Below are positions 1 to 64,000 of a stretch of 64,000 nucleotides of DNA, piece after piece. The DNA is taken from IMG/VR virus record IMGVR_UViG_3300013121_000004, positions 1 to 64,000 of that record; one strand, given 5' to 3'. Positions within the stretch are counted from its first letter, which is position 1; every line of letters begins with the position of its first letter. The position numbers were made by a program, and so were the translations under genes. Origin of the DNA: a virus. Taxonomy: Duplodnaviria > Caudoviricetes. The notes beneath the pieces were generated by a model. It had not been told where the DNA came from. It did not search any database and was given only the letters and a program-made list of their open reading frames with translations.

Positions 1-262
1 CGCTTACAGTCACTGCACCAGTTGTTACAGTTACATCATTTGGTATGCTAGATGCATCGTACTCGTCTAAGCTTACAGTATACGTAGCAGATACAGCTAC
101 ATCATTTGGTATGCTAGATGCATCGTACTCGTCTAAGCTTACAGTATACGTAGCAGATACAGCTACGTCACTAGGCACACTAGACGCATCGTATGCGTTA
201 ACACTTACAGTAACTGCGCCAGTGGTTACAGCTACGTCACTAGGCGCACTAGACGCATCATA
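1..262. repeat. 66-69 bp tandem repeats coding 22-23 aa units in the tail protein
   Basis: Two identical 66-bp copies (tacatcatttggtatgctagatgcatcgtactcgtctaagcttacagtatacgtagcagatacagc) plus diverged copies. Confidence 0.9.
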
Positions 263-1336
263 AGAATCTGGATACGATGTCTGAGATGCCGCGCTTGAGC
301 CTGATTCAATAGCTGTAACTATCAAATCTATTGGCATGACCTCGGTATCTGTATCAGTCCACGTTCCACCATCCGCTCGATGTGTTCTTTGTACAGTGGT
401 ACCACCGGGGTTTTGTTCTCTGTCCCCTGCGGACGGGACTACATATTTTTTTATTCCAGTTGTAGTTGTTTCATCAGGTTTAATTACTACTCTAACTACA
501 TCATTTTTAGATAAAGTTACATCTGTATCAAAGTACACCATTCTGATATAGTGACTGGTAGTTGATGTTATTCTGTCTTGCTCATGATTAACGCTACCTA
601 GCACATTATCTGCGTCATCGTACAGTACTAAGTCTAATCCACGTTCGAGAGCATCGGTTTGAGCTATTATCCCACTAACTTTGCAGTCAAATGGTATAGT
701 AATTTTATTACCTATTTCATCAGGAGATGATATAGTAGTTACGTTCACCGTGCCTAGACTGTTTAGCTGCAATCTTAGCCCACCAAAGAATGGTTTAGAC
801 CCGTCGTTGTACTCAATACCGCACACTGGGATATAATCTGCGCTAGGTGTAGTGTGTGATCCTAAGTACGCTGCCGCACCCGGTAGAGTAATTGTCCCAG
901 CAGCCACAGCCGGAATTCCGTAACCTACTTTTAAGTTAGGAGTATTAGCAGTGTTTGAAGAGCGTACTGATAAAACATATAGGCTACCTTTTGTAACACT
1001 AACTGTATCAGTTAGTGTTACATTGTACCAAGTATTGGCCGATGGGCTGGCTATCGTCCCATAAGCACTTGCGCTTACGTATGCAGGGCTAGTTGGGGCT
1101 CTACCTGAGGATGGAGTCTCTATACCGACAGCCAACGATTGTGGCGTAGTAACAGCCTCTATGAAGATTCCGACCTTAGAAATGGTTCCTGTTTTAGGTG
1201 CTTCAAACACAAACCAACAATATTCTGTACCGGCATCTAACGTAAATGTATAGTAGGCGGTAGATTCAGCAGTTGTTGAGCCACCACCATTAAGTATGTT
1301 AGGCCATAAGATAGGAGGTACAGTAACTAAAGCCAT
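2..1336 (-). CDS. Putative tail fibre/virion surface protein (partial, runs off the left end); N-terminal domain paralogous to 1338..3038; C-terminal 22-23 aa repeats
   Basis: Not in the ORF track. ATG at 1336 gives MALVTVPPILWPNIL...FVFEAPKTGTISKVG..., open to position 2. Ser/Thr/Val-rich beta-type composition with YDASSxPxDVAV repeats. Confidence 0.6.
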   Translation of the reverse strand, partial: MALVTVPPILWPNILNGGGSTTAESTAYYTFTLDAGTEYCWFVFEAPKTGTISKVGIFIEAVTTPQSLAVGIETPSSGRAPTSPAYVSASAYGTIASPSANTWYNVTLTDTVSVTKGSLYVLSVRSSNTANTPNLKVGYGIPAVAAGTITLPGAAAYLGSHTTPSADYIPVCGIEYNDGSKPFFGGLRLQLNSLGTVNVTTISSPDEIGNKITIPFDCKVSGIIAQTDALERGLDLVLYDDADNVLGSVNHEQDRITSTTSHYIRMVYFDTDVTLSKNDVVRVVIKPDETTTTGIKKYVVPSAGDREQNPGGTTVQRTHRADGGTWTDTDTEVMPIDLIVTAIESGSSAASQTSYPDSYDASSAPSDVAVTTGAVTVSVNAYDASSVPSDVAVSATYTVSLDEYDASSIPNDVAVSATYTVSLDEYDASSIPNDVTVTTGAVTVS

Positions 1337-1337
1337 A

Positions 1338-3038
1338 CTATACGTTCTCCCATAATGCGGATATTGTTGGTGCTATAGTAAAATATCCGTCTGTATCTTC
1401 TGTAAATCCTGTGCGAATACCATTCATCATTAAGTACCCGCCCGCAGATTGAGAAGATCCAGTCCATGAAAATGATCCTGTTCCTGTTGTAGCTTTATAC
1501 GAGCACGCTAACGATAAGCTACCAGCATTGACCTTAAATACTTCAGTGGTAGGGCATGTTATTGTTTTGCTAGAATTGACTACTGCGAAAATAAGTTGAC
1601 CAACATTGTCTTCTGTAAACGACGCTCCAGTAGATACAGATGTACTACCAACCGTAGATGCGGGGGCAGATGTTGAGTTAAAAAGTATACCGGATGTCAT
1701 ATCCACCCCGTCCGCAGCCATAGCGAAATTAGTATCTGTCACTTCTACTATTCCCCACGCTAATTCATCTATTTCAGCAGAGAACGTGAGAGTAACGGCA
1801 GCTGATGACTCAGTAGTTGCGGCCTTTACTACAGCGAAACCACAATTTCTTGACGTTGTAGTCTGTATGTTTTGCAATATTTCCCACGTGCTTCCACCGT
1901 CGTTACCAGTAATAGTTGATAATTTAATGGAGCTAGCGGAAGCGTCATAGGTATACCATATTAAAACATACACTCTATTCGCGGTAAGCGTAACCGCAGC
2001 AGTATTGTAAATAGTAGCTGCTACTACATTAGTACCTGAAGTGAGTGCAGTTGGTGTGGTAGATATAGATGCTATCTCTGATGTGGTTCCTGTTACTGCA
2101 ATACAATCGGCCCCGGCAGGTAGAGCATCAGCGACTGGCCCGCTATACAGGTCTATTTTACCCAAGTAGTTTGTCCCTGATACGTTGTACAGTACTACAT
2201 AAAATACTTCGTCTACAGCCAGTTCGAGATCTTTAGAAAAGTTAAAGTACCCGCCAAAAGAAGACGGACTGCTGTTAAGTGAAGCTGCTCTGGTTTCTAT
2301 CGTGCCTCTAGCTACAATCTCATACGCCGAATTATACACCAACACGCGCATGGCAGATGCAGTTACACCGCTAGCTGTTAGGTTACTAAAGACAGCGCCA
2401 GAGACTTTACATTTGAATGGGAAACTATATTTGTTCCCATAAACGTATTGCGCAGTCGTTATTTGTGTTCTAGATTGTAAATATGGCCCCATATTTAGAA
2501 TAGGGACTACAGAATCGTCACTGTATTCGAAACCAAACGAACCAACACCAGTAGACTGATCAACAGACCATACAGAAGAACTGTTACTTGTAGCATACGC
2601 GCTAGAGTTAGCCATATAACTCCCAGTATATTGCGCGTATAAGTTGATGCTTATAGACCCTACTGTAGAGTTGTAGTAGATCACAACAGCAAATTCATCG
2701 CCTTGTGATACTGTAGCTTGTGTGCCTAGCGCAACAGTATAATTTGTATCAGTAGCTGGTGAGGCTACATCACCGTAAGTCCCTGCCGCCCATATAGTGC
2801 CTGTAGGATACCCGTTCGCTGTAGTTTGGATCTCTACTCGCAAGTTTCGCGAAGTGGTTACTGTAGCTGTTCTAAAAAATATGGACTTTATATCGCCACT
2901 TTTAGGCGCGTAGCATATAAACGCTACCTTCTCGTTCGCATGGTCTATTAAAGTGGTAGAGTTACCACTGCTTAAAGAGTTACCAGCAGGAGCAATATGC
3001 GGGTATGTAATAGGCGACGGTAGAGTTATCCATCCCAT
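1338..3038 (-). CDS. Putative tail fibre / receptor-binding virion protein
   Basis: 566 aa, Ser/Thr/Gly/aromatic-rich beta-type sequence, in the structural-gene cluster. Confidence 0.55.
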   Translation of the reverse strand: MGWITLPSPITYPHIAPAGNSLSSGNSTTLIDHANEKVAFICYAPKSGDIKSIFFRTATVTTSRNLRVEIQTTANGYPTGTIWAAGTYGDVASPATDTNYTVALGTQATVSQGDEFAVVIYYNSTVGSISINLYAQYTGSYMANSSAYATSNSSSVWSVDQSTGVGSFGFEYSDDSVVPILNMGPYLQSRTQITTAQYVYGNKYSFPFKCKVSGAVFSNLTASGVTASAMRVLVYNSAYEIVARGTIETRAASLNSSPSSFGGYFNFSKDLELAVDEVFYVVLYNVSGTNYLGKIDLYSGPVADALPAGADCIAVTGTTSEIASISTTPTALTSGTNVVAATIYNTAAVTLTANRVYVLIWYTYDASASSIKLSTITGNDGGSTWEILQNIQTTTSRNCGFAVVKAATTESSAAVTLTFSAEIDELAWGIVEVTDTNFAMAADGVDMTSGILFNSTSAPASTVGSTSVSTGASFTEDNVGQLIFAVVNSSKTITCPTTEVFKVNAGSLSLACSYKATTGTGSFSWTGSSQSAGGYLMMNGIRTGFTEDTDGYFTIAPTISALWENV

Positions 3039-3307
3039 TAGAAATCGCCTACAGCGGAAGGGTCTTTATCCCCTACTTTATGGTATATTAAGGTGTGTAT
3101 ATCAGCACTGGTTAAAGTACGGCCTACTGCTCTTTCATACACTTCTCTAAGGATTGTACGCGCTGCTTCTTTTTCGGCGGCACTCCCGTTCTTAGAATAA
3201 GAAATACAAGTACGCACAAACGCATCTAAAGCTTCTTCATTTCTACTAAATAGAAGCAATATTATTTGTCGTAGATGAGAATTTAACTGAACAGTAGTTA
3301 GTGCCAT
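3038..3307 (-). CDS. Hypothetical protein
   Basis: 89 aa ORF, stop overlaps the next start. Confidence 0.6.
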   Translation of the reverse strand: MALTTVQLNSHLRQIILLLFSRNEEALDAFVRTCISYSKNGSAAEKEAARTILREVYERAVGRTLTSADIHTLIYHKVGDKDPSAVGDF

Positions 3308-3338
3308 AGCTTATTAACCACCACATTTTCTGATATAC

Positions 3339-3377
3339 GTGTAGAGAAGGCTAATGTGATTATAGCCTTCTCTACAC
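3339..3377. terminator. Intergenic 15-bp perfect hairpin
   Basis: gtgtagagaaggcta-N9-tagccttctctacac just downstream of 3392..3790. Confidence 0.6.
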
Positions 3378-3391
3378 TATAAGCTATATTG

Positions 3392-3790
3392 TTAAAGCTT
3401 GAAAATTTTATTGGTGGTGTTAGCCCACGCTATAATGATGTCGCCACCGTTTGGTGTGACGGGAAGACCAGTACCTGAGTCGAGATACAAGATTAGCGGG
3501 CTAGTACCGGATACGCCTGTGTCTTTATACACAACGAACGCCTCGATGGATGAGCCAGTAACTGCTGATAAAGTAACATCAGCAGCATCAGCGATACCGC
3601 CAGTAACTGTCTTTGATGCAAGGTTACCAGATGTTGCTACAATACCAGAAAGTTCACTGTGAAACTGGTGAGCAGCAGAAAAGGTATAAGTACCTGTGTC
3701 TATAGCTACTACCTTAATGTCAGCTGTAGACCAGTTGATACCAGCCGTTAGGAAAAGCTCTCGACCATAGTTATACATCGCGTTAGCCAT
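3392..3790 (-). CDS. Virion structural (minor tail-type) protein
   Basis: MANAMYNYG...ADAADVT...LPVTPNGGDIII pattern, recalled from small phage tail-associated proteins; strong SD AAGGAG. Confidence 0.6.
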   Translation of the reverse strand: MANAMYNYGRELFLTAGINWSTADIKVVAIDTGTYTFSAAHQFHSELSGIVATSGNLASKTVTGGIADAADVTLSAVTGSSIEAFVVYKDTGVSGTSPLILYLDSGTGLPVTPNGGDIIIAWANTTNKIFKL

Positions 3791-3987
3791 TGTTTATTCT
3801 CCTTATTTATATATCTAACGCGATGTATACGCTGTCTATGATTTGAGTATCTTGTTTGCAGCATTCTCTCCTAGTCTGCCAGCAAACTTTATTGTGAAAA
3901 TACCTAGAAGCACGTACAGCGCTACCAGATGCTTTTGTCGTTTAGCTTCTTTTATTCTATCATAGAGGAGTGGGATAGTAAATTCGC

Positions 3988-4287
3988 TCATTCAAGCTCT
4001 TCTACACTCATAACTCGATAATAGTTCTTCTCTACTAGCCAGATAGCTTTAGCGATAGCTGATTCAATATCTGTAGCAATTACTTTAATCAGAGTAGCGT
4101 CCGCTAGATCCCCGTTCTCTGATATTTCTTGAAATCCAGAAAAAGACCACATATACGATGGGCTGAAAGTATCGTAATCATTTACGGTGTCGAATAAAGC
4201 CTTCAGTTCGTCTCTGCCGGACGGCCACACTGTCCTAGCAAAAACTACAAGCTTACTATCTAACTTAGATGCTTCAGGCATAAGCAT
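3988..4287 (-). CDS. Hypothetical protein
   Basis: 99 aa ORF in operon. Confidence 0.6.
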   Translation of the reverse strand: MLMPEASKLDSKLVVFARTVWPSGRDELKALFDTVNDYDTFSPSYMWSFSGFQEISENGDLADATLIKVIATDIESAIAKAIWLVEKNYYRVMSVEELE

Positions 4288-4294
4288 TCCCCCC

Positions 4295-4537
4295 TTAAGA
4301 CTCTAGGTCTAACAAAAAATCTAGCTCTTTGTCTGTTGTGTTAAACATACGCGTCTTGCCGCACTTCTTGCACTCCCCTTTTACTTTCGAGCCATTGGGC
4401 TCATCAATTCTCCAGTGATGAGGAGGACACTGCGTTACTACGTCTGCCCTTAGCGGGAAAACTTTTTCCTTCTTGTTTGTCTTACTGCGTTTGATCTCTT
4501 CCATAGCCTTGTAGCTGACTCTTTTTTTGTCGGCCAT
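4295..4537 (-). CDS. Hypothetical zinc-ribbon protein
   Basis: CPPHHW...CKKC. Confidence 0.55.
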   Translation of the reverse strand: MADKKRVSYKAMEEIKRSKTNKKEKVFPLRADVVTQCPPHHWRIDEPNGSKVKGECKKCGKTRMFNTTDKELDFLLDLES

Positions 4538-4629
4538 CGTCCTAGCGTTACGGAATACATAACGCCTTCTATTCCATAAGTGTGTGTTAATCTTCAGCCT
4601 ATGGCCTGAATTAGTTAATAATGTAGCTT

Positions 4630-5286
4630 CTATAGTGCTCCTCTTCCTGCTGCGTTCCAGTGCTTCATAGTTACTGGAAAATGCTCGTTTAATAGCTCTT
4701 CAATTTGTTGGGCCTCTTTACGAATCTCCAGCAAGGCTGCGACATCCGTACGTAGAGCGAGAAAATTTAGCCAACCACGCAATGAGGCTGTCGCGTACAT
4801 CTTTGTATATGTGCCGATAGGAAGTACAGTTCTAGCTACCTCCTTAGCGATTCCAAGCTCTAGCAAATCCTTGTACGCTTGGAAACACGCTGCATACGCC
4901 TTCTCAATAAGCGCCACCCCTGCTACAGCTATATCCTTTTCTACGGGTTCAAACGCATATGCCCCCGGCTTCCCTACTTGCATACGCATATCATCTACTG
5001 CTGGAACCCATGCTTTTGGAGACTCTAGTTTAGTATACCGTTGGCTCAGTTCACTGTAATGCTGAACCCGGTGTCGTTGCCATTCGCGGGCTACGAAGAT
5101 AGGAATATCAGCGTACACAGTCATACCAGAATGCTCGAACGGACTAGCATGTTTATTACGTACAAGAAAACCGACTAAACCAGTATTAGCTTCGTTCATC
5201 TCGTTAGACACTCTATCAAAGCTAGCTCTAGCCATGTTTACTATCTTTAGGTCAGATCCCCATACTTCCTCTAACACTACACTCAT
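4630..5286 (-). CDS. thyX: FAD-dependent thymidylate synthase
   Basis: HASPFEH, REWQRHR...SELSQRY, EVARTVLP motifs; likely start is ATG 5286 (ATGA overlap with upstream stop). Confidence 0.95.
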   Translation of the reverse strand: MSVVLEEVWGSDLKIVNMARASFDRVSNEMNEANTGLVGFLVRNKHASPFEHSGMTVYADIPIFVAREWQRHRVQHYSELSQRYTKLESPKAWVPAVDDMRMQVGKPGAYAFEPVEKDIAVAGVALIEKAYAACFQAYKDLLELGIAKEVARTVLPIGTYTKMYATASLRGWLNFLALRTDVAALLEIRKEAQQIEELLNEHFPVTMKHWNAAGRGAL

Positions 5287-6230
5287 ATATTCCATCTTTC
5301 TACTTCTTGTCCGCATGTAGGGCAGACTTTGAAGTTGTCATTCAAATACTTTTGCTTTTTTTCTAACTGTTCCGCAACAATAGATACTATACTTTCTGCT
5401 TCTATCAAGGCGTCTACTGTTTGATCTAAGTCTTTCACTTTTTCCTCTATCTCTATAAGAGATAGCGCTTCGTTTTTTAGGGCTGTCAAGTATCGCGCAT
5501 CTAGTGTTTTGATTTCACTTAGTTGAGTTTTGTATTCATCCATACTACTAGCTAGTGCATAAGTCTTTACGACTTCATCTACTTCACGAGTTAAGTATTT
5601 AATACTTGTATCTAGTTTATTGTACTTATTTCGATCTTCATGTAGTCTCTGCTCTAGTGCTTCTGCTACTTCTGTATTCTTTTCTAGAGTCGCAATTTTG
5701 CTTTTCCGATCAGCGTGTAGTTTTCTTACGTCTCTATTACAGGCCGTTAGAGCAGAGAAAATCACATCCATTTTGGTAACAGAAGCGATCACTTTAGCTG
5801 CCTGTTGCCCGCTCTCAGCTAATAGAAAAGGCAAAGACATTTGTGTACTAATTTGAGGAGTTAATTTAACGCCATCTATATCTATTGCCTTAATACCTAG
5901 CGCGTCGCTTATTTCGTCTGGAACTTTACCTCCAGTCTTTGTGTACTCTTGCGCTCCGCCTACAGTAGTTAGCTTATATACTCCGCCGCTCTTAGCGACT
6001 TTGCTCCATCCGACATGTAGCCCACTGCTCAACTCAATGTCTACTGAAGCTTTAGTTTGCCCTTGCTTAATAAACGAATCTCCACCTTGGTTGACTATGA
6101 CTGCATTTATTGCCCTAAATAGGGCGCTCTTTCCAGCATTACTAGGGCCAGTTATCACTGTAATCGGCCCTAGCTCTACTGTCTGGTTGTTGATTGATTG
6201 GTAGCCATGAACAGCTACTGATGAGATCAC
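5283..6230 (-). CDS. Rad50/SbcC-like ATPase, N-terminal half only (Walker A, coiled coil, terminal Zn-hook)
   Basis: YQSI...GPSNAGKS, Q-loop-like STQ, coiled coil, ends in CPTCG; no ABC signature or Walker B. Confidence 0.8.
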   Translation of the reverse strand: MISSVAVHGYQSINNQTVELGPITVITGPSNAGKSALFRAINAVIVNQGGDSFIKQGQTKASVDIELSSGLHVGWSKVAKSGGVYKLTTVGGAQEYTKTGGKVPDEISDALGIKAIDIDGVKLTPQISTQMSLPFLLAESGQQAAKVIASVTKMDVIFSALTACNRDVRKLHADRKSKIATLEKNTEVAEALEQRLHEDRNKYNKLDTSIKYLTREVDEVVKTYALASSMDEYKTQLSEIKTLDARYLTALKNEALSLIEIEEKVKDLDQTVDALIEAESIVSIVAEQLEKKQKYLNDNFKVCPTCGQEVERWNI

Positions 6231-6529
6231 CGCCCTAGAACAATCTCCTGCTTAGGCACTACAATCCTATTAGCAGTGTTTTGCTGTCTCGCCATAAGTT
6301 TTTTCTGACTTTCAATCTGAGCTTCAGCAGAAGCTAGCTGACATTCCTCGGCTGGAACAGTAACAAACTGATTATTGTCTGGGTCTACGCAGAAGAATTG
6401 CAGATCCTTCCCTATACCTACCCCCATACCGAGTACTAGGTAGTAAAAGTCTAGCCCATTTGAACCCGGAGCGCGTGTGATTGGGATCTTCTCTAGAACA
6501 GGAGAAATCGATATCGCGTAATGGTGCAT
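6227..6529 (-). CDS. Hypothetical protein
   Basis: 100 aa ORF coupled to the downstream gene. Confidence 0.55.
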   Translation of the reverse strand: MHHYAISISPVLEKIPITRAPGSNGLDFYYLVLGMGVGIGKDLQFFCVDPDNNQFVTVPAEECQLASAEAQIESQKKLMARQQNTANRIVVPKQEIVLGR

Positions 6530-6631
6530 GGTTATATTACCTTTCTATCTATAGAGTGACAATGATAGCATTTCTTTTCTATCACTATCTCATCTTTCTC
6601 ATCTTCAGAGTATAGGTCTAAGAAATGAAGC

Positions 6632-7831
6632 TTATGTAGCCTCAGTATCCGACACAGGGTATTCACTCTCAAGTTGTTTAGTTTCTGTCTCATATCCCTC
6701 CAACGCTGGTGCATTCGCCAGCCCCATAATGAGCGTGTCTTCCGGGTAAGTTGGAGTTACTTGAAGTGTTTCGACGATCTCTTTTACGTATTTGCATCCC
6801 GGAGTAGCTAGGGTATCTAGCACATCTTGTTCCCGACGACTCTTTTCATCGTCGTGGAACATATACCAGCTACCCTTCTGAATAATGATACCATTCTTAA
6901 TTCCGATATCAAACATCTCTCTAGTCTGATCGATACCGTTATCAAACATGATTCGAAGTTTTGTGCGATTGAACGGCTTAGCAACTTTGTTCTTTTGCAC
7001 GTATACGTTAGTTGTAATACCTAAGTTCTGCTTTTCTGCCCCTTCGCCTTTTGTAATCATTCCACCGGGTTCTAACTCTAGCACTAAGGATGAATAGAAG
7101 CGACAAGCGTGCTCTGCAATCATAGTCTTATTAGGCCCAAACATTACACCTACCTTTTCTCGATACTGGTTGATCAAGATTAGGGCAATTTGATGCTTAG
7201 AGATTTTCTGAGCCAGCCGTCGCATAGCTTTACCCATCAGCCTAGCGTGTGAGCCTACTTGCCTTGATGATACGTCTACTCCTAGCTCTTCTGCTGTAGC
7301 TAAGCCTGCGACGGAATCTAGAATGATTACAACAAGGTCATCAGGCATTTCTGCTCGCACCATGTCAATTACTTGTTCAATCTCCATGATTGCTTCATCT
7401 AGATTATCAGGGGATACTACTACGACTTCTTCTGGGTCTAGCCCAATCTGTCTCGCTCTATCCTTATCTAGTGCGGCAGCTTCTCCATCCAAGTAGATAG
7501 CGATGCCGCCCCTACGCTGAGTCTCTGCCATAATGTGGTATGTGAGCGTAGTCTTACCTACGGATGTGGCACCAACAACAAGTGATACCCTCCCTACAGG
7601 AATACCGGGGCGACCAATTGCTTGGTCTAGTAGAAGACTTTGAGTACTAATCCAATTAGTTACAGTAGATATAGAACCGGAAGAGGCAAGCATTTCTGCC
7701 GCCTCTTCCCCGAACTTATCCTGTAGCTGAGCTACGATTTTGTTTAACTTATTGGCTTTAGATACTACTACTCCGTCTTCTCCGACCTCTAGTACTTTCT
7801 TTGGTCGGCGCTTTGTAGCAGTTGCTGCCAT
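6632..7831 (-). CDS. recA: RecA/UvsX recombinase
   Basis: GATSVGKTT Walker A, DSVAGL, INQYREKVG, KNKVAKPF. Confidence 0.95.
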   Translation of the reverse strand: MAATATKRRPKKVLEVGEDGVVVSKANKLNKIVAQLQDKFGEEAAEMLASSGSISTVTNWISTQSLLLDQAIGRPGIPVGRVSLVVGATSVGKTTLTYHIMAETQRRGGIAIYLDGEAAALDKDRARQIGLDPEEVVVVSPDNLDEAIMEIEQVIDMVRAEMPDDLVVIILDSVAGLATAEELGVDVSSRQVGSHARLMGKAMRRLAQKISKHQIALILINQYREKVGVMFGPNKTMIAEHACRFYSSLVLELEPGGMITKGEGAEKQNLGITTNVYVQKNKVAKPFNRTKLRIMFDNGIDQTREMFDIGIKNGIIIQKGSWYMFHDDEKSRREQDVLDTLATPGCKYVKEIVETLQVTPTYPEDTLIMGLANAPALEGYETETKQLESEYPVSDTEAT

Positions 7832-7833
7832 AT

Positions 7834-8820
7834 TTACTTAGCTCCTCTTCGCGCTTTTAGGCGCTCTACTGCTGATGGCTTTGTAGCGGCAGCAGTGGCG
7901 GCTGTATTGGTTGCCGAGCGAGAGAATGAAGTACGCTTTGGAGGTGCTGGTTCTGTTACTTCCTCTTCCTCGTCTTCGTCATCATCGTCCCAAGGCAAAT
8001 CATCATCATCATCTTCGTCTTCGTCGTAATCATCATCATCATCATCTTCGTCTTCCTGCACAGGAGCAGGCTTACGGGCAGCGGCCTTAGCAGGAGCAGG
8101 CTTGTTGCGCTTTGGAGGCTCTGGCTCGTCGTCGTCATCGTCGTCAGTATCGTCTAGGTCTTCCATAAGGCCAGCAGAGATTAAAAGCTCTTCCCTAGCA
8201 TCACGCATGTCGTCTGCTGATGGGTAGTTGATTGTGTCTTCTAGTTCTGTTACTTCGTTGTTCTCAAACCAGTTGAAAGCAACATCAGGAAGAGCGCCTG
8301 TGTTGCGGCCTACGGATACGCTGTACTTGGTAAAGCGCCCGGTGCCTTCGCGGTTGACGATTAGAGAACGTCCATCCTCTACGTCGGTAATATCGCCCCA
8401 CTCATTAAAGATCTTCGAGATGTCTCGAACGACAGTCCAACCGGGCTCCCAAATAGCAAATGACTGAGTGTCGATATTCCATACATTGCAGCGATACCGC
8501 TTCTTTGCCTTCATGCCATTTAGTTCTTCTTCATCAATCCGGTCAGTGACGCGCTTTAGCGTGCGACACACTTCACAAGTACCGGACTTGCCCATGTTCT
8601 TAAGGCAAACGATGCTTTTGTTAGAAGACGGAAGGAAGTGAACCCAGATCTCTACAAACGGCTCCTTGCGGCCATATTCGGATAGTGCTGTTTCTGTTAC
8701 AGGAAGTAGTCGAAGTTCATTACGGCCTTCCTTAAGCTTAAGGAAGTTTGATCCGCCTACCTTTTCATCCATTGCCTTTCGGACTTCATCAGCGTTGGGA
8801 CGTGCAAATTTTGTAGCCAT
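7834..8820 (-). CDS. Single-stranded DNA-binding protein (gp32-like)
   Basis: HF...C...CxxC, GDITDVEDGR, long acidic tail, adjacent to recA. Confidence 0.75.
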   Translation of the reverse strand: MATKFARPNADEVRKAMDEKVGGSNFLKLKEGRNELRLLPVTETALSEYGRKEPFVEIWVHFLPSSNKSIVCLKNMGKSGTCEVCRTLKRVTDRIDEEELNGMKAKKRYRCNVWNIDTQSFAIWEPGWTVVRDISKIFNEWGDITDVEDGRSLIVNREGTGRFTKYSVSVGRNTGALPDVAFNWFENNEVTELEDTINYPSADDMRDAREELLISAGLMEDLDDTDDDDDDEPEPPKRNKPAPAKAAARKPAPVQEDEDDDDDDYDEDEDDDDDLPWDDDDEDEEEEVTEPAPPKRTSFSRSATNTAATAAATKPSAVERLKARRGAK

Positions 8821-8824
8821 AGTT

Positions 8825-9145
8825 TTAGTTCTCCTCTTTTTGTTTAGTGTTTAGTCTTTCTATGCGTTCTGCTTCTGCTACTAGTAGTGCGATTGCTTTG
8901 ATTAGGTACATTTCGTCCGTAGGGGGGCTGCTTTGCGGGGCAGCTACTTGCGATTTTGTGTATTTAGTTAGATACGTTCTAGCGTAATCTACTAATTCGA
9001 ACTGGTTATGTTTATCGTCGTGTTCTGGCGAATACCCTTTCTTGCCGATCTGGTAAATGCGCTCGTCAAAAATATCTTCAAGTACTTTATTAAAGTTACT
9101 GTCAACTAAACTGTTAATAGCTTCATCAAGTTCATCGGAGTTCAT
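8825..9145 (-). CDS. Conserved phage protein (possibly MazG-like helical fold)
   Basis: ERxxQ...EHDD...LIKAIALLVAEAER. Confidence 0.45.
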   Translation of the reverse strand: MNSDELDEAINSLVDSNFNKVLEDIFDERIYQIGKKGYSPEHDDKHNQFELVDYARTYLTKYTKSQVAAPQSSPPTDEMYLIKAIALLVAEAERIERLNTKQKEEN

Positions 9146-9155
9146 GTTTACCTTC

Positions 9156-9629
9156 TTACATGGAGTTTAGAATTGCTTTCCTTTCGTCGCGCTGCATACC
9201 GGCGAGCGTAGCAATAAGTGTACCTCGTTGCTTAAATGCTTCATAGATAGCATCCATTACTTTCTTGTTCGAATACGCTTTTGTATAAATATCCACCTGA
9301 GCCATGTAGTCTTCACTTGATTTAACCCTAGCCAAAACCTTAGCTTCAGATAGCTTCTCGTTATTAATGGCGGCTTCTTCTCTGATATCTGCGTCTAGCT
9401 CGGCCATTACGGAATCAAGCAGCTTCTTCTGCTCCATCTCATTAGCATCTGCTAATGCGGCTTCTACGCCAATCCAAGCTAGCATTCCGGGTTGAGAGCT
9501 AATAGCGTCCATAATCCCTTCGTAATCTGTTGGGATTTCCAATAGTTCCTTAGTGCTATACAGTTCTCCTTGAATAATGAAATCGATATTCATACCAATT
9601 CCTTCATTAACTACTGCGACTGATTTCAT
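9156..9629 (-). CDS. Putative UvsY-like recombination mediator
   Basis: All-helical 157 aa, KLSEAKV...EAFKQR; in operon with SSB and RecA. Confidence 0.5.
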   Translation of the reverse strand: MKSVAVVNEGIGMNIDFIIQGELYSTKELLEIPTDYEGIMDAISSQPGMLAWIGVEAALADANEMEQKKLLDSVMAELDADIREEAAINNEKLSEAKVLARVKSSEDYMAQVDIYTKAYSNKKVMDAIYEAFKQRGTLIATLAGMQRDERKAILNSM

Positions 9630-9716
9630 GTTTTCTCCTTATTTTGCAGTTCTAAGTTTTTAGTTTGTAAGGCGACTAGACAAGACGTGAAGTTCTTGTC
9701 TAGCACCTAGGGTACT

Positions 9717-9745
9717 AGGGTAACACCTTCTATTTAGGTTGTCAA
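9717..9745 (-). promoter_or_regulatory. Sigma70-type promoter TTGACA-17-TACCCT with extended TG
   Basis: Minus strand ttgaca acctaaatagaaggtgt taccct. Confidence 0.75.
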
Positions 9746-9753
9746 ACCCTGTA

Positions 9754-12700
9754 CTACATACATTTACTTTCGCCACAAACGTGGCACTTCATGCATCCTT
9801 CTTCGTAGGCTGTGATAGATCCACACGTCCCACATAGATCACCACTCGTCGTGGCAACTGTAACGGTTGTGTTTTCATCTACTGTCATACCTAGGGACAT
9901 CAGCCACTTACCTAGATAGTCAAGAATTGACGTAGCCATAGGGATTCCCCTATTAGATGTGAACCCAGCCGGTTCAAATCTAGTTGAAATCATCTTTGAT
10001 GTAAGTTCCTCGATAGATGCCCCATGCTGTAGAGCCATCGAGAAGTTTACCGCACCCCACTCGAATACACCAGATAGAGTGGAACCTGCTTTGGAGATAG
10101 TAATAAACATCTCTCCAATCTTCTTTGTGTCAGGGTAGAAACCTACAGTCACATACCCTTCTTGACCGCCTACTACAAATTTATGTGTTAATGCCTCCCG
10201 TAGGTCTGGGAGCTTCTTGCGCCCTACTGCGACGTGTGCTTCGACAATAGGCTCTTCCTTTGCTTCTCGATACAGCACTTGCTCTGTCCGACTCCCGTCA
10301 ACATAAACAGTAACAGATTTTAAGCCTTGATCAAAGGCTCGCATATACAGTTCCTTTACCTCTTCTAGGGTAGTGTTTGCAGGAGCATTTACTGTCTTGG
10401 AAATAGAGGCATCAACATATTTCTGAGCGGCTGCTTGAATACCGATATGCTCGATAGGGTGGATATCGTTAGCAGTAATCAAGTAATCTGGGCTACTAAC
10501 GCTGTTATACATACTGTACCACTCAGGGTCAGCAGCATACACCATATACTCCCCGATCCTGTCGTTACGTCGGTAACCGAATGCAAAATACGGCTCAATA
10601 CCAGAGTTAGCTCCAGCTAGCAGTGATGTGGAACCGGTTGGCGCTTGTGTAAGAAGATAACAGTTTCGAATACCGTGCTCCATAATCGCACGTTGAATGT
10701 GTAGAGGAAGTGTCTTAACGAATGCAGAATTTAGGTACTCTTCCGTATAAGCAGGGAATGCACCACGCTCTTTTGCTAGCTCTACACTAGCAAGGTAGGC
10801 GGCGTCTCTGATTGTACGATATATTTCTTCTACAATCATGATTGAATCATCTGATCCGTACCTGATACCTAGCATAATAAGTGCATCTGCTAAGCCTAAA
10901 ATGCCGATCCCCATTCGTCGGATACGCTTCTGGCTTTCTTCGCATTCTGGTAGTGGATACGATGAGTAGTCAATCACGTTGTCGTTGAACCGTACTGCTG
11001 TTTTGACTACTTTGGCTAACTCTTCTGTGTCAATTTCGCCCCAACCGGCGTGCTTGATAACGAACTTGCTTACGTTAACAGCACCTAAAAGACAAGCGCC
11101 GTACGGGCCTAGAGGCTGTTCACCGCACTGTCCTGTAAGGATTCCATTAAACACACCTCTTCCGCGTGACGGCTCCGTAAAGCAATACACCTTGTCTGCG
11201 ATACCGCGCTCAGTAATGGACTCCACTACAGGATATCTCTGTGCGTTGCGTTGTGGTTTAACCAGCATAAGAGGAACTCTATTGACTGGTAGACCAAGCA
11301 CCCCTAGCGTATAAGCTGCTGAAGAAGGAATCGTTAAACGATAGCAATTCTTAGTATCATAAAAACCTCCCGGCATCCTCTTAGACACCTCGGCAGGTTT
11401 CATCAAATCGATAGAACTGCTTGCTCCGAGGGCTCTAACTAGAAGCGATGTTTCCCTTAGGAACTCGCGATTAGTAGAGGAGATTTGGTAAGCAAAAGCT
11501 TTCTTGTCTTTTCCGTTGTAAGCAATATTTCCGTCAGAATCAAGTAAACCGGCAAGCCATTCAAGCTGAGTATGTGGATCAGCTTTAACAGGAACAGCAG
11601 TTTTACTTGATTCTCCTAGATATCTACCTATCAGCCTATCTTGATTTGCATCAAAACTAGATATAGATACATGACCTAGTTCATTAAGCTTATATCCGAT
11701 TGCTTGTTTCTCTTTTCCGTAAAAGAAGATCCATGACCTATCGGCACGCCCTTCTTCATGAGAAATTGATCCGTCTCCAGCGAAAAATCCTTGTGCGTAG
11801 GCTGAGCTATATGGTTGTACTTTATAGTTCCCGGAGATAGGGATATTAGTTAGTCGCTCTAACTTCATACCGGCAGAAAGCTGTCCTGCTGTGCAGTAAG
11901 AGCCGTCAGAAAGATAGAAACGATGATTTGGAGTGCAGTCAACGTAATGCCCGTTTGTGAGCGTTACACGTACGATTGGCTGATTAGAGCCAGTCTGTCG
12001 AACATGCACATTAGACCATGCTTCTCCATTCCATACCTCTACTACTTGCCCTTCTAGGCTCTCTATTTGCTCCCACCCAGAGCGAGTAAGTATTTGTGTT
12101 TCACCAACAACACATGGATTGCTAGTTTCAATTGTCTCGAAGTAACTGCTATTAGCCATCTGATTGGCGCGCTCCATAAAGAACACACCGGGCTCCCCTG
12201 ACTTCCAAGCAGCTTCGCAAATTTCGTTCCACAGATCTCTGGCTTTCAATGTCTTACCAACTACTATTTCGCCAGTCTCTCGTGATTGCCACCGTAATGT
12301 CCAGTCGAGGTCGTTCTTTACTGAGTTCATGAATTCATTACTAATACATACACTCATGTTGCATCCGCCAAACTCGCCGGGAGTTTCTTTAGCATGAATA
12401 AATTCTTGAATATCAGGGTGACTGATATCGAGCATAATCATAGCAGCGCCGCGACGAGTGCCTCCTTGCTGAATAACCTTTTCTGTAATGTGCGAGAATG
12501 GGTCAGCCCAAGATACAGGGCCAGATGAGTATCCGTTAACCTTCTTCACGATAGCTCCACGCGGACGAAGACTAGACATGTTAATACCTACCCCTCCGCC
12601 CTTGGACTGAATCTCAGTCCACTCCCAGAGGGAGTCGCGAATAATCCCATCTCGTGAATCCTTCGGAGCAGGAATTACATAGCAATTCATAGCTGTCGCG

Positions 12701-12945
12701 CCACGATTCGCTCCCGAGGAGAATAGAATTCTGCCACCGGGCACATACTTAAAGTCCCTCATCATCTCATAGAAAGCCTGCTCCCATGTAATGCGATCTA
12801 CTAGTTCAGGCTCTACGCTAGCAATTTCTTTAGCTACACGTCTCCACATCTGCTCCGGTTCAGTCTCTAGTTGCTCTCCCGTATTAGGATCTCGCAACGC
12901 AAACCTGTCATTAAACACAGTCCGCTGTACTTCAGTTAGCTTCAT
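9754..12945 (-). CDS. nrdJ: Class II (B12-dependent) ribonucleotide reductase with intein and C-terminal TSCPD/Zn-ribbon region
   Basis: PGGRIL, NCYV, GGGVG, NP[intein]CGEQPL, APTGS...SGIEP, ISKTVN, C-terminal CxxC pairs; no small-subunit gene in the window. Confidence 0.93.
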   Translation of the reverse strand: MKLTEVQRTVFNDRFALRDPNTGEQLETEPEQMWRRVAKEIASVEPELVDRITWEQAFYEMMRDFKYVPGGRILFSSGANRGATAMNCYVIPAPKDSRDGIIRDSLWEWTEIQSKGGGVGINMSSLRPRGAIVKKVNGYSSGPVSWADPFSHITEKVIQQGGTRRGAAMIMLDISHPDIQEFIHAKETPGEFGGCNMSVCISNEFMNSVKNDLDWTLRWQSRETGEIVVGKTLKARDLWNEICEAAWKSGEPGVFFMERANQMANSSYFETIETSNPCVVGETQILTRSGWEQIESLEGQVVEVWNGEAWSNVHVRQTGSNQPIVRVTLTNGHYVDCTPNHRFYLSDGSYCTAGQLSAGMKLERLTNIPISGNYKVQPYSSAYAQGFFAGDGSISHEEGRADRSWIFFYGKEKQAIGYKLNELGHVSISSFDANQDRLIGRYLGESSKTAVPVKADPHTQLEWLAGLLDSDGNIAYNGKDKKAFAYQISSTNREFLRETSLLVRALGASSSIDLMKPAEVSKRMPGGFYDTKNCYRLTIPSSAAYTLGVLGLPVNRVPLMLVKPQRNAQRYPVVESITERGIADKVYCFTEPSRGRGVFNGILTGQCGEQPLGPYGACLLGAVNVSKFVIKHAGWGEIDTEELAKVVKTAVRFNDNVIDYSSYPLPECEESQKRIRRMGIGILGLADALIMLGIRYGSDDSIMIVEEIYRTIRDAAYLASVELAKERGAFPAYTEEYLNSAFVKTLPLHIQRAIMEHGIRNCYLLTQAPTGSTSLLAGANSGIEPYFAFGYRRNDRIGEYMVYAADPEWYSMYNSVSSPDYLITANDIHPIEHIGIQAAAQKYVDASISKTVNAPANTTLEEVKELYMRAFDQGLKSVTVYVDGSRTEQVLYREAKEEPIVEAHVAVGRKKLPDLREALTHKFVVGGQEGYVTVGFYPDTKKIGEMFITISKAGSTLSGVFEWGAVNFSMALQHGASIEELTSKMISTRFEPAGFTSNRGIPMATSILDYLGKWLMSLGMTVDENTTVTVATTSGDLCGTCGSITAYEEGCMKCHVCGESKCM
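11128..12114 (-). mobile_element. 329-aa intein with LAGLIDADG homing endonuclease at the NP/CGE active-site position
   Basis: Starts CVVGETQILT; block B CTPNHRF; GFFAGDG and LAGLLDSDG; ends VYCFTEP...NGILTGQ before extein Cys. Confidence 0.92.
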
Positions 12946-12954
12946 TATCGCCTC

Positions 12955-14304
12955 TCATTCTTCGTCTGTTTTCGGATGGGAGATTGAAGTATCCCCCCAG
13001 TACATTCCAATCTTTACGTCTGCTGGAAGAAGCCAGTCTTCTCCAAGAAGTAAGAATGGAATTGCTTCCATCGTCTCCTTGATAATCGCTGCTGCATCTT
13101 TTGCTGTTTCTATAGGGGCTTCGAAATAAAGTGCGTCATGCAGTGACATGATAGGTATAGCGCCAGTATGCACAAAATCGTTTAGAGGATAAGAAATCAG
13201 AGACGATGTGGACAAAGACAACAGGTCTGAGCCTGTGCTTTGAATTGGGAAGTTGACGGACACCCGAAGCAGATGCCCTTTCTTACCAAACCATTTCGGG
13301 TCATATGTAGGCTGCTGCCCGACTTTTAGCGCGCTTAAATGTCGCCTGCGCCCGAATACATTATCCTGATAACCATCACGTAATGTGCTCGCTCTAATCA
13401 TCCTCATCCATCTATTGACTTCTCGATGGACTCTGAACCACATGTCGATGTAGTCTTCTGCTTCTTCGACAGAAATACCAAGTCTAAAAGACAGGGCCAT
13501 AGCGGCCATACCGTACGCGATACCGAAGTTAATAGTCTTTGCTGTATCTCGTTGGGCTTTCGTTACTTCCTCTTCAATTACATTGAAGATTTTCATAGCG
13601 GTAGCTTTATGTAGGTCACCTCTTCGGAAACCTTCTTTCATAATTGGATCGTCTGCCAGTATAGATATAATCCGTAACTCTAGCTGCGAGTAGTCTGCTT
13701 CGATCATCGCGTACCCTTCTCTAGGGATAAACATTGATCTGATATCTTTGTTCCTAGCTATGTTCTGAGTATTTGGATTAAAAGACGAAAGTCTACCAGA
13801 ATCAGTCCCATCTACTCTGTAATTAGTACGAATCCTGCCATCATCGTCGATAAACGGTAGAAGTCCTTTGCTTTTCCCTCCCGGCATGCCAGTAAGAAAG
13901 TTCTTCTTGATCTGAATACTTCGCTTCAGTTCGATAAGCACAGGAACGCACTCATGATACGGAGCTAGGCGTTCCAGTGTACCAATAGCAGTAGACGGAG
14001 CACCTTTCTTCGTAGTCTTGATGACTGGAAGTTTCAGGTCTTCATACAGCAGTTTCTGTAGTTGCTGAGGTTTGGATACTTCTACCATCACTCCAGCTTT
14101 TTCCCAGAAGTCTTGCTGTTGTTCTTCAATCTTCTCACCATACACAGTAGATAAGAACAATAGTTTGTCCTTGTCTACTAGTACGCCGTTGTCTTCGATA
14201 ACACCGATAGCCTCTTGAAGAGGATGTGTGATATTCCTATAAACTCCCTCAATTCCGTCTGCTCTAACGAGCCACGGACAATAGTCTCTTACGTCTGTTG
14301 TCAT
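12955..14304 (-). CDS. polA: DNA polymerase family A, polymerase domain only
   Basis: GRLSSFNPN, motif A ADYSQLELR, motif B RDTAKTINFGIAYG, motif C LHDAL. Confidence 0.95.
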   Translation of the reverse strand: MTTDVRDYCPWLVRADGIEGVYRNITHPLQEAIGVIEDNGVLVDKDKLLFLSTVYGEKIEEQQQDFWEKAGVMVEVSKPQQLQKLLYEDLKLPVIKTTKKGAPSTAIGTLERLAPYHECVPVLIELKRSIQIKKNFLTGMPGGKSKGLLPFIDDDGRIRTNYRVDGTDSGRLSSFNPNTQNIARNKDIRSMFIPREGYAMIEADYSQLELRIISILADDPIMKEGFRRGDLHKATAMKIFNVIEEEVTKAQRDTAKTINFGIAYGMAAMALSFRLGISVEEAEDYIDMWFRVHREVNRWMRMIRASTLRDGYQDNVFGRRRHLSALKVGQQPTYDPKWFGKKGHLLRVSVNFPIQSTGSDLLSLSTSSLISYPLNDFVHTGAIPIMSLHDALYFEAPIETAKDAAAIIKETMEAIPFLLLGEDWLLPADVKIGMYWGDTSISHPKTDEE

Positions 14305-14306
14305 AG

Positions 14307-15485
14307 CTATAGCCGGGAGAAAGCGGCTTTTACTCCTCTTGATTCTAGTCGTATAAGTTTAACAATCTTCTTAGCTACACGTAACGCGGTATCCGCATCA
14401 GCGCCTGCGTATTGGTCACGAATGTCAGCAGGATACAACGCATAACCTGATTGCTTGATGTGTTCTTTTTCTTCAGGAGTAGCGTTATCTTTGAATGAAT
14501 CGTATCTACGCATAGTAGTGAATATTGTCCTAAGATGGTCAAGACCATGCGGTCTCTCTTCGTGAATCATCGAATACCCTAACTGGGTATCAAAGAAAAA
14601 GTTGTTTACTTCAATTCCGTGTACTTTACGAATATACCTCTTGTCGAACTTGCCGTTACCGGCTACCTTCGGTACATGATTTTCAAGAATTTCCTTGACA
14701 ATCTCAAGTACAATCTCTTTGTCTTCTCTGTTCCATATCTCAGCAGCCCATTGCCCTAAGATTGGAATTACAATAGCTTCTCCTTCTTTCACGGAGAAGC
14801 TGTAGCACAGGATATCGGCATTTGGCTTAAACGGATTCAAGCCTGTAGTTTCAGTGTCGAATGCCATCATATCGGCTTGCATGAGAGTATCATACGCTTT
14901 CTGCAAGTCATCTAAGTCTTTGACGACAAACACATCCGTACCTTCTTTCTTGAAGGTAGTTCCTGTAGCTACGTCTCTAGCCTTAGTGATGTCATTCATA
15001 ATAATTTCGTAGTTCTTATAGTCAGCGAAAATGCTTCCAGCAGCAAACGTAGGCACTACAGGGATAAAATAATCTTCTTCAACCTCTAGATTGAATACTG
15101 ACCCTCGCTGTAGTGTGACGCCAGAAATCCCTAGAACAGATTCTAGAGATGCCTTACCCATCGTGATAATCACGTTAGGCTGTACTATATCTATGTCTTC
15201 AAACAGATAGTGCTTGCAAGCTTCCCTGTGCTTCTTGAGGATGTTCTTACCAGCGCATCTGACGCTGCTAGTGATGAACACATCCTCTTCAGAAATGTCG
15301 CAGGCAGACAAGATTTTGCCTACAAGACTACCTACTCCTCCTGTTAGTAATTTGCCAGCAGATTCGTCAGACGAGCTAGGCACGTCTATGACAATCATGT
15401 ATGGCTTTCTAGCAGGAGAATGCTGGACTACTTGAGCACGTGTTTCACATCTGTCGCAGTCTTGGCAATCATTAGGCGCGGGCAT
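14307..15485 (-). CDS. N-terminal part of DNA polymerase A: degenerate family-4 UDG-like domain plus 3'-5' exonuclease
   Basis: CxxC...VRC...EAC UDG-type cysteines; ExoI FDTETTGL, ExoII NGKFD, ExoIII YAGADAD. Confidence 0.88.
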   Translation of the reverse strand: MPAPNDCQDCDRCETRAQVVQHSPARKPYMIVIDVPSSSDESAGKLLTGGVGSLVGKILSACDISEEDVFITSSVRCAGKNILKKHREACKHYLFEDIDIVQPNVIITMGKASLESVLGISGVTLQRGSVFNLEVEEDYFIPVVPTFAAGSIFADYKNYEIIMNDITKARDVATGTTFKKEGTDVFVVKDLDDLQKAYDTLMQADMMAFDTETTGLNPFKPNADILCYSFSVKEGEAIVIPILGQWAAEIWNREDKEIVLEIVKEILENHVPKVAGNGKFDKRYIRKVHGIEVNNFFFDTQLGYSMIHEERPHGLDHLRTIFTTMRRYDSFKDNATPEEKEHIKQSGYALYPADIRDQYAGADADTALRVAKKIVKLIRLESRGVKAAFSRL

Positions 15486-15927
15486 CTCGCCTCTTTGTGT
15501 ATTCGGCTACGAAATCTCCTACACTATCGCAGACAATTACATCTTCGATAAAATGGAAGATATTTTCACGCATACCAACCACATAGCAAGTTTTGCCCTT
15601 TCCCATTGCATAGCCAAATTCGACATGCCTTCCTCCTCGTAAGTGCGGAATAGTTGGGTCTTCTGAAAATAGCACAATAGCATCCGCTGCATCTACGTCT
15701 TCTAAGTCGATAGTTGCGTAGTACTTCAGTAGATCATGTTCTCGATCGATATTCCCTTCTCTGCGTACATTGTGCTCTTTCTGCTCCTTTTCCCAAGAAG
15801 ATCCTGTTTCTTCAATGTCATGCCATCTTGATGTAACTTCGATACCTGCGTGACGAATAACTGGGGCTACGCTATGTCGCATTTCTTCCTTGCGTGAATA
15901 CATTGAAGCGATATATACTTTTCCCAT
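15472..15927 (-). CDS. Nucleoside 2-deoxyribosyltransferase-like / nucleotide N-glycosidase
   Basis: KVYIAS...DLEDVDAAD...GRHVEFGYA. Confidence 0.75.
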   Translation of the reverse strand: MGKVYIASMYSRKEEMRHSVAPVIRHAGIEVTSRWHDIEETGSSWEKEQKEHNVRREGNIDREHDLLKYYATIDLEDVDAADAIVLFSEDPTIPHLRGGRHVEFGYAMGKGKTCYVVGMRENIFHFIEDVIVCDSVGDFVAEYTKRRDARA

Positions 15928-16914
15928 TTATATTGCTCTCTTTCTTGTTTTTCCTACGATTGTAGAAAGTGTGAGTGGTTTTGCATGTAATAGTTTGTCT
16001 CGAAGTACAGGTTCTGGAGTGTTGCCGGGGTCTTTACCTTCTTCGAATTCTATGTAAGTTAAGTTCGTATGTTTACTAAGTGCTGTGTAAATATCTGCCA
16101 CTGCGCTAGATTTTCTACCATGTTCGATAGTCCAAGCATCGGCGTCATATCCTAGGGTAATCTCTTTAGCCTGACATTGCAAGAGCATAGCCATTTGAGT
16201 CGTCGATAAGTGCTTTCCAGATGATGCTACAGCAATGTCAGGTAGCTTCAACATATCAAATGGCCCCTCTACAAGAAGTATTCTGTCATTTCCTATGGTC
16301 TTATCGATGTTAATCAGGAACTGGCTGTTGTTAGAGCCTTTTGGGTGCAGAATCTTTCTAAACTCTTTGTTATCTCGATTGAATATTGATCTAGCTCCCC
16401 ACCCGACTAACTCTCCTAGATACGTGTATGGTATTATCACTCGCATAGAGTAGAACCCAGTACGTACATACCCAATCCCGTACTCCAATACAGTGGATGC
16501 TGGAATGTCTCTGCTTCGCAAGTAATTCCAAAAGGCTTTTTGTTCAGACGTGGCAGGTTGTGTAAGTAGTTTGAATCCCTCAGGTAATTCAATACCAGTA
16601 ATGCCGATATCTGGCATCTCTATTAGCTTACCTACACCTCTACCGTGTATTACAGTATCTAATACTGCGCCATACTCGTAGCCTGTAAATTCGCTCATCC
16701 ATCGGATGAAGTTTTTCGTAGCATAGCCACAATTGTGACAATATGCTTTTCCAGTATTGCTGTTGAGATACATCCTCTTCCTAGTATCATCGCAAAACGG
16801 GCAGTTGAAGAATAATTCCTCTCCTGCTACACCATATTGCACACCGCGCTTACGTAAAAGTCCTGCTTTATCGAACGTTTTAATTGCGCGTTTTACCTGA
16901 TAATCAGTAGGCAT
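15928..16914 (-). CDS. DNA primase (Zn finger + TOPRIM)
   Basis: CPFC...CHNC, VEGPFD, YDAD, KDPG. Confidence 0.9.
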   Translation of the reverse strand: MPTDYQVKRAIKTFDKAGLLRKRGVQYGVAGEELFFNCPFCDDTRKRMYLNSNTGKAYCHNCGYATKNFIRWMSEFTGYEYGAVLDTVIHGRGVGKLIEMPDIGITGIELPEGFKLLTQPATSEQKAFWNYLRSRDIPASTVLEYGIGYVRTGFYSMRVIIPYTYLGELVGWGARSIFNRDNKEFRKILHPKGSNNSQFLINIDKTIGNDRILLVEGPFDMLKLPDIAVASSGKHLSTTQMAMLLQCQAKEITLGYDADAWTIEHGRKSSAVADIYTALSKHTNLTYIEFEEGKDPGNTPEPVLRDKLLHAKPLTLSTIVGKTRKRAI

Positions 16915-18233
16915 TACCCAGCCTCGATAAACTTAGAACGAGAAAAATCTAAAGCCAATCTGAGCGGCGGTGGAATTTCGTTGTTTCTGGCTTTCAATGC
17001 AGCCAAACGTGCTTCGTTATTTTGAAGTTCTGCTTCTGTCTGGGCCAATGCTATAACATAGTCTGCAATCTTTACTTTATCCCAAGAGTCAGCCACGTCA
17101 ATGATAAGTGGAGTATCTCTAGAGAAACCTTGCCTGTTCGTCTGCGATGCTGACCATACTGGTACTTTGTAGCTTTGCCCTAAACTACGGATGTCCGTGT
17201 ATACCCACGCTAGTTCGTCTTTACGTGAATCATATCTTCGGTCTGATTTCAGCAAATCACCATAATCGATGCAAATCAGGTCAGGTAATTTATCTTGCCG
17301 TGTAGCTAGTAATTCAATATGCCCCTTCAAATCGCCCACAGAGGCCGTCTGCGCCTGAAACTCCTTAACTATGAGTCCAGCGTCAGGATGGGCATATTTT
17401 ATCTTCTGTAGGTGCTCTGAAGACCTTCGCCGTGCTTCTCTGCCTCTTTCATCGAAGTCGTTGAACGGTACGTCGATAATTCCAGACAGAATTCGTTGCC
17501 CAACAATCTGTGCCGACATCTCCAAAGTGTAGTAAAACACAGAGTATCCTAGCATAAAAGCAGTTCTTGCAACAAAGCAAAGCCACTGTGATTTTCCTCT
17601 ACCGGGAGGTGCCATGAAAATTCCTAGCTCAGATCCTCGAAGACCACCAGCTAACATGGCATCTATACTAGGAAGACCTGTTGGGATACATAACGTGTTG
17701 CTGTCTGCTGGATGATACTTATCTTCAGTTAGCTGCCAGAAGGATGCTAGACCTTCTTCTTCGTCAAGCAGCATCCCTGTTTCGATTTCTTTTACTGCGG
17801 ATAGTTCCGTTGGCACATCAGCGAGAATTTGCTGCGCTGCGTCTACTTCGCCTTGTTCAATCAGTTGTGACGCTTCAAGAATTCTCGTAGAAAGGATAAT
17901 CTCTCTAGCCCAAGCGTCTGTATGGTCAATGATGAATTCTTTCAGTCCATGTGTCTCTACTGGTAGAGCGTCTTGGAACGTTTGTAATGCTAGTTCTTTC
18001 GAGAATGAACGCACATCAGGTGCGTCAGATAACCACATCTTGTACGCATCTTCTGTGATTAGTTCGTCGTACTCTTCGAAGTGCTTGATTGCTGTCTCGA
18101 TGCAGTGTGCTAGCTCTGGGCCTAGCTCTCTTGTAGCTCTCTTGATGTTACCTGAATATGTGCTCACATAGTCAGCATCATTACAAAGCAACCACACCAC
18201 ATGTCTCAGGAATGTGCTATCCGGTATCTTCAT
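16914..18233 (-). CDS. Replicative DnaB-like helicase
   Basis: IPTGL, APPGRGKS, YTLEM, IDYGDL, SQTNR. Confidence 0.92.
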   Translation of the reverse strand: MKIPDSTFLRHVVWLLCNDADYVSTYSGNIKRATRELGPELAHCIETAIKHFEEYDELITEDAYKMWLSDAPDVRSFSKELALQTFQDALPVETHGLKEFIIDHTDAWAREIILSTRILEASQLIEQGEVDAAQQILADVPTELSAVKEIETGMLLDEEEGLASFWQLTEDKYHPADSNTLCIPTGLPSIDAMLAGGLRGSELGIFMAPPGRGKSQWLCFVARTAFMLGYSVFYYTLEMSAQIVGQRILSGIIDVPFNDFDERGREARRRSSEHLQKIKYAHPDAGLIVKEFQAQTASVGDLKGHIELLATRQDKLPDLICIDYGDLLKSDRRYDSRKDELAWVYTDIRSLGQSYKVPVWSASQTNRQGFSRDTPLIIDVADSWDKVKIADYVIALAQTEAELQNNEARLAALKARNNEIPPPLRLALDFSRSKFIEAG

Positions 18234-19273
18234 TCACTGCTATCCCTCCTCTTGAATCGAGTGCGTGTGGTCATAACATGATTATTACGTCTTTCCTTCA
18301 GCCTCTGCATAGCAGACTTTACCTGCCGCGCCGGGGCTTCTTTCTTCGCTTCTTTAAGTTCTAGTGCTTCATCGTAAGCGGCGTCTGCTTGGGCGTCAGC
18401 TTCAGCAAACCTCTTCTCCCATTCTTCATCAGACCTACGACGTTCTTCTTCTCGCTCTGCGAGTCGTTGCTTTTCTTTCTCTATTACATCCAAGTCAGTA
18501 CGAGGTACAAGATAATCAATTCCTGCTCGTTCTAAGTGCCTCCTGTACCAATCATCTTTGCCTTTGTACATAGATCTAGCTTCTGCCGCGTCTCTTGAAA
18601 TAATTGCGAGGTTGGTAGCGAACGTATACGACAAGTCTCTGGCTTCTTTACCGAACCACTTAAAGTTTGGCGCGTCTGCGTATTGTCTCTGGTTGTTCAA
18701 GAAATACGTCAGGTGTGCAGCAATAGATGGGTACGAGTTGTCTACCAGCAATCGTCGGAAGTTGATAGCTACTTTGTCTTTCGGCGCAATCTTGTAACCG
18801 AACAGGTCGCAGAAGTAGTGGTGTATAGTCCATAGTTTGTCTACATCTGTGGATTCGTCTGACGTGGTGTTCAAGATAGAATGCTCTGCGTCATCCATTG
18901 CTGATTTCAGGTATAGTGTGATTTCTTCCAAAGTAACTCCTTCAGGCACAGGTGGTGCAATGATTATATAACGCTCATGGTCGATGTTCTCGGTGCATCG
19001 AATCAGACCTGTTTCTTCTAGCAAAGGGATAGACCTATAAAACCTGTCCTTCTTGATGGCAAAGCTTGTGACATAAAATGAGTTAACACTGCTCAAAGCG
19101 TCAAGCACAGCGGCTAGCTTTCTAGCTCTCTGTACTTCTAACGACACATTATTTCGTACCCAACGTAAGCTCCACGAGTCTGCTGGAGCATACGGGACTT
19201 CGCTTAGCTTTACTACAGTTACTGGTGCGACGGTCTTGAAGTAATAGTTACTGGAGGATGGTGGATCTGCCAT
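18230..19273 (-). CDS. Hypothetical protein, candidate replication initiator/helicase loader
   Basis: First gene of the replication operon, next to the repeat array and coupled to the helicase; function inferred from position only. Confidence 0.4.
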   Translation of the reverse strand: MADPPSSSNYYFKTVAPVTVVKLSEVPYAPADSWSLRWVRNNVSLEVQRARKLAAVLDALSSVNSFYVTSFAIKKDRFYRSIPLLEETGLIRCTENIDHERYIIIAPPVPEGVTLEEITLYLKSAMDDAEHSILNTTSDESTDVDKLWTIHHYFCDLFGYKIAPKDKVAINFRRLLVDNSYPSIAAHLTYFLNNQRQYADAPNFKWFGKEARDLSYTFATNLAIISRDAAEARSMYKGKDDWYRRHLERAGIDYLVPRTDLDVIEKEKQRLAEREEERRRSDEEWEKRFAEADAQADAAYDEALELKEAKKEAPARQVKSAMQRLKERRNNHVMTTRTRFKRRDSSE

Positions 19274-19309
19274 ACGGGGCTATCTCTCTTTCTAAGTGAT
19301 GTAGATCGT

Positions 19310-19338
19310 AGGGTACGATCGAATCTCCAACATGTCAA
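19310..19338 (-). promoter_or_regulatory. Promoter TTGACA-17-TACCCT for the replication operon
   Basis: Minus strand ttgaca tgttggagattcgatcg taccct. Confidence 0.75.
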
Positions 19339-19466
19339 GGGTGAGAAGGGTGCGAATGCTAAGATCTTATATTCACTAGTGATAAGTGACTATATATATA
19401 TATCTTAGCATTCTCACCCTTCCCACCCTTCGCACCCTTCCCACCCTTCGCACCCTTCCCACCGTT
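19337..19466. repeat. 9-bp iteron-like repeats (cNcaccctt) in inverted arrangement around a (TA)n core; candidate replication origin
   Basis: Six units at 19413-19466, two inverted units at 19337-19354; 29-bp inverted arms (2 mismatches) flank tatatatatatat. Confidence 0.7.
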
Positions 19467-19554
19467 GATACACTAGCCGCATCAGTAATCAATGGTGGGA
19501 ATGCTAGGGTTACCATCTAAGCAAAAAGCTAACCACCCACACAGGAATATTCGC

Positions 19555-19583
19555 TTGACATGTTTTCTGACCAGTGTTACCCT
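19555..19583 (+). promoter_or_regulatory. Promoter TTGACA-17-TACCCT with extended TG
   Basis: ttgaca tgttttctgaccagtgt taccct. Confidence 0.78.
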
Positions 19584-19618
19584 GTGTAATACACACGGAA
19601 GATATAGGAGACACATCT

Positions 19619-20320
19619 ATGATCAGTTTTATTCAGACACTAGTCCTGACGCTACTTCTCGGCTGGAACCTAGTAACAGCACCTCAGACTACTACACCAG
19701 AAGCCATCGTCACATCAGACCCTAATCACTGCATTAGCGCTATCTGGGAGTATGACACAGAGACTTTTCTAGGTACGCCGGTTTGGCGAGGTTACTTCCC
19801 GAGTCAGGCAGACACCCCTCTAGTGGCGAACCTACACGTTATTCGCGAGGGACGAGCCTATTGGGTGTTCTCGAACAATAACAGCCCGTGCAGTATGTCA
19901 TTCATTGACGGTCGAGTCCATGCTGTCCAAGCTGTGTACGGTAACACAGCGCCTCTGGTAAATAGTGATGCTGTCATTGGAGAGGTACTGCACGCGGCTG
20001 ATGCCTACGGGACTGACTGGCGACTACTATTCGCTATCGCTTCAGCAGAGTCTTCGTTAGGGCGGTTCGCTTGCGGCGGTAATGCTTGGGGATACGATAG
20101 TTGTAACACTACATTCGACTCTTTTGCAGAAGGCGCTGCGTTCGTAGCTAATATGTTGGCGAATAATCCACTATACAAAGAATTGGATACTCGCGGTAAG
20201 CTATGTATGTGGGTAGCCGGGAATGCGTCTTGTCCTACCGTACATTCTATCGAGTATGCCGACACTGTGCTATTCTTTATGAGGTTGCTTGACAGGGCTC
20301 TTGTAGGTGATTACCCTTGA
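19619..20320 (+). CDS. Secreted lysozyme-like/glucosaminidase-type cell-wall hydrolase
   Basis: SD AGGAG then ATG 19619; signal peptide MISFIQTLVLTLLLGW; DWRLLFAIASAESSLG...NAWGY...FDSFAEG. Confidence 0.65.
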   Translation: MISFIQTLVLTLLLGWNLVTAPQTTTPEAIVTSDPNHCISAIWEYDTETFLGTPVWRGYFPSQADTPLVANLHVIREGRAYWVFSNNNSPCSMSFIDGRVHAVQAVYGNTAPLVNSDAVIGEVLHAADAYGTDWRLLFAIASAESSLGRFACGGNAWGYDSCNTTFDSFAEGAAFVANMLANNPLYKELDTRGKLCMWVAGNASCPTVHSIEYADTVLFFMRLLDRALVGDYP

Positions 20321-20562
20321 ACGTAAAGGTCAATGTTATTGCTGACGACGATGTAGATCGACTTAAGATAGGTCACGTATGGGCTAGTAAGTTAACACCA
20401 AGAGAACGCACAGCTTACACTGCGCTTGCGCTGGTAGCGACTCAGCCCATACCCACAATGACACTAGATGTATTAGCCAGACAGGCTAATATGTCAAAGT
20501 CGCAAATGCAGAAATGTATTTACTCGCTGTCCGCTCATGGTTTAGTAAGCGGACTAGCTTAA
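20317..20562 (+). CDS. Winged HTH DNA-binding protein
   Basis: TLDVLARQANMSKSQMQKCIYSLSAHGLV. Confidence 0.65.
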   Translation: MNVKVNVIADDDVDRLKIGHVWASKLTPRERTAYTALALVATQPIPTMTLDVLARQANMSKSQMQKCIYSLSAHGLVSGLA

Positions 20563-20669
20563 GGAGGCAGTAAGAGTAGTCGTCTGGTTGTCTTCTCTAA
20601 GTGATGTTTCAGAGGACAAGGTAGTACCTCCTAATCGATATCTATGTGTGTGACGGCTACTCTTACTCT

Positions 20670-21068
20670 CTACTCCCTGTGATACTTATCTATCAACCTT
20701 ACGATATCGTTTTCTGACTTGACGTTGTAGGCTATTTCGAGCACTACAGCAGGATATTCGTCTTTCCCTCGATTTGCTATTGTATGAACTTCATAAGGCT
20801 TAAAGGTATATGGCTTGAATTTTTTCATCTTCTTGCCGTTTATATATGCCTTACCTTCGACCAAAATCATAATCTCTGTTTTGTATAAGTGGAACTGAGT
20901 ACTTAGTGCTCCGTTTTCTTCTAAGAGCATGTACTTCACTACAGTTCCATCGTATCCAGTGTTGCTGATTATAAATTCAGCGCCCCAAGGTTTCTCTATA
21001 GCTGTATCTTGATTTAGTAAAGTACTAGTCAGTACTGTAGACAGCTTAAGTTTGTGTTTACTTATCAT
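20670..21068 (-). CDS. Cupin (mannose-6-phosphate isomerase-like)
   Basis: KPWGAE...LSTQFHLYKTE...H. Confidence 0.75.
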   Translation of the reverse strand: MISKHKLKLSTVLTSTLLNQDTAIEKPWGAEFIISNTGYDGTVVKYMLLEENGALSTQFHLYKTEIMILVEGKAYINGKKMKKFKPYTFKPYEVHTIANRGKDEYPAVVLEIAYNVKSENDIVRLIDKYHRE

Positions 21069-21101
21069 ACTTTATTCTGTTTCCTCTTCGTTGATAGGTT
21101 A

Positions 21102-21632
21102 CTAACTATCATATAGTGGATACTCCCTGATTAACATTTCTCTGTCGTCATCTGTGATGATGTTGTTCATCCAACAATATGACATGATCCCTCTGTACAC
21201 GTCGGACTCATTTCCATAGCATATTTTTGGATTGATGTAGTACGTAGAATCTGTGCTTTTATAGATGTGGTCGCCAAACCCTAGCATGTGCCCTAGCTCA
21301 TGCTTTAGATTCCACTTGATGTAAAATTCTGGCTCATTTCCGATGTATAGCTTCGGGCCAGTTGGGTCTATCATATTCACCCAAGTCCTACCATTAGCAT
21401 CAAGTAGCACATTATGTGGTGCGTTAATCTCGATAACTCCGTTTGTCTCAAAGCACGGTCTTACGAAGTTCCAGCTACGTGTGGCGTTGCGTAGTTCTTC
21501 TACGATTGCTGGCCTCTCCCTAGCCAAACTAGGATGAATGTGAAGTGTTATAGGTAGCTTAGGTTTATTTTCTGGGTTAATCGCTAGATGACACATGTGC
21601 GTCCCTCCTATTTTCTCTCGCAAAGTCGCCAA
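21102..21632 (-). CDS. Zinc metallopeptidase (metzincin-like)
   Basis: HELGHMLGFGD plus Met-turn GIMS. Confidence 0.7.
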   Translation of the reverse strand: MATLREKIGGTHMCHLAINPENKPKLPITLHIHPSLARERPAIVEELRNATRSWNFVRPCFETNGVIEINAPHNVLLDANGRTWVNMIDPTGPKLYIGNEPEFYIKWNLKHELGHMLGFGDHIYKSTDSTYYINPKICYGNESDVYRGIMSYCWMNNIITDDDREMLIREYPLYDS

Positions 21633-22030
21633 TCATACGATAGATACTTTCTTTCCGTAGAACCTCTCTAGCTCGTAAGCCAGAGCAGGGCCAGTCTCTG
21701 ATAAGTATACTGTGGAATCGTAAATCAGTGGATCTAGGTAATGGATACATACGTATCCAGTGTATGTGTATGTTGGTTTAGTTGTGTTTTTCATTCAAAG
21801 CTTTCAAAGTGCTCCTCGCACAGTTCATATAGATAGCCCTCAAACTTGTGTGTTCGACATGGGAAGTATACTGCTTGTTTTGTATTCCTCTTGATTATGT
21901 ATAATTCTTCGCTATGATCTACGCATTCATCACACAAGTGTATTGCTGTAGTCACATCGTCTGTACTTACATACATCAACTTTGCTCTTTCTTAGGTTGT
22001 TTAATCGTTCTGTTGCGCAAACGGGAGCAT

Positions 22031-22354
22031 CTAGAACAACTTGCCTCCATGCTTATATGGGCGCGTATCGTTATATGCCATTTTTGCTTCCATAACGTGC
22101 TCGATATCGACCTTAGCCGAAAATAGTGTATCAAAGATACGAATGACACAATCGATTAGCTCTACTGCCCACCCTTCAGGCTTAGCTCCTCGCCAGTACA
22201 CATCCTTAGCGTCTTCTCTTTTAGCCTCTAGCGCTTCTGACAGCTCAGAGTGCATAAGTGCCACCATTTCTCCGAAGTTACGTTCTTCACCCTCCCACCA
22301 GCCGTGCTCTCTCGCTGTATTGTGAATCTTTGCTGCTGCTTCATTGATATTCAT
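22031..22354 (-). CDS. MazG-like nucleotide pyrophosphohydrolase
   Basis: HSELSEALE...ELIDCVIR...KMAYNDTRPYKHG. Confidence 0.85.
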   Translation of the reverse strand: MNINEAAAKIHNTAREHGWWEGEERNFGEMVALMHSELSEALEAKREDAKDVYWRGAKPEGWAVELIDCVIRIFDTLFSAKVDIEHVMEAKMAYNDTRPYKHGGKLF

Positions 22355-23823
22355 GTATTACTCCTAATATATTTGTTGTCTAAAGTTTGCACAATGTCCG
22401 ATAGTTCGAAAGGTGTCTTTATTACGCTAACTGGTATGTCATTAGCTTTGTACGCGTTTCTTCTAGACACGTTATGGCGTTCTACCACTTTGTGCCCTGT
22501 ATCTACGAAATCTAGCACAATGCAGTAAGGTTTACCTTTCTTTCTGATTCCCCGCCCTACTCGTTGAATAGCTAAATGCTTGGCCTTTCCGCCTCCAGCT
22601 AACACCACCATAGAGATCTCAGGTATATCTACACCTTCAGATACGACTGTCGATATGATTCCATTTATCTTTCCAGATGCCAAATCGTTAAATGCTGATT
22701 TTCTTTTGGCTCCTGACCAACTACCAGTGACGAAAGGATAGCCTGTGTCTTTACTTAATGCTTCACCGTGTGCAAGTTTATTTACAATAACTAGCGTAGC
22801 AAGTTTAAGTTCATCTGCTTGGGCGCATAGGTTTACTATTGTTTCTATTTTGTCTTTATTCTCGATGATAAGTGTTTTCTCTAGAAACTCGTATGTGTAT
22901 TCCCCGCTTACAGATATACCAGACTTGAAGTCTACGCAGTATACATGAGGAGGAACCACGACAGAATCATTAACACCTTCTTGCATTCCGTAAACAAAGA
23001 ATGGTCTAGCCGTAGCGCCGATAAGCCTTAGCTCAGACCCGATAGGCTCCTTGAATGGTGTTGCACTCATTCCGAACCTATAGAAAGCGTCTATATTGTT
23101 TGGTACCTTTGCCCAAGCCAAAGCTGTCGATGTGTGATGTGCCTCGTCAATAACCATACAACCAAATTCAGAACATATCTGCTTAATTTCTCTAGGAGAG
23201 TACCTAGCGAGACTCTGTAGTGTTGCGACAGTTATATCTTGTACATCGAATGTACCGTCTCCAATAACACCTACCCTAGAGTTCTTTAGACGTTCCTGCA
23301 TTCTTTGGGCTGTCTGTATCATAAGGGACTTGGAAGGTACTAGGATGATTGTCTTTAGTTGTAATGCTTCTATAATCCCGGCAATAGTTTCTGTCTTACC
23401 AAAACCAGTAACTGCTTGTATAATGCCTCTTTGTTTTTGTACTGCTGCTGCTACGGCTGCTCGTTGGCTGTCTCTTAGTTTGATTCCTGTAATAGACACA
23501 GGAATATCTAATTTAGATACATCGTTGATAACTCTATTGTCTTTCCTAGACACCAAAACGTCGCTCTCCTCGCGGAGAGCTTTCAGCACTGTCGGAACCA
23601 AACCAGTTGGCAATTTTTTCTGTTTGGTACTAAATAGATGAATGTATTCGTCGAACTTTGGGTCATTGTTTTTGTACCCTTTCATGAATTGAAATCCATC
23701 TTTTTTATACCGTGTAACCTTATCTATTAAGGCTAATATGTATGGCTCGTCTGTTTTTACATCAGTGTATACATTACCGATGTCAAATCGTACTTTAATT
23801 TGGTTCCTCGCTTTGGTCAACAA
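22351..23823 (-). CDS. Superfamily 2 DNA helicase (UvsW/XPB-like)
   Basis: TGFGKT, DEAHH, SATP, EGVDIP, QRVGRGIR. Confidence 0.92.
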   Translation of the reverse strand: MLTKARNQIKVRFDIGNVYTDVKTDEPYILALIDKVTRYKKDGFQFMKGYKNNDPKFDEYIHLFSTKQKKLPTGLVPTVLKALREESDVLVSRKDNRVINDVSKLDIPVSITGIKLRDSQRAAVAAAVQKQRGIIQAVTGFGKTETIAGIIEALQLKTIILVPSKSLMIQTAQRMQERLKNSRVGVIGDGTFDVQDITVATLQSLARYSPREIKQICSEFGCMVIDEAHHTSTALAWAKVPNNIDAFYRFGMSATPFKEPIGSELRLIGATARPFFVYGMQEGVNDSVVVPPHVYCVDFKSGISVSGEYTYEFLEKTLIIENKDKIETIVNLCAQADELKLATLVIVNKLAHGEALSKDTGYPFVTGSWSGAKRKSAFNDLASGKINGIISTVVSEGVDIPEISMVVLAGGGKAKHLAIQRVGRGIRKKGKPYCIVLDFVDTGHKVVERHNVSRRNAYKANDIPVSVIKTPFELSDIVQTLDNKYIRSNT

Positions 23824-24286
23824 TCAACGTAAGAAACAGAGAAGTGTCTGTTCCACCTAGAGTATTAAGTGTATTACCTAGGTGAGTAAACACAGTTTCC
23901 AGCATATTCTCTTCTAGGTTGGTTCTTCCATCGTATGATGTGAACACGCCTGTAGTTTGCTCTACTACTACGCCTTTGAATTGTACAAAGAACTTATCAA
24001 ACAACTTGACATCGCCTGTGTCATATCCGACACTTACAAGAACTGGTGAGTTGCTAAGAGGTTTCGCCTGCTGGCTGGCATCAAAATCTGGTGTGTAGAT
24101 TTCACCCTCTAATCGCACCAATACATCCCTGTCTGGGTCTGCGTATCCTAGAAATTCTCCTAGCGATTCACGAAGTGCTTCGTTAAGCTCCTCCCGTACA
24201 CTAATACCGCCTACTGAGATACGATCATCTGGTAGGTTAGTTTCACTTAGGATTCCTTCTAGTTCGATTCCTCTGTCAATATACAT
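23795..24286 (-). CDS. Hypothetical protein
   Basis: 163 aa, SD AGGAG. Confidence 0.6.
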   Translation of the reverse strand: MYIDRGIELEGILSETNLPDDRISVGGISVREELNEALRESLGEFLGYADPDRDVLVRLEGEIYTPDFDASQQAKPLSNSPVLVSVGYDTGDVKLFDKFFVQFKGVVVEQTTGVFTSYDGRTNLEENMLETVFTHLGNTLNTLGGTDTSLFLTLIVDQSEEPN

Positions 24287-24294
24287 TGTTTCTC

Positions 24295-26088
24295 CTAAAG
24301 TAATAGATTGGATTTGATAGCTACTGAGCTATATCCTTTATAATTCTCGTATTGTTCCATCGTTTCTTGAACCATCTTGGCTACCTTGCTCTTCTTAATG
24401 CCCGTGGCTTCCCATACTGCCGATGCTACGGCGTCAGCGCGGTCTTTCCCATAAGCATCATGATCAATTCTTCCGTTTTTATACTTCAAGAACAGTAATT
24501 CATTAAACAGATCTTCGTCATCCGGCAGGTCAATGAAATTCGAATATACAAGTAGTTTTAGGTTTCTGTACATCTGAAGCTGTTGGGCATTGCTGAACGA
24601 CATATCGTACGCGGCGATGTTATTCTGCCACAGCTTCTGAATAGAGTTTGCCGAGTTCCACTTGTCAAACGTTACTTTCTTAATTCCGTAGTATCTTGCT
24701 ATTTTTAAGATAACCTCGTCAACGTTTAATACATCCACTGGAACGTTGGACTTAGGTTCCCATGTGAGAACAAAGTCTACTACTACTTTCTTTAGCTCTC
24801 TTTCTCCTTCCTCGTCTGCGATTATGATTGTTTGTGGCAGAGTGTGGCATACACATAGAGAGAAGTAGTCTTTCACAAGACCGGGGTCGCCGTGCATGAA
24901 ATATTCCGCATCGTTCACTGCTAAGGGTAACCGCTCTATGTCGATATGTACATAGGAAGTTTCAAGAGTTTCGTCTGATGCTGCTGTCTTTAAGATAGCT
25001 CTCTTGATTACAGATTTAGATACTACTGGAAGCATGAGTTCCTTGTTTACGGCTTCAGATAGCTTGACTGGTATTTCAAAGAACCCATCTTCCTGTGGAG
25101 GCGGATCTGCCATGTACTTTGTTCTGGCATCAACTGGGTCTTTCTTGAAGTGTTGAGCGTACGGCGCAGGTACTCTCAAGTTGAGGTCTTCTATAACTTC
25201 CCAAGGAATGTCCTTGTACAGAGGATGTGTTTCATCCCATTGTGGGTTGATATCCCACGTAGCGCCTTTGTCCCCATAAATCTTAGGATTCGCCGCAGAC
25301 TCTACCCACTTGTCATACGTGAAGTCATTAACCTGCTTACGAGGGAATGAAATCATCATCCCAATCCAGCGATATGAAATAAATCTAGTGTCCGCAGAAG
25401 AGTGTAACGTATCGTAGCATCTCTTTGCGTTATCTGTACCAGACCTAGTTCTGAACGCTGAAGCTTCGTCCATTACCCAAGCGATAACATTAAACCCCTC
25501 CCAGCCTTCATTCTCTGAGTGTTTTGAATGTAGACGAAGGTTTATAAATGGAAACTCAATTGTTTCTTTTCCTATTTTGGGGTTGAACTTGTTGAAACAC
25601 TGTCTCTTAATTCTAGATGTTAACTTGGTAAAGAATACTTGATTAGCTTGTCTTGCGTTTGGCGCAATGTTTACTATGTCTAGTGCTTCGTCGTCCGCCA
25701 TTCCGAAGAAGTTATGAGGATCTTTCATACAACATATTACATATGAAATGTATGCCATCAAGTAAGAGACTAGCAGATCTTTACCGCTACCCTTTCCCCA
25801 CACCAATGCAGCTTCGTGAGGGAGATCCATATTAGTGAAAATCTTGGTTGGGTCATTTCCTAGGATAGCATCCATAGCTGCTTGCTGTCTTCGTGACAGT
25901 TTGTGCTGCCCTAGATATTCTTTAGATACTAGGAACTCCTCGAATTTTGGAGGAAGCTGCTCCCATACTGATTCTTTTACGGCCACGTTACTAGATTCAA
26001 GACTGGATGATCCGCGTGGCATGAGTATTTTAGCTAAAGCATCGTATGCTTTAGTAGTGTCTTGCTGCCTAGTAGCGTTTTTATTCAT
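24295..26088 (-). CDS. terL: Terminase large subunit
   Basis: GKGSGKD Walker A, WVMDE Walker B, HGDPG/FDKWNS/KDRADA RNase H-like nuclease motifs. Confidence 0.88.
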   Translation of the reverse strand: MNKNATRQQDTTKAYDALAKILMPRGSSSLESSNVAVKESVWEQLPPKFEEFLVSKEYLGQHKLSRRQQAAMDAILGNDPTKIFTNMDLPHEAALVWGKGSGKDLLVSYLMAYISYVICCMKDPHNFFGMADDEALDIVNIAPNARQANQVFFTKLTSRIKRQCFNKFNPKIGKETIEFPFINLRLHSKHSENEGWEGFNVIAWVMDEASAFRTRSGTDNAKRCYDTLHSSADTRFISYRWIGMMISFPRKQVNDFTYDKWVESAANPKIYGDKGATWDINPQWDETHPLYKDIPWEVIEDLNLRVPAPYAQHFKKDPVDARTKYMADPPPQEDGFFEIPVKLSEAVNKELMLPVVSKSVIKRAILKTAASDETLETSYVHIDIERLPLAVNDAEYFMHGDPGLVKDYFSLCVCHTLPQTIIIADEEGERELKKVVVDFVLTWEPKSNVPVDVLNVDEVILKIARYYGIKKVTFDKWNSANSIQKLWQNNIAAYDMSFSNAQQLQMYRNLKLLVYSNFIDLPDDEDLFNELLFLKYKNGRIDHDAYGKDRADAVASAVWEATGIKKSKVAKMVQETMEQYENYKGYSSVAIKSNLLL

Positions 26089-26635
26089 CTCCTGATAGCA
26101 CCCAATCAGCCAGTTCAGGAGTGTTCATTACTCTTTCCATGAATTGTTGAATCTGGTTGTCATCCATAATATCGCGGATAATATTTGCGATAGTCTTTAG
26201 CTTCTCTTTTGCATCCTCTTCGATCTGGAATGGGGAACCACCGTAGTTATCAATCAATTCTTGCTGTAGTTTAATAGCCGTCAGTGTATCTTTTGCGCTA
26301 GGGATAGCCCCATTCTGTAATGCTGTAAGATAGCGAGAGACAATGGAGTCTAATGTTTCATAGTTTCTACGCATAGCCTCCGTAGCGTTAGATATAACGT
26401 ATCCTTCCATCGCTTTGGATTTACGCTCGCTAGCGTATCTCCAAAGCATATGGTACGACATCCCCTCCGCAGCGCCATTATCTACCAGCCATTGATACAC
26501 TTGTTTGGCTGGTATGTGTTCGACGAATAGTTTTTCATCTATCTGTTCTTTATACTCGTGTTGCAAGATAGGCTGGTAGGCCACCCTAGGCCCACCTACT
26601 ACCCTGATACTCTCTACGATTCTGCTCTTGCTCAC
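26081..26635 (-). CDS. Putative terminase small subunit
   Basis: Helical 184 aa ORF directly upstream of and overlapping terL. Confidence 0.5.
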   Translation of the reverse strand: MSKSRIVESIRVVGGPRVAYQPILQHEYKEQIDEKLFVEHIPAKQVYQWLVDNGAAEGMSYHMLWRYASERKSKAMEGYVISNATEAMRRNYETLDSIVSRYLTALQNGAIPSAKDTLTAIKLQQELIDNYGGSPFQIEEDAKEKLKTIANIIRDIMDDNQIQQFMERVMNTPELADWVLSGDE

Positions 26636-26694
26636 TTGTTACCTCTAAGTTATACTGTATCTACAGTATACTTAAATTGCATGGAGGTGTGCAA

Positions 26695-26856
26695 ATAGCA
26701 AAAGTTGAGTATGACGAGAGTGCAAATGTATACTACCGAAAGAACAGAGGAACACTGTCGATGAGAGCAGTTGAACAGATAAGAAAATCCGCTCAAATAG
26801 AAAAAGTATCAATAAGGCCGTCCCAATCTAGACTCAGGAACGGCAGGAGAAATTAA
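26695..26856 (+). CDS. Small basic protein, probable non-canonical ATA start
   Basis: GGAGGT SD, 53 codons, TAATG coupling to the holin. Confidence 0.4.
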   Translation: MAKVEYDESANVYYRKNRGTLSMRAVEQIRKSAQIEKVSIRPSQSRLRNGRRN

Positions 26857-27317
26857 TGGAACAGTTTTTTGCTACGTTTGATCCACGCATGTTGTCTATT
26901 GTATTTATGCTATTTTTGGGTGATATCTTATTTGGTGTAGTTAGGTCTATCAAGGATGGAAACTTCCAGCTATCGAAAGTAGGGAACGGCCTAACGCAGA
27001 AGACACTTCCTTTTGGTCTTGTTTTAATTTTTGGTAAAGGAATGCAGATAGCTGCCGAGGGGTCAGCTTGGGCTGATTACGTAACCATCTCATACAATAT
27101 TGTTTGGGGTGTAGTAGGTGTCACACTTGTTGGTTCTATTAAGAATAATATCGAGAAAATTATGGGAGTATCTCTGCCTAATTTCTCGATTACCAAACAA
27201 CCTGTGGTAGAGGAGCCAGTGCCGGAAGACCATAGCACAGATATTTACAGTGACTTAGATCCTAAGACTCCGTACTCTATTAAGGCAGGCGGCATGGGGT
27301 CGCCGTTCAAGCCATGA
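26856..27317 (+). CDS. Putative holin
   Basis: Three hydrophobic segments, DILFGVVRSIK...SIKNNIEKIMGV holin-like pattern. Confidence 0.65.
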   Translation: MEQFFATFDPRMLSIVFMLFLGDILFGVVRSIKDGNFQLSKVGNGLTQKTLPFGLVLIFGKGMQIAAEGSAWADYVTISYNIVWGVVGVTLVGSIKNNIEKIMGVSLPNFSITKQPVVEEPVPEDHSTDIYSDLDPKTPYSIKAGGMGSPFKP

Positions 27318-27565
27318 CACGCTTACGCCACGTTGATTTGGATAACGCTGAAGAAGAATTCCTAGACAGAGAGGAACTATATTATCCAGTTAAGTCTCAA
27401 CCTAAGAACAGGCATGGTGAAATAAAGTGTGCCTTCTGTTATAAAGTAGGAGGCACACTTGTAAGCGCCAGAGGCAGTAGATTAGTACATACTGATTGCA
27501 GAGAGTTCTTCGACGCGGCACATGGTGAGGCACCTACGCGTCGCAGAATTAGAGACAGGTACTAA
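27314..27565 (+). CDS. Hypothetical Zn-binding protein
   Basis: CAFC...HTDC; ATGA coupling. Confidence 0.5.
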   Translation: MTRLRHVDLDNAEEEFLDREELYYPVKSQPKNRHGEIKCAFCYKVGGTLVSARGSRLVHTDCREFFDAAHGEAPTRRRIRDRY

Positions 27566-28817
27566 TCGAATTCGTTTTTCTACTTACTACGGTGTAGTTA
27601 CTCCAGTACTTCGTTAGAGTATTGATGTCTTCTACTGGCACGAATGCTGTTTGAATTCTGGTATCTGTATGTTTACCGAAGTCTAGCAAAGCATCGCCGT
27701 TACCTGTCAGGTTTTCTGCGCCATTGCGATCTAGAATTACTCTAGAGTCAATAGCACTAGATGTGGCGAACGCAACTCTAGACGCGATATTGGCTTTTAG
27801 TCTTCCTGTGAGGATGTCTCTACTTGGGTGTTGTGTTGCCAGTATTAAGTGAATACCAGCCGCCCTACCTAGTTGAGCAATCCAGATAATGTCTTCAAGC
27901 GTAGTTTTCAGCGAAGCTACCAGTGCAGCAAGCTCGTCAATCACCACCATCACTCTTGGCATCTTTTTATCGCTTACCTCATTGTAAGATGAGATATCTC
28001 TCACTGTCATTTCGAACGCACGGTACCTACTATCCACCAATGCTTTAAGTGATTCGATAGTGTACGCTGCTTCTTCGGGGGAGTATGAGTTAGGTGCTAA
28101 TAGGTGTGGGATTCCTTCATACGGGCCAAACTCTACGCCACGTTTCAAGTCTACCAAACATAATTGCACTTCAGTGGGCCTGTAGTTAGCTAGAACAGAG
28201 CAAATAAGCTGATTTAGGAACATACTCTTCCCGGAGCCTGTAGTGCCTGCTACGAGCAAATGAGGCGCTTCAGCGAGGTTTATTTTTGTGAGCAAGCCGT
28301 TTGTGTTTACACCGGCTGGAAGTGTTACTTTATCTGCGTCTCGACAGTTAGCCACTACCTCGCTTAAATATAGTGGCTTGTATGTTTTATTAGGTACTTC
28401 GATCTCCAAAGTACCGTATTGGTTGTTAGGAACCACGCGGACAGCTTCTACTCTAAGCTTGAATGCTATCTCGTTTTGAACATTCCTTATTGTAGAGAAC
28501 CTAGGCATCGATAAAGGACTCATAATGTATTTCGAGATACGCGGCCCTCTGATTACGTCTACCGCTGAGCATACAATGTTATATGCTCTTAGCGCGGTTT
28601 GTACTGTATCTAAGTTGAGTTCGTTATCTACCGCGTGTTTAGGTGGCTGTACTAGTAAGTCATTTGTAGGTAAGTTGAATGCTCCGTATTCAACTAGAGC
28701 GGGAGGTTCTATACTAAAAGACGCTAAGGATCTTAACTTCTCGATCAGTTCGCTCGGATAATCTGTCGAACGAGTCAATAAAATTTGCTCCATAAATGTT
28801 ACGTAAATACTCTCCAA
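27549..28817 (-). CDS. FtsK/SpoIIIE-type DNA translocase motor (no TM or gamma domain)
   Basis: PHLLVAGTTGSGKS, VIDELA, GRAAGIHLILATQHP, DSRVILD, GAENLTGNGD. Confidence 0.92.
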   Translation of the reverse strand: MESIYVTFMEQILLTRSTDYPSELIEKLRSLASFSIEPPALVEYGAFNLPTNDLLVQPPKHAVDNELNLDTVQTALRAYNIVCSAVDVIRGPRISKYIMSPLSMPRFSTIRNVQNEIAFKLRVEAVRVVPNNQYGTLEIEVPNKTYKPLYLSEVVANCRDADKVTLPAGVNTNGLLTKINLAEAPHLLVAGTTGSGKSMFLNQLICSVLANYRPTEVQLCLVDLKRGVEFGPYEGIPHLLAPNSYSPEEAAYTIESLKALVDSRYRAFEMTVRDISSYNEVSDKKMPRVMVVIDELAALVASLKTTLEDIIWIAQLGRAAGIHLILATQHPSRDILTGRLKANIASRVAFATSSAIDSRVILDRNGAENLTGNGDALLDFGKHTDTRIQTAFVPVEDINTLTKYWSNYTVVSRKTNSISTCL

Positions 28818-31039
28818 TCGAGTACCAGATTTTTCCTAGAATCTTGTCGTCAGCCACAATAGTGACCATATCTACATCTTCCATTCCTGCTATTACTAGC
28901 GTTGGGATGCCACTGTTCTTGTGCACGAATGTATTAATAGTATTCGCATCATGTAGAATAATTTGCGGTACAATCATTAAATGACCTTTCCGTTTTCTCT
29001 TATCTTTACGTCTGCCTCATGCGCTCTCTTAGCGGTCACTACTTCGTATGTTGGTCTAGTAGGAGACTGATCAAAGATCCATAGCGAATAGTTATCTTTT
29101 TCTTCTTCTTCCATAAATTTATTAACAGCTTCATACGAAGGCGCTTCTATTAGAAGTTTATCTCTGTATTCTCTTCTAACTGTTACTTGGTAGATTGGCA
29201 TACTCTTCTAGTTCCTTTGATACGAGTTTTATTTGCTTTATCGCATAGTCAATGTCGATTAAAATGTTACCTATAAGGTCTTGATAGTCTTGTATTCTGG
29301 CTAAAGCGCCTCTTAGCCAATAAGTGTATGCTTCTACTGGAGTAGGGGACGCATATGTGACTAAGGTATATGCTTCCTTTTGTCTCCATTTAGGAATGCC
29401 GTATTTAGTTACTTCTGTGCAGACAGCTTCAGCTAGTTTGTACCCAGATTCAACTCGCACGTACCATCCGGTGTCGCCCTTTTTAGGGAACCATCCTTCT
29501 TTTTCTTCTGTCATTATGGTTCATTCCAATAGAAGTCATCATTGAATCCTGCGTAGATCTTTACGTTATTCACATTCGGGTTAGCGGCTACTACGCGTTC
29601 CATTACTTCTAGTATGTCCCTGCTTTCTGCTCGACTAAGCTTAGTGTGTGCGCCACGGTTTCCCCAGCTAGCCCACGTATCATACGGGTCAGGTAGATTT
29701 TCTGCTTTGATAGCTTCGCTAAGCGCAGCTAGTGCTCTTTCATCAGCCCAGATGATACCGACATTTACTAGCTCATTGTTGCTTTCATTGATAGATACTC
29801 TAGGCGTTGCATGTCGCATACGATCTACTAGACTTACTTCGTACACAGAGAACCTGCGTCCTACAAAATCGTCTGCTTCTAGTTCTTCTGCTGCCCACAC
29901 TGCATTCTTTTCACTATGCGCAAAGAAGGTCAGAGACAGAGGCTCCATTTCAGGAGTATCATCAACTAGAATGTATCTATTCCAATCGTACGTGCTTGGG
30001 GGGCGAATAGCGTCTAATGTACTTAGTTGGTAGAATCCCGTGGAAACGTAGTCTCCGAACTCGTCAACGTATTCTGCTAGCTCTTCTGCTAGTTCTTTTG
30101 GTGTTAGTGTTTCGATGTACTTCTTTTTACTCAATATGCATTCTCTCCTGTGATGTCCTCTCCGAACAGCATAAGCCCATAGAATGGTTCCCACTGCCCT
30201 TTCATTGCCTCATCATCTGCCATCAGTAGCAGGAAGTCATATGCTGCCTGTGAATCTCCTAGACTTGCTTCGTAGAAAGCCACTCTAAGGCTATCCGTCA
30301 TTTCTTTCTCATCATCATCTTCTTCATATACGCCATCTTCGAAAGCCTCTAGACAGTCTTCAAAGAAATCTGCCAGTAGTGTGAATACTTCTAACGCAGC
30401 AGTAGTATCCCCTGTTCTGAACGTGTATACTTCATCATTATCCCGATTAATAAACGACAGTAGTTCTAGTTCAAGCATTGTTAATACTCTCCTTTGTCAC
30501 AAACTCCTCTATATATACAAATGAAACGTTATCGTCATCGCAGCCAGCGTATTCCCATTCTTCCATAAATCTAAGTACATTGTTTACGGTAGGGTTATTA
30601 TTTGCAGTTTCCCACGCTTCCTGTAGCTCCGCGACTCCTGATTCTTCGACTAAATATTCTGCTTGACCATCGTCCTCAAAGAACATTAAGACAGACGGCA
30701 TTACTTCATCGGCAACCTCAAACATGCGTTTGTACCCATGGTGCTCACGTAATACCCAGAACTTATCTTTTGCCCTATCAGTCATGTCGCGTTTGTCCAT
30801 AATCCCATAGCCTCTTTCATCCGTTTGATATGCTGGTTTGATTCGTGATCTTCTACCGTATCTAGGAATCGTTTGATTGCTGTCTTCATTTCAGCGCCTG
30901 CTGAGATTTTTTTCTGGAGGGCTACCAAGTCTCTATAAGTGAGAGATGCCAGATTCGTTACTGGCATCTCTCTTAGCTCGAACTTAGGTTTACTAGAAGT
31001 AGAGGCTGCTGTCGCTTGGTGCTTGTTTGACATCTGCAC
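28714..31039 (-). CDS. Run of small, mostly acidic hypothetical genes (28714-28977, 28977-29201, 29176-29514, 29514-30194, 30131-30478, 30471-30800, 30782-31039)
   Basis: Overlapping, coupled minus-strand ORFs. Confidence 0.6.
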
Positions 31040-31173
31040 TCCACACCTTATTGAAGAAATTCTTAATTGAAAATTCGTACTCAGAACTGATGATTCGTTT
31101 GCGCTCAGCCTCTTGATGCATTCGGATCTGCTGTGTACGTTCTAATAGTCGCTTTTCACCTACTGCCATGTAT

Positions 31174-31635
31174 CTATTTACCCCTTCTTGGTATACTGAT
31201 GTTGAATTCTCGTTCAGCTAACTCTGCCATTTCTAATATTACACTATCTGGAACCTTTCTATCTCTGGTTGCGTTGCGCTGTAAACAAACATTTAACGGA
31301 ACGTTCAGCAAAGACTTGCGAATTATATGTGCGCCGTACTCTTCCCCTAGAAGAGTTAGGGTCTTCACACTTCTCCTAGTAAGATTGGTCGTATCTACGA
31401 TTACTGAAAGCTTATGCCCAAGCGCCTCTTTGATAATGTGTACTCTGACATTGTTGATGATGTTAGCTACTCTAGTATCGAAATCATTTCCTGTCAACAT
31501 TTTAGTCAGATCATCGTTTGATACCCTTACGATGTTATTTTCGCTATGTAAGATGCGCATCGCCTCAGTTGTCTTCCCGCTGCCGGGTAGTCCCTGCATA
31601 ATGTACAGGGTCAATTGTGTTTCAGACATATTCAT
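31174..31635 (-). CDS. P-loop kinase (AAA_33, polynucleotide kinase-like)
   Basis: GLPGSGKTT, SNDD, IVDTTN, CLQRNATR. Confidence 0.85.
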   Translation of the reverse strand: MNMSETQLTLYIMQGLPGSGKTTEAMRILHSENNIVRVSNDDLTKMLTGNDFDTRVANIINNVRVHIIKEALGHKLSVIVDTTNLTRRSVKTLTLLGEEYGAHIIRKSLLNVPLNVCLQRNATRDRKVPDSVILEMAELAEREFNISIPRRGK

Positions 31636-31656
31636 TCCAATTACTATGTATGTTAT

Positions 31657-34190
31657 TCACGCGGGGAATCCTGCTTCATCGTTCAGTAGATTATGCAGTG
31701 CGCGTAACATGGATACAGATGCAGACGCATCCATTGCGATTGCAATTGCTGTTGTGCCAGTGGATAGGAACCCAATACCTACTTTAGAGATCCAGACGTT
31801 ATCGTGAAGAGTAGACTCTATAATTGGCTTCGGTACTGGAGACGATGTAACACGATTGTTAATAATTTTCTGTAGCAGCGTATTAACTAGAGGAGTTACG
31901 CGGCCTTCATCTTTAGACGACAGATATGGCCCAGTGTTGTTGAGATTATACAACCTGAAAAGACCTCGAAACCAATCGTATAGATTTTCTACTTCTTTGT
32001 GAGTTAGTGCCTGATTTGTTTTTACAGCTTGCATAAATTTTTTCCCGCACTCCTTATCTTTTTCCGGGCAACAAGCGATAAGTGTTGCATTAACAGCAAT
32101 TGGATTAGCGGCCCAGTTGGTGTTCGTTGTGAATAACTTTTTTCCGCACCAAGCGCAGTTCATATGGAGATATGGGATGTACCCGAAGGTGCGAAAATCT
32201 ATATTTGTCGTTACTGGCTTTTTTAGGAATACCTCGTTAATCGCCATTCCGCTTGTCTTGTTTTGCTTGATTGAGTGCTTGGTTCTCTTTACTTCCGCGA
32301 TATTAGATAGCGTAAGTGTCAAAAGATCCTCCAGTTTGCAATCTCTTCTTCCTCTTTTGGTTGTTCTTCTTTTTGTTTACGGTTCGGATTCAGCAGGAAC
32401 AGAGCAGTTACCGCGCTGCCTGCCGCGAACAACGCAATGTATGCGATTAGTTCTGAAATCATATATAGAACTCCTGTAATTATCAGAGCTATCGGAATCA
32501 AGACTAATAGCACAGCGCATCCTAGTGCTAGAGGTTGTGTAGCTAGACCCCACATAAATGCTATAAACACACCTATTCCGACGTATGTGCTACGCATGTA
32601 CTAGTTGTCTATCTCCGGGGTCATCTTCGTCTAGAACGATTACACCCTTTTTATTGTCTCCCTCACCTCCAAACTTCTCGTCTAGTTTTTCCTCTTGTAG
32701 GACACGTTCCCACACTGAATAAATGAGATCTTTAATTGTGATTCCCTCGCCCCTTACCTCGCATAGTTCCCCGCAGTATGTCATTTTCAGGTACGATGAG
32801 GATTTCTTCCAATGATAAGCTGTGCCACAGTGTACACAATAGTAAATAGCGCCTCTATCTTCTAACACGATATTCATCGGCTGCTCCTTTAGCCTTTATA
32901 ATACTCTCCTTAAACATAACACGATATACTTTTATTACACAAGTGCTAATCCTATTGGATCAGCTTTACTGCCACTTTAGTCTTGCGTTTACGTTTGGTA
33001 TTTTTACGAGTCGGAGGCGGGATATACGCATCCTTCCCCTTAATAATCGCCTTACCTGTTTTCTCCGCCACAGGCGTAGAAGTAGGCGCAGAAGTAGGCG
33101 CAGAAGTAGGTGCAGACGGCGGATACTGGTATGGAGTTTGCTGCTTAGCAGATATAGTCACTGACCGTGGCACTACTTCTGTTGTTGTTACTTTTTCTTT
33201 CAACTTTACATCTACATTACTTTCCTTCGTATCTGTATCTAATACAATATTCTCGTCCTTATACGGTAAATGCGATAGAGGGGCCGCAGTTTCAGAAGCC
33301 TTACGATGTACATGTTGCATATCATGATCACTCGCTTCCACGAAAATTCCTGATGGGTGATGCGTAGATAGGCGACGATATACCTTACGTCCGCAGATTT
33401 GCTTTGCGCCTTCTACTTCTAACACATGTGTGCAAATCGTGTACCAACCTAGTACTGTAGGTACTACTTCTGTATCTAGACTAGTCATCGAACCTGTATG
33501 ACCTCCGGCTTCTGTTTGACTTTCGGTTTCCTTTGTACTGGATATCGCGTTTACCTGTTGCTCTCTCGGCTTCTAGCCTTTCGATTGTGAATAAAGAGCG
33601 ACCAGACACTGACATCTTTCGTTCTTTCTTCCTGTCACGCTCTAGAGCGTGACGGTCTTGGTAAATATCTTCCTCCATTGGAGTCTCCTCTGCGATTAAG
33701 TATCTCTTCAACTTACCACAGATTCCTGCTGAAGGCTAGAAATTAGAGCATCTTGCTCAAACTCCTTTAGTTCGTCAGACTCTGTCACAATTCGAATATC
33801 TCTAATTTTAACGTCACCGATACTAATTTCTACGTTATCTGCTACGCGTTTAATGAAAAGCGCCGCTACAGACACGTTGGAGCGTCTGTATCTGCCTGTA
33901 ACGTTGCGCAGGGATGGGCTGAGAACAATCCAACTGCCCCGCAGATGTGTTGGGTATACGCGTACATCATCCTTGAATTTAGCGATTCCGTACGTGTGTT
34001 GAGAAATACCAGCAACAGACTGGATTCTGGGCATTTCTGTCATTGCACGCCCTACATGCACCGCAGCTACTGAGATAATAGAACTAATAGTATTTAAGCT
34101 ATTATAGTGCCCAAATTGGCCTGAACGTGCGGCTTCTTGCCCTGCCTGTTGCAATGATACCAACGCATTTAGGTAATGGGTATTAGGCAT
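31657..34190 (-). CDS. Run of hypothetical genes (31657-32322, 32319-32597 membrane, 32590-32877, 32952-33488, 33481-33711, 33708-34190)
   Basis: Coupled ORFs; several CxxC motifs; 32319-32597 is hydrophobic. Confidence 0.55.
33072..33115. repeat. 12-bp tandem repeat coding an (APTS)n linker
   Basis: agaagtaggcgc x~3.5. Confidence 0.8.
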
Positions 34191-35496
34191 TAACTGTTTC
34201 TTTCTCCTCAGCTACTTCTTTTGTTTCTTCGAATGCGTCGTCTAGCACAGCCATTAGTGTTTCGTACATGCCCGTCTGGAATTTGGTATGGCAACATAGC
34301 TCTAGATTCGCATCGTCAATAACATCTCCACTATATGCTAGGTGAATACAAGGGATGTCTCTATCGAAACACCCTTCACATAACTTGGAAGCCCAAGTGT
34401 CACATTCAGAGTGAATCATACCTACCATATCTTTATATGCCACTAAGATAGATGTGGTGTTTTCCTTTACCGCTTCGTCCTCTAGGAGCATGTAGCAAGA
34501 ATAGCAGATTGTAGTCTCATTCCATCCAGTAGCGGAGATGATGCATTCATCCTCCCCTCCTGTTAAAACATCTTCGTTGCAGTAGAAACATAGACCTTCT
34601 TTACGGTATCTAGCGTACCCTTCTTCTGTGATCTCTTCTAGTTGATTGTCTTGTTTTAGTTTCTCCTCTAGAGTCTTGCCTTCTTTGTTGTAAGAAGAGT
34701 TCTCGAATAGCCACTGCTGTAGTGCGGCGTCATCCGAATCGTCATCGTTCGGTACTGGCTCCCACACTCCCGGAGAGCGGAGACGATACGTAACATTATT
34801 CATAACCATGTAGGAGTCGCTATCCGCGTACTTATACTCTTTGCGACTTTTATTTTTCATCGGCACATACTTACTATTCCTACGATTATCAGTGGACTTA
34901 AACCCGATGCTCGCGCCAGCCGTCGTAGCAGCAGCAGATCCCCAAACTCGGGATGCTGTGAAAGTATTATTCGAGAACCAACGCTCTTCATTCCATGTGC
35001 CCATAGACGAATTGATGATATTGACTTTGCGGTCAGTATCCAAAAACGCCAGCTTAGAGTAACCAATGTAACTGCGGACTAGTTCGCGCATTGCTGTGTG
35101 CGCCTGCCAGCCGACAGGCAATCGCTTTAGAATTTCATCAACGAATACACGAGTGTCTGATCGAGAATCATTTACAGGAATATCGATTTTGATAATACCG
35201 TTGTGTACAACAGCCTCTTGCTCTGTAACTGAGAACGGGTGAACATTGTCGATGCTCTTGACTCCATGCGTTCCGATGCGCCAGTGTAGGACGAATGGAC
35301 TGTCATCCTTGTATTTATCGTGGTCTGGATAGAACATCTCCATAGCAGTGGTAAGTTCCATTGCCTTTTTGATTGTCAGTTTGTTATTCTCGTCTACATA
35401 CATGTAACCAAAGCCGTCCGGGTTGTTGGCCCAGCAGTTCTCGAACTCTTGCTTCGTGATTTTCTGTTCAACATTAAGGACACAAATGATGCAAAT
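34183..35496 (-). CDS. Class II (Ntn) glutamine amidotransferase with Cys-rich C-terminus; ATT start
   Basis: Frame extends 31 codons upstream of the track start to ATT-TGC-ATC-ATT (MCII...NPDGFG); HWRIGTHG, HPF, HNG, SDT. Confidence 0.88.
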   Translation of the reverse strand: MCIICVLNVEQKITKQEFENCWANNPDGFGYMYVDENNKLTIKKAMELTTAMEMFYPDHDKYKDDSPFVLHWRIGTHGVKSIDNVHPFSVTEQEAVVHNGIIKIDIPVNDSRSDTRVFVDEILKRLPVGWQAHTAMRELVRSYIGYSKLAFLDTDRKVNIINSSMGTWNEERWFSNNTFTASRVWGSAAATTAGASIGFKSTDNRRNSKYVPMKNKSRKEYKYADSDSYMVMNNVTYRLRSPGVWEPVPNDDDSDDAALQQWLFENSSYNKEGKTLEEKLKQDNQLEEITEEGYARYRKEGLCFYCNEDVLTGGEDECIISATGWNETTICYSCYMLLEDEAVKENTTSILVAYKDMVGMIHSECDTWASKLCEGCFDRDIPCIHLAYSGDVIDDANLELCCHTKFQTGMYETLMAVLDDAFEETKEVAEEKETVNA

Positions 35497-35513
35497 AGTA
35501 GTATACCTCTTTC

Positions 35514-37289
35514 TTAAGATACAATTACAGATGGCAGTACTTCTGAAAGTACAGGATATCTATCAGAATTACTTAGGACGAATTCTTTGTACGTATTGCT
35601 TACCTCGTACCTGACCGCACCGACAGGGTATGGAGTGCCCTGGTTTACATCCCAGATACTGATAGGTATTGTCTTAGAAAAATTCCACATACTGTGTGCG
35701 AACTCTACGCTTTCACGCAAGAACTTCTCATCTGCTTTAGACTTGAAGTATCGCAGTTCTACAGTGTTATTTGGGGATAAGTTAAGTCCGAGATACCGGG
35801 TACTTGCTAGGCGAATAATGCGCCTTCCGTAGGCATAATTCTCGATTTCACTTTGCGACCACGTATCCATACTGTACCTACAGTAGTTATTTGGTTGCCT
35901 GCCAGCCATTCCAACGATAGTAGGCCGCATGTACTTGTGGAACATGATGAAATTGTACATGGTAGACGGGTTGAACGAGGATTTACTTAGATGTAAGTGC
36001 ATACCAGCTGTTCTAGCTGACGTACGAATCCCGTTTAGCTCTGGGTGCTCAGCCTTTCCTCTCCTAGAGAACAAGTGCATTGGGAATTCTTTTTCCCACC
36101 ACCCAAAATCACCGGGATCTGTCACAATCTCTACTCCGTGGAGTAGAGAGCCGTCGTTTTTTACGTACGCGAATGGTACTGATGCCCCATCGTTAAGCAA
36201 ATTTGTGACGTAAGCGGTGAACTCTCTTCGATTGACATCGCGCTTCAGCTCTACCTCAAGCTCCATACCAATGAAAAGGTTGTTTACACTATTTACGTAC
36301 TTTGTTGTCTTCTTTTCCGGTAGTCGGAAGATTGGTGTTGGTTTGTAGCCGTATGGGAAAATTATGCTCTTCTCGTTTTCTCTTCGCTCACATTCACAAC
36401 ACATGTATTCCTTATTAACTGCGTCAACAGCGCACAGGTCTCTGCTGAGGTCATTATATGCGTCTATGATTACATCATAGCAGGCTACACACCTATATTG
36501 CTCATATTGGTCAAGGTATTTTTCTCTACATTCAGTGCATACTGCGTAATACAATCTTTCTCTTATCCATTGAGGCATCGGCACACTATTGACTACTCGT
36601 ATGTATCTAGCTACTGTCTTGCCCCCTTGCTCGTATATAGCCCATTTTGTATTACCGCACTCAACACAGGCTGTGACGTTACAGTTATGATTCATAGGGA
36701 CTACAATTCTGTTTTCATTGATGGTTAAATCGATGTACTCTCCATTCACCATCAAGAACGAGTCTTCACATGCTGTACAGGTGCCCGTGTCTAGTAATTC
36801 TGTACATTCGTTACATATGCCATTATGGATATTAGTGTTATTATCAATTAGTTTACATAATGAACAGACCCCAAACGTGTAATGGAACCCTGCTGCATTA
36901 CTGCCTGACCCTAGGATAGAGACACCAGTCTTTACACCACGCACTTCGTAATGACGCGTTTCTAGAAGTGCAGTGGGTTCGGATATTACAAGAACACGAT
37001 TCGCAAGGCTAGTTGGTTCTACATTTAGATGGGTACCGTAAGGAAGCCTTCCTGTGTTTATGTAGACGCCGTAAGGAAGTCTCCACATAATAGCCGATTG
37101 ATTTGCTGGCTCGCCCCCTGGGGTGTATGCTGCAATCGCTTCTGGGGCGTAAATCATAGTTGGTCTAGCGTTTGTGATTCTAGTTATATTCGTAACAGTA
37201 GTAGTTCTATTAGTTGATGCTTGCTGCGACGTGTTTACTGCATGTGCATTTGTTGTCACTGTTACGCGCACATTAGCTGTACTTGGCAA
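35514..37289 (-). CDS. COOH-NH2 ligase (amidoligase) with N-terminal Cys-rich region
   Basis: GMELEVE, DGSL..GVEIVT.P, AGMHLHLS, RY..LN, TVELRYF; multiple CxxC. Confidence 0.85.
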   Translation of the reverse strand: MPSTANVRVTVTTNAHAVNTSQQASTNRTTTVTNITRITNARPTMIYAPEAIAAYTPGGEPANQSAIMWRLPYGVYINTGRLPYGTHLNVEPTSLANRVLVISEPTALLETRHYEVRGVKTGVSILGSGSNAAGFHYTFGVCSLCKLIDNNTNIHNGICNECTELLDTGTCTACEDSFLMVNGEYIDLTINENRIVVPMNHNCNVTACVECGNTKWAIYEQGGKTVARYIRVVNSVPMPQWIRERLYYAVCTECREKYLDQYEQYRCVACYDVIIDAYNDLSRDLCAVDAVNKEYMCCECERRENEKSIIFPYGYKPTPIFRLPEKKTTKYVNSVNNLFIGMELEVELKRDVNRREFTAYVTNLLNDGASVPFAYVKNDGSLLHGVEIVTDPGDFGWWEKEFPMHLFSRRGKAEHPELNGIRTSARTAGMHLHLSKSSFNPSTMYNFIMFHKYMRPTIVGMAGRQPNNYCRYSMDTWSQSEIENYAYGRRIIRLASTRYLGLNLSPNNTVELRYFKSKADEKFLRESVEFAHSMWNFSKTIPISIWDVNQGTPYPVGAVRYEVSNTYKEFVLSNSDRYPVLSEVLPSVIVS

Positions 37290-37298
37290 TTTTTACTC

Positions 37299-38366
37299 CT
37301 ACGCCGGTACCAGTTTCTTTAGGTTATGATTGGCAGTGCGTTCCAGATTTTCGATTCTCGATAGAGTCTTGTTGTACACTTCCTCTAGAAACGCGTATAG
37401 ATGAGGATATGTTTTGCGATTTCTATATAACCACGCTAGAAATTCCATAGTGTTGCTAATCTTCCACGCTGGCATATCACGAGTATGCGCCCACGCAGCA
37501 TGCGCAAACTCAATGTTCTTCATGATGCGTGAAGGGTTGATGTTGGACTTAAAGTAGCGTAGTTCGATAGTATTATAATTTGTCAAATTAACTGCGCGAT
37601 AACGACTAAAGTTGTGGTGGCCTCCGCCTCTCTTTAGTGTTTTGACAAGGTGCGCTTTGTACGCTGCATCATTTTCAAACTCCCACCAGTGGTTCTCTCC
37701 TCGTTGCGCTACACGGACAATCAGATTTTTGTTTAGATTATGGAACATAACAAACTTCCAAATGTGGAGCGATGTGAATGAGTTACGAGAAATATGTACG
37801 TGCCCACCTGCTGAGGATGTATGGAAACCCTTAAAATACTTCTGCAACTCTGTAGCGTAGGTTGCGAGGCTATCGTAATTCTCGTGCCAATAAGCCAGAG
37901 ATGCTGGATGGCTTACGATTTCTACACCATAATTGAGGCTTGAATCTGGCTTGTACCAGAAAAACCGCCCATAATTATATTGCTCCTTCCAGTTAAGGTG
38001 GTGTGTTGCTAGCAAGCCTTCCATCGTAGAGTGTCCACTGCGTGTCTCTACTTCTAGCTCCGTGCCGATGTAAGGGGTTTTGAAAATGGCTTTATCGTTT
38101 CCCCCTAGAATAACGCGCCTGCCCATAGTTTTGAACTCAGTTAACGATTGATGGAAGTTGATTGCGGGATTCTCGTAACGGATGTTAATGTTCTCGCCAG
38201 TACGAGAATCGTATGTCGATGTCGTCTCATCATCATCGTCATAGTCATCATCGTCATAATTGTCGTCATATCGTTCGTTGTCGTCATATTCTTCATCGTC
38301 ATAATTGTCGTACTGCTCTTCTTCTACTTCTTCCAGCGCAGGTGCTGTTGTGTACGAACTAGGCAT
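37299..38366 (-). CDS. Second COOH-NH2 ligase (amidoligase) with acidic N-terminus
   Basis: GTELEVE, DSSLNYGVEIVSHP, AGGHVHIS, RYRAVN, TIELRYF. Confidence 0.85.
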   Translation of the reverse strand: MPSSYTTAPALEEVEEEQYDNYDDEEYDDNERYDDNYDDDDYDDDDETTSTYDSRTGENINIRYENPAINFHQSLTEFKTMGRRVILGGNDKAIFKTPYIGTELEVETRSGHSTMEGLLATHHLNWKEQYNYGRFFWYKPDSSLNYGVEIVSHPASLAYWHENYDSLATYATELQKYFKGFHTSSAGGHVHISRNSFTSLHIWKFVMFHNLNKNLIVRVAQRGENHWWEFENDAAYKAHLVKTLKRGGGHHNFSRYRAVNLTNYNTIELRYFKSNINPSRIMKNIEFAHAAWAHTRDMPAWKISNTMEFLAWLYRNRKTYPHLYAFLEEVYNKTLSRIENLERTANHNLKKLVPA

Positions 38367-39789
38367 TGTTAGATACTCCTTCTTCTTCTGCTGATTCTAC
38401 TTGTAGGTTCTTGCTTACTTCTTCCCAGACTAGTAGATCCCTTGCCTCCCGTGCTTTGATAAGAATAGCGCTCCCATCTGCTACTGTAAGTAGAGTCTTC
38501 GGCCCAAATAGCCCGAACTCATTCCACAGCGCATTTCCACATTTACCGCATAGAGGCCAGAATGTTCGTTCTTTTGCTTCTGACGCACTTTGATCAATAG
38601 CTACTCGCCCTGCACGAGAGGAGCATTCCTTACATCGAGCAAAATAACCGTTACCACGAAAGATATCTCGTACTGGAATTTTGTATTCACGGCCTAGTGT
38701 AAATGTAAAAGTATCAGTCATAGCTTAGTACCAACCCTGCTTCCTTTGTCATGAAGTCTTTCAACTTTTGTGCTAGTTCTTTGTTGGAAATAGACGCCCC
38801 CGTATTAGCGGGCCGCCAGTAAACACGTTCGAAAATAGGGCACCCATTACGAAGCATATCTAAGTCTATAATTGCTTGTGTGCGGTCTTCGCTGCTCACA
38901 TCATACAATACGCTCGATGCAGTGAAGCGCCCAGTAACCTCCCCTAGCAGAGCTAGGGGATGGGCATCGGGACGTTCTTCTAGAAGGCGAATATACTTCT
39001 TAGCCAGTTCATTAACTTGCAAGTGTTACCTCTTCAATTGCGTCGTCTACCTCGGTGTTCTGCTTTTCATTGAACATGAGGCAGCTCTTAATTACCTCTC
39101 CCATGTTTCGTACTGATTTTGTAAGACTATCTTCTGCTTTTACTAACTGGGCTGCTTTACGCATTTCTATGGCATCTACCATATCCAAGTAAGCACAATA
39201 CACATCAACAGTGTAATCGTAAAGACGCATCAGAGTTACCATAGCATTGTGTAACTCTTTACAGTCATCTAGGTTAAGAGCGAGCCAGATTTTTTCATCC
39301 GGGTCATTCTCTTTGTCTAGCTTGGAGATACAGGTGTTTAAGGTTTCATATAACTCTTTAGCGCGACTACTCTTCATAGGCGCTGTGTGTCTACCCACCT
39401 ACTACTACTGCCTCCCCGATACGAGGGCTAAGATGGAAATCAAGAGACGGAGAATTGATTGGGCTGGTTACAGTGATGCCTTCAAACATATCTTGTAGGC
39501 TTACCTTTCCCCCTTCTTCTGGAATTAGATTGTATTGAAGATGGCCGACCGCATCTGCGATAGCTACATCACGTCCCCACTTCCTGTTGTAAAGCTGTGT
39601 ATCCGAACACACAGCGATGCCTGTGTAAATACGTCCGTTGTTGGGGTTGTATACGGATACAGCGGTCACACCGCCATGCGGGAGGAGGTTCTTGCCGCTT
39701 CGGTCATACTTGCGACGATGTGCGAACTGTACCTTGAATCCGAATTCTTCGAGACGCTTCCAGTTAGTGTTTACCTTGTTAATAGCCAT
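38359..39789 (-). CDS. Four hypothetical genes (38359-38721, 38714-39022, 39012-39398, 39391-39789)
   Basis: Coupled ORFs. Confidence 0.55.
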
Positions 39790-39801
39790 GTTAAGTTTCT
39801 C

Positions 39802-40155
39802 CTACGTGTAATAGATGTTCTTGATTCCGGCGTCAGAAAGTGCTTTAGCACATCTCTGACATGGGCGGGAGAGCCTAGGATGTCCTGCCTTATCTATCCT
39901 AGCTACATAGATGTCTACCCCTTCAGTGTGTTTAGCTTTTCTAAGTGCGTCTATTTCTGCATGAACACTAAGACCGTACGGAGTCTTTACAAAGTCAACC
40001 GAGTACGTACTATTGCGTTGCTTGTTGTAGCCTGCTGCAATAATTTTTCCTCCGTTAACCAGTATGGCTCCGTGCCTTTTATTACACGTTGATTTCAATG
40101 CTTCGTTGAGTGCCATCCGCATGTAGCGGTTGGCTACTGTTACTTGTTGTTCCAT
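39802..40155 (-). CDS. Zn-dependent cytidine/deoxycytidylate deaminase family protein
   Basis: HGAIL...GYN, HAE, PCQRC. Confidence 0.85.
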   Translation of the reverse strand: MEQQVTVANRYMRMALNEALKSTCNKRHGAILVNGGKIIAAGYNKQRNSTYSVDFVKTPYGLSVHAEIDALRKAKHTEGVDIYVARIDKAGHPRLSRPCQRCAKALSDAGIKNIYYT

Positions 40156-40166
40156 GTGTATTCCTT

Positions 40167-40733
40167 TTAGAAGTCTCCGCTAGCTACTTGCAAGCACGTA
40201 AGCCCTAGCTCTCGCCACATAGTAACTACTCGATCTCTATCGTCAAGTACGAACAGGACATTATATACTGACTCAATCCTGTTCTTGTAGATTTCTTCCT
40301 TGATGATACGGTCGTCTCTATAGTCTTCGCTACTGCGCATGTATAGAGGAAATTCTGATAGCCACCTTCTTGGGTTGCCAATTGACGGGAGCGAATGCAG
40401 CCACTCTAGTGTAGGGGCTCGATGGTCTTCACTTCTTCCGCTAACAAATACAGGAGCTACTCCCATGCTATCGTAGATAGCATGAATGACGGTAAATACA
40501 GGCACATTTACCGCATCCGTGCGCCCACACACGGATGCGTCATATGGGCTACGCATACCGGGTGTTAGAACGTCTTCTCGCTCCTGAATCTCCCAGTACT
40601 TACCACGCTTATTCTTATTGAATAGAGCCAGCGTGCCGTCTAGGTCTACTACGATTGCTGGCCTACGCGTGTCGGCGTTTTGTAGCTTCGCGAGGAACGA
40701 CCAAGACGATTCTACCGGAGAAATGCTTGCCAT
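40167..40733 (-). CDS. HAD-family phosphatase (T4 Pnkp 3'-phosphatase-like)
   Basis: DLDGTLA, VSGR, MR...D...K, LDDRDRVV. Confidence 0.88.
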   Translation of the reverse strand: MASISPVESSWSFLAKLQNADTRRPAIVVDLDGTLALFNKNKRGKYWEIQEREDVLTPGMRSPYDASVCGRTDAVNVPVFTVIHAIYDSMGVAPVFVSGRSEDHRAPTLEWLHSLPSIGNPRRWLSEFPLYMRSSEDYRDDRIIKEEIYKNRIESVYNVLFVLDDRDRVVTMWRELGLTCLQVASGDF

Positions 40734-41308
40734 TTTTCTACTCCTTCGTAGTCAAGTAATGTAGCTAGAAACGAGCCGAACATATAACATGCCGTAAGAT
40801 ACGCTACTAACAGTAGCTCTTTAGCCAGCGTCACTTAAAACGCCCTCTAAATCTAGCACTATATCTTCGATGACTTCAATTTTTTCTTGCGTGGTTAATA
40901 GTTCTCCTAGCTCTCCGCTAGCGACGCAGTCGATGATCGTTACTGTCATCTCTATCATGCAATCGAAACAAGCCGGGTCTGTGTACGTTTTCTCTTTTGT
41001 AGATGATTGGTACATATATTCGGCGGGGCTTCCGCATGATCTACATACAATATGCAACCACCTACTGCTGTGTGGCATTAAGAATTTTATTTTCATATCG
41101 AATAGCAGACATATAATCGACATCTACGTTCGACCAGTCATTATTGTTCCTGATTGCCATATCGAAGCGGAAACGCCATAGGATATTCGCGAGGATCTGT
41201 ACTGACTGGCTGTCTTTGCCAAGCATCTCGGCAAGCAGAGTGATGACTTTATCTGCTTGGTCTGCAATATCTGTATCATTAAAGATCATAGGGTCAAATC
41301 GAGTATCT

Positions 41309-41737
41309 TCAGTTTCCACTACGTGTTCTCCTCTTAGTGATAATCACTGTATCCGGGCCTTGCGAAGTAACCTTCGCTTTGTTCTTACTGCCGGGTGGCC
41401 GTCCTCTTCGTTTGGACTGCGAAGGTGGCGTTTCTACCGGAGTTTTCACTACTTCCGGTGTGTTCTCCACAATTACATCTTCCTCGGCGTTAGCGTCAAA
41501 CTGCGGCCTCTGGTAAGTCTTTTTATCTCTGATGTTTCCATCCCTGCATATGTGATAGTCTGTTGAATATTCGTTCTCAAGTCGCTTATGCGTGCTTTCA
41601 TATGGGCGATAGTTAACCCAATACATCTTGGTGCATAGCTTACCATCGTCGCATACATATACGCATCTGTTATACCAACCGTGTGGCTGTTTCAGGTCAA
41701 AGTTCAACGGTTGTTCTGTGGCTTTACGTTTTACCAT
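41309..41737 (-). CDS. AT-hook-containing protein
   Basis: KRRGRPPGSKNK. Confidence 0.5.
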   Translation of the reverse strand: MVKRKATEQPLNFDLKQPHGWYNRCVYVCDDGKLCTKMYWVNYRPYESTHKRLENEYSTDYHICRDGNIRDKKTYQRPQFDANAEEDVIVENTPEVVKTPVETPPSQSKRRGRPPGSKNKAKVTSQGPDTVIITKRRTRSGN

Positions 41738-42427
41738 AAATTGTCCTATCTTTGAATAACTCTTTGACTTTTATAGCCGTAGTGCTTAGCTGTTCTGTTA
41801 CTTCGTTTCTGATAGTCTCCAATTTTCGTAATGACACTTCAGGTGAATTCCCCACCACCGACACATTAAAGAGTACTTCATTGTCTTCTCCTCCATAAGC
41901 CATAAATCTAATTGCAACGTATTCTGATTCATCGCGGGGATACCTTTCGACTTCTACGTAAAGCCCTTTATTGTGCGCGATAATCGCCCAACAATCGGAT
42001 TGATAACTGTAGCTAGAGACATCCCATCCGTCAGTTTCAGCTTGTAGGCCGAAGTATTGCTTGGCTTTTTGTTTTAAGTATTCGTCCGATACCACATTAA
42101 CTCCTGTGCAATCTCCTTAACATTATTACCGATGTCGGTAAGGTGCACTAGCTCACCATTAGAGATAGTGACAACTTTGTGGTCATTCCATTCTTCTCCA
42201 ATGGAGCCTACATAGAAGTCAATAAACTTCAAGTGTGATTTTGCGACATTCAAAATAGCATTGATAAAAACCTCAGGAGGAGAGCTAAATCTATCTGCGC
42301 GAGGCTCTCCATTTCGATAGAATGCCATACTCGACTCTGGCATCTTTTCATATAACACGTCTACTACATAAGCAGTTAGTTGTTGAGTTTTACCGAATAC
42401 ATAATAATAGTAATCAGCACTCATGTA

Positions 42428-43150
42428 TCACTCCCAATATGCTTTTCTAACCTTGAGGAGAAACTCATTGATTCGATCTAAGTCTGGTTTTTTGTCTTTA
42501 TAGGGAGAATTATTGTACGCTTCGCGCAGCCTGTTTTCAGCAGGCTCAATTATTGGCACAATATCCCTCAACGATAGCGCCTTACTCGTGTGCTGCCATC
42601 TACGTAGCGTGTCAGCAGTATGATAAGTTTGAATGTTTAGCGGAAATTTGCCGTATGTATACAGTATTGTTCCCTGCTCTAGTGTGCGTAGCCAAGTTAC
42701 AGCTAGTTTATTTGTCCTAATATCTGTGGTATCTCTTTTGAATAACCTGTCTCGTTGGGAGGCAGCATACCCAAGATATGCTCGATACGCTTTTTTACCG
42801 TCCCAGACACTGCTGAACATCCGCCTTAATTCTGTTTCAAATGCGGACGATTGCAGCGATTGGGGTTGGACTTGCTTTCTATATACATTAGAAGCCATGT
42901 ACATCTCTAGGATGGTAGGATTGCTAGCTGTTGAAAGTTGCAAAAACCTACCTACTTCGATAGATGTATAGTCGTCTCCTTCCATGATTTCTTCAGATCG
43001 ATTACCCTTATCAGCTAAACCGATACTAAGTAACTCTGCCGTAGGCTTGACATGTACTGCACGAATGTCCCAATCGGAATCAGGACGCCACAGCCCGTAA
43101 GCCCTAGAGCCTGTTAGGACGGATAAGATTACCGGGTATTTATCAGCCAT
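42428..43150 (-). CDS. Pol-beta superfamily nucleotidyltransferase (YcgL/RlaP-like)
   Basis: GSRAYGL...SDWDIRAV, NPTILE, YLGYA. Confidence 0.85.
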   Translation of the reverse strand: MADKYPVILSVLTGSRAYGLWRPDSDWDIRAVHVKPTAELLSIGLADKGNRSEEIMEGDDYTSIEVGRFLQLSTASNPTILEMYMASNVYRKQVQPQSLQSSAFETELRRMFSSVWDGKKAYRAYLGYAASQRDRLFKRDTTDIRTNKLAVTWLRTLEQGTILYTYGKFPLNIQTYHTADTLRRWQHTSKALSLRDIVPIIEPAENRLREAYNNSPYKDKKPDLDRINEFLLKVRKAYWE

Positions 43151-43420
43151 TTATACGAGACACCTCCAATCCTACTAGGGTAGTCATTATCTTTTCTCCG
43201 TTGTGCTCGACTTCGATGTATGCTTTCCTGACAGGTATATACGTACCGCCACGTACGCCTTGTTCAGATATATGCATACCACTCTCTTTGACCGTGACAG
43301 TTTTATGCTCTAGTGAGCCGTCAGGCCAGCGCACTACGACGCATTCACCGTTTCTGAACTCTCCGTAGGCATCCTTATCTACATAGTTCCAGTTACTTGT
43401 TTCTACTACCTTGCTAAAAA

Positions 43421-44335
43421 TCATTGCTCTCCAAACTGCCTTTCTACAAGCTTTTGCTTGTACCATTCGGCTACGCCACGTCCCCAAGGTAGTTTAATTT
43501 CTCGTTTGAACATCCGCCATAGTTGTTCTTTGATTTCTTCCTTACCCTCTTTAAGGCAGTCTGCTTGTACTTCCTTGATGAGTGCGCTGATATCCCGTAC
43601 CGAATGTTCGATTAATCCTTGCTCTTCTAGATGAATAAGAGCTTTGTTCCAACGAGGTTCTGTATTATAAGACTGCCCTAGGGCGGCAAGCTGTTCTTTA
43701 GTGTTTGGATTATCGTTCTTCCAGTGTACCTTTTGTACTTCTTTGTACTCTGGTCGTACATACTTAGCCATTAGTGTACGCTTACTGGCGTCAAACACGC
43801 CATATGCTTTGATGACTACGCCTTCAATAATGCCACCAAGCATTGACGGGTAGGTAAGGAAATTGTCTAGGTCAGCCTGTGATACTACGTTTCCGTAGTA
43901 CATGACTGGTGTCACTTCTAGGCCAAGCTCCTTACCTAGCTTCATTTTATCGTACAGGTCTAAGTACAGTTCCTGCCCAACTTCTACGTCGAACAGGACA
44001 AAGTTCCCATTAGGTACTCGCTCGTAAGTAATCCCATTATGGCGTAAAGCCATAATAGATTCGCCACGATACACCCATCCGGGAGTAAGTACACCGCTAT
44101 CATAAAGACGGAGCGCCGTATTGCAAGCACCTGCGAACAGGTTGTCTGCTGCATGTACGTCAACGACTGCTTTCTTAGAACGAGCTTTTAGCTCGCCCGT
44201 CTCTGGATCTACTGAGAAAGAGAACTGACTACCGTCTAGCTTCTCTTCGATTAGTACGTGGTAGTTAAAGATATCTGCCACAGCAGGATGCCCTAGATTG
44301 TAGATAGACGGATAGCTCCGTACTCCATTAGACAC
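43421..44335 (-). CDS. ATP-dependent RNA ligase (Rnl2-like)
   Basis: Motifs I EKLDGS, III YRGE, IIIa LFDV, IV EGVVIK, V AKYV. Confidence 0.85.
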   Translation of the reverse strand: MSNGVRSYPSIYNLGHPAVADIFNYHVLIEEKLDGSQFSFSVDPETGELKARSKKAVVDVHAADNLFAGACNTALRLYDSGVLTPGWVYRGESIMALRHNGITYERVPNGNFVLFDVEVGQELYLDLYDKMKLGKELGLEVTPVMYYGNVVSQADLDNFLTYPSMLGGIIEGVVIKAYGVFDASKRTLMAKYVRPEYKEVQKVHWKNDNPNTKEQLAALGQSYNTEPRWNKALIHLEEQGLIEHSVRDISALIKEVQADCLKEGKEEIKEQLWRMFKREIKLPWGRGVAEWYKQKLVERQFGEQ

Positions 44336-44954
44336 ATTCGTACTCCTTCTCCGCTACTGAGTCGTATTTTAGCTTCGCTGTAGCGATTACTTCGTAGCAA
44401 TCAGCGCCATCGTTATAGTATTGTTTGATGGCTTCCTTCTCTGCTGCTAGAGGGCTAGGAGCATACACATCGTATAAGTTCCATAGAAGACCATGTTTAC
44501 GTAGCATGACTGTATAGAGTTTCATTTACGATACCGTTCCTTACGTACTGTAGGAGATACTTGCGGGAATGCTGCTAAAATAGCTACTGTTACTGTAAAC
44601 AGGAATGAAGTCAACATAATTAATGTGCTTGCTAGCAGGATGAGTTTACTTAGCATTTATACTTATTGTCCATCAATGACGCCTGTCTGCTTTACTGGCT
44701 GAAATATCTTGATTTCATTGTCATACAAGACTACTCTTCGCTGTTTATCTTCGCGCTCCTCGACAGCTACTATAACATATCCTACACGCACACCATCAAT
44801 CATGACCTCTTGTGCGCGTATCTTAACTGGTCGCCACCCATCTTCGATAGTGTGATAAGTTATAGACCAACTCCACACACTAGATGACCAAGCTACCTTG
44901 CGCTCTCGTTTGCCATTATCGTTGAACTCCCTGTAGTAGAAAGCCTCTGAGTCT

Positions 44955-45674
44955 TTAATGGGCACCCATCGTGACACGTGAAGATGCATCCTTTCTCATA
45001 TATTCTTTTTCCATCGTTGGTTTAAGAGCCACTCTACTAAGCACGATATCGAGCATATCAAGCTCGTTCAAGTGGTTAATAGTATCGTTAGAGTTTGCCT
45101 TGAAGCACTTATCAAGTTCGTCTCGTACACGATTCTCATCTGCTGTATAAATTAGTTCCCGATTACGCTGCATCGCTTGGAAAGTGTCAATATCGATCCA
45201 GAAATTAAGCGTAACTGAGAATCGAATAGCTCGAAGGATACGGAGACTGTCTTCTCTGAATCTTTTCTCCGCATCTCCAACGGCCTTAATACACTTCATG
45301 CTAATATCGTCTACACCGTTATAAGGGTCAGTCACTTCTCCGCTTTCAGTGTCTACTGCAATAGCGTTCATAGTGAAGTCTCGTCTAGCTAGATCATCGT
45401 AGATAGTACCAACCTCTACGTTAGCAGGGTGTCTTCCGTCTATATATTCCCCATCCTTTCGGCACAGAACGTAGTCAGCAGTAAGCTGCCCCGGAATCCG
45501 CGCACGAATAGTGTAGTATTCTGGGTGCTCCAAGAAAATTTCTCCGCCCCACAGTACGATATACTCTTTCATCACTTCGTATGATGGGGCTTCCACGGCG
45601 TAATCGATATCCTTAGAAGGTCTATTGAGGTATGCATCTCTAACAGCACCTCCTACATAATAGAGCTTAATCAC
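44955..45674 (-). CDS. tRNA nucleotidyltransferase / CCA-adding enzyme (class II, compact)
   Basis: VGGAVRD, KDID, DLARRDFTMNAIA, EDSLRILRAIRF. Confidence 0.9.
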   Translation of the reverse strand: MIKLYYVGGAVRDAYLNRPSKDIDYAVEAPSYEVMKEYIVLWGGEIFLEHPEYYTIRARIPGQLTADYVLCRKDGEYIDGRHPANVEVGTIYDDLARRDFTMNAIAVDTESGEVTDPYNGVDDISMKCIKAVGDAEKRFREDSLRILRAIRFSVTLNFWIDIDTFQAMQRNRELIYTADENRVRDELDKCFKANSNDTINHLNELDMLDIVLSRVALKPTMEKEYMRKDASSRVTMGAH

Positions 45675-45686
45675 AATACCTTACCT

Positions 45687-46220
45687 TTAGCTATCATCGT
45701 CCTCGTCGTCTTCTTCGTCCCACTCTCGTGGTTCGTCGTGTTCGTTTTCTTCGTTTTCTGGCATCATCCATGTGTTGATGTTAATGTTTCCGAACCACAT
45801 ATTACCGCCGTAGTTTCTGCATTCTGTTTCTTCGGTGAACTCTACTACGGTTCCGTACTTTTCGATAGACTGCCCTAGCTTATCCTTATCTACGTACTCA
45901 AGTGGTACGAGTCCAATCATACCTGAGTCTACCGAGTAGCTGTATCCGTCAGAACCGGGATATACCCAGTCTCCAAACGCAGTACCAAAGCTAAGCACGT
46001 AGTAATTAATGTGCCGAAGATGGCCGTCTTCATCGTCTTCTAATGCGGACACACCAGCAATCGGAGAAGTCATAAAGCAGCCAGACACATCTAGAGCGTA
46101 ATCGTAATGCTTTGAAGGCATTACATAGCACGGATCTCCCAAGTAATACTTACCCGGAGGCACAATCACTTCCCAAGACTGCTTCTTAATTTTCATTCGA
46201 TAGTTATTCTTAGTCACCAT
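45687..46220 (-). CDS. Conserved phage hypothetical protein
   Basis: YYLGDPCY...VDSGMIG. Confidence 0.55.
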   Translation of the reverse strand: MVTKNNYRMKIKKQSWEVIVPPGKYYLGDPCYVMPSKHYDYALDVSGCFMTSPIAGVSALEDDEDGHLRHINYYVLSFGTAFGDWVYPGSDGYSYSVDSGMIGLVPLEYVDKDKLGQSIEKYGTVVEFTEETECRNYGGNMWFGNININTWMMPENEENEHDEPREWDEEDDEDDDS

Positions 46221-46754
46221 TATTAAACCTTACCATTACTCTTAGACTCTTCGTATAGCTTTTCAAGCTCTGAGTTGTCCATCCCGTTGTACTTATCCAG
46301 TTGTTCCTTCACCTTGTCGAGGTTTGTGCCTGTAATACATACATCGTATGCCCGCTTCCAATCGCTTCCGATCTGCATACGTTGAAAGGTACCGTACTGC
46401 ACCTTCACTTCAGGGCGACTATTCCATGCTTTAGCCATATCAGGAATATACATAGGATAGTGGAAAGTCTGAAGCACTTCACCGTCTTCTTTATCATAAC
46501 TGTAAGAGAGAGGAGCGACTTTACCGTCATCTTCCGTACACAGACTGGCACTGTAGAGATATTTGATATCAGGCATTTCTCCTTCGTAAAAGAAGTAAAC
46601 CTCTTGCACTTCTAGCGTTTTATCCATAGCATCTCGGATGCGTTCTGCGTGCTCCTTCGACTCAGTAACTGTATCTGGGCCGAACACGTTCCCATCAGTA
46701 TCGGAGCTTACAATTCCCCACAATACTTTCATCGATCCATCCCCTATTTGTTTT

Positions 46755-46830
46755 TGGCGCGCCCGACAGGACTCGAACCTGTGACACGTAGCTTAGAAGG
46801 CTACTGCTCTATCCACTGAGCTACGGGCGC
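46755..46830 (-). tRNA. tRNA-Arg(TCT), CCA encoded
   Basis: Cloverleaf: GCGCCCG/CGGGCGC acceptor, GTAGC-CTTCTAA-GCTAC anticodon arm, TTCGAGT T-loop. Confidence 0.96.
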
Positions 46831-47033
46831 GTGTATTACTTAGTCTTGTTTATTGGCGCAGTATGTTTCCCATTCTGCTTTGAACGCTTCTACAAGTTCT
46901 TCAGCAAACCCAAGTCGTTTAGCCCCTGCTACGGCTTTGAAGCATGAATCTTCCATTCGGGAATGATTCGTGCCATTGTTTGAGATACTCTTGTTCCCGT
47001 AGAGAGATTAACTCTCGCACCGTCATCAAGTCG

Positions 47034-47696
47034 TTACTCATTGACATAGCTGTTCAATTCTTTTTGCATATTGATTCGCGCTTGAGCTTCAAGTTTATCA
47101 TGGAAGAAATTCGTAAGGTAGATCCTAGGGCGAGCTAGGGTGCTTTCCAAGAACTTTTTACGTTCTTCCACGAACGTCTTGTGAGAGAACCCGGCATCAG
47201 TATACTCGTTATATACACCCCACCTGTATTCGGAATAGTTGTACATATCACCTAAGATAGCCATGTCTAAGTCCATCAAGATATCATGCGTTCTGTACGT
47301 GATATTACTATTATGGCTTTTAGTGCCGTTGATCAGGCAAGATACGCGATCAATGGCTCCTAGTGCTAAGTCCGACGGTAGCGCATTTAGAAGGAATGCT
47401 GCTGCTACTTGGGCGCTACGTTCTTCGTTGTCAGTGCGTTTAACATCATAAACGACATCGTGGAACCAGATAGCGCACTCGAGTTCCCATCTTTCCGTGG
47501 CAGTTAGCTTAAGTTCTACCGTGTTCTGCATGTCTTCTAACATCTGTAGCATGTACATTACATGACTAAGATTGTGGTAGTACCTTCCACTATAATTCGA
47601 GGTAAGCGTCCAGATAAAAGGCCATCCATTAAAATAAGAGATGAATCGCTGCCACTCTTTAAGTACTGGATATAGGCGTGGTTCTGTACCAATCAC
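47034..47696 (-). CDS. HD-domain metal-dependent phosphohydrolase
   Basis: YHNLSH, WFHDVVY, NEERSA, DLDMAIL. Confidence 0.85.
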   Translation of the reverse strand: MIGTEPRLYPVLKEWQRFISYFNGWPFIWTLTSNYSGRYYHNLSHVMYMLQMLEDMQNTVELKLTATERWELECAIWFHDVVYDVKRTDNEERSAQVAAAFLLNALPSDLALGAIDRVSCLINGTKSHNSNITYRTHDILMDLDMAILGDMYNYSEYRWGVYNEYTDAGFSHKTFVEERKKFLESTLARPRIYLTNFFHDKLEAQARINMQKELNSYVNE

Positions 47697-48220
47697 TACA
47701 GGAAACTCCTAAAGGTATATCGAATGCAGTCAGCGATCTCTTGGAATGTGTAATCCAAGGTGTCGTTTAGCTCTGATGCTACCACATACACGTCTCTACC
47801 TTCCAGAAGGTCGTCTTCAATCCCTTGAATTGCGTCTTCTAGCTCGATCGTCGCTTCGTCTATAATCGAGTAGTATTTTTTAAGAGTCTTACTGATCAAC
47901 CAAGGAGGAATAGCGAGAGGAATATCGCTACGATTGTTAGGTTGTTCCGTAGCCGAGCCCAGTTTGGCTGCCAACCCTGTCGGGATGTAGCACATAGATT
48001 CGATCGTAACAACGTCCTTGTCTTCTTCGACTAGGTAGTATAGTTTGCCTATGGATTCACTATACTGCGGGTTAATCGTCCATGTTCCGAAATTGCTGCG
48101 GTCACACAATACCCCGAGACAGCAGAACCTGCCATTTTGTCGTAGTTTTCGCCGTATTTGTGAGTACCCACCAGATTCGAGCGCATCAATCCACTCCTTA
48201 ACCAACTGCACATCTACCAT
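47696..48220 (-). CDS. Conserved phage hypothetical protein
   Basis: WIDALESGGYSQ...FCCLGV...ND...TFQEIAD. Confidence 0.55.
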   Translation of the reverse strand: MVDVQLVKEWIDALESGGYSQIRRKLRQNGRFCCLGVLCDRSNFGTWTINPQYSESIGKLYYLVEEDKDVVTIESMCYIPTGLAAKLGSATEQPNNRSDIPLAIPPWLISKTLKKYYSIIDEATIELEDAIQGIEDDLLEGRDVYVVASELNDTLDYTFQEIADCIRYTFRSFL

Positions 48221-48547
48221 CTCATTCTCCTACAGTAAATTCCTATTTGCCTTGTTTATACTTTCCGCTTTCGAGTTCATCGACCCAACTCTTGATGAGT
48301 TCGATATTAAGAGTCATAGAAAGAGACACATTCCTTTCGAGCTAACTCTGCGTTTTCTTCGTACGGGCCTTTGATGTATCCGTCAAAGATTACCGCTACT
48401 GTGCCGAGTTCACCGAGTTCATCGACGGCTGCGACCACCCGGTTTTCGTCAAAATCAGGCGGGTCACACACTACCCTGATAAGCAACATGCGTGTATGTT
48501 TTGGAATCTCAATGGGGACGTACATATTTTCTATTTTCTGTGTTTTA

Positions 48548-48623
48548 TGGTGGGCCTGCTGGGATTCGAACCCAGAACCTACAAGTTATGAGCTTGTTGC
48601 TCTAACCGTTGAGCTACAGGCCC
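48548..48623 (-). tRNA. tRNA with CAT anticodon, probably tRNA-Ile2 (lysidine), CCA encoded
   Basis: GGGCCTG/CAGGCCC acceptor with C4-G69, C5-G68 and A73; ACAAG-CTCATAA-CTTGT anticodon arm; no initiator features. Confidence 0.9.
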
Positions 48624-48634
48624 TAGCTTACGTT

Positions 48635-48663
48635 AGGGTAACATATAACGCGTTACTTTGCTA
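48635..48663 (-). promoter_or_regulatory. Extended -10 promoter (TGtTACCCT) for the tRNA gene
   Basis: tagcaa-17-taccct, 11 nt upstream of the tRNA 5' end. Confidence 0.55.
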
Positions 48664-49159
48664 GCGCGTTCCCGCCGATGTGAATGCGCGAACCATAGTA
48701 GGATTGCCGCTAAGGGACACAGGAAGCCCAAGGCGCTCGCTGACTTCGACATTCATCTGCTTAAACGAATCGCGCCGACACTTCATGCATCGATTGTTGA
48801 GATACGTAACTGTAATGTCGAATGCGCGGCAACCATCACACTCGAACTTGGCGTTGCGGATAGTAAAGACCTCTGGAAGGATGTTCATTTTGTTTCTCCT
48901 GTTAGTTTAGAAATCGATGAAGTCGTCTTCAACACCACCGGCAGCATCGTAGTGTGCAGATGCTCATTTCTCCTTGAACTTGATGTTATCAAATGGTGTG
49001 CAAGTGTGCTGATCTCCTGATTTAGTCTTGAGTACCACGATTACTTCATCCTCGAAGCACTTAGGGTACTGACGAACCGTAATGATAGCAGTCAGTGAGA
49101 TGGATGTGATTGTAACGGCGATAGCTACAATCAGTACTACAAGTACAATTGCTTCTCGT

Positions 49160-49627
49160 CTAGTCATCTGCTGCTTCTACTGCACTCATGGCTTTACGCA
49201 TCGCTTCAAGCACAGGCAAATTAGCCTCCGTAGGTACGTAGATTACCTCAGAAGACCCATCATGCAACCCTTCAACCCATCGCCACAAAAGATATTCATT
49301 TGTAATACTGTTCCCGATGATACGGTTAGCTTCTGCGATACCACGCGCACGCTCTTCGTCAGTTTGCCGCTGAAGCTGAGCAGCTTCAAGCGCCGCCTGC
49401 GCTTCAAGTACCTGAATCTTACGGTCTTGTTCGGCTCGTTTGTAAGCCGCTTCGCCAGTTTTTTCTTGCGAATAGACGCGGTACTTAGGTACTCCCCAAC
49501 AAGTACCTCCAATCAGAGCTACGACAAGCACAATAACTGCCATAACCATCAAGAAAAATACAGCCGATCCAGACTCATTGCTTCCGGTTTCGTTATACAC
49601 TGGTTCCACCTTTCTTACTAATCGCAT
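49160..49627 (-). CDS. Membrane-anchored coiled-coil protein (band-7/SPFH C-terminal-like)
   Basis: TM segment, ERARGIAEANRIIG...YL, IYVPTEANLP. Confidence 0.6.
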   Translation of the reverse strand: MRLVRKVEPVYNETGSNESGSAVFFLMVMAVIVLVVALIGGTCWGVPKYRVYSQEKTGEAAYKRAEQDRKIQVLEAQAALEAAQLQRQTDEERARGIAEANRIIGNSITNEYLLWRWVEGLHDGSSEVIYVPTEANLPVLEAMRKAMSAVEAADD

Positions 49628-49955
49628 CTAGCGCCGCCTTAACTTTGTTTCGGATTTCCGTGTAGATTTCCTGTTGCCCCTTACCCGACAGCCATTGGCT
49701 CATATTGTGCAAGAAGTGGTCAAACGTAAGCGGGGCAATCAGAGTGAGATCATCTGTGTCAGTTACCCATTCGAACGGGCTCGGACATGAACACCCTGAA
49801 TCTAGCGCATAGTATAGCTTTCCTGTTGCCTTTTCTCTCCATACGACGAGCATATTGAACGAGTACATTTCGGCAATGTCAACATCCGCGATAATCTCGA
49901 AGCCTAGTTTTTCGGGATGGTAGTAGATGTTGTGTTGGAATTTTACTGGCCCCAT
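49593..49955 (-). CDS. Conserved phage hypothetical protein
   Basis: DSGCSCPSPFE. Confidence 0.55.
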   Translation of the reverse strand: MGPVKFQHNIYYHPEKLGFEIIADVDIAEMYSFNMLVVWREKATGKLYYALDSGCSCPSPFEWVTDTDDLTLIAPLTFDHFLHNMSQWLSGKGQQEIYTEIRNKVKAALDAISKKGGTSV

Positions 49956-50317
49956 TAGTACAGCCCTCCTAACAGTTTATACGATAGAAGCACCGCCCAC
50001 ATCACGCCTAGAGCGATGACTGTCATTCCAAGCGCAAATTCGATTGCGAATAGTGTTAACTTCAATGGCTCATTGCCTGCTTTCAATAGCTGCCTTAGCT
50101 TCGACATAATAGGCATCCGCCTAGTCCATTTCTATTTGCTGCTCGTAAGATTTCAAATGCTAAGTACGCAGCTAATTCCCCCGCAGCGTTCGCATCAGGT
50201 GTAGCGTCTCCGTTTTTGTCTACGAACCCGCCGTATTCGTCTCTAGCGTGCGGATTGTTACGTGCGTATTCTCGAATCTCAGCCACAAGGAGTGAACCTA
50301 GATGCCTGATACTTTTT

Positions 50318-50611
50318 TCACTTTCTGCTAGTGCCAATACGCTGCTCCCTACAATTATTCTCGTAGATTTGACGAGTAATAGATGGACATTCTACATAGA
50401 TAAGTTCCTCCCTATCTTTTACTCGAATAGTGCAGCTAACGTAGCCGTTATCATCAGAGTCAAACGTGCCGCATTTAGCTGCGATTACTTCGTATCCGAG
50501 GTCTTCGGCCCACTTGGTGGCGTTATCTGCATTGTTATCAGCAATATCTCCGCATCCAACTGACAGCATTCCTACTGCTGCCAGACTGACCACAAAGAAC
50601 TTCTTGTACAT
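50318..50611 (-). CDS. Putative lipoprotein
   Basis: MYKKFFVVSLAAVGMLSVGC lipobox-like signal. Confidence 0.55.
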   Translation of the reverse strand: MYKKFFVVSLAAVGMLSVGCGDIADNNADNATKWAEDLGYEVIAAKCGTFDSDDNGYVSCTIRVKDREELIYVECPSITRQIYENNCREQRIGTSRK

Positions 50612-50925
50612 CTACTTACTCCTCTTCAAGGTCGATATCTCCACTCCCGCATCGCGGGTATTCTTCTACAGGTCGTTTGATGCGCTTACCGCAGTCGTAA
50701 CACTTGAACATTTACTGGCTCCTTACGCTCAGTCTTCTTAGCCGAATAGTGTATCTAGGGTTGCTATCACAATAGATAAGATCAAGACAGTCCAACCGAC
50801 TACCGCTATCACGGCGATGATTGAAGGAGGATACGAGAACATAACTACCACCGGAGGCGCAAAGCATAGAGCAAATAAGAATAAGATAGTGACTATGGTT
50901 ATGAATACAACCGCAGTCTTACGGG

Positions 50926-51357
50926 TTATCTTGGATCGTTGTAGTAATGTTTATCGTACGGTTTCTCTCCTTCCCAGTGTGGTTCAATCCAAGTCAAAGG
51001 CGGAACCTTTAGCTTGTTGTCTTCATTGGCTAAGCAGTACTGGCACATACACGCTCGTACAATCGCTCTCTGCACTCCACAACTGACGCACTTCGCGATA
51101 CGTGGTAATGCCCCGGCTGTGTCTGCGATAAACATCGCGATGTTGCCAATATCTGCTGTTAGTTCTCTGACTTTATCTACATCTCGTCTCTTTCGTATCT
51201 CCACGTGTAGCTTGGAGACGTGATAGTAAAGCTCTTGTAGCAGCGTAGCCATGTCAAGGGTAATCCACTCGCCCTTCCAAGCGTTAGCTTGTAGCTCTCT
51301 ACGCATCTCCATAAGGTACGCATTAGCTGCATTGTTGTTTGCTAGGTTGTCACTCAT
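50926..51357 (-). CDS. MazG-like helical protein with Zn ribbon
   Basis: ELTADIGNIAMFIAD; CVSC...CQYC. Confidence 0.45.
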   Translation of the reverse strand: MSDNLANNNAANAYLMEMRRELQANAWKGEWITLDMATLLQELYYHVSKLHVEIRKRRDVDKVRELTADIGNIAMFIADTAGALPRIAKCVSCGVQRAIVRACMCQYCLANEDNKLKVPPLTWIEPHWEGEKPYDKHYYNDPR

Positions 51358-51448
51358 ACATCTTCCTCTTTATGGCACGAACAATGACAGGATCTACCAT
51401 CACACCACTTGTGATTACCTACACCGCAGTAGTATGACTTGATTTTCA

Positions 51449-54103
51449 TCAGTCAGCGCTTCTCTTTCTGTTTATCCATTTTTCGAAGCTGATTAGTGTA
51501 TTGTCTTCTTGCTTGGTAGGCTCCTCCTGTCGCTGCGTAGGGGGGTTTGTGAGTGTGTGTACGATGATTGCTCTCGCTTGCGGGTGATTCATCGCCCTGA
51601 CCCACATAAGGAGAAAGTCATCAATCTCCAACTCATCGCCCCACAGATTGCATTGCGTGCACTTGCTTTGCTTTTCGCCGCTAACACCTGTGTAAGCGCG
51701 AAAGCCGTGCCCGCATTGTATTTGCTTTTCGGATGAGCCAATGAACATTACTCTTCAAACTCACAAGCGCCGCACATATAGTCAGCGCCAGACCCTCCGG
51801 TGTAACGTCCGTGCTTGCACGTGTCTCCGGGATACCCAGTCCATCCTTGCGGATAGAGTGCTTCGTATCGGGCGAGGCAATCGTCACAGAATACCTTCTC
51901 GCCTCCCCTCCACTTGCCGCACGGATAGATGATAGGTGTACCATCCTTCCGTGTCCCGACATCGACTTCGTTGGTGCATTCTGTAGGCATTGTTCTTACT
52001 CCTCTTCTTCGTTGCGAACGCTGCGGTTACTGCGACGACGTTCAATGCGCTTCTTGACCACGCGAAGTTTACGATTCCAACCGTCATGCCCGAAGCAACA
52101 GAACCAGAAGTTCTTACCACGATGGCGATGCGCCTCAGTCCCCAACATACGCTCTTTATTAGACATAGCATGTCCTCCTCAGTTATTGCTTACCCGTATA
52201 CGATCTCATTGAACAGACCAAGTTGCACGATAGCGTCAGCATCATCAGCGTCGAAGTCTGTGTTATCAGCATCGAATCTCCCCGCAATGACGAGCTTAAA
52301 GTCGTTAACCATCGCCCTCCGATAATCGTTATCTGTATTTTCGAACTTGGTAATAAAGCGTTCGACACCGCGCTTAATCATTTCACGGTTGATAATGCAT
52401 GGTTCTTCGTCTTCTTCGTAGGCACGACCCCGCGCTTCGTATCCTTCGTAGTCTTCATCGATTCCCTTGTTGTCTTTCGACCAGCGATACGAAGTAGCTT
52501 CGAACCAGTAACCAATACCTCCTTCCATTGCGGTAGTGAAGATGTAGTGATAAAGCTTATCTTCTTCTGTAGCCATTATTACCTCGTTCCGGGTGGCGCA
52601 TACGGTGGGCGCGGTGCTGGCGGCGGCGTATACGCTTTAGATGCATACAAATTTGCCAAGCTGTTAAGTGTGTTTGCCTTCCTGTACTCCCAATCCATGT
52701 CGCCTTTATGTATTGCAGACGTTAGCTCATAGAACGCTAACCCTATTTGGTGTTTGATTTCACTTTCGGTTGGCAACAAACGTCTTCTCCTCTAGAATTT
52801 CGAGGATTCCCTTGAGGTAGTAGTACGTGGTCGCGCTAGGAAGAATCATCTTGGTAGCAAACAGGAGCGCGACAGTTTGCAGATACGTCGGCGTGAATGA
52901 CACATCGAGGCCGCGCGAAATCACCGGGGTCAGAGCCCAAAGGATAAGCGCATTGATGAACAAACCCACGTACGTGGTAAACAGGCTAGAGATATATGCT
53001 TTAGTTGACTTCTTCGTCGGTTTCCTCCGTATTGTTGAGAATCCAGTTAGCTACTTTTCGTGCTGCGCTTGACGTGAGAAGGATTTGATCATAGACGCTA
53101 ACATCTGTCATTCTCTGAGTGATACCTACGCCTCCGTTTTTTGTTTTCTGGATCTTCGTATCACCAATTACGAGATGGTTTGACGCAGTATTCTTTACTA
53201 GCTGCATCAAGTCCATCATTAGACCGTGCACATGCAAGGTTTCCCAGTTGAACAGATGATCGAATCCGCTTGTCTCGGCTGCATGTACGAGGCTATCTAC
53301 AGCCGTGAATATAAGCGATGGTGTCGAATAATACTCACCTTCCTTAGAGGAATGATACACCTGTTTAGCTTGAGGGCAAAACATGCGTACAAGCCACCAC
53401 TCTAGATCTACGTCGCTATTATGCAGTAGTAGACTAGTACGGGCTTTCTCTAGTACATCGCCCCAATCGGTATCTTCTTTTGTTAGTTGATTGAGCGCGA
53501 CTATAAAATCCTCGTAGAAAGTAGTTGTCGGGCAATCCCTGATGAATTTAGGGATGATTGTTTTGATAAACCAATTACCCACAACCACGTCATGTACTGC
53601 TTTGTTCTCCACACGTCGTGACATACAGAGCGTAGGCAAAATATTTTGTTGCCATTGTGCTCCTAGGAGAGACTCTGGCAAAACAGCGACTTCCATGTTA
53701 TCGATAAGCAATCCAATAGCAGGATTGATGAAGAACGGCGGCATATACTCGTCGTATTCGTCGTAGTCGAGCATTACCATTGCTGCTCGATGCGTAGGAG
53801 GGAGCCACTTTCTACGATCGATGTACCGTAGCATTGAGTTCATACTACGGAACTGTTTGAGTTCCTTTTCAGACATTCCTTCTGGCATTAGTTGTTCTCG
53901 TCGTGTTATTCGTACTTAGCGAACAATGAGTCACGGAATGACAGGACACCCATAAACAAGGCGATCAGATTCCCATTGTAGTGTACTTCGAGCACTCCTC
54001 TGTCGGCTGTGTAAGTCATAGTCGAGCTACTAGGGACACGAAGAAACTTTCGATCATAGTCCGCGAAGAGGATGACGATTTGCTTTGTTGTCTCGTTACC
54101 CAT
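51449..54103 (-). CDS. Run of small hypothetical genes (51449-51748, 51748-51990, 52190-52576, 52579-52779, 52760-52969, 53001-53888, 53906-54103)
   Basis: Closely packed minus-strand ORFs. Confidence 0.55.
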
Positions 54104-54109
54104 ATTTAG

Positions 54110-54559
54110 CTATACCTTCCTGTAGTGTGGCGCTGGTTTGAGGTCGAAAAAAGTCCCGTTTAGCAGATTGTATGCTAGGAACCCAATTCGCCCGTTACCA
54201 TCTATCCACGGATGAATGTACATGAGTTCCTTGTAAAACTCGTGCGGTGTAAGTGCTTTTTCTTTGACAGCCCCCATCAAATTTTCGAATGCACGAGGAA
54301 CTAACTTATAGTGTAATGAAGAGCCTCCATTCTGGAATGTTACAGGAACTTTTCGTAATGTTCCATGTGGATAATCATTACTATTTCCCATAGCCAGCCG
54401 GTTTGCTTGGCATAGACTATACGCTGTAAGCGGCATAGAATTATTTTCGGAATACACTCGCATATACTTCCATGCTTCAAGCAGATTGATTACTGCTTTG
54501 TATTCTGTTTCTCCTTGCCGAATTACTTCTTCTGCGATAGGATGCATTACAGAAGACAT
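54110..54559 (-). CDS. Fic-domain protein
   Basis: IHPWIDGNGRIG. Confidence 0.85.
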   Translation of the reverse strand: MSSVMHPIAEEVIRQGETEYKAVINLLEAWKYMRVYSENNSMPLTAYSLCQANRLAMGNSNDYPHGTLRKVPVTFQNGGSSLHYKLVPRAFENLMGAVKEKALTPHEFYKELMYIHPWIDGNGRIGFLAYNLLNGTFFDLKPAPHYRKV

Positions 54560-54616
54560 GAATTTATGTGGAGTGAGATTACTTATTTTGTTTCTCCTTT
54601 CGAGTCGCCAATACTT

Positions 54617-54985
54617 TCAGTCAAGATACACGCCTATATCTTGCCAATCCCATCGTGCAATCAATTCGTTTTTAAGAAAAACGCATTGTCTATCTCCTTT
54701 CTCCATAATGTCTGTAGAGTATACAGATATCTTGTATCCGTTGGAGTGCAGCACTTCTTCGTATCCATTGAACCATTTCTTCAATAGCTCTAAAGAATGA
54801 AAGCCGCACACAAATTGACTGTTTGCTTTGCGCCACAATGGGATTCCAATGTCTTCGTGTGGGTCTTTGTGGTAGGACGACTCGTTGTGAGCTTTCATCA
54901 TTTCGTCCATCTTATAGCCCAATACGTTCGCTCTATATGGGCCTTCCCCGTCGATGTTCTCTACACGATATACAACGGTTTCCAT
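54617..54985 (-). CDS. Conserved phage hypothetical protein
   Basis: VYRVE...GPY...CGF.S...L..WF. Confidence 0.55.
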   Translation of the reverse strand: METVVYRVENIDGEGPYRANVLGYKMDEMMKAHNESSYHKDPHEDIGIPLWRKANSQFVCGFHSLELLKKWFNGYEEVLHSNGYKISVYSTDIMEKGDRQCVFLKNELIARWDWQDIGVYLD

Positions 54986-55108
54986 TGTAGTATTCCTTAC
55001 TAGTCCTCTTGAGTCGTAGAAAGTATCAAACTAGCTCCTGTGTAATCAGATCGCTAGAGTTTACCACTCTCTGTTTGAATGGCGCAATGGCCCGTGTGCG
55101 CTGGATAC

Positions 55109-55564
55109 TCAGCCGTCGTTTCCATCGTCTGTAAACGCAAGCCGCACAATCACCGGGACGAGCTGGCGTCTGTACTCCGCCAAAAGCGGCGCTTCCTTGC
55201 GTTCGTACTCCTCCCAAAGCGGAGCGCGCTGCCGTTCGTACTTCGCCAAAAACGGAGCGCGCTGCCGTTCGTACTCCGCCAAAAGCGGAGCGCGCTGCCG
55301 TTTGTACTCCTCCCAAAGCGGAGCGCGCTGCCGTTCGTACTTCGCCAAAAGCGGAGCGCGCTGCCGTTCGTACTCCTCCCAAAGCGGGGCAGGGAACCGA
55401 CGTTCCACCGCCCATTCCACAGCGAGACCAACGCGGAAGGCCCGCTCAATGTTCTCGACCGTGATGGGCATCCCCTCTGGGAATGTTGCCTCGAACAACT
55501 CCCGCTGCTCCGTACACGCACCCCGCAGATGTTTCGCCCGAATCGGGTTCGGTATCCCATTCAT
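55109..55564 (-). CDS. Protein with 11-aa helical repeats
   Basis: (APLW/LxEYERQR)n. Confidence 0.7.
   Translation of the reverse strand: MNGIPNPIRAKHLRGACTEQRELFEATFPEGMPITVENIERAFRVGLAVEWAVERRFPAPLWEEYERQRAPLLAKYERQRAPLWEEYKRQRAPLLAEYERQRAPFLAKYERQRAPLWEEYERKEAPLLAEYRRQLVPVIVRLAFTDDGNDG
55173..55387. repeat. 33-bp tandem repeat, ~6.5 copies
   Basis: Variants of aaagcggagcgcgctgccgttcgtactcctccc. Confidence 0.9.
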
Positions 55565-56812
55565 TGCACCACCGCCTTCACAATGCCCTGTTGCGATAGA
55601 TAATAACGCTCACGAACTATCCTCCTCTGTTGTGTTCCACACATTTGTCCTGTTCCCTTCATTGAAGAAGTACACTGTGCACAACGCGCCATTGTGCTTG
55701 TTCATGAAATACCTGATAGCCTCGCGCTTTGTAAGGGCACGAATGCTATCGGTACTTCCATTCACTGATGCGTAATAAACGCGTGTATACTCCATCCTAC
55801 ACGAAGGAGTTACGCGCATTGCGTCGCATGGATGCGACATTCGCTGTGATCTGTTTGACGGATTGGATTGGGTTTTTGTTGCTGGAGATATACGGCTTCC
55901 AGATAGTTTCCGACACCCACAGTGGCGAAACTCCATCGCGCAACGTACCGTCAGGATTCCATCGCGCGGCAGTCATCTGCGCATCCGGTTTCGGGATGTA
56001 CTCCCTGAGCATAACGTTCGAGGTGATCGCGTCATCCAGATACACTCCCGGAAGAAAGCCAAAAACAGACATAGCTAAGGCACCCTTTCATGATGCAATT
56101 AGCGCGTTAAGTTCACCATGTTTAACGCGCTAAACGATTTGCAAGCTGCTGTAAATGTCCAGCCCTTCTTGCGCAGGATTATGCAAAATCGCACACTCGT
56201 TGCACGATATACAACCAAGGTGACCGCCATTTATGCAACGCGTTAAAGGGCAGAATACGCCTAATAATTCGGCCCTTTAACGCGTTATACAAGGGTATCG
56301 GACAAAGGGGTATTGCAATTCATCGCTTTTCATGCAATCCCCTTTTTGCCGCGTTTATCGAGGCCCGAACATGGCCTCGAAAGCAGCCAACTTGGCGCGC
56401 CTTTCTTCTGCCTCTACAGGCAGAGGTTCGCCACGACCGGGACGTTCTCGCATCACCCGATCGATGCGAATTTCGTGCACGAATTCTTGCTTGCTGGTGG
56501 TGACCAATTTGTCCTCTCTTGTGGTGGAATGCTGGGGCTTAGAGCGAAACGACGAGGAGGCCGATCGAAGATTCGTTGTCAAGGCATGCGCCACAAAGCG
56601 GCCTTCCCGTCAGGATATACACGCCCTTTGGGTACGCCCACTGGGCGCACCTTGAGCATTTGGTAACGATGTTCTTCTTGAGCATTTCTTTCTCCATCAT
56701 GCGTGTTAGATGCGCATCCCCTACTGGTTGTACTACGTGTAAGGCCAGAGGCCAGACACAGATAACACGATGACGATGGCTGCTCCTAGTAAGCAGCTAA
56801 ATGCGCCGATGC

Positions 56813-57328
56813 TCACTTGATCACCCCTTCTGCGCGACTGAGCATGTATCGGAAGAAGTACTTTCCCGTGCCCTTGGGCTTCTTGCCAGCGAGCGCGAGT
56901 TCGGTCATGAAGTGGATAAAGGCAATGCCTTCAGGGGAGCTTTTGCTCCACATTTCCACACTGTCGTGCTGCTTCTTCAGCTTGCTGAAAGCGTGGTGGG
57001 CTTCAAACACGTGCATGTCGATCAGCGTGTCGCGCGAATTCGGCCTCCTCATGACGAATCTAGCCGCATTGTCAGAGTACAATGCGGCTAGCGTTTCAGC
57101 CTCAAATCCGCCATCCCGAAGCGCCTCCTTGGCTTTGTTGAAGTCATAGACCAAGACGAACACATCGAGGTCAGACGAATCAGGCACCTTCTGGCTGTCA
57201 AGGAATCGGTATGACCCGCCGATAAAAGCCCCTCCGAGATTCTCCCATCCAAAAAGCGCCTCCATTGCGGCTTGAATGTTTCCGGCGAGAAGCGCCTTGT
57301 AGTTGTTCTCCAGCGTGTATGCGTCCAT
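56813..57328 (-). CDS. Putative pol-beta-type nucleotidyltransferase
   Basis: AFIGGSY...SDLDVFV...IDMHV. Confidence 0.55.
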   Translation of the reverse strand: MDAYTLENNYKALLAGNIQAAMEALFGWENLGGAFIGGSYRFLDSQKVPDSSDLDVFVLVYDFNKAKEALRDGGFEAETLAALYSDNAARFVMRRPNSRDTLIDMHVFEAHHAFSKLKKQHDSVEMWSKSSPEGIAFIHFMTELALAGKKPKGTGKYFFRYMLSRAEGVIK

Positions 57329-57331
57329 TGT

Positions 57332-57904
57332 TCAGTGCCCCTTACGTTCAATTTCGTCGAAGATGGCGAGTTTTTCGATCGCGATGCGGTCGAGTTCCTC
57401 TTGATGCTTGCGGTATTCACTGGCCGTGAATGCCTTCGTCGGTGTCACTTCGTACCGCGCACTCAGAGAAGGCGCGGTAACTACGAAGTTCATGCCATCA
57501 CACTCGATAATGGCCTCCTCTCCTTCTTCGAGCCAATCGCCAACTAGGTATTTGGCGATTTCAATGGCGTCTGCACACGTGGTGAAGACCCCAACGATCT
57601 CATTGCGCACATGATAGAAATCATATGCTTTCTCAAGCAGCCACAGCTGGTTAGACATTGGTTATTCCTCCTCTGGGAACGGAAGGCGGATTCCACACCA
57701 CGCGCAAAAGCGCACATTGTGGGTCGCCTCGAAATCGAGGCATACCATCCATGTGCGTTCGTTTGTAGCGTAGCCGAGATACACCCACGGCGGCATCGTG
57801 ATGCACACGTGCATACCGGACATGTTCACGTCTTCACCCCACCCTTTGAACGGCTCGCATTCGACGCCGATCATGGTGGTGGACTGTTCGTTATGCTGGA
57901 GCAT
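57332..57904 (-). CDS. Two hypothetical genes (57332-57658, 57662-57904)
   Basis: Packed ORFs with SD; FCAWCG Zn motif in the second. Confidence 0.55.
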
Positions 57905-57931
57905 TTAACGCCCTTTCTGTGCGTTTCTGGT

Positions 57932-57970
57932 GCTATGTACTAGGGTAATACACACACCCTAGTACATAGC
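57932..57970. terminator. 15-bp perfect hairpin after 57986..58819
   Basis: gctatgtactagggt-N9-accctagtacatagc. Confidence 0.55.
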
Positions 57971-57985
57971 GTGGTGCGTTGTGGA

Positions 57986-58819
57986 TTAACCCAGAACGGC
58001 GGCGCGTTCCTGCTGAATCGCCCACTTCCAGCGGTTCATGAGCGCGGACATGTAGACTGGGCGATTCCATTCCCAGTCCTTGAGGATCTCGGGGCGCGCC
58101 TTCGTCTTGCGCCCACCCTGCGGGCCAGTGATGATATCCCGAGGACGAATCCACGAGAAGTCCATGCCGGGATTGTTATCCCGGAGTTCTTGCAGGTACG
58201 CCGCAGCGTCAACGAGCGTACCCTGTTGCCCGTATGTGCTCTCCCGCGCCTGCTGTTCCTGCTGCTCAAGCTGCGCCTTGAGCCTGTCAAGCTCGTCGAG
58301 CTTCTTCAGGATGCCAGCCGAAGGCTGCACTTGCGCCTTCACCTGCTCCATGACAGGCTTCGGAGCCTGCTTCGCAGGAGCCGCGTAGGCGTTTTGCTTC
58401 GGCGCATGCGACCCGTTTACAGGGGCGTGCTTCCCGAGATTCCGCCCTTCATCGCGCGTCATGTTGACGCCTCCGCGCGCTTCGGCCATCAAAGCCGCTT
58501 CAGCAGCCTTCTGTGCTTCGCGTTCGATGGTCGCGCGATTCCGGCTCCCCGGAGGACGCCCGCGCCGTGGCTTCGGCGTAGCCGTGACCCCGAAGTTGTC
58601 ATCGAGGTTCTGGCGAATGGACGTGATGTTCTGAGGAGCCTGCACAGGCGTCCCGAGGACATTCGCAAGGGCGCTTTCAATCGCGCCGTCGATGATGCTC
58701 CCGACGAGCGCATCGATTACCGTGCGCTCAATCATGGGGCCGAGCTTTTCGCTCAGCCGCGCCTGAATCAGTTCTTGAAGCTTGTTCACTATAGTCTCCA
58801 TGCGTTTAGAATCCGCCAC
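57986..58819 (-). CDS. AT-hook/coiled-coil hypothetical protein
   Basis: PRRGRPPGSRN; SD GAGAGG. Confidence 0.6.
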   Translation of the reverse strand: MADSKRMETIVNKLQELIQARLSEKLGPMIERTVIDALVGSIIDGAIESALANVLGTPVQAPQNITSIRQNLDDNFGVTATPKPRRGRPPGSRNRATIEREAQKAAEAALMAEARGGVNMTRDEGRNLGKHAPVNGSHAPKQNAYAAPAKQAPKPVMEQVKAQVQPSAGILKKLDELDRLKAQLEQQEQQARESTYGQQGTLVDAAAYLQELRDNNPGMDFSWIRPRDIITGPQGGRKTKARPEILKDWEWNRPVYMSALMNRWKWAIQQERAAVLG

Positions 58820-58911
58820 CCTCTCTTGAGGCCCACCGTATATGCGCCCACATACGATGGAGCACGACTCTTACGCCGTGGCTTAGACTTCCGAGTGCGT
58901 GTGTGTGTGTG

Positions 58912-59433
58912 TTAGGCGAGCTTGCCGTCTGCGAGCTTGGCTGCGAACTGCCCGTTGTTGCCATCCGCGAGCGTGCTACCGCCCACGAGCCGGGACTTCT
59001 TCAGCCCCTTCTCGCTAGCGAGCGCAGTGTACTCGCGCGTGGTAGCCCAGTTGCCGCTTTCCCAGCCGCGCTTATCGCGGTTAGGGAGTTCGCTGAACCC
59101 CTCGCCCGTGGTAGGCGTATGACGCCTCTCCGCCCCTGTCCTGTGGTCGCTGTTCGGATTGCCGAGGTTGTACACCGGGCGCCCCCGAAAGTGCCCGACT
59201 AGGCCGGGCGTTTCATTCACGCCCGACTTGTGCACGTATGGCACGAAGGCAGGGCCACTATCGGCCCCTCGCTGAAGCACGCGCTTGGGTTGCGCAGGCT
59301 TCTCTGCAAAGCCTGCACTCATGGCGTGTGCCGCTGTAGCGGCTCGCAAGGCACGGCGTTCTTCACGCGCCCTATAGGCTGCTTCACGGTCAGCAGTTGC
59401 CTGCTGCATATCGAGCGTGACGACGTAACCCAT
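58912..59433 (-). CDS. Hypothetical protein
   Basis: SD GGAGG; GC-rich codons. Confidence 0.55.
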   Translation of the reverse strand: MGYVVTLDMQQATADREAAYRAREERRALRAATAAHAMSAGFAEKPAQPKRVLQRGADSGPAFVPYVHKSGVNETPGLVGHFRGRPVYNLGNPNSDHRTGAERRHTPTTGEGFSELPNRDKRGWESGNWATTREYTALASEKGLKKSRLVGGSTLADGNNGQFAAKLADGKLA

Positions 59434-59490
59434 GATGAACCCTCCGAGTGTGTTTGTCGGGGGAGCATAGCTCCCCCTAGGGCGTGTGGA

Positions 59491-59865
59491 CTAGGCGAGC
59501 TTGGCGGGCGTCTTGGCCTTGGCGGGCTGCTTTGCAGCCTGTGCGGGCTTGGCGTAGCGGGCCGCAGCCTCTGCCTTGCGGGCTTCCCGCTTCGCGGGCT
59601 CTTCGACCGACAGGTAGCAGGCCATCCGGCCCTCGCGGTTCACCCATGAGCGTCCGAAGTACACCCGGTATCCCTTCGGGATACCGTGAGCCTTCAGGAA
59701 GGTCGTTGAGAACAGATCCTCCGCAGCGGCTTTGCCGCTGTGTGTCCGCATGTCGTGGGCGATGAACGCCACGACTCGGAACCCTTCGTGGTGGGCTTCC
59801 GCACGGACACCAGTCTTGCCCTTGGCAAGACCCGTGATTGCGGACTGGATTGCATTGCTGGACAT
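59491..59865 (-). CDS. Basic Ala/Lys-rich hypothetical protein
   Basis: SD GAGGT; histone-like AK-rich tail; hairpin at 59460-59476 after the stop. Confidence 0.6.
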   Translation of the reverse strand: MSSNAIQSAITGLAKGKTGVRAEAHHEGFRVVAFIAHDMRTHSGKAAAEDLFSTTFLKAHGIPKGYRVYFGRSWVNREGRMACYLSVEEPAKREARKAEAAARYAKPAQAAKQPAKAKTPAKLA

Positions 59866-59877
59866 GGTACACCTCTA

Positions 59878-60420
59878 GACAAAGCTCGCGCCTTTTAGGC
59901 GCGGCATAGCGAAAATGTACCTTATTTTGAGCACGCTTCCGCTAGGCCGCGTGTAAAACACGCTTTGCCTTCCCCCGTCCCCCATAAGCGCATATCTTCA
60001 CTTGGCGGGCGCAGCTCTCCTACGGACTCATAACCCGGAGGCACGCGGGCCTCAGAGCTGCATAGGGGTTATTACGAACGTTGGCACCACCCAACGCGCT
60101 TATTGTTAATGTACTCTAGGCACAGCTACCGCCGCGACATAACGTTTCGGCCACGGGTGGCTTGCGCTATGTGGTGAGCATAGCTCGCGCCAACCCTTGA
60201 CGTCCCGGCTTCGCCTTACAGGGTCAGCCTTCCGTTCAACGGTAACCTACCTATCGAAGAGTGTTTTGGACATAGCTCACGCCTGCCTGCTAGCTGCCAT
60301 GCTAAGGCTCGTTATTGCTATCCCGCGTCCCATAGCTCGCGCTTAAGGTGTCTTGGCTGACCCCTACCGCGTTTGCCCAAAGCTACCGCTCACGTCCGGG
60401 ACAAGTCAACCGAACGTCTA
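59878..60420 (-). ncRNA. Candidate large structured RNA / long 5' leader
   Basis: No credible ORF; nested long-range helices, a pseudoknot and six copies of GCGBDAGCTDTG. Confidence 0.45.
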
Positions 60421-60591
60421 GCTAATGGAATCACTCTTTAAGGTGCGACCGAATCGGTTGAGATTGGATTCGGCAAAGGCCGCAATCGGCCTCGACCCCC
60501 AGAGAATGAACTGTTTCGGCGGTTTTGGCAGGATGTCCTCGGGGGTCTAACCCACCCGCCGTTTGCATTTCCGCTAGGTTTGCGCAATTAA

Positions 60592-60784
60592 TACATACAC
60601 TCGTATATGCTATGTGTGTATGCGTATGTATCCTCAATAACGGTATCATCGTATATGGTATGGTAGGTATATAGTATATCTGTGGTGTATGTATGCTATG
60701 TGTATAGTCTACCTGTGATGTATGTATGGTAATGCGGTAAGGTATACGTGGTAGCATGATAGTGCTCTACTGTCATGCTCTATG
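60592..60784. repeat. Low-complexity TATG/GTAT tract at the GC boundary
   Basis: tatgtgtgtatgcgtatgtat...ggtatggtaggtatatagtatat...tgtatgtatgctatgtgtat. Confidence 0.7.
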
Positions 60785-60970
60785 AAAATGTACTCCGGTA
60801 CAGGCTTTGAATGGTAGTCAAACATTTGAGAGATTTTGTGAATTTGTTAGTAGAGGGGTATCTTACTACGTTTGGGCTCAGGTAATAAAAACCCCACTAG
60901 AGTATAGTGGGGTAGATTTTTTGATAAATAGGCGATGCGGGCCGTTGTGGTGCGTTTCAGGCGGTATTAT

Positions 60971-61357
60971 TTATGTGTTGCTGGAGAATAAACTGGTGAT
61001 CCAGTGTGGGCGGTGGTGTAGTGGGTCTATGTTGCGATCGAAGATTACCAGTCCACTGATAGATGGGAATTGGTTGGTATACTCTTCGTACGCTCGGCGC
61101 ATAGACCCTCCAGTGGTATACACGTCATCGCATATCAGGAGATTGAATCTAGCGTATGAAGTGTATTGCTCCATAGCTTTCGCTAAGCGAAGTCCTCCTC
61201 TGGGGATGCCTACTACGTCGGAGAAGGGTGGGAGTCTTTGGGAGGCGATATACGCCAGTGTTTCGATGTCTCCGTCTGTCAGCGCGTCACAGTCTATTTT
61301 CCATTCGGACTTTAATCCGCTATTGAGTGTATAGTCACCTATTTGGAATAATGTCAT
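60971..61357 (-). CDS. Minimal orotate phosphoribosyltransferase-like type I PRTase
   Basis: YTLNSGLKSEWKID, GIPRGG, DDVYTTGGS. Confidence 0.8.
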   Translation of the reverse strand: MTLFQIGDYTLNSGLKSEWKIDCDALTDGDIETLAYIASQRLPPFSDVVGIPRGGLRLAKAMEQYTSYARFNLLICDDVYTTGGSMRRAYEEYTNQFPSISGLVIFDRNIDPLHHRPHWITSLFSSNT

Positions 61358-61358
61358 A

Positions 61359-61760
61359 TTATTTGTCTGGCTCCATTCTGTCCTTCCGATTTGTTGTATC
61401 TACGTCTCTTGCGTGCAGTACTTCCATAAGTGACACTGTACCGAAGGTACAGTAATCAGAATGCTTCCACTCGTACAAGAACTCCAATAAGTTGGAGAGG
61501 GAAGGGTCAGCGTCCAGTACGGAGTATAACCTTTGTAGTTCGCGTAGTGTGGCTCCGGTGCGTACGGCATCTTCGTACTCTTCTACGTTGTCGAATAACC
61601 AAAACTTGAAGTTTTGCGCGTATCCTACGTTAGTGGATAGGAATTCGATTAGCTCTTTGATACCGTTTACGGTGTCGTAGAATAGCACTACTGCTGAATC
61701 TTGTTCGAATACTAATGCGTACTCTGCTACGTCATTACCCACGATTAACCTCCGGCACAT
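61359..61760 (-). CDS. Hypothetical protein, paralogue of 30471..30800
   Basis: Shared ELQ...P(S/T)..N.L.F..EW pattern. Confidence 0.55.
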   Translation of the reverse strand: MCRRLIVGNDVAEYALVFEQDSAVVLFYDTVNGIKELIEFLSTNVGYAQNFKFWLFDNVEEYEDAVRTGATLRELQRLYSVLDADPSLSNLLEFLYEWKHSDYCTFGTVSLMEVLHARDVDTTNRKDRMEPDK

Positions 61761-61867
61761 TTAGTAAGAATACCCGCCTGTAGGCTTTATTGATTTGCAC
61801 TCTTTGGCCTCCAGATGAGAAACATATCAGCTTCTCCACTATAATACTCTCAACTATACAGCTCCTT

Positions 61868-62329
61868 TTATCTCTTCCAAAAAATTTCGTATTTGTTCTT
61901 CTCCTTCACTGTGTCTGCTGATAGCCCTGTTATGATTATTCTGTTTGGTAGGTATTGGTTTCGTGTTTGTACAAGGTTTGTCCAATCTTCGTTAGTTATC
62001 TTCTGATCATCGCAAGCGATGATTATCGGGTACATTATTGACTCGCACTCTCTTGAATGGCCTAGCCCTATGCAATGCCCGAACTCGTGTATGGCTATCA
62101 CTACTAGGAAGTCTATGTCTAGATTCTCTAGTCCTTTCTCTTGATACTCACGTTCGTAGTATTCTAGTCCATCTGTAAATCGCACATAGCACGTCTGGAG
62201 CGGCGCAGGAGCAGCATACGCCAGTACACTTGGGCTTTCGGTGTCTGTATACCCGATGTCGAAGTTTACACCACTGTAGCCCCATACAGCGGCTGCGATG
62301 TACATAACGATGCTAAGTAATGCTGTCAT
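61868..62329 (-). CDS. Secreted matrixin-family (M10-like) metalloprotease
   Basis: SD AGGAGG and ATG 62329; signal peptide; HEFGHCIGLGHS, SIMYP Met-turn. Confidence 0.85.
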   Translation of the reverse strand: MTALLSIVMYIAAAVWGYSGVNFDIGYTDTESPSVLAYAAPAPLQTCYVRFTDGLEYYEREYQEKGLENLDIDFLVVIAIHEFGHCIGLGHSRECESIMYPIIIACDDQKITNEDWTNLVQTRNQYLPNRIIITGLSADTVKEKNKYEIFWKR

Positions 62330-62349
62330 ACTTTTCCTCCTATTGTAGT

Positions 62350-62413
62350 AGGGTAACACACGTTTGACGCGTTGTAAAGCGCATTTGACGCGGTGATTCG
62401 TCTATGCTACCCT
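62350..62413. promoter_or_regulatory. Back-to-back divergent promoters: TTTACA-17-TACCCT (minus, 62350-62378) and TTGACG-17-TACCCT (plus, 62385-62413)
   Basis: Both have exact 17-nt spacers and extended TG. Confidence 0.75.
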
Positions 62414-62440
62414 TAGTATATAACGCGAGAGTAGGAGAGT

Positions 62441-63850
62441 TTGATGGTTAAAGTATTTCACCTGTCAGTAGTCGATGAACAGTGGAACGCAGATATTGAG
62501 TTAGGAATTTTCTCCTCACTCAAGCAAGCAAAAGCGATTGCACGAAACATCTTTCCACCGCAGCCAGAATGGTACTTTAAGGACGAAATTGCAACATATA
62601 TTGCAGAAGTAAGCGGGAATACCGGGGTACCGTACACACTTTCTATCTCTGTCTGGGAGATGGACGACGAGTCAGCAGTGAAAGAATACAAAGAAAATTG
62701 GCTAGGGAAAGGAGGTACGGATGACTAAATTCAAGTGCTTCTTCTTCGGACATGAAGATATATTCAAGTTGTTCTGGAAAGGTAAGCTAAACCTGCATAG
62801 TGAATGCAAGCACTGTGGGGATTTCTTCAAAGAATACCAAATCCCTGCGTCTGCTCCTAAATATCTAATGGAACAGATGATTGAGAGGCAAAGAAATAAC
62901 AACTTCATGCCTCCCAACTACAGCCACAAATGGGGAGGGCCATTATGGGAACTACGCCCCTTAGCTACAAAACACATACGACGATAGAAGAAACTGGTAG
63001 CTCATTCAGACGGATTTGCTCTATCTGTAAAAGTTGGGTTATAGACCATACTTTTATCAGGAAAACAGATCACACAGACGAATGTGAATTTCAGAAAGTA
63101 GCGATAGACGACACGGAGGAAACAATGCAAATCAGTTATAGTAATGATCAAGACCGCATGGATCGATTCGACCAAAAACTAGATGTTATTATGAATCGAC
63201 TTCTGGAAGTCGTGGAAGAGATAAATAGCGTCCACGATATTGCTTCAGCAGCGTATGACGCAGTAGAATCACTAGCTGCTGAGATGGAACAGTTTCGCGA
63301 TGGACTAGGCGAGAACGTACTTGAAGTCGAAACTGATTAGATGGCTTTTTCAAAAACCAAAAGACGAAGAGCGCCCTCCTCAGTGTACATGTATAGTGTT
63401 CCATAATAACTGGGAGGGCCAAGTAATCGTATTCTCTACCGATTGCCCGTGGCACGGTGAGTATGCAGAATATAATGTCGGGCACAGGCTAAAAGACCCG
63501 TGGAAAGAATAATTTCAAACAGCGTAGTACGAGAAAAAGGAGAGCATATGGAGAACAACGCTAAACCACCAACGCAGGTAGTCGGTGTAGAATCCGTGGA
63601 AAGCGGATTCGTGGCAGGAGGATGGAATGACAAGGAAGAAAAGCCGGTTGAACAGCCAACCAACAAAGGCAGTATTCCTCGTATTCGCTGCCCTTTCTGT
63701 CATAAAGATTTCCGGTCTATTTTATCGGCTTCGCATCAGAAGGCTTGTAGAAGCAAATTTATGGTCAAGTGCGAACAATGTGGAGAACGTGTACTCTACG
63801 TTAGTATTGCCAACGGTACACATGGAAACAGGTGCCTTAAGAATGACTAG
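62441..63850 (+). CDS. Rightward operon of small hypothetical genes (62441-62728, 62721-62987, ~63125-63340, 63321-63512, ~63548-63850)
   Basis: Coupled ORFs with SD sequences; several Zn-binding CxxC motifs. Confidence 0.55.
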
Positions 63851-64000
63851 GATTATAGCTGCAAAGGGAGCAGAGTTACGCTGGGACTCTGATTGGCCTG
63901 ATTACTCTGAGGTCGGTAATTGGTGGCCTGTTATCGAGAAGAGCGGAAAAGTAACAGGTTTAGCTATCATCTGCCCTCAATCGAAATATAGTTTTGGTGT

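Follow-up and report, generated by a model that had tools for sequence, protein, structure and literature searches.

Processive antitermination in phages works through RNA sites such as nut and put, or through the promoter-bound protein Q. Loading at DNA hairpins of the non-template strand, as at the ops element, is to our knowledge known only from cellular and plasmid operons, and there only at single sites. In ops (GGCGGTAGCGTG), C3 and G8 form the hairpin stem, G4 to A7 the loop, and the TG at positions 11 and 12 is the pausing element; RfaH reads G5 and T6 base-specifically, and a G5A exchange abolishes RfaH recruitment in E. coli (PMC5995543). The GCGNNAGC mini-hairpin DNA is extraordinarily stable, with two G-C pairs and a sheared G-A pair, and has been reported where primase starts synthesis in phages G4, St-1 and alpha3, and also from the early promoters of phage N4 (Kimoto and Hirao, 2026; PMC13037366). 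The element described here is best described as an array version, placed in a phage leader, of these known signals of the ops and mini-hairpin class that are read on a single strand.

The window analyzed comprises the first 64 kb of one 105,902-bp IMG/VR phage record, which is classed as linear, is about 85% complete by the CheckV estimate and has an overall GC content of about 44%. The phage genome is dsDNA of the siphovirus type and encodes a large terminase subunit, ribonucleotide reductase, a UvsX-like recombinase, a split PolA, a DnaB-like helicase and a DnaG-like primase; a 2216-aa ORF is the tape-measure protein, which points to a long-tailed virus. The nearest database phages share only about 30% protein identity. 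The - strand carries the genes as far as about 62.4 kb, after which they switch to the + strand, and a GC-rich block at 55-60.5 kb, reaching 67% GC, stands out in composition from the remaining sequence. The first gene behind the array, P0001 (59491..59865, - strand), encodes a 124-aa ORFan with a Lys/Ala-rich tail, for which 1.8 billion representative proteins yielded just two relatives, P0004 at 91% and P0008 at 47% identity. We refer to the window as lineage A, to nine metagenomic loci carrying P0004 (L018-L026) as lineage B, and to L031, which is identical to L033 and was reached via a 43%-identical homologue of P0003, as lineage C.

The element lies in a non-coding interval at 59866..60970 (- strand), which by the ORF lists begins where a PRTase-like gene (60971-61357, - strand) ends and extends to the P0001 start. 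Nowhere else in the 105,902-bp genome is there an ORF-free gap as large as this interval. The sole long ORF inside it (60431-60757) is disrupted by a 17-nt indel in relatives, and gene callers reported no gene on the matching interval of L018-L026 and L031. A strong bidirectional intrinsic terminator at 60891..60913, with its equivalent in L031 at 1821-1848, closes the upstream leftward operon. It is followed in the direction of the genes by an AT-rich block (60590..60880), G+T-rich on the + strand, with GTAT-type repeats at 11- and 22-nt spacing; this block carries the 17-nt indel in lineage B and is missing from L031, so that it is neither a conserved nor a core part of the element. Next to it lies a distal conserved block (60530..60590, - strand) with the sense sequence AATTGCGCAA-NC-TAGCGG-W-AATGCAA ... 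GACCCCCGAG, which includes a degenerate repeat copy and is a candidate promoter or control region for a leftward transcript. A sigma-70 consensus was not found, and no promoter was identified. Searches of the region with blastn against phage and plasmid collections gave no match.

An earlier note on this DNA, made from the letters alone, had described 59878-60420 as a stretch free of any credible ORF with a six-fold repeated 12-mer. The absence of genes holds and the stretch is non-coding, but the true gap extends to 60970. The 12-mer CAHAGCTMVCGC indeed occurs exactly six times, at 59880, 60121, 60179, 60271, 60331 and 60378, always on the + strand, against 0.12 occurrences expected; none of 100 shuffles attained six, and no occurrence was found elsewhere in the 105,902-bp genome. 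The inventory of six was nevertheless incomplete, an 11-mer at 59932-59942 and a weak core at 60160-60167 having been overlooked, and a supposed degenerate copy at 59466 turned out to belong to an 8-bp palindromic hairpin in an intergenic position and lacks one of the invariant bases.

Read on the gene-sense strand, the motif is GCG-NN-AGC-(T)-N-TG, usually followed by YCY and an A/G-rich run. Copy 1 (59880..59891, sense GCGCGAGCTTTG) precedes the P0001 start codon by 14 nt and overlaps a hairpin, H1, while copy 2 (59932..59942), the 11-mer variant (sense GCGGAAGCGTG; + strand CACGCTTCCGC), is located inside a helix, H2. Copy 3 (60121..60132) reads GGCGGTAGCTGTG with its flanking G, copies 4 (60179..60190) and 6 (60331..60342) both read GCGCGAGCTATG, copy 5 (60271..60282) reads GCGTGAGCTATG and copy 7 (60378..60389) reads GCGGTAGCTTTG; the weak extra core (60160..60167, sense GCGCAAGC) is without the TG tail. 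All are on the - strand, every copy being sense with respect to the downstream genes. The 8-nt core GCTNNCGC is found eight times in the window and nine times in L031, where about 0.3 would be expected, on one strand only, with none on the + strand of the region. Spacing is irregular (42-190 nt by one count, 47-241 nt by another), and all copies fall within 0.6 kb, with the strong terminator on one side and about 60 kb of genes running in the same direction on the other. GCG..AGC is unchanged throughout the 15 main copies that the window and L031 have together, and TG is present in 14 of them (L031 copy 1 ends in TA), shifted by one additional T in six of the seven window copies. The loops of the repeat mini-hairpins are 4 nt long and of GNRA type in 13 of the 15 copies; the loop dinucleotides are CG, GT, TG and GA in the window (GT in two of seven, copies 3 and 7) and CG, AG, GA, TA and GG in L031.

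Comparison of the lineages separates the repeats from the sequence around them. Lineage B shares about 91% DNA identity with the window over 59400-61400, in a mosaic in which 59100-59930 differs by 10-16% and 59930-60300 and 60800-61700 are almost identical; the near-identity of the interior reflects recent shared ancestry of the block and is therefore little evidence of constraint. A and B differ by 24 substitutions over 541 aligned nucleotides; the 62 invariant motif positions are free of them, and two fall at the 14 variable "NN" loop positions. In lineage B the loop of copy 1 changes from GCGA to GTGA with the invariant positions kept, and loop base G5 of copy 7 becomes A. The proteins of lineage C are about 45% identical to those of the window, and the layout of terminator, conserved block, array and first gene is common to all three lineages, with about 650 nt of GC-rich non-coding DNA between the conserved block and the P0001-like gene in L031. 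Only about 100 RBS-proximal nucleotides, the distal block and a 17-mer can be aligned between A and C; the spacers between copies are unalignable and the interior sequence is not conserved between lineages. The copies themselves stand at similar positions (18, 69, 259, 317, 409, 469 and 516 in A; 21, 82, 233, 334, 415, 475 and 545 in C). The window has mostly 12-mers and lineage C mostly 11-mers (CATGCTTCCGC), but copies 1 and 2 both have orthologous copies in L031, and in both lineages copy 1 is of the 12-mer and copy 2 of the 11-mer type. This matching of the two forms by copy indicates that both are old and evidently interchangeable. What is conserved in the interval is thus the short oriented repeats and the two terminal blocks rather than the interior, and the comparison supports the repeat as a conserved, oriented set of recognition sites.

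Beyond these lineages the arrangement was not encountered. Distant loci with just the PRTase-like gene in common (L001-L017) show neither such a gap nor such a motif, and a pattern scan of viral contigs for two spaced 12-mers gave four matches, all unrelated (two coding repeats, a contig of 29% GC, L028, and an iteron-like array, L030). Metagenome and viral contigs scanned with profiles and patterns yielded no lineage beyond these three, and a search with P0002 for homologues gave no additional relatives.

The closest correspondence is with ops. The invariant motif positions G2 C3 G4, A7 G8 C9 and T11 G12 are all identical to GGCGGTAGCGTG; copy 2 (GCGGAAGCGTG), whose sequence recurs as L031 copy 8, matches the ops core GCGGTAGCGTG in 10 of 11 positions, and copy 3 (GGCGGTAGCTGTG) equals the ops sequence GGCGGTAGC-GTG plus one additional T (GGCGGTAGC-T-GTG). 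Like ops, the copies are 11-12 nt long, lie on the sense strand 5' of a long gene run, and could form a C3:G8 hairpin followed by TG. They differ from it in that the loop bases 5 and 6 (G and T in ops) vary between phage copies, that most window copies have an additional T before the TG, and that the phage has eight copies compared to one in E. coli and plasmid systems (e.g., PrfaH). Since only copies 3 and 7 carry GT at the loop, the array copies are not canonical RfaH ops sites, the relation being one of resemblance rather than membership. With the mini-hairpin DNA the array shares an 8-nt core that is exactly GCGNNAGC, its presence on one strand and its location in a phage non-coding region. 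The sites of G4, St-1 and alpha3 are however single sites in ssDNA phages, whereas here an array is found in a dsDNA siphovirus-type genome, and N4 has three hairpins with 3-nt loops that are read by its virion RNA polymerase.

Several other identities for the repeats were considered and rejected. An N4-type promoter does not agree with the absence of a virion RNA polymerase (the largest ORFs encode tape-measure and tail proteins), nor with 4-nt loops as opposed to the 5-7-bp stem and 3-nt loop of N4. Sigma-54, Bacteroidetes-type, ECF and actinobacterial promoters fail in spacing or key bases in most copies. No sigma-70 domain was found in the phage record, and a T7-type RNA polymerase gave no match in the phage, the PF00940 search being uninformative as its control likewise had no match. 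Small ORFs starting at the ATG, GTG or TTG of the motif are 4-20 codons long and not conserved, and transposon ends are contradicted by the lack of inverted copies at the other border of the island.

What the three lineages plainly show is an array that is confined to one strand, is conserved and matches ops position by position, and by analogy we tentatively prefer, at well below even confidence, to read it as a set of ops-like sites on the non-template strand at which polymerase would pause and a factor would load. The GC-rich interval of about 0.7 kb would then be a leader heading the leftward gene array, equipped with seven to eight co-oriented signals of 11-12 nt, each GCG-NN-AGC-(T)-N-TG being read on the sense, non-template DNA strand. 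Once that strand is exposed in the transcription bubble, each copy would form the GCGNNAGC mini-hairpin, and the pause-type TG at its end would cause RNA polymerase to pause; a non-template-strand hairpin presented at the pause would give an elongation factor the chance to load, as happens at ops. Such a factor could be a host NusG paralog or some phage protein, and eight successive chances would make loading near-certain before the long leftward operon is entered. Here we infer transcription through the array, pausing and the existence of the factor. Several observations speak against this scenario. The RfaH-read bases G5 and T6 vary between copies, so that a reader other than RfaH would be needed, most window copies have an additional T between hairpin and TG, and the ops sites of known leaders are single rather than arrayed in eights. 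A six-frame search with the Pfam NusG NGN domain at E <= 1 found no such gene in the phage record, which is about 85% complete. The lack of an identified promoter at the locus also weighs against it, and the match to ops was noticed after the fact.

The earlier note had favored a different interpretation, in which the stretch was a heavily base-paired RNA comparable to GOLLD and ROOL, or an antitermination leader comparable to HK022 put, with an array of DNA operator sites as its alternative. The likeness to these systems is that of a long non-coding phage stretch ahead of a long operon; the locus differs from them in having no Rfam match, folds and helices near chance and an interior that is not conserved. 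A large structured phage ncRNA over about 550 nt is not supported. Fold z-scores of the region are -1.86 for the - strand and -2.12 for the + strand, and -1.3 on both strands of L031, so that in both lineages folding is barely better than in shuffles and heavy base pairing is not supported. Counts of inverted complementarities are 17 at 7 nt, 4 at 8 nt and 1 at 9 nt, where dinucleotide shuffles give 11.3, 2.95 and 0.78 (p >= 0.12). The long-range complementary segments that had been pointed out are all five exact, but such pairs occur at chance frequency, and the pseudoknot and nested long-range helices drawn from them are likewise chance-frequency complementarities; at the proposed long-range helices A and B are identical and C is unalignable. 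Between the motif copies, the spacer sequences are no more stably folded than their shuffles, and Rfam returned nothing relevant either at the gathering threshold or with E <= 10. In models of the full-length fold, the repeats are not exposed, do not adopt mini-stems and show no enrichment, although nearest-neighbor models of this kind do not capture mini-hairpin formation. With near-shuffle folding in two lineages and a non-conserved interior, the GOLLD/ROOL-like multi-domain RNA is left without support, while the idea of an antitermination leader gains support through the DNA-level resemblance to ops and not as a put-like RNA.

What the comparison does support as conserved RNA structure is limited to about 100 nt by the P0001 RBS (H1-H3), probably a modest structured 5' UTR. 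Hairpin H1 (59887..59903, - strand), just upstream of the P0001 Shine-Dalgarno, shows in lineage B a compensatory change from C-G to U-A and a change from G-C to G.U that pairs on the sense strand only, and it is kept in L031. Helix H2 (59903-59916 with 59935-59948, - strand) has up to 14 pairs including G.U on the sense strand, 12 of the 14 positions pairing in the window and all 14 in L031, and a variable apical loop into which a 44-nt insertion of lineage B falls. In the place of the local hairpin H3 (GCGUGU/ACACGC; 59949..59963, - strand), L031 has a different hairpin, GCCAC/GUGGC, equivalent to three compensatory pairs. Two of the local hairpins proposed before (gcgcct/aggcgc and gcgtgt/acacgc) are thus supported by compensatory changes in relatives, and covariation among homologues is present in H1-H3 but only there.

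The most serious competitor to an ops-like array is a replication origin, in which the repeats, on the lagging-strand template of a leftward fork, would act as signals that initiate or prime synthesis strand-specifically; we consider this possible, if somewhat unlikely. The sites may be iteron-like, or mini-hairpins of the G4/ssi type, and the array is perhaps activated by transcription through the GC-rich leader. This would fit the largest non-coding region of the genome with a repeat absent elsewhere, and the global minimum of cumulative GC skew of the 105.9-kb record, which falls at 60,436, no more than 50 nt from the array end, and is accompanied by a positive GC skew of the three - strand genes at 60971-62359, unlike the remaining left arm. 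Skew is nevertheless confounded by gene orientation, and the AT-skew minimum and the gene strand switch both lie at 62.4 kb. The AT-rich block with 11-nt periodic repeats that adjoins the array also points to an origin, but is missing in lineage C. The phage has its own DnaG-like primase, DnaB-like helicase and PolA with no recognizable initiator, which can be counted in favor of an origin, as can the presence of GCGNNAGC mini-hairpins at the primase start sites of G4, St-1 and alpha3 (PMC13037366); conversely, it is not obvious why a phage equipped with a helicase-primase would need special hairpins for priming, and none of the neighboring proteins matches an initiator family. A repeat-bearing non-coding region is the origin in the PLE satellite, with RepA iterons (PMC7145576), and the likeness to such iteron-type origins consists in the large non-coding region, the direct repeats and the closeness to a strand or skew switch. 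Of what characterizes iterons, the array has multiple direct repeats in one orientation at one locus only; it does not have regular spacing, sites of the classical 17-22 bp, a conserved AT-rich element or a RepA-like initiator gene nearby, its own sites being short and irregular.

Recognition of the sites as duplex DNA, by a sequence-specific binding protein that controls, at an operator or roadblock array, transcription entering the early operon, is unlikely in our view. The binder could be P0001, with its basic tail, or P0003, which has an RGRP AT-hook, and the array could then be a clustered analogue of mycobacteriophage stoperators. The stoperators of phage L5 are asymmetric sites of about 13 bp in one orientation to transcription, occur genome-wide and are bound by the immunity repressor; the phage sites resemble them in asymmetry and single orientation, but are confined to 0.6 kb and found nowhere else. 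Oriented asymmetric sites upstream of an operon that are kept while the spacers drift would suit such a protein, as would the shift in repeat type between the lineages (mostly 12-mers in A, 11-mers in C) in parallel with the roughly 50% divergence of the adjacent proteins. Against it, 11- and 12-nt forms occur together in one lineage, which a rigid duplex site would rarely tolerate, and the variable positions fall exactly at the loop of the would-be mini-hairpin. No DNA-binding fold or family was detected in P0001-P0003, which received no assignment from Foldseek, ESM Atlas, a PDB profile search, Pfam, PHROGs or NCBIfam, the fold prediction for P0001 having a pLDDT of 65. Slightly less probable still is a function at the RNA level, whether with or without a larger fold, the leader transcript repeats (GC[GNRA]GC) serving as a protein-binding sponge, a translational operator or a nut-like site. 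The GNRA-type loops, the position of copy 1 only 14 nt from the start codon and the helices of the RBS-proximal 100 nt, with compensatory and G.U changes favoring the sense strand, would be in keeping with this. The fold energies near shuffles in two lineages, the non-conserved interior and the absence of an Rfam match even at E up to 10 argue against it, as do repeats that are not predicted to be exposed, 2-bp mini-stems that are rare in the RNA ensemble and flanking bases that give no consistent stem extension. Finally, the repeats could have no dedicated function and be decayed tandem duplicates of a unit of motif and ribosome-binding site in acquired GC-rich DNA, as copy 3 and its downstream bases resemble copy 1 and the RBS (CTCTAGR..TAC) and the entire 55-60.5 kb block deviates in GC from the remaining genome. 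We regard this as very improbable, given that copy number, orientation and approximate positions are kept despite unalignable spacers, and that no substitution falls in the 62 invariant positions compared to 24 elsewhere in the region.

Taken together, the interval more likely controls transcription elongation or marks a replication origin than forms a big folded RNA. If the ops-like array is the true reading, the mechanism of ops loading would extend to viruses, and a new reader protein would be implied, as the bases read by RfaH are not conserved in the array. It is conceivable, although rather doubtful, that the array loads a non-RfaH elongation factor, perhaps a phage ORFan such as P0001, which would render the host RNA polymerase processive over about 60 kb; with the same reserve, such an array might do, at many sites and on the level of DNA, what nut/N does in lambda and put in HK022. 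If the region is an origin instead, an array of GCGNNAGC mini-hairpins in a large dsDNA phage would be a first. In both cases, the call of a giant ncRNA gives way to a defined 11-12-nt signal with invariant positions.

Helix H2, in which positions 59903-59916 of the window pair with 59935-59948, carries an insertion of 44 nt in its apical loop in lineage B, the group of metagenomic loci with about 91% DNA identity to the window (insertion point at window position 59923; about 3890-3935 in the lineage B locus L020). The inserted segment contains a CCCCCGAAGGGGG hairpin of its own, as well as part of repeat 2 in inverted orientation (CCGGAAGCGTG), which is able to pair with repeat 2 itself. Another hairpin, a perfect 8-bp palindrome (GGGGGAGC-ATA-GCTCCCCC, window 59459-59477), lies in the 57-nt gap between the genes for P0001 and P0002, and includes the 3' half of the repeat (GAGCTATG) but lacks its invariant C3.

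P0001, P0002 and their homologues P0008 and P0006 in the more distant lineage C locus L031 share a K-x-L-A C-terminus (AKLA, GKLA, KTLA and KVLA; window 59491-59500 and 58912-58920, L031 3020-3030 and 5257-5266). The early ORFans with this tail are otherwise unrelated, and the recurrent ending resembles ssrA-like degradation tags.

The cumulative GC skew reaches its global minimum at 60,436, and the AT-skew minimum and the switch in gene strand fall 2 kb away at 62,414; the three minus-strand genes between these points are the only ones on that strand whose GC skew is positive. A minus-strand ORF (55109-55564) contains tandem units of the type EYERQRAPL(L/W), forming a GC-rich coding repeat at window 55100-55500 through which more than one reading frame stays open; several do so.

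In L030 (IMGVR_UViG_3300007038_000013), units of the CCATAGCYCSGCC type, some in each orientation, make up a dense iteron-like array at 5830-6075, with a 27-nt direct repeat flanking it and a 190-aa ORFan downstream. L030 is an unrelated viral contig, and its array has no homology to the window.

Both ends of the full record G000 (1-200 and 105700-105902) lie where a tail-fibre-like gene has a tandem coding repeat, overlapping by about 58 nt before they diverge; the break in the record is probably at a repeat within the genome and does not mark a physical end. It also encodes a 2216-aa tape-measure protein (G000 79678-86328; L034 678-7328) with an M23 peptidase domain in its C-terminal part (residues about 1981-2083).

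Compared with its closest relatives (L018-L020), window 55500-64000 shows strongly mosaic divergence, blocks of 0-2% difference being interspersed with blocks of 10-35% (57700-58000, 59100-59930 and beyond 61700). The stretch from 55.5 to 59 kb is where many related contigs stop, suggesting that the early region is recombination-prone or hypervariable.
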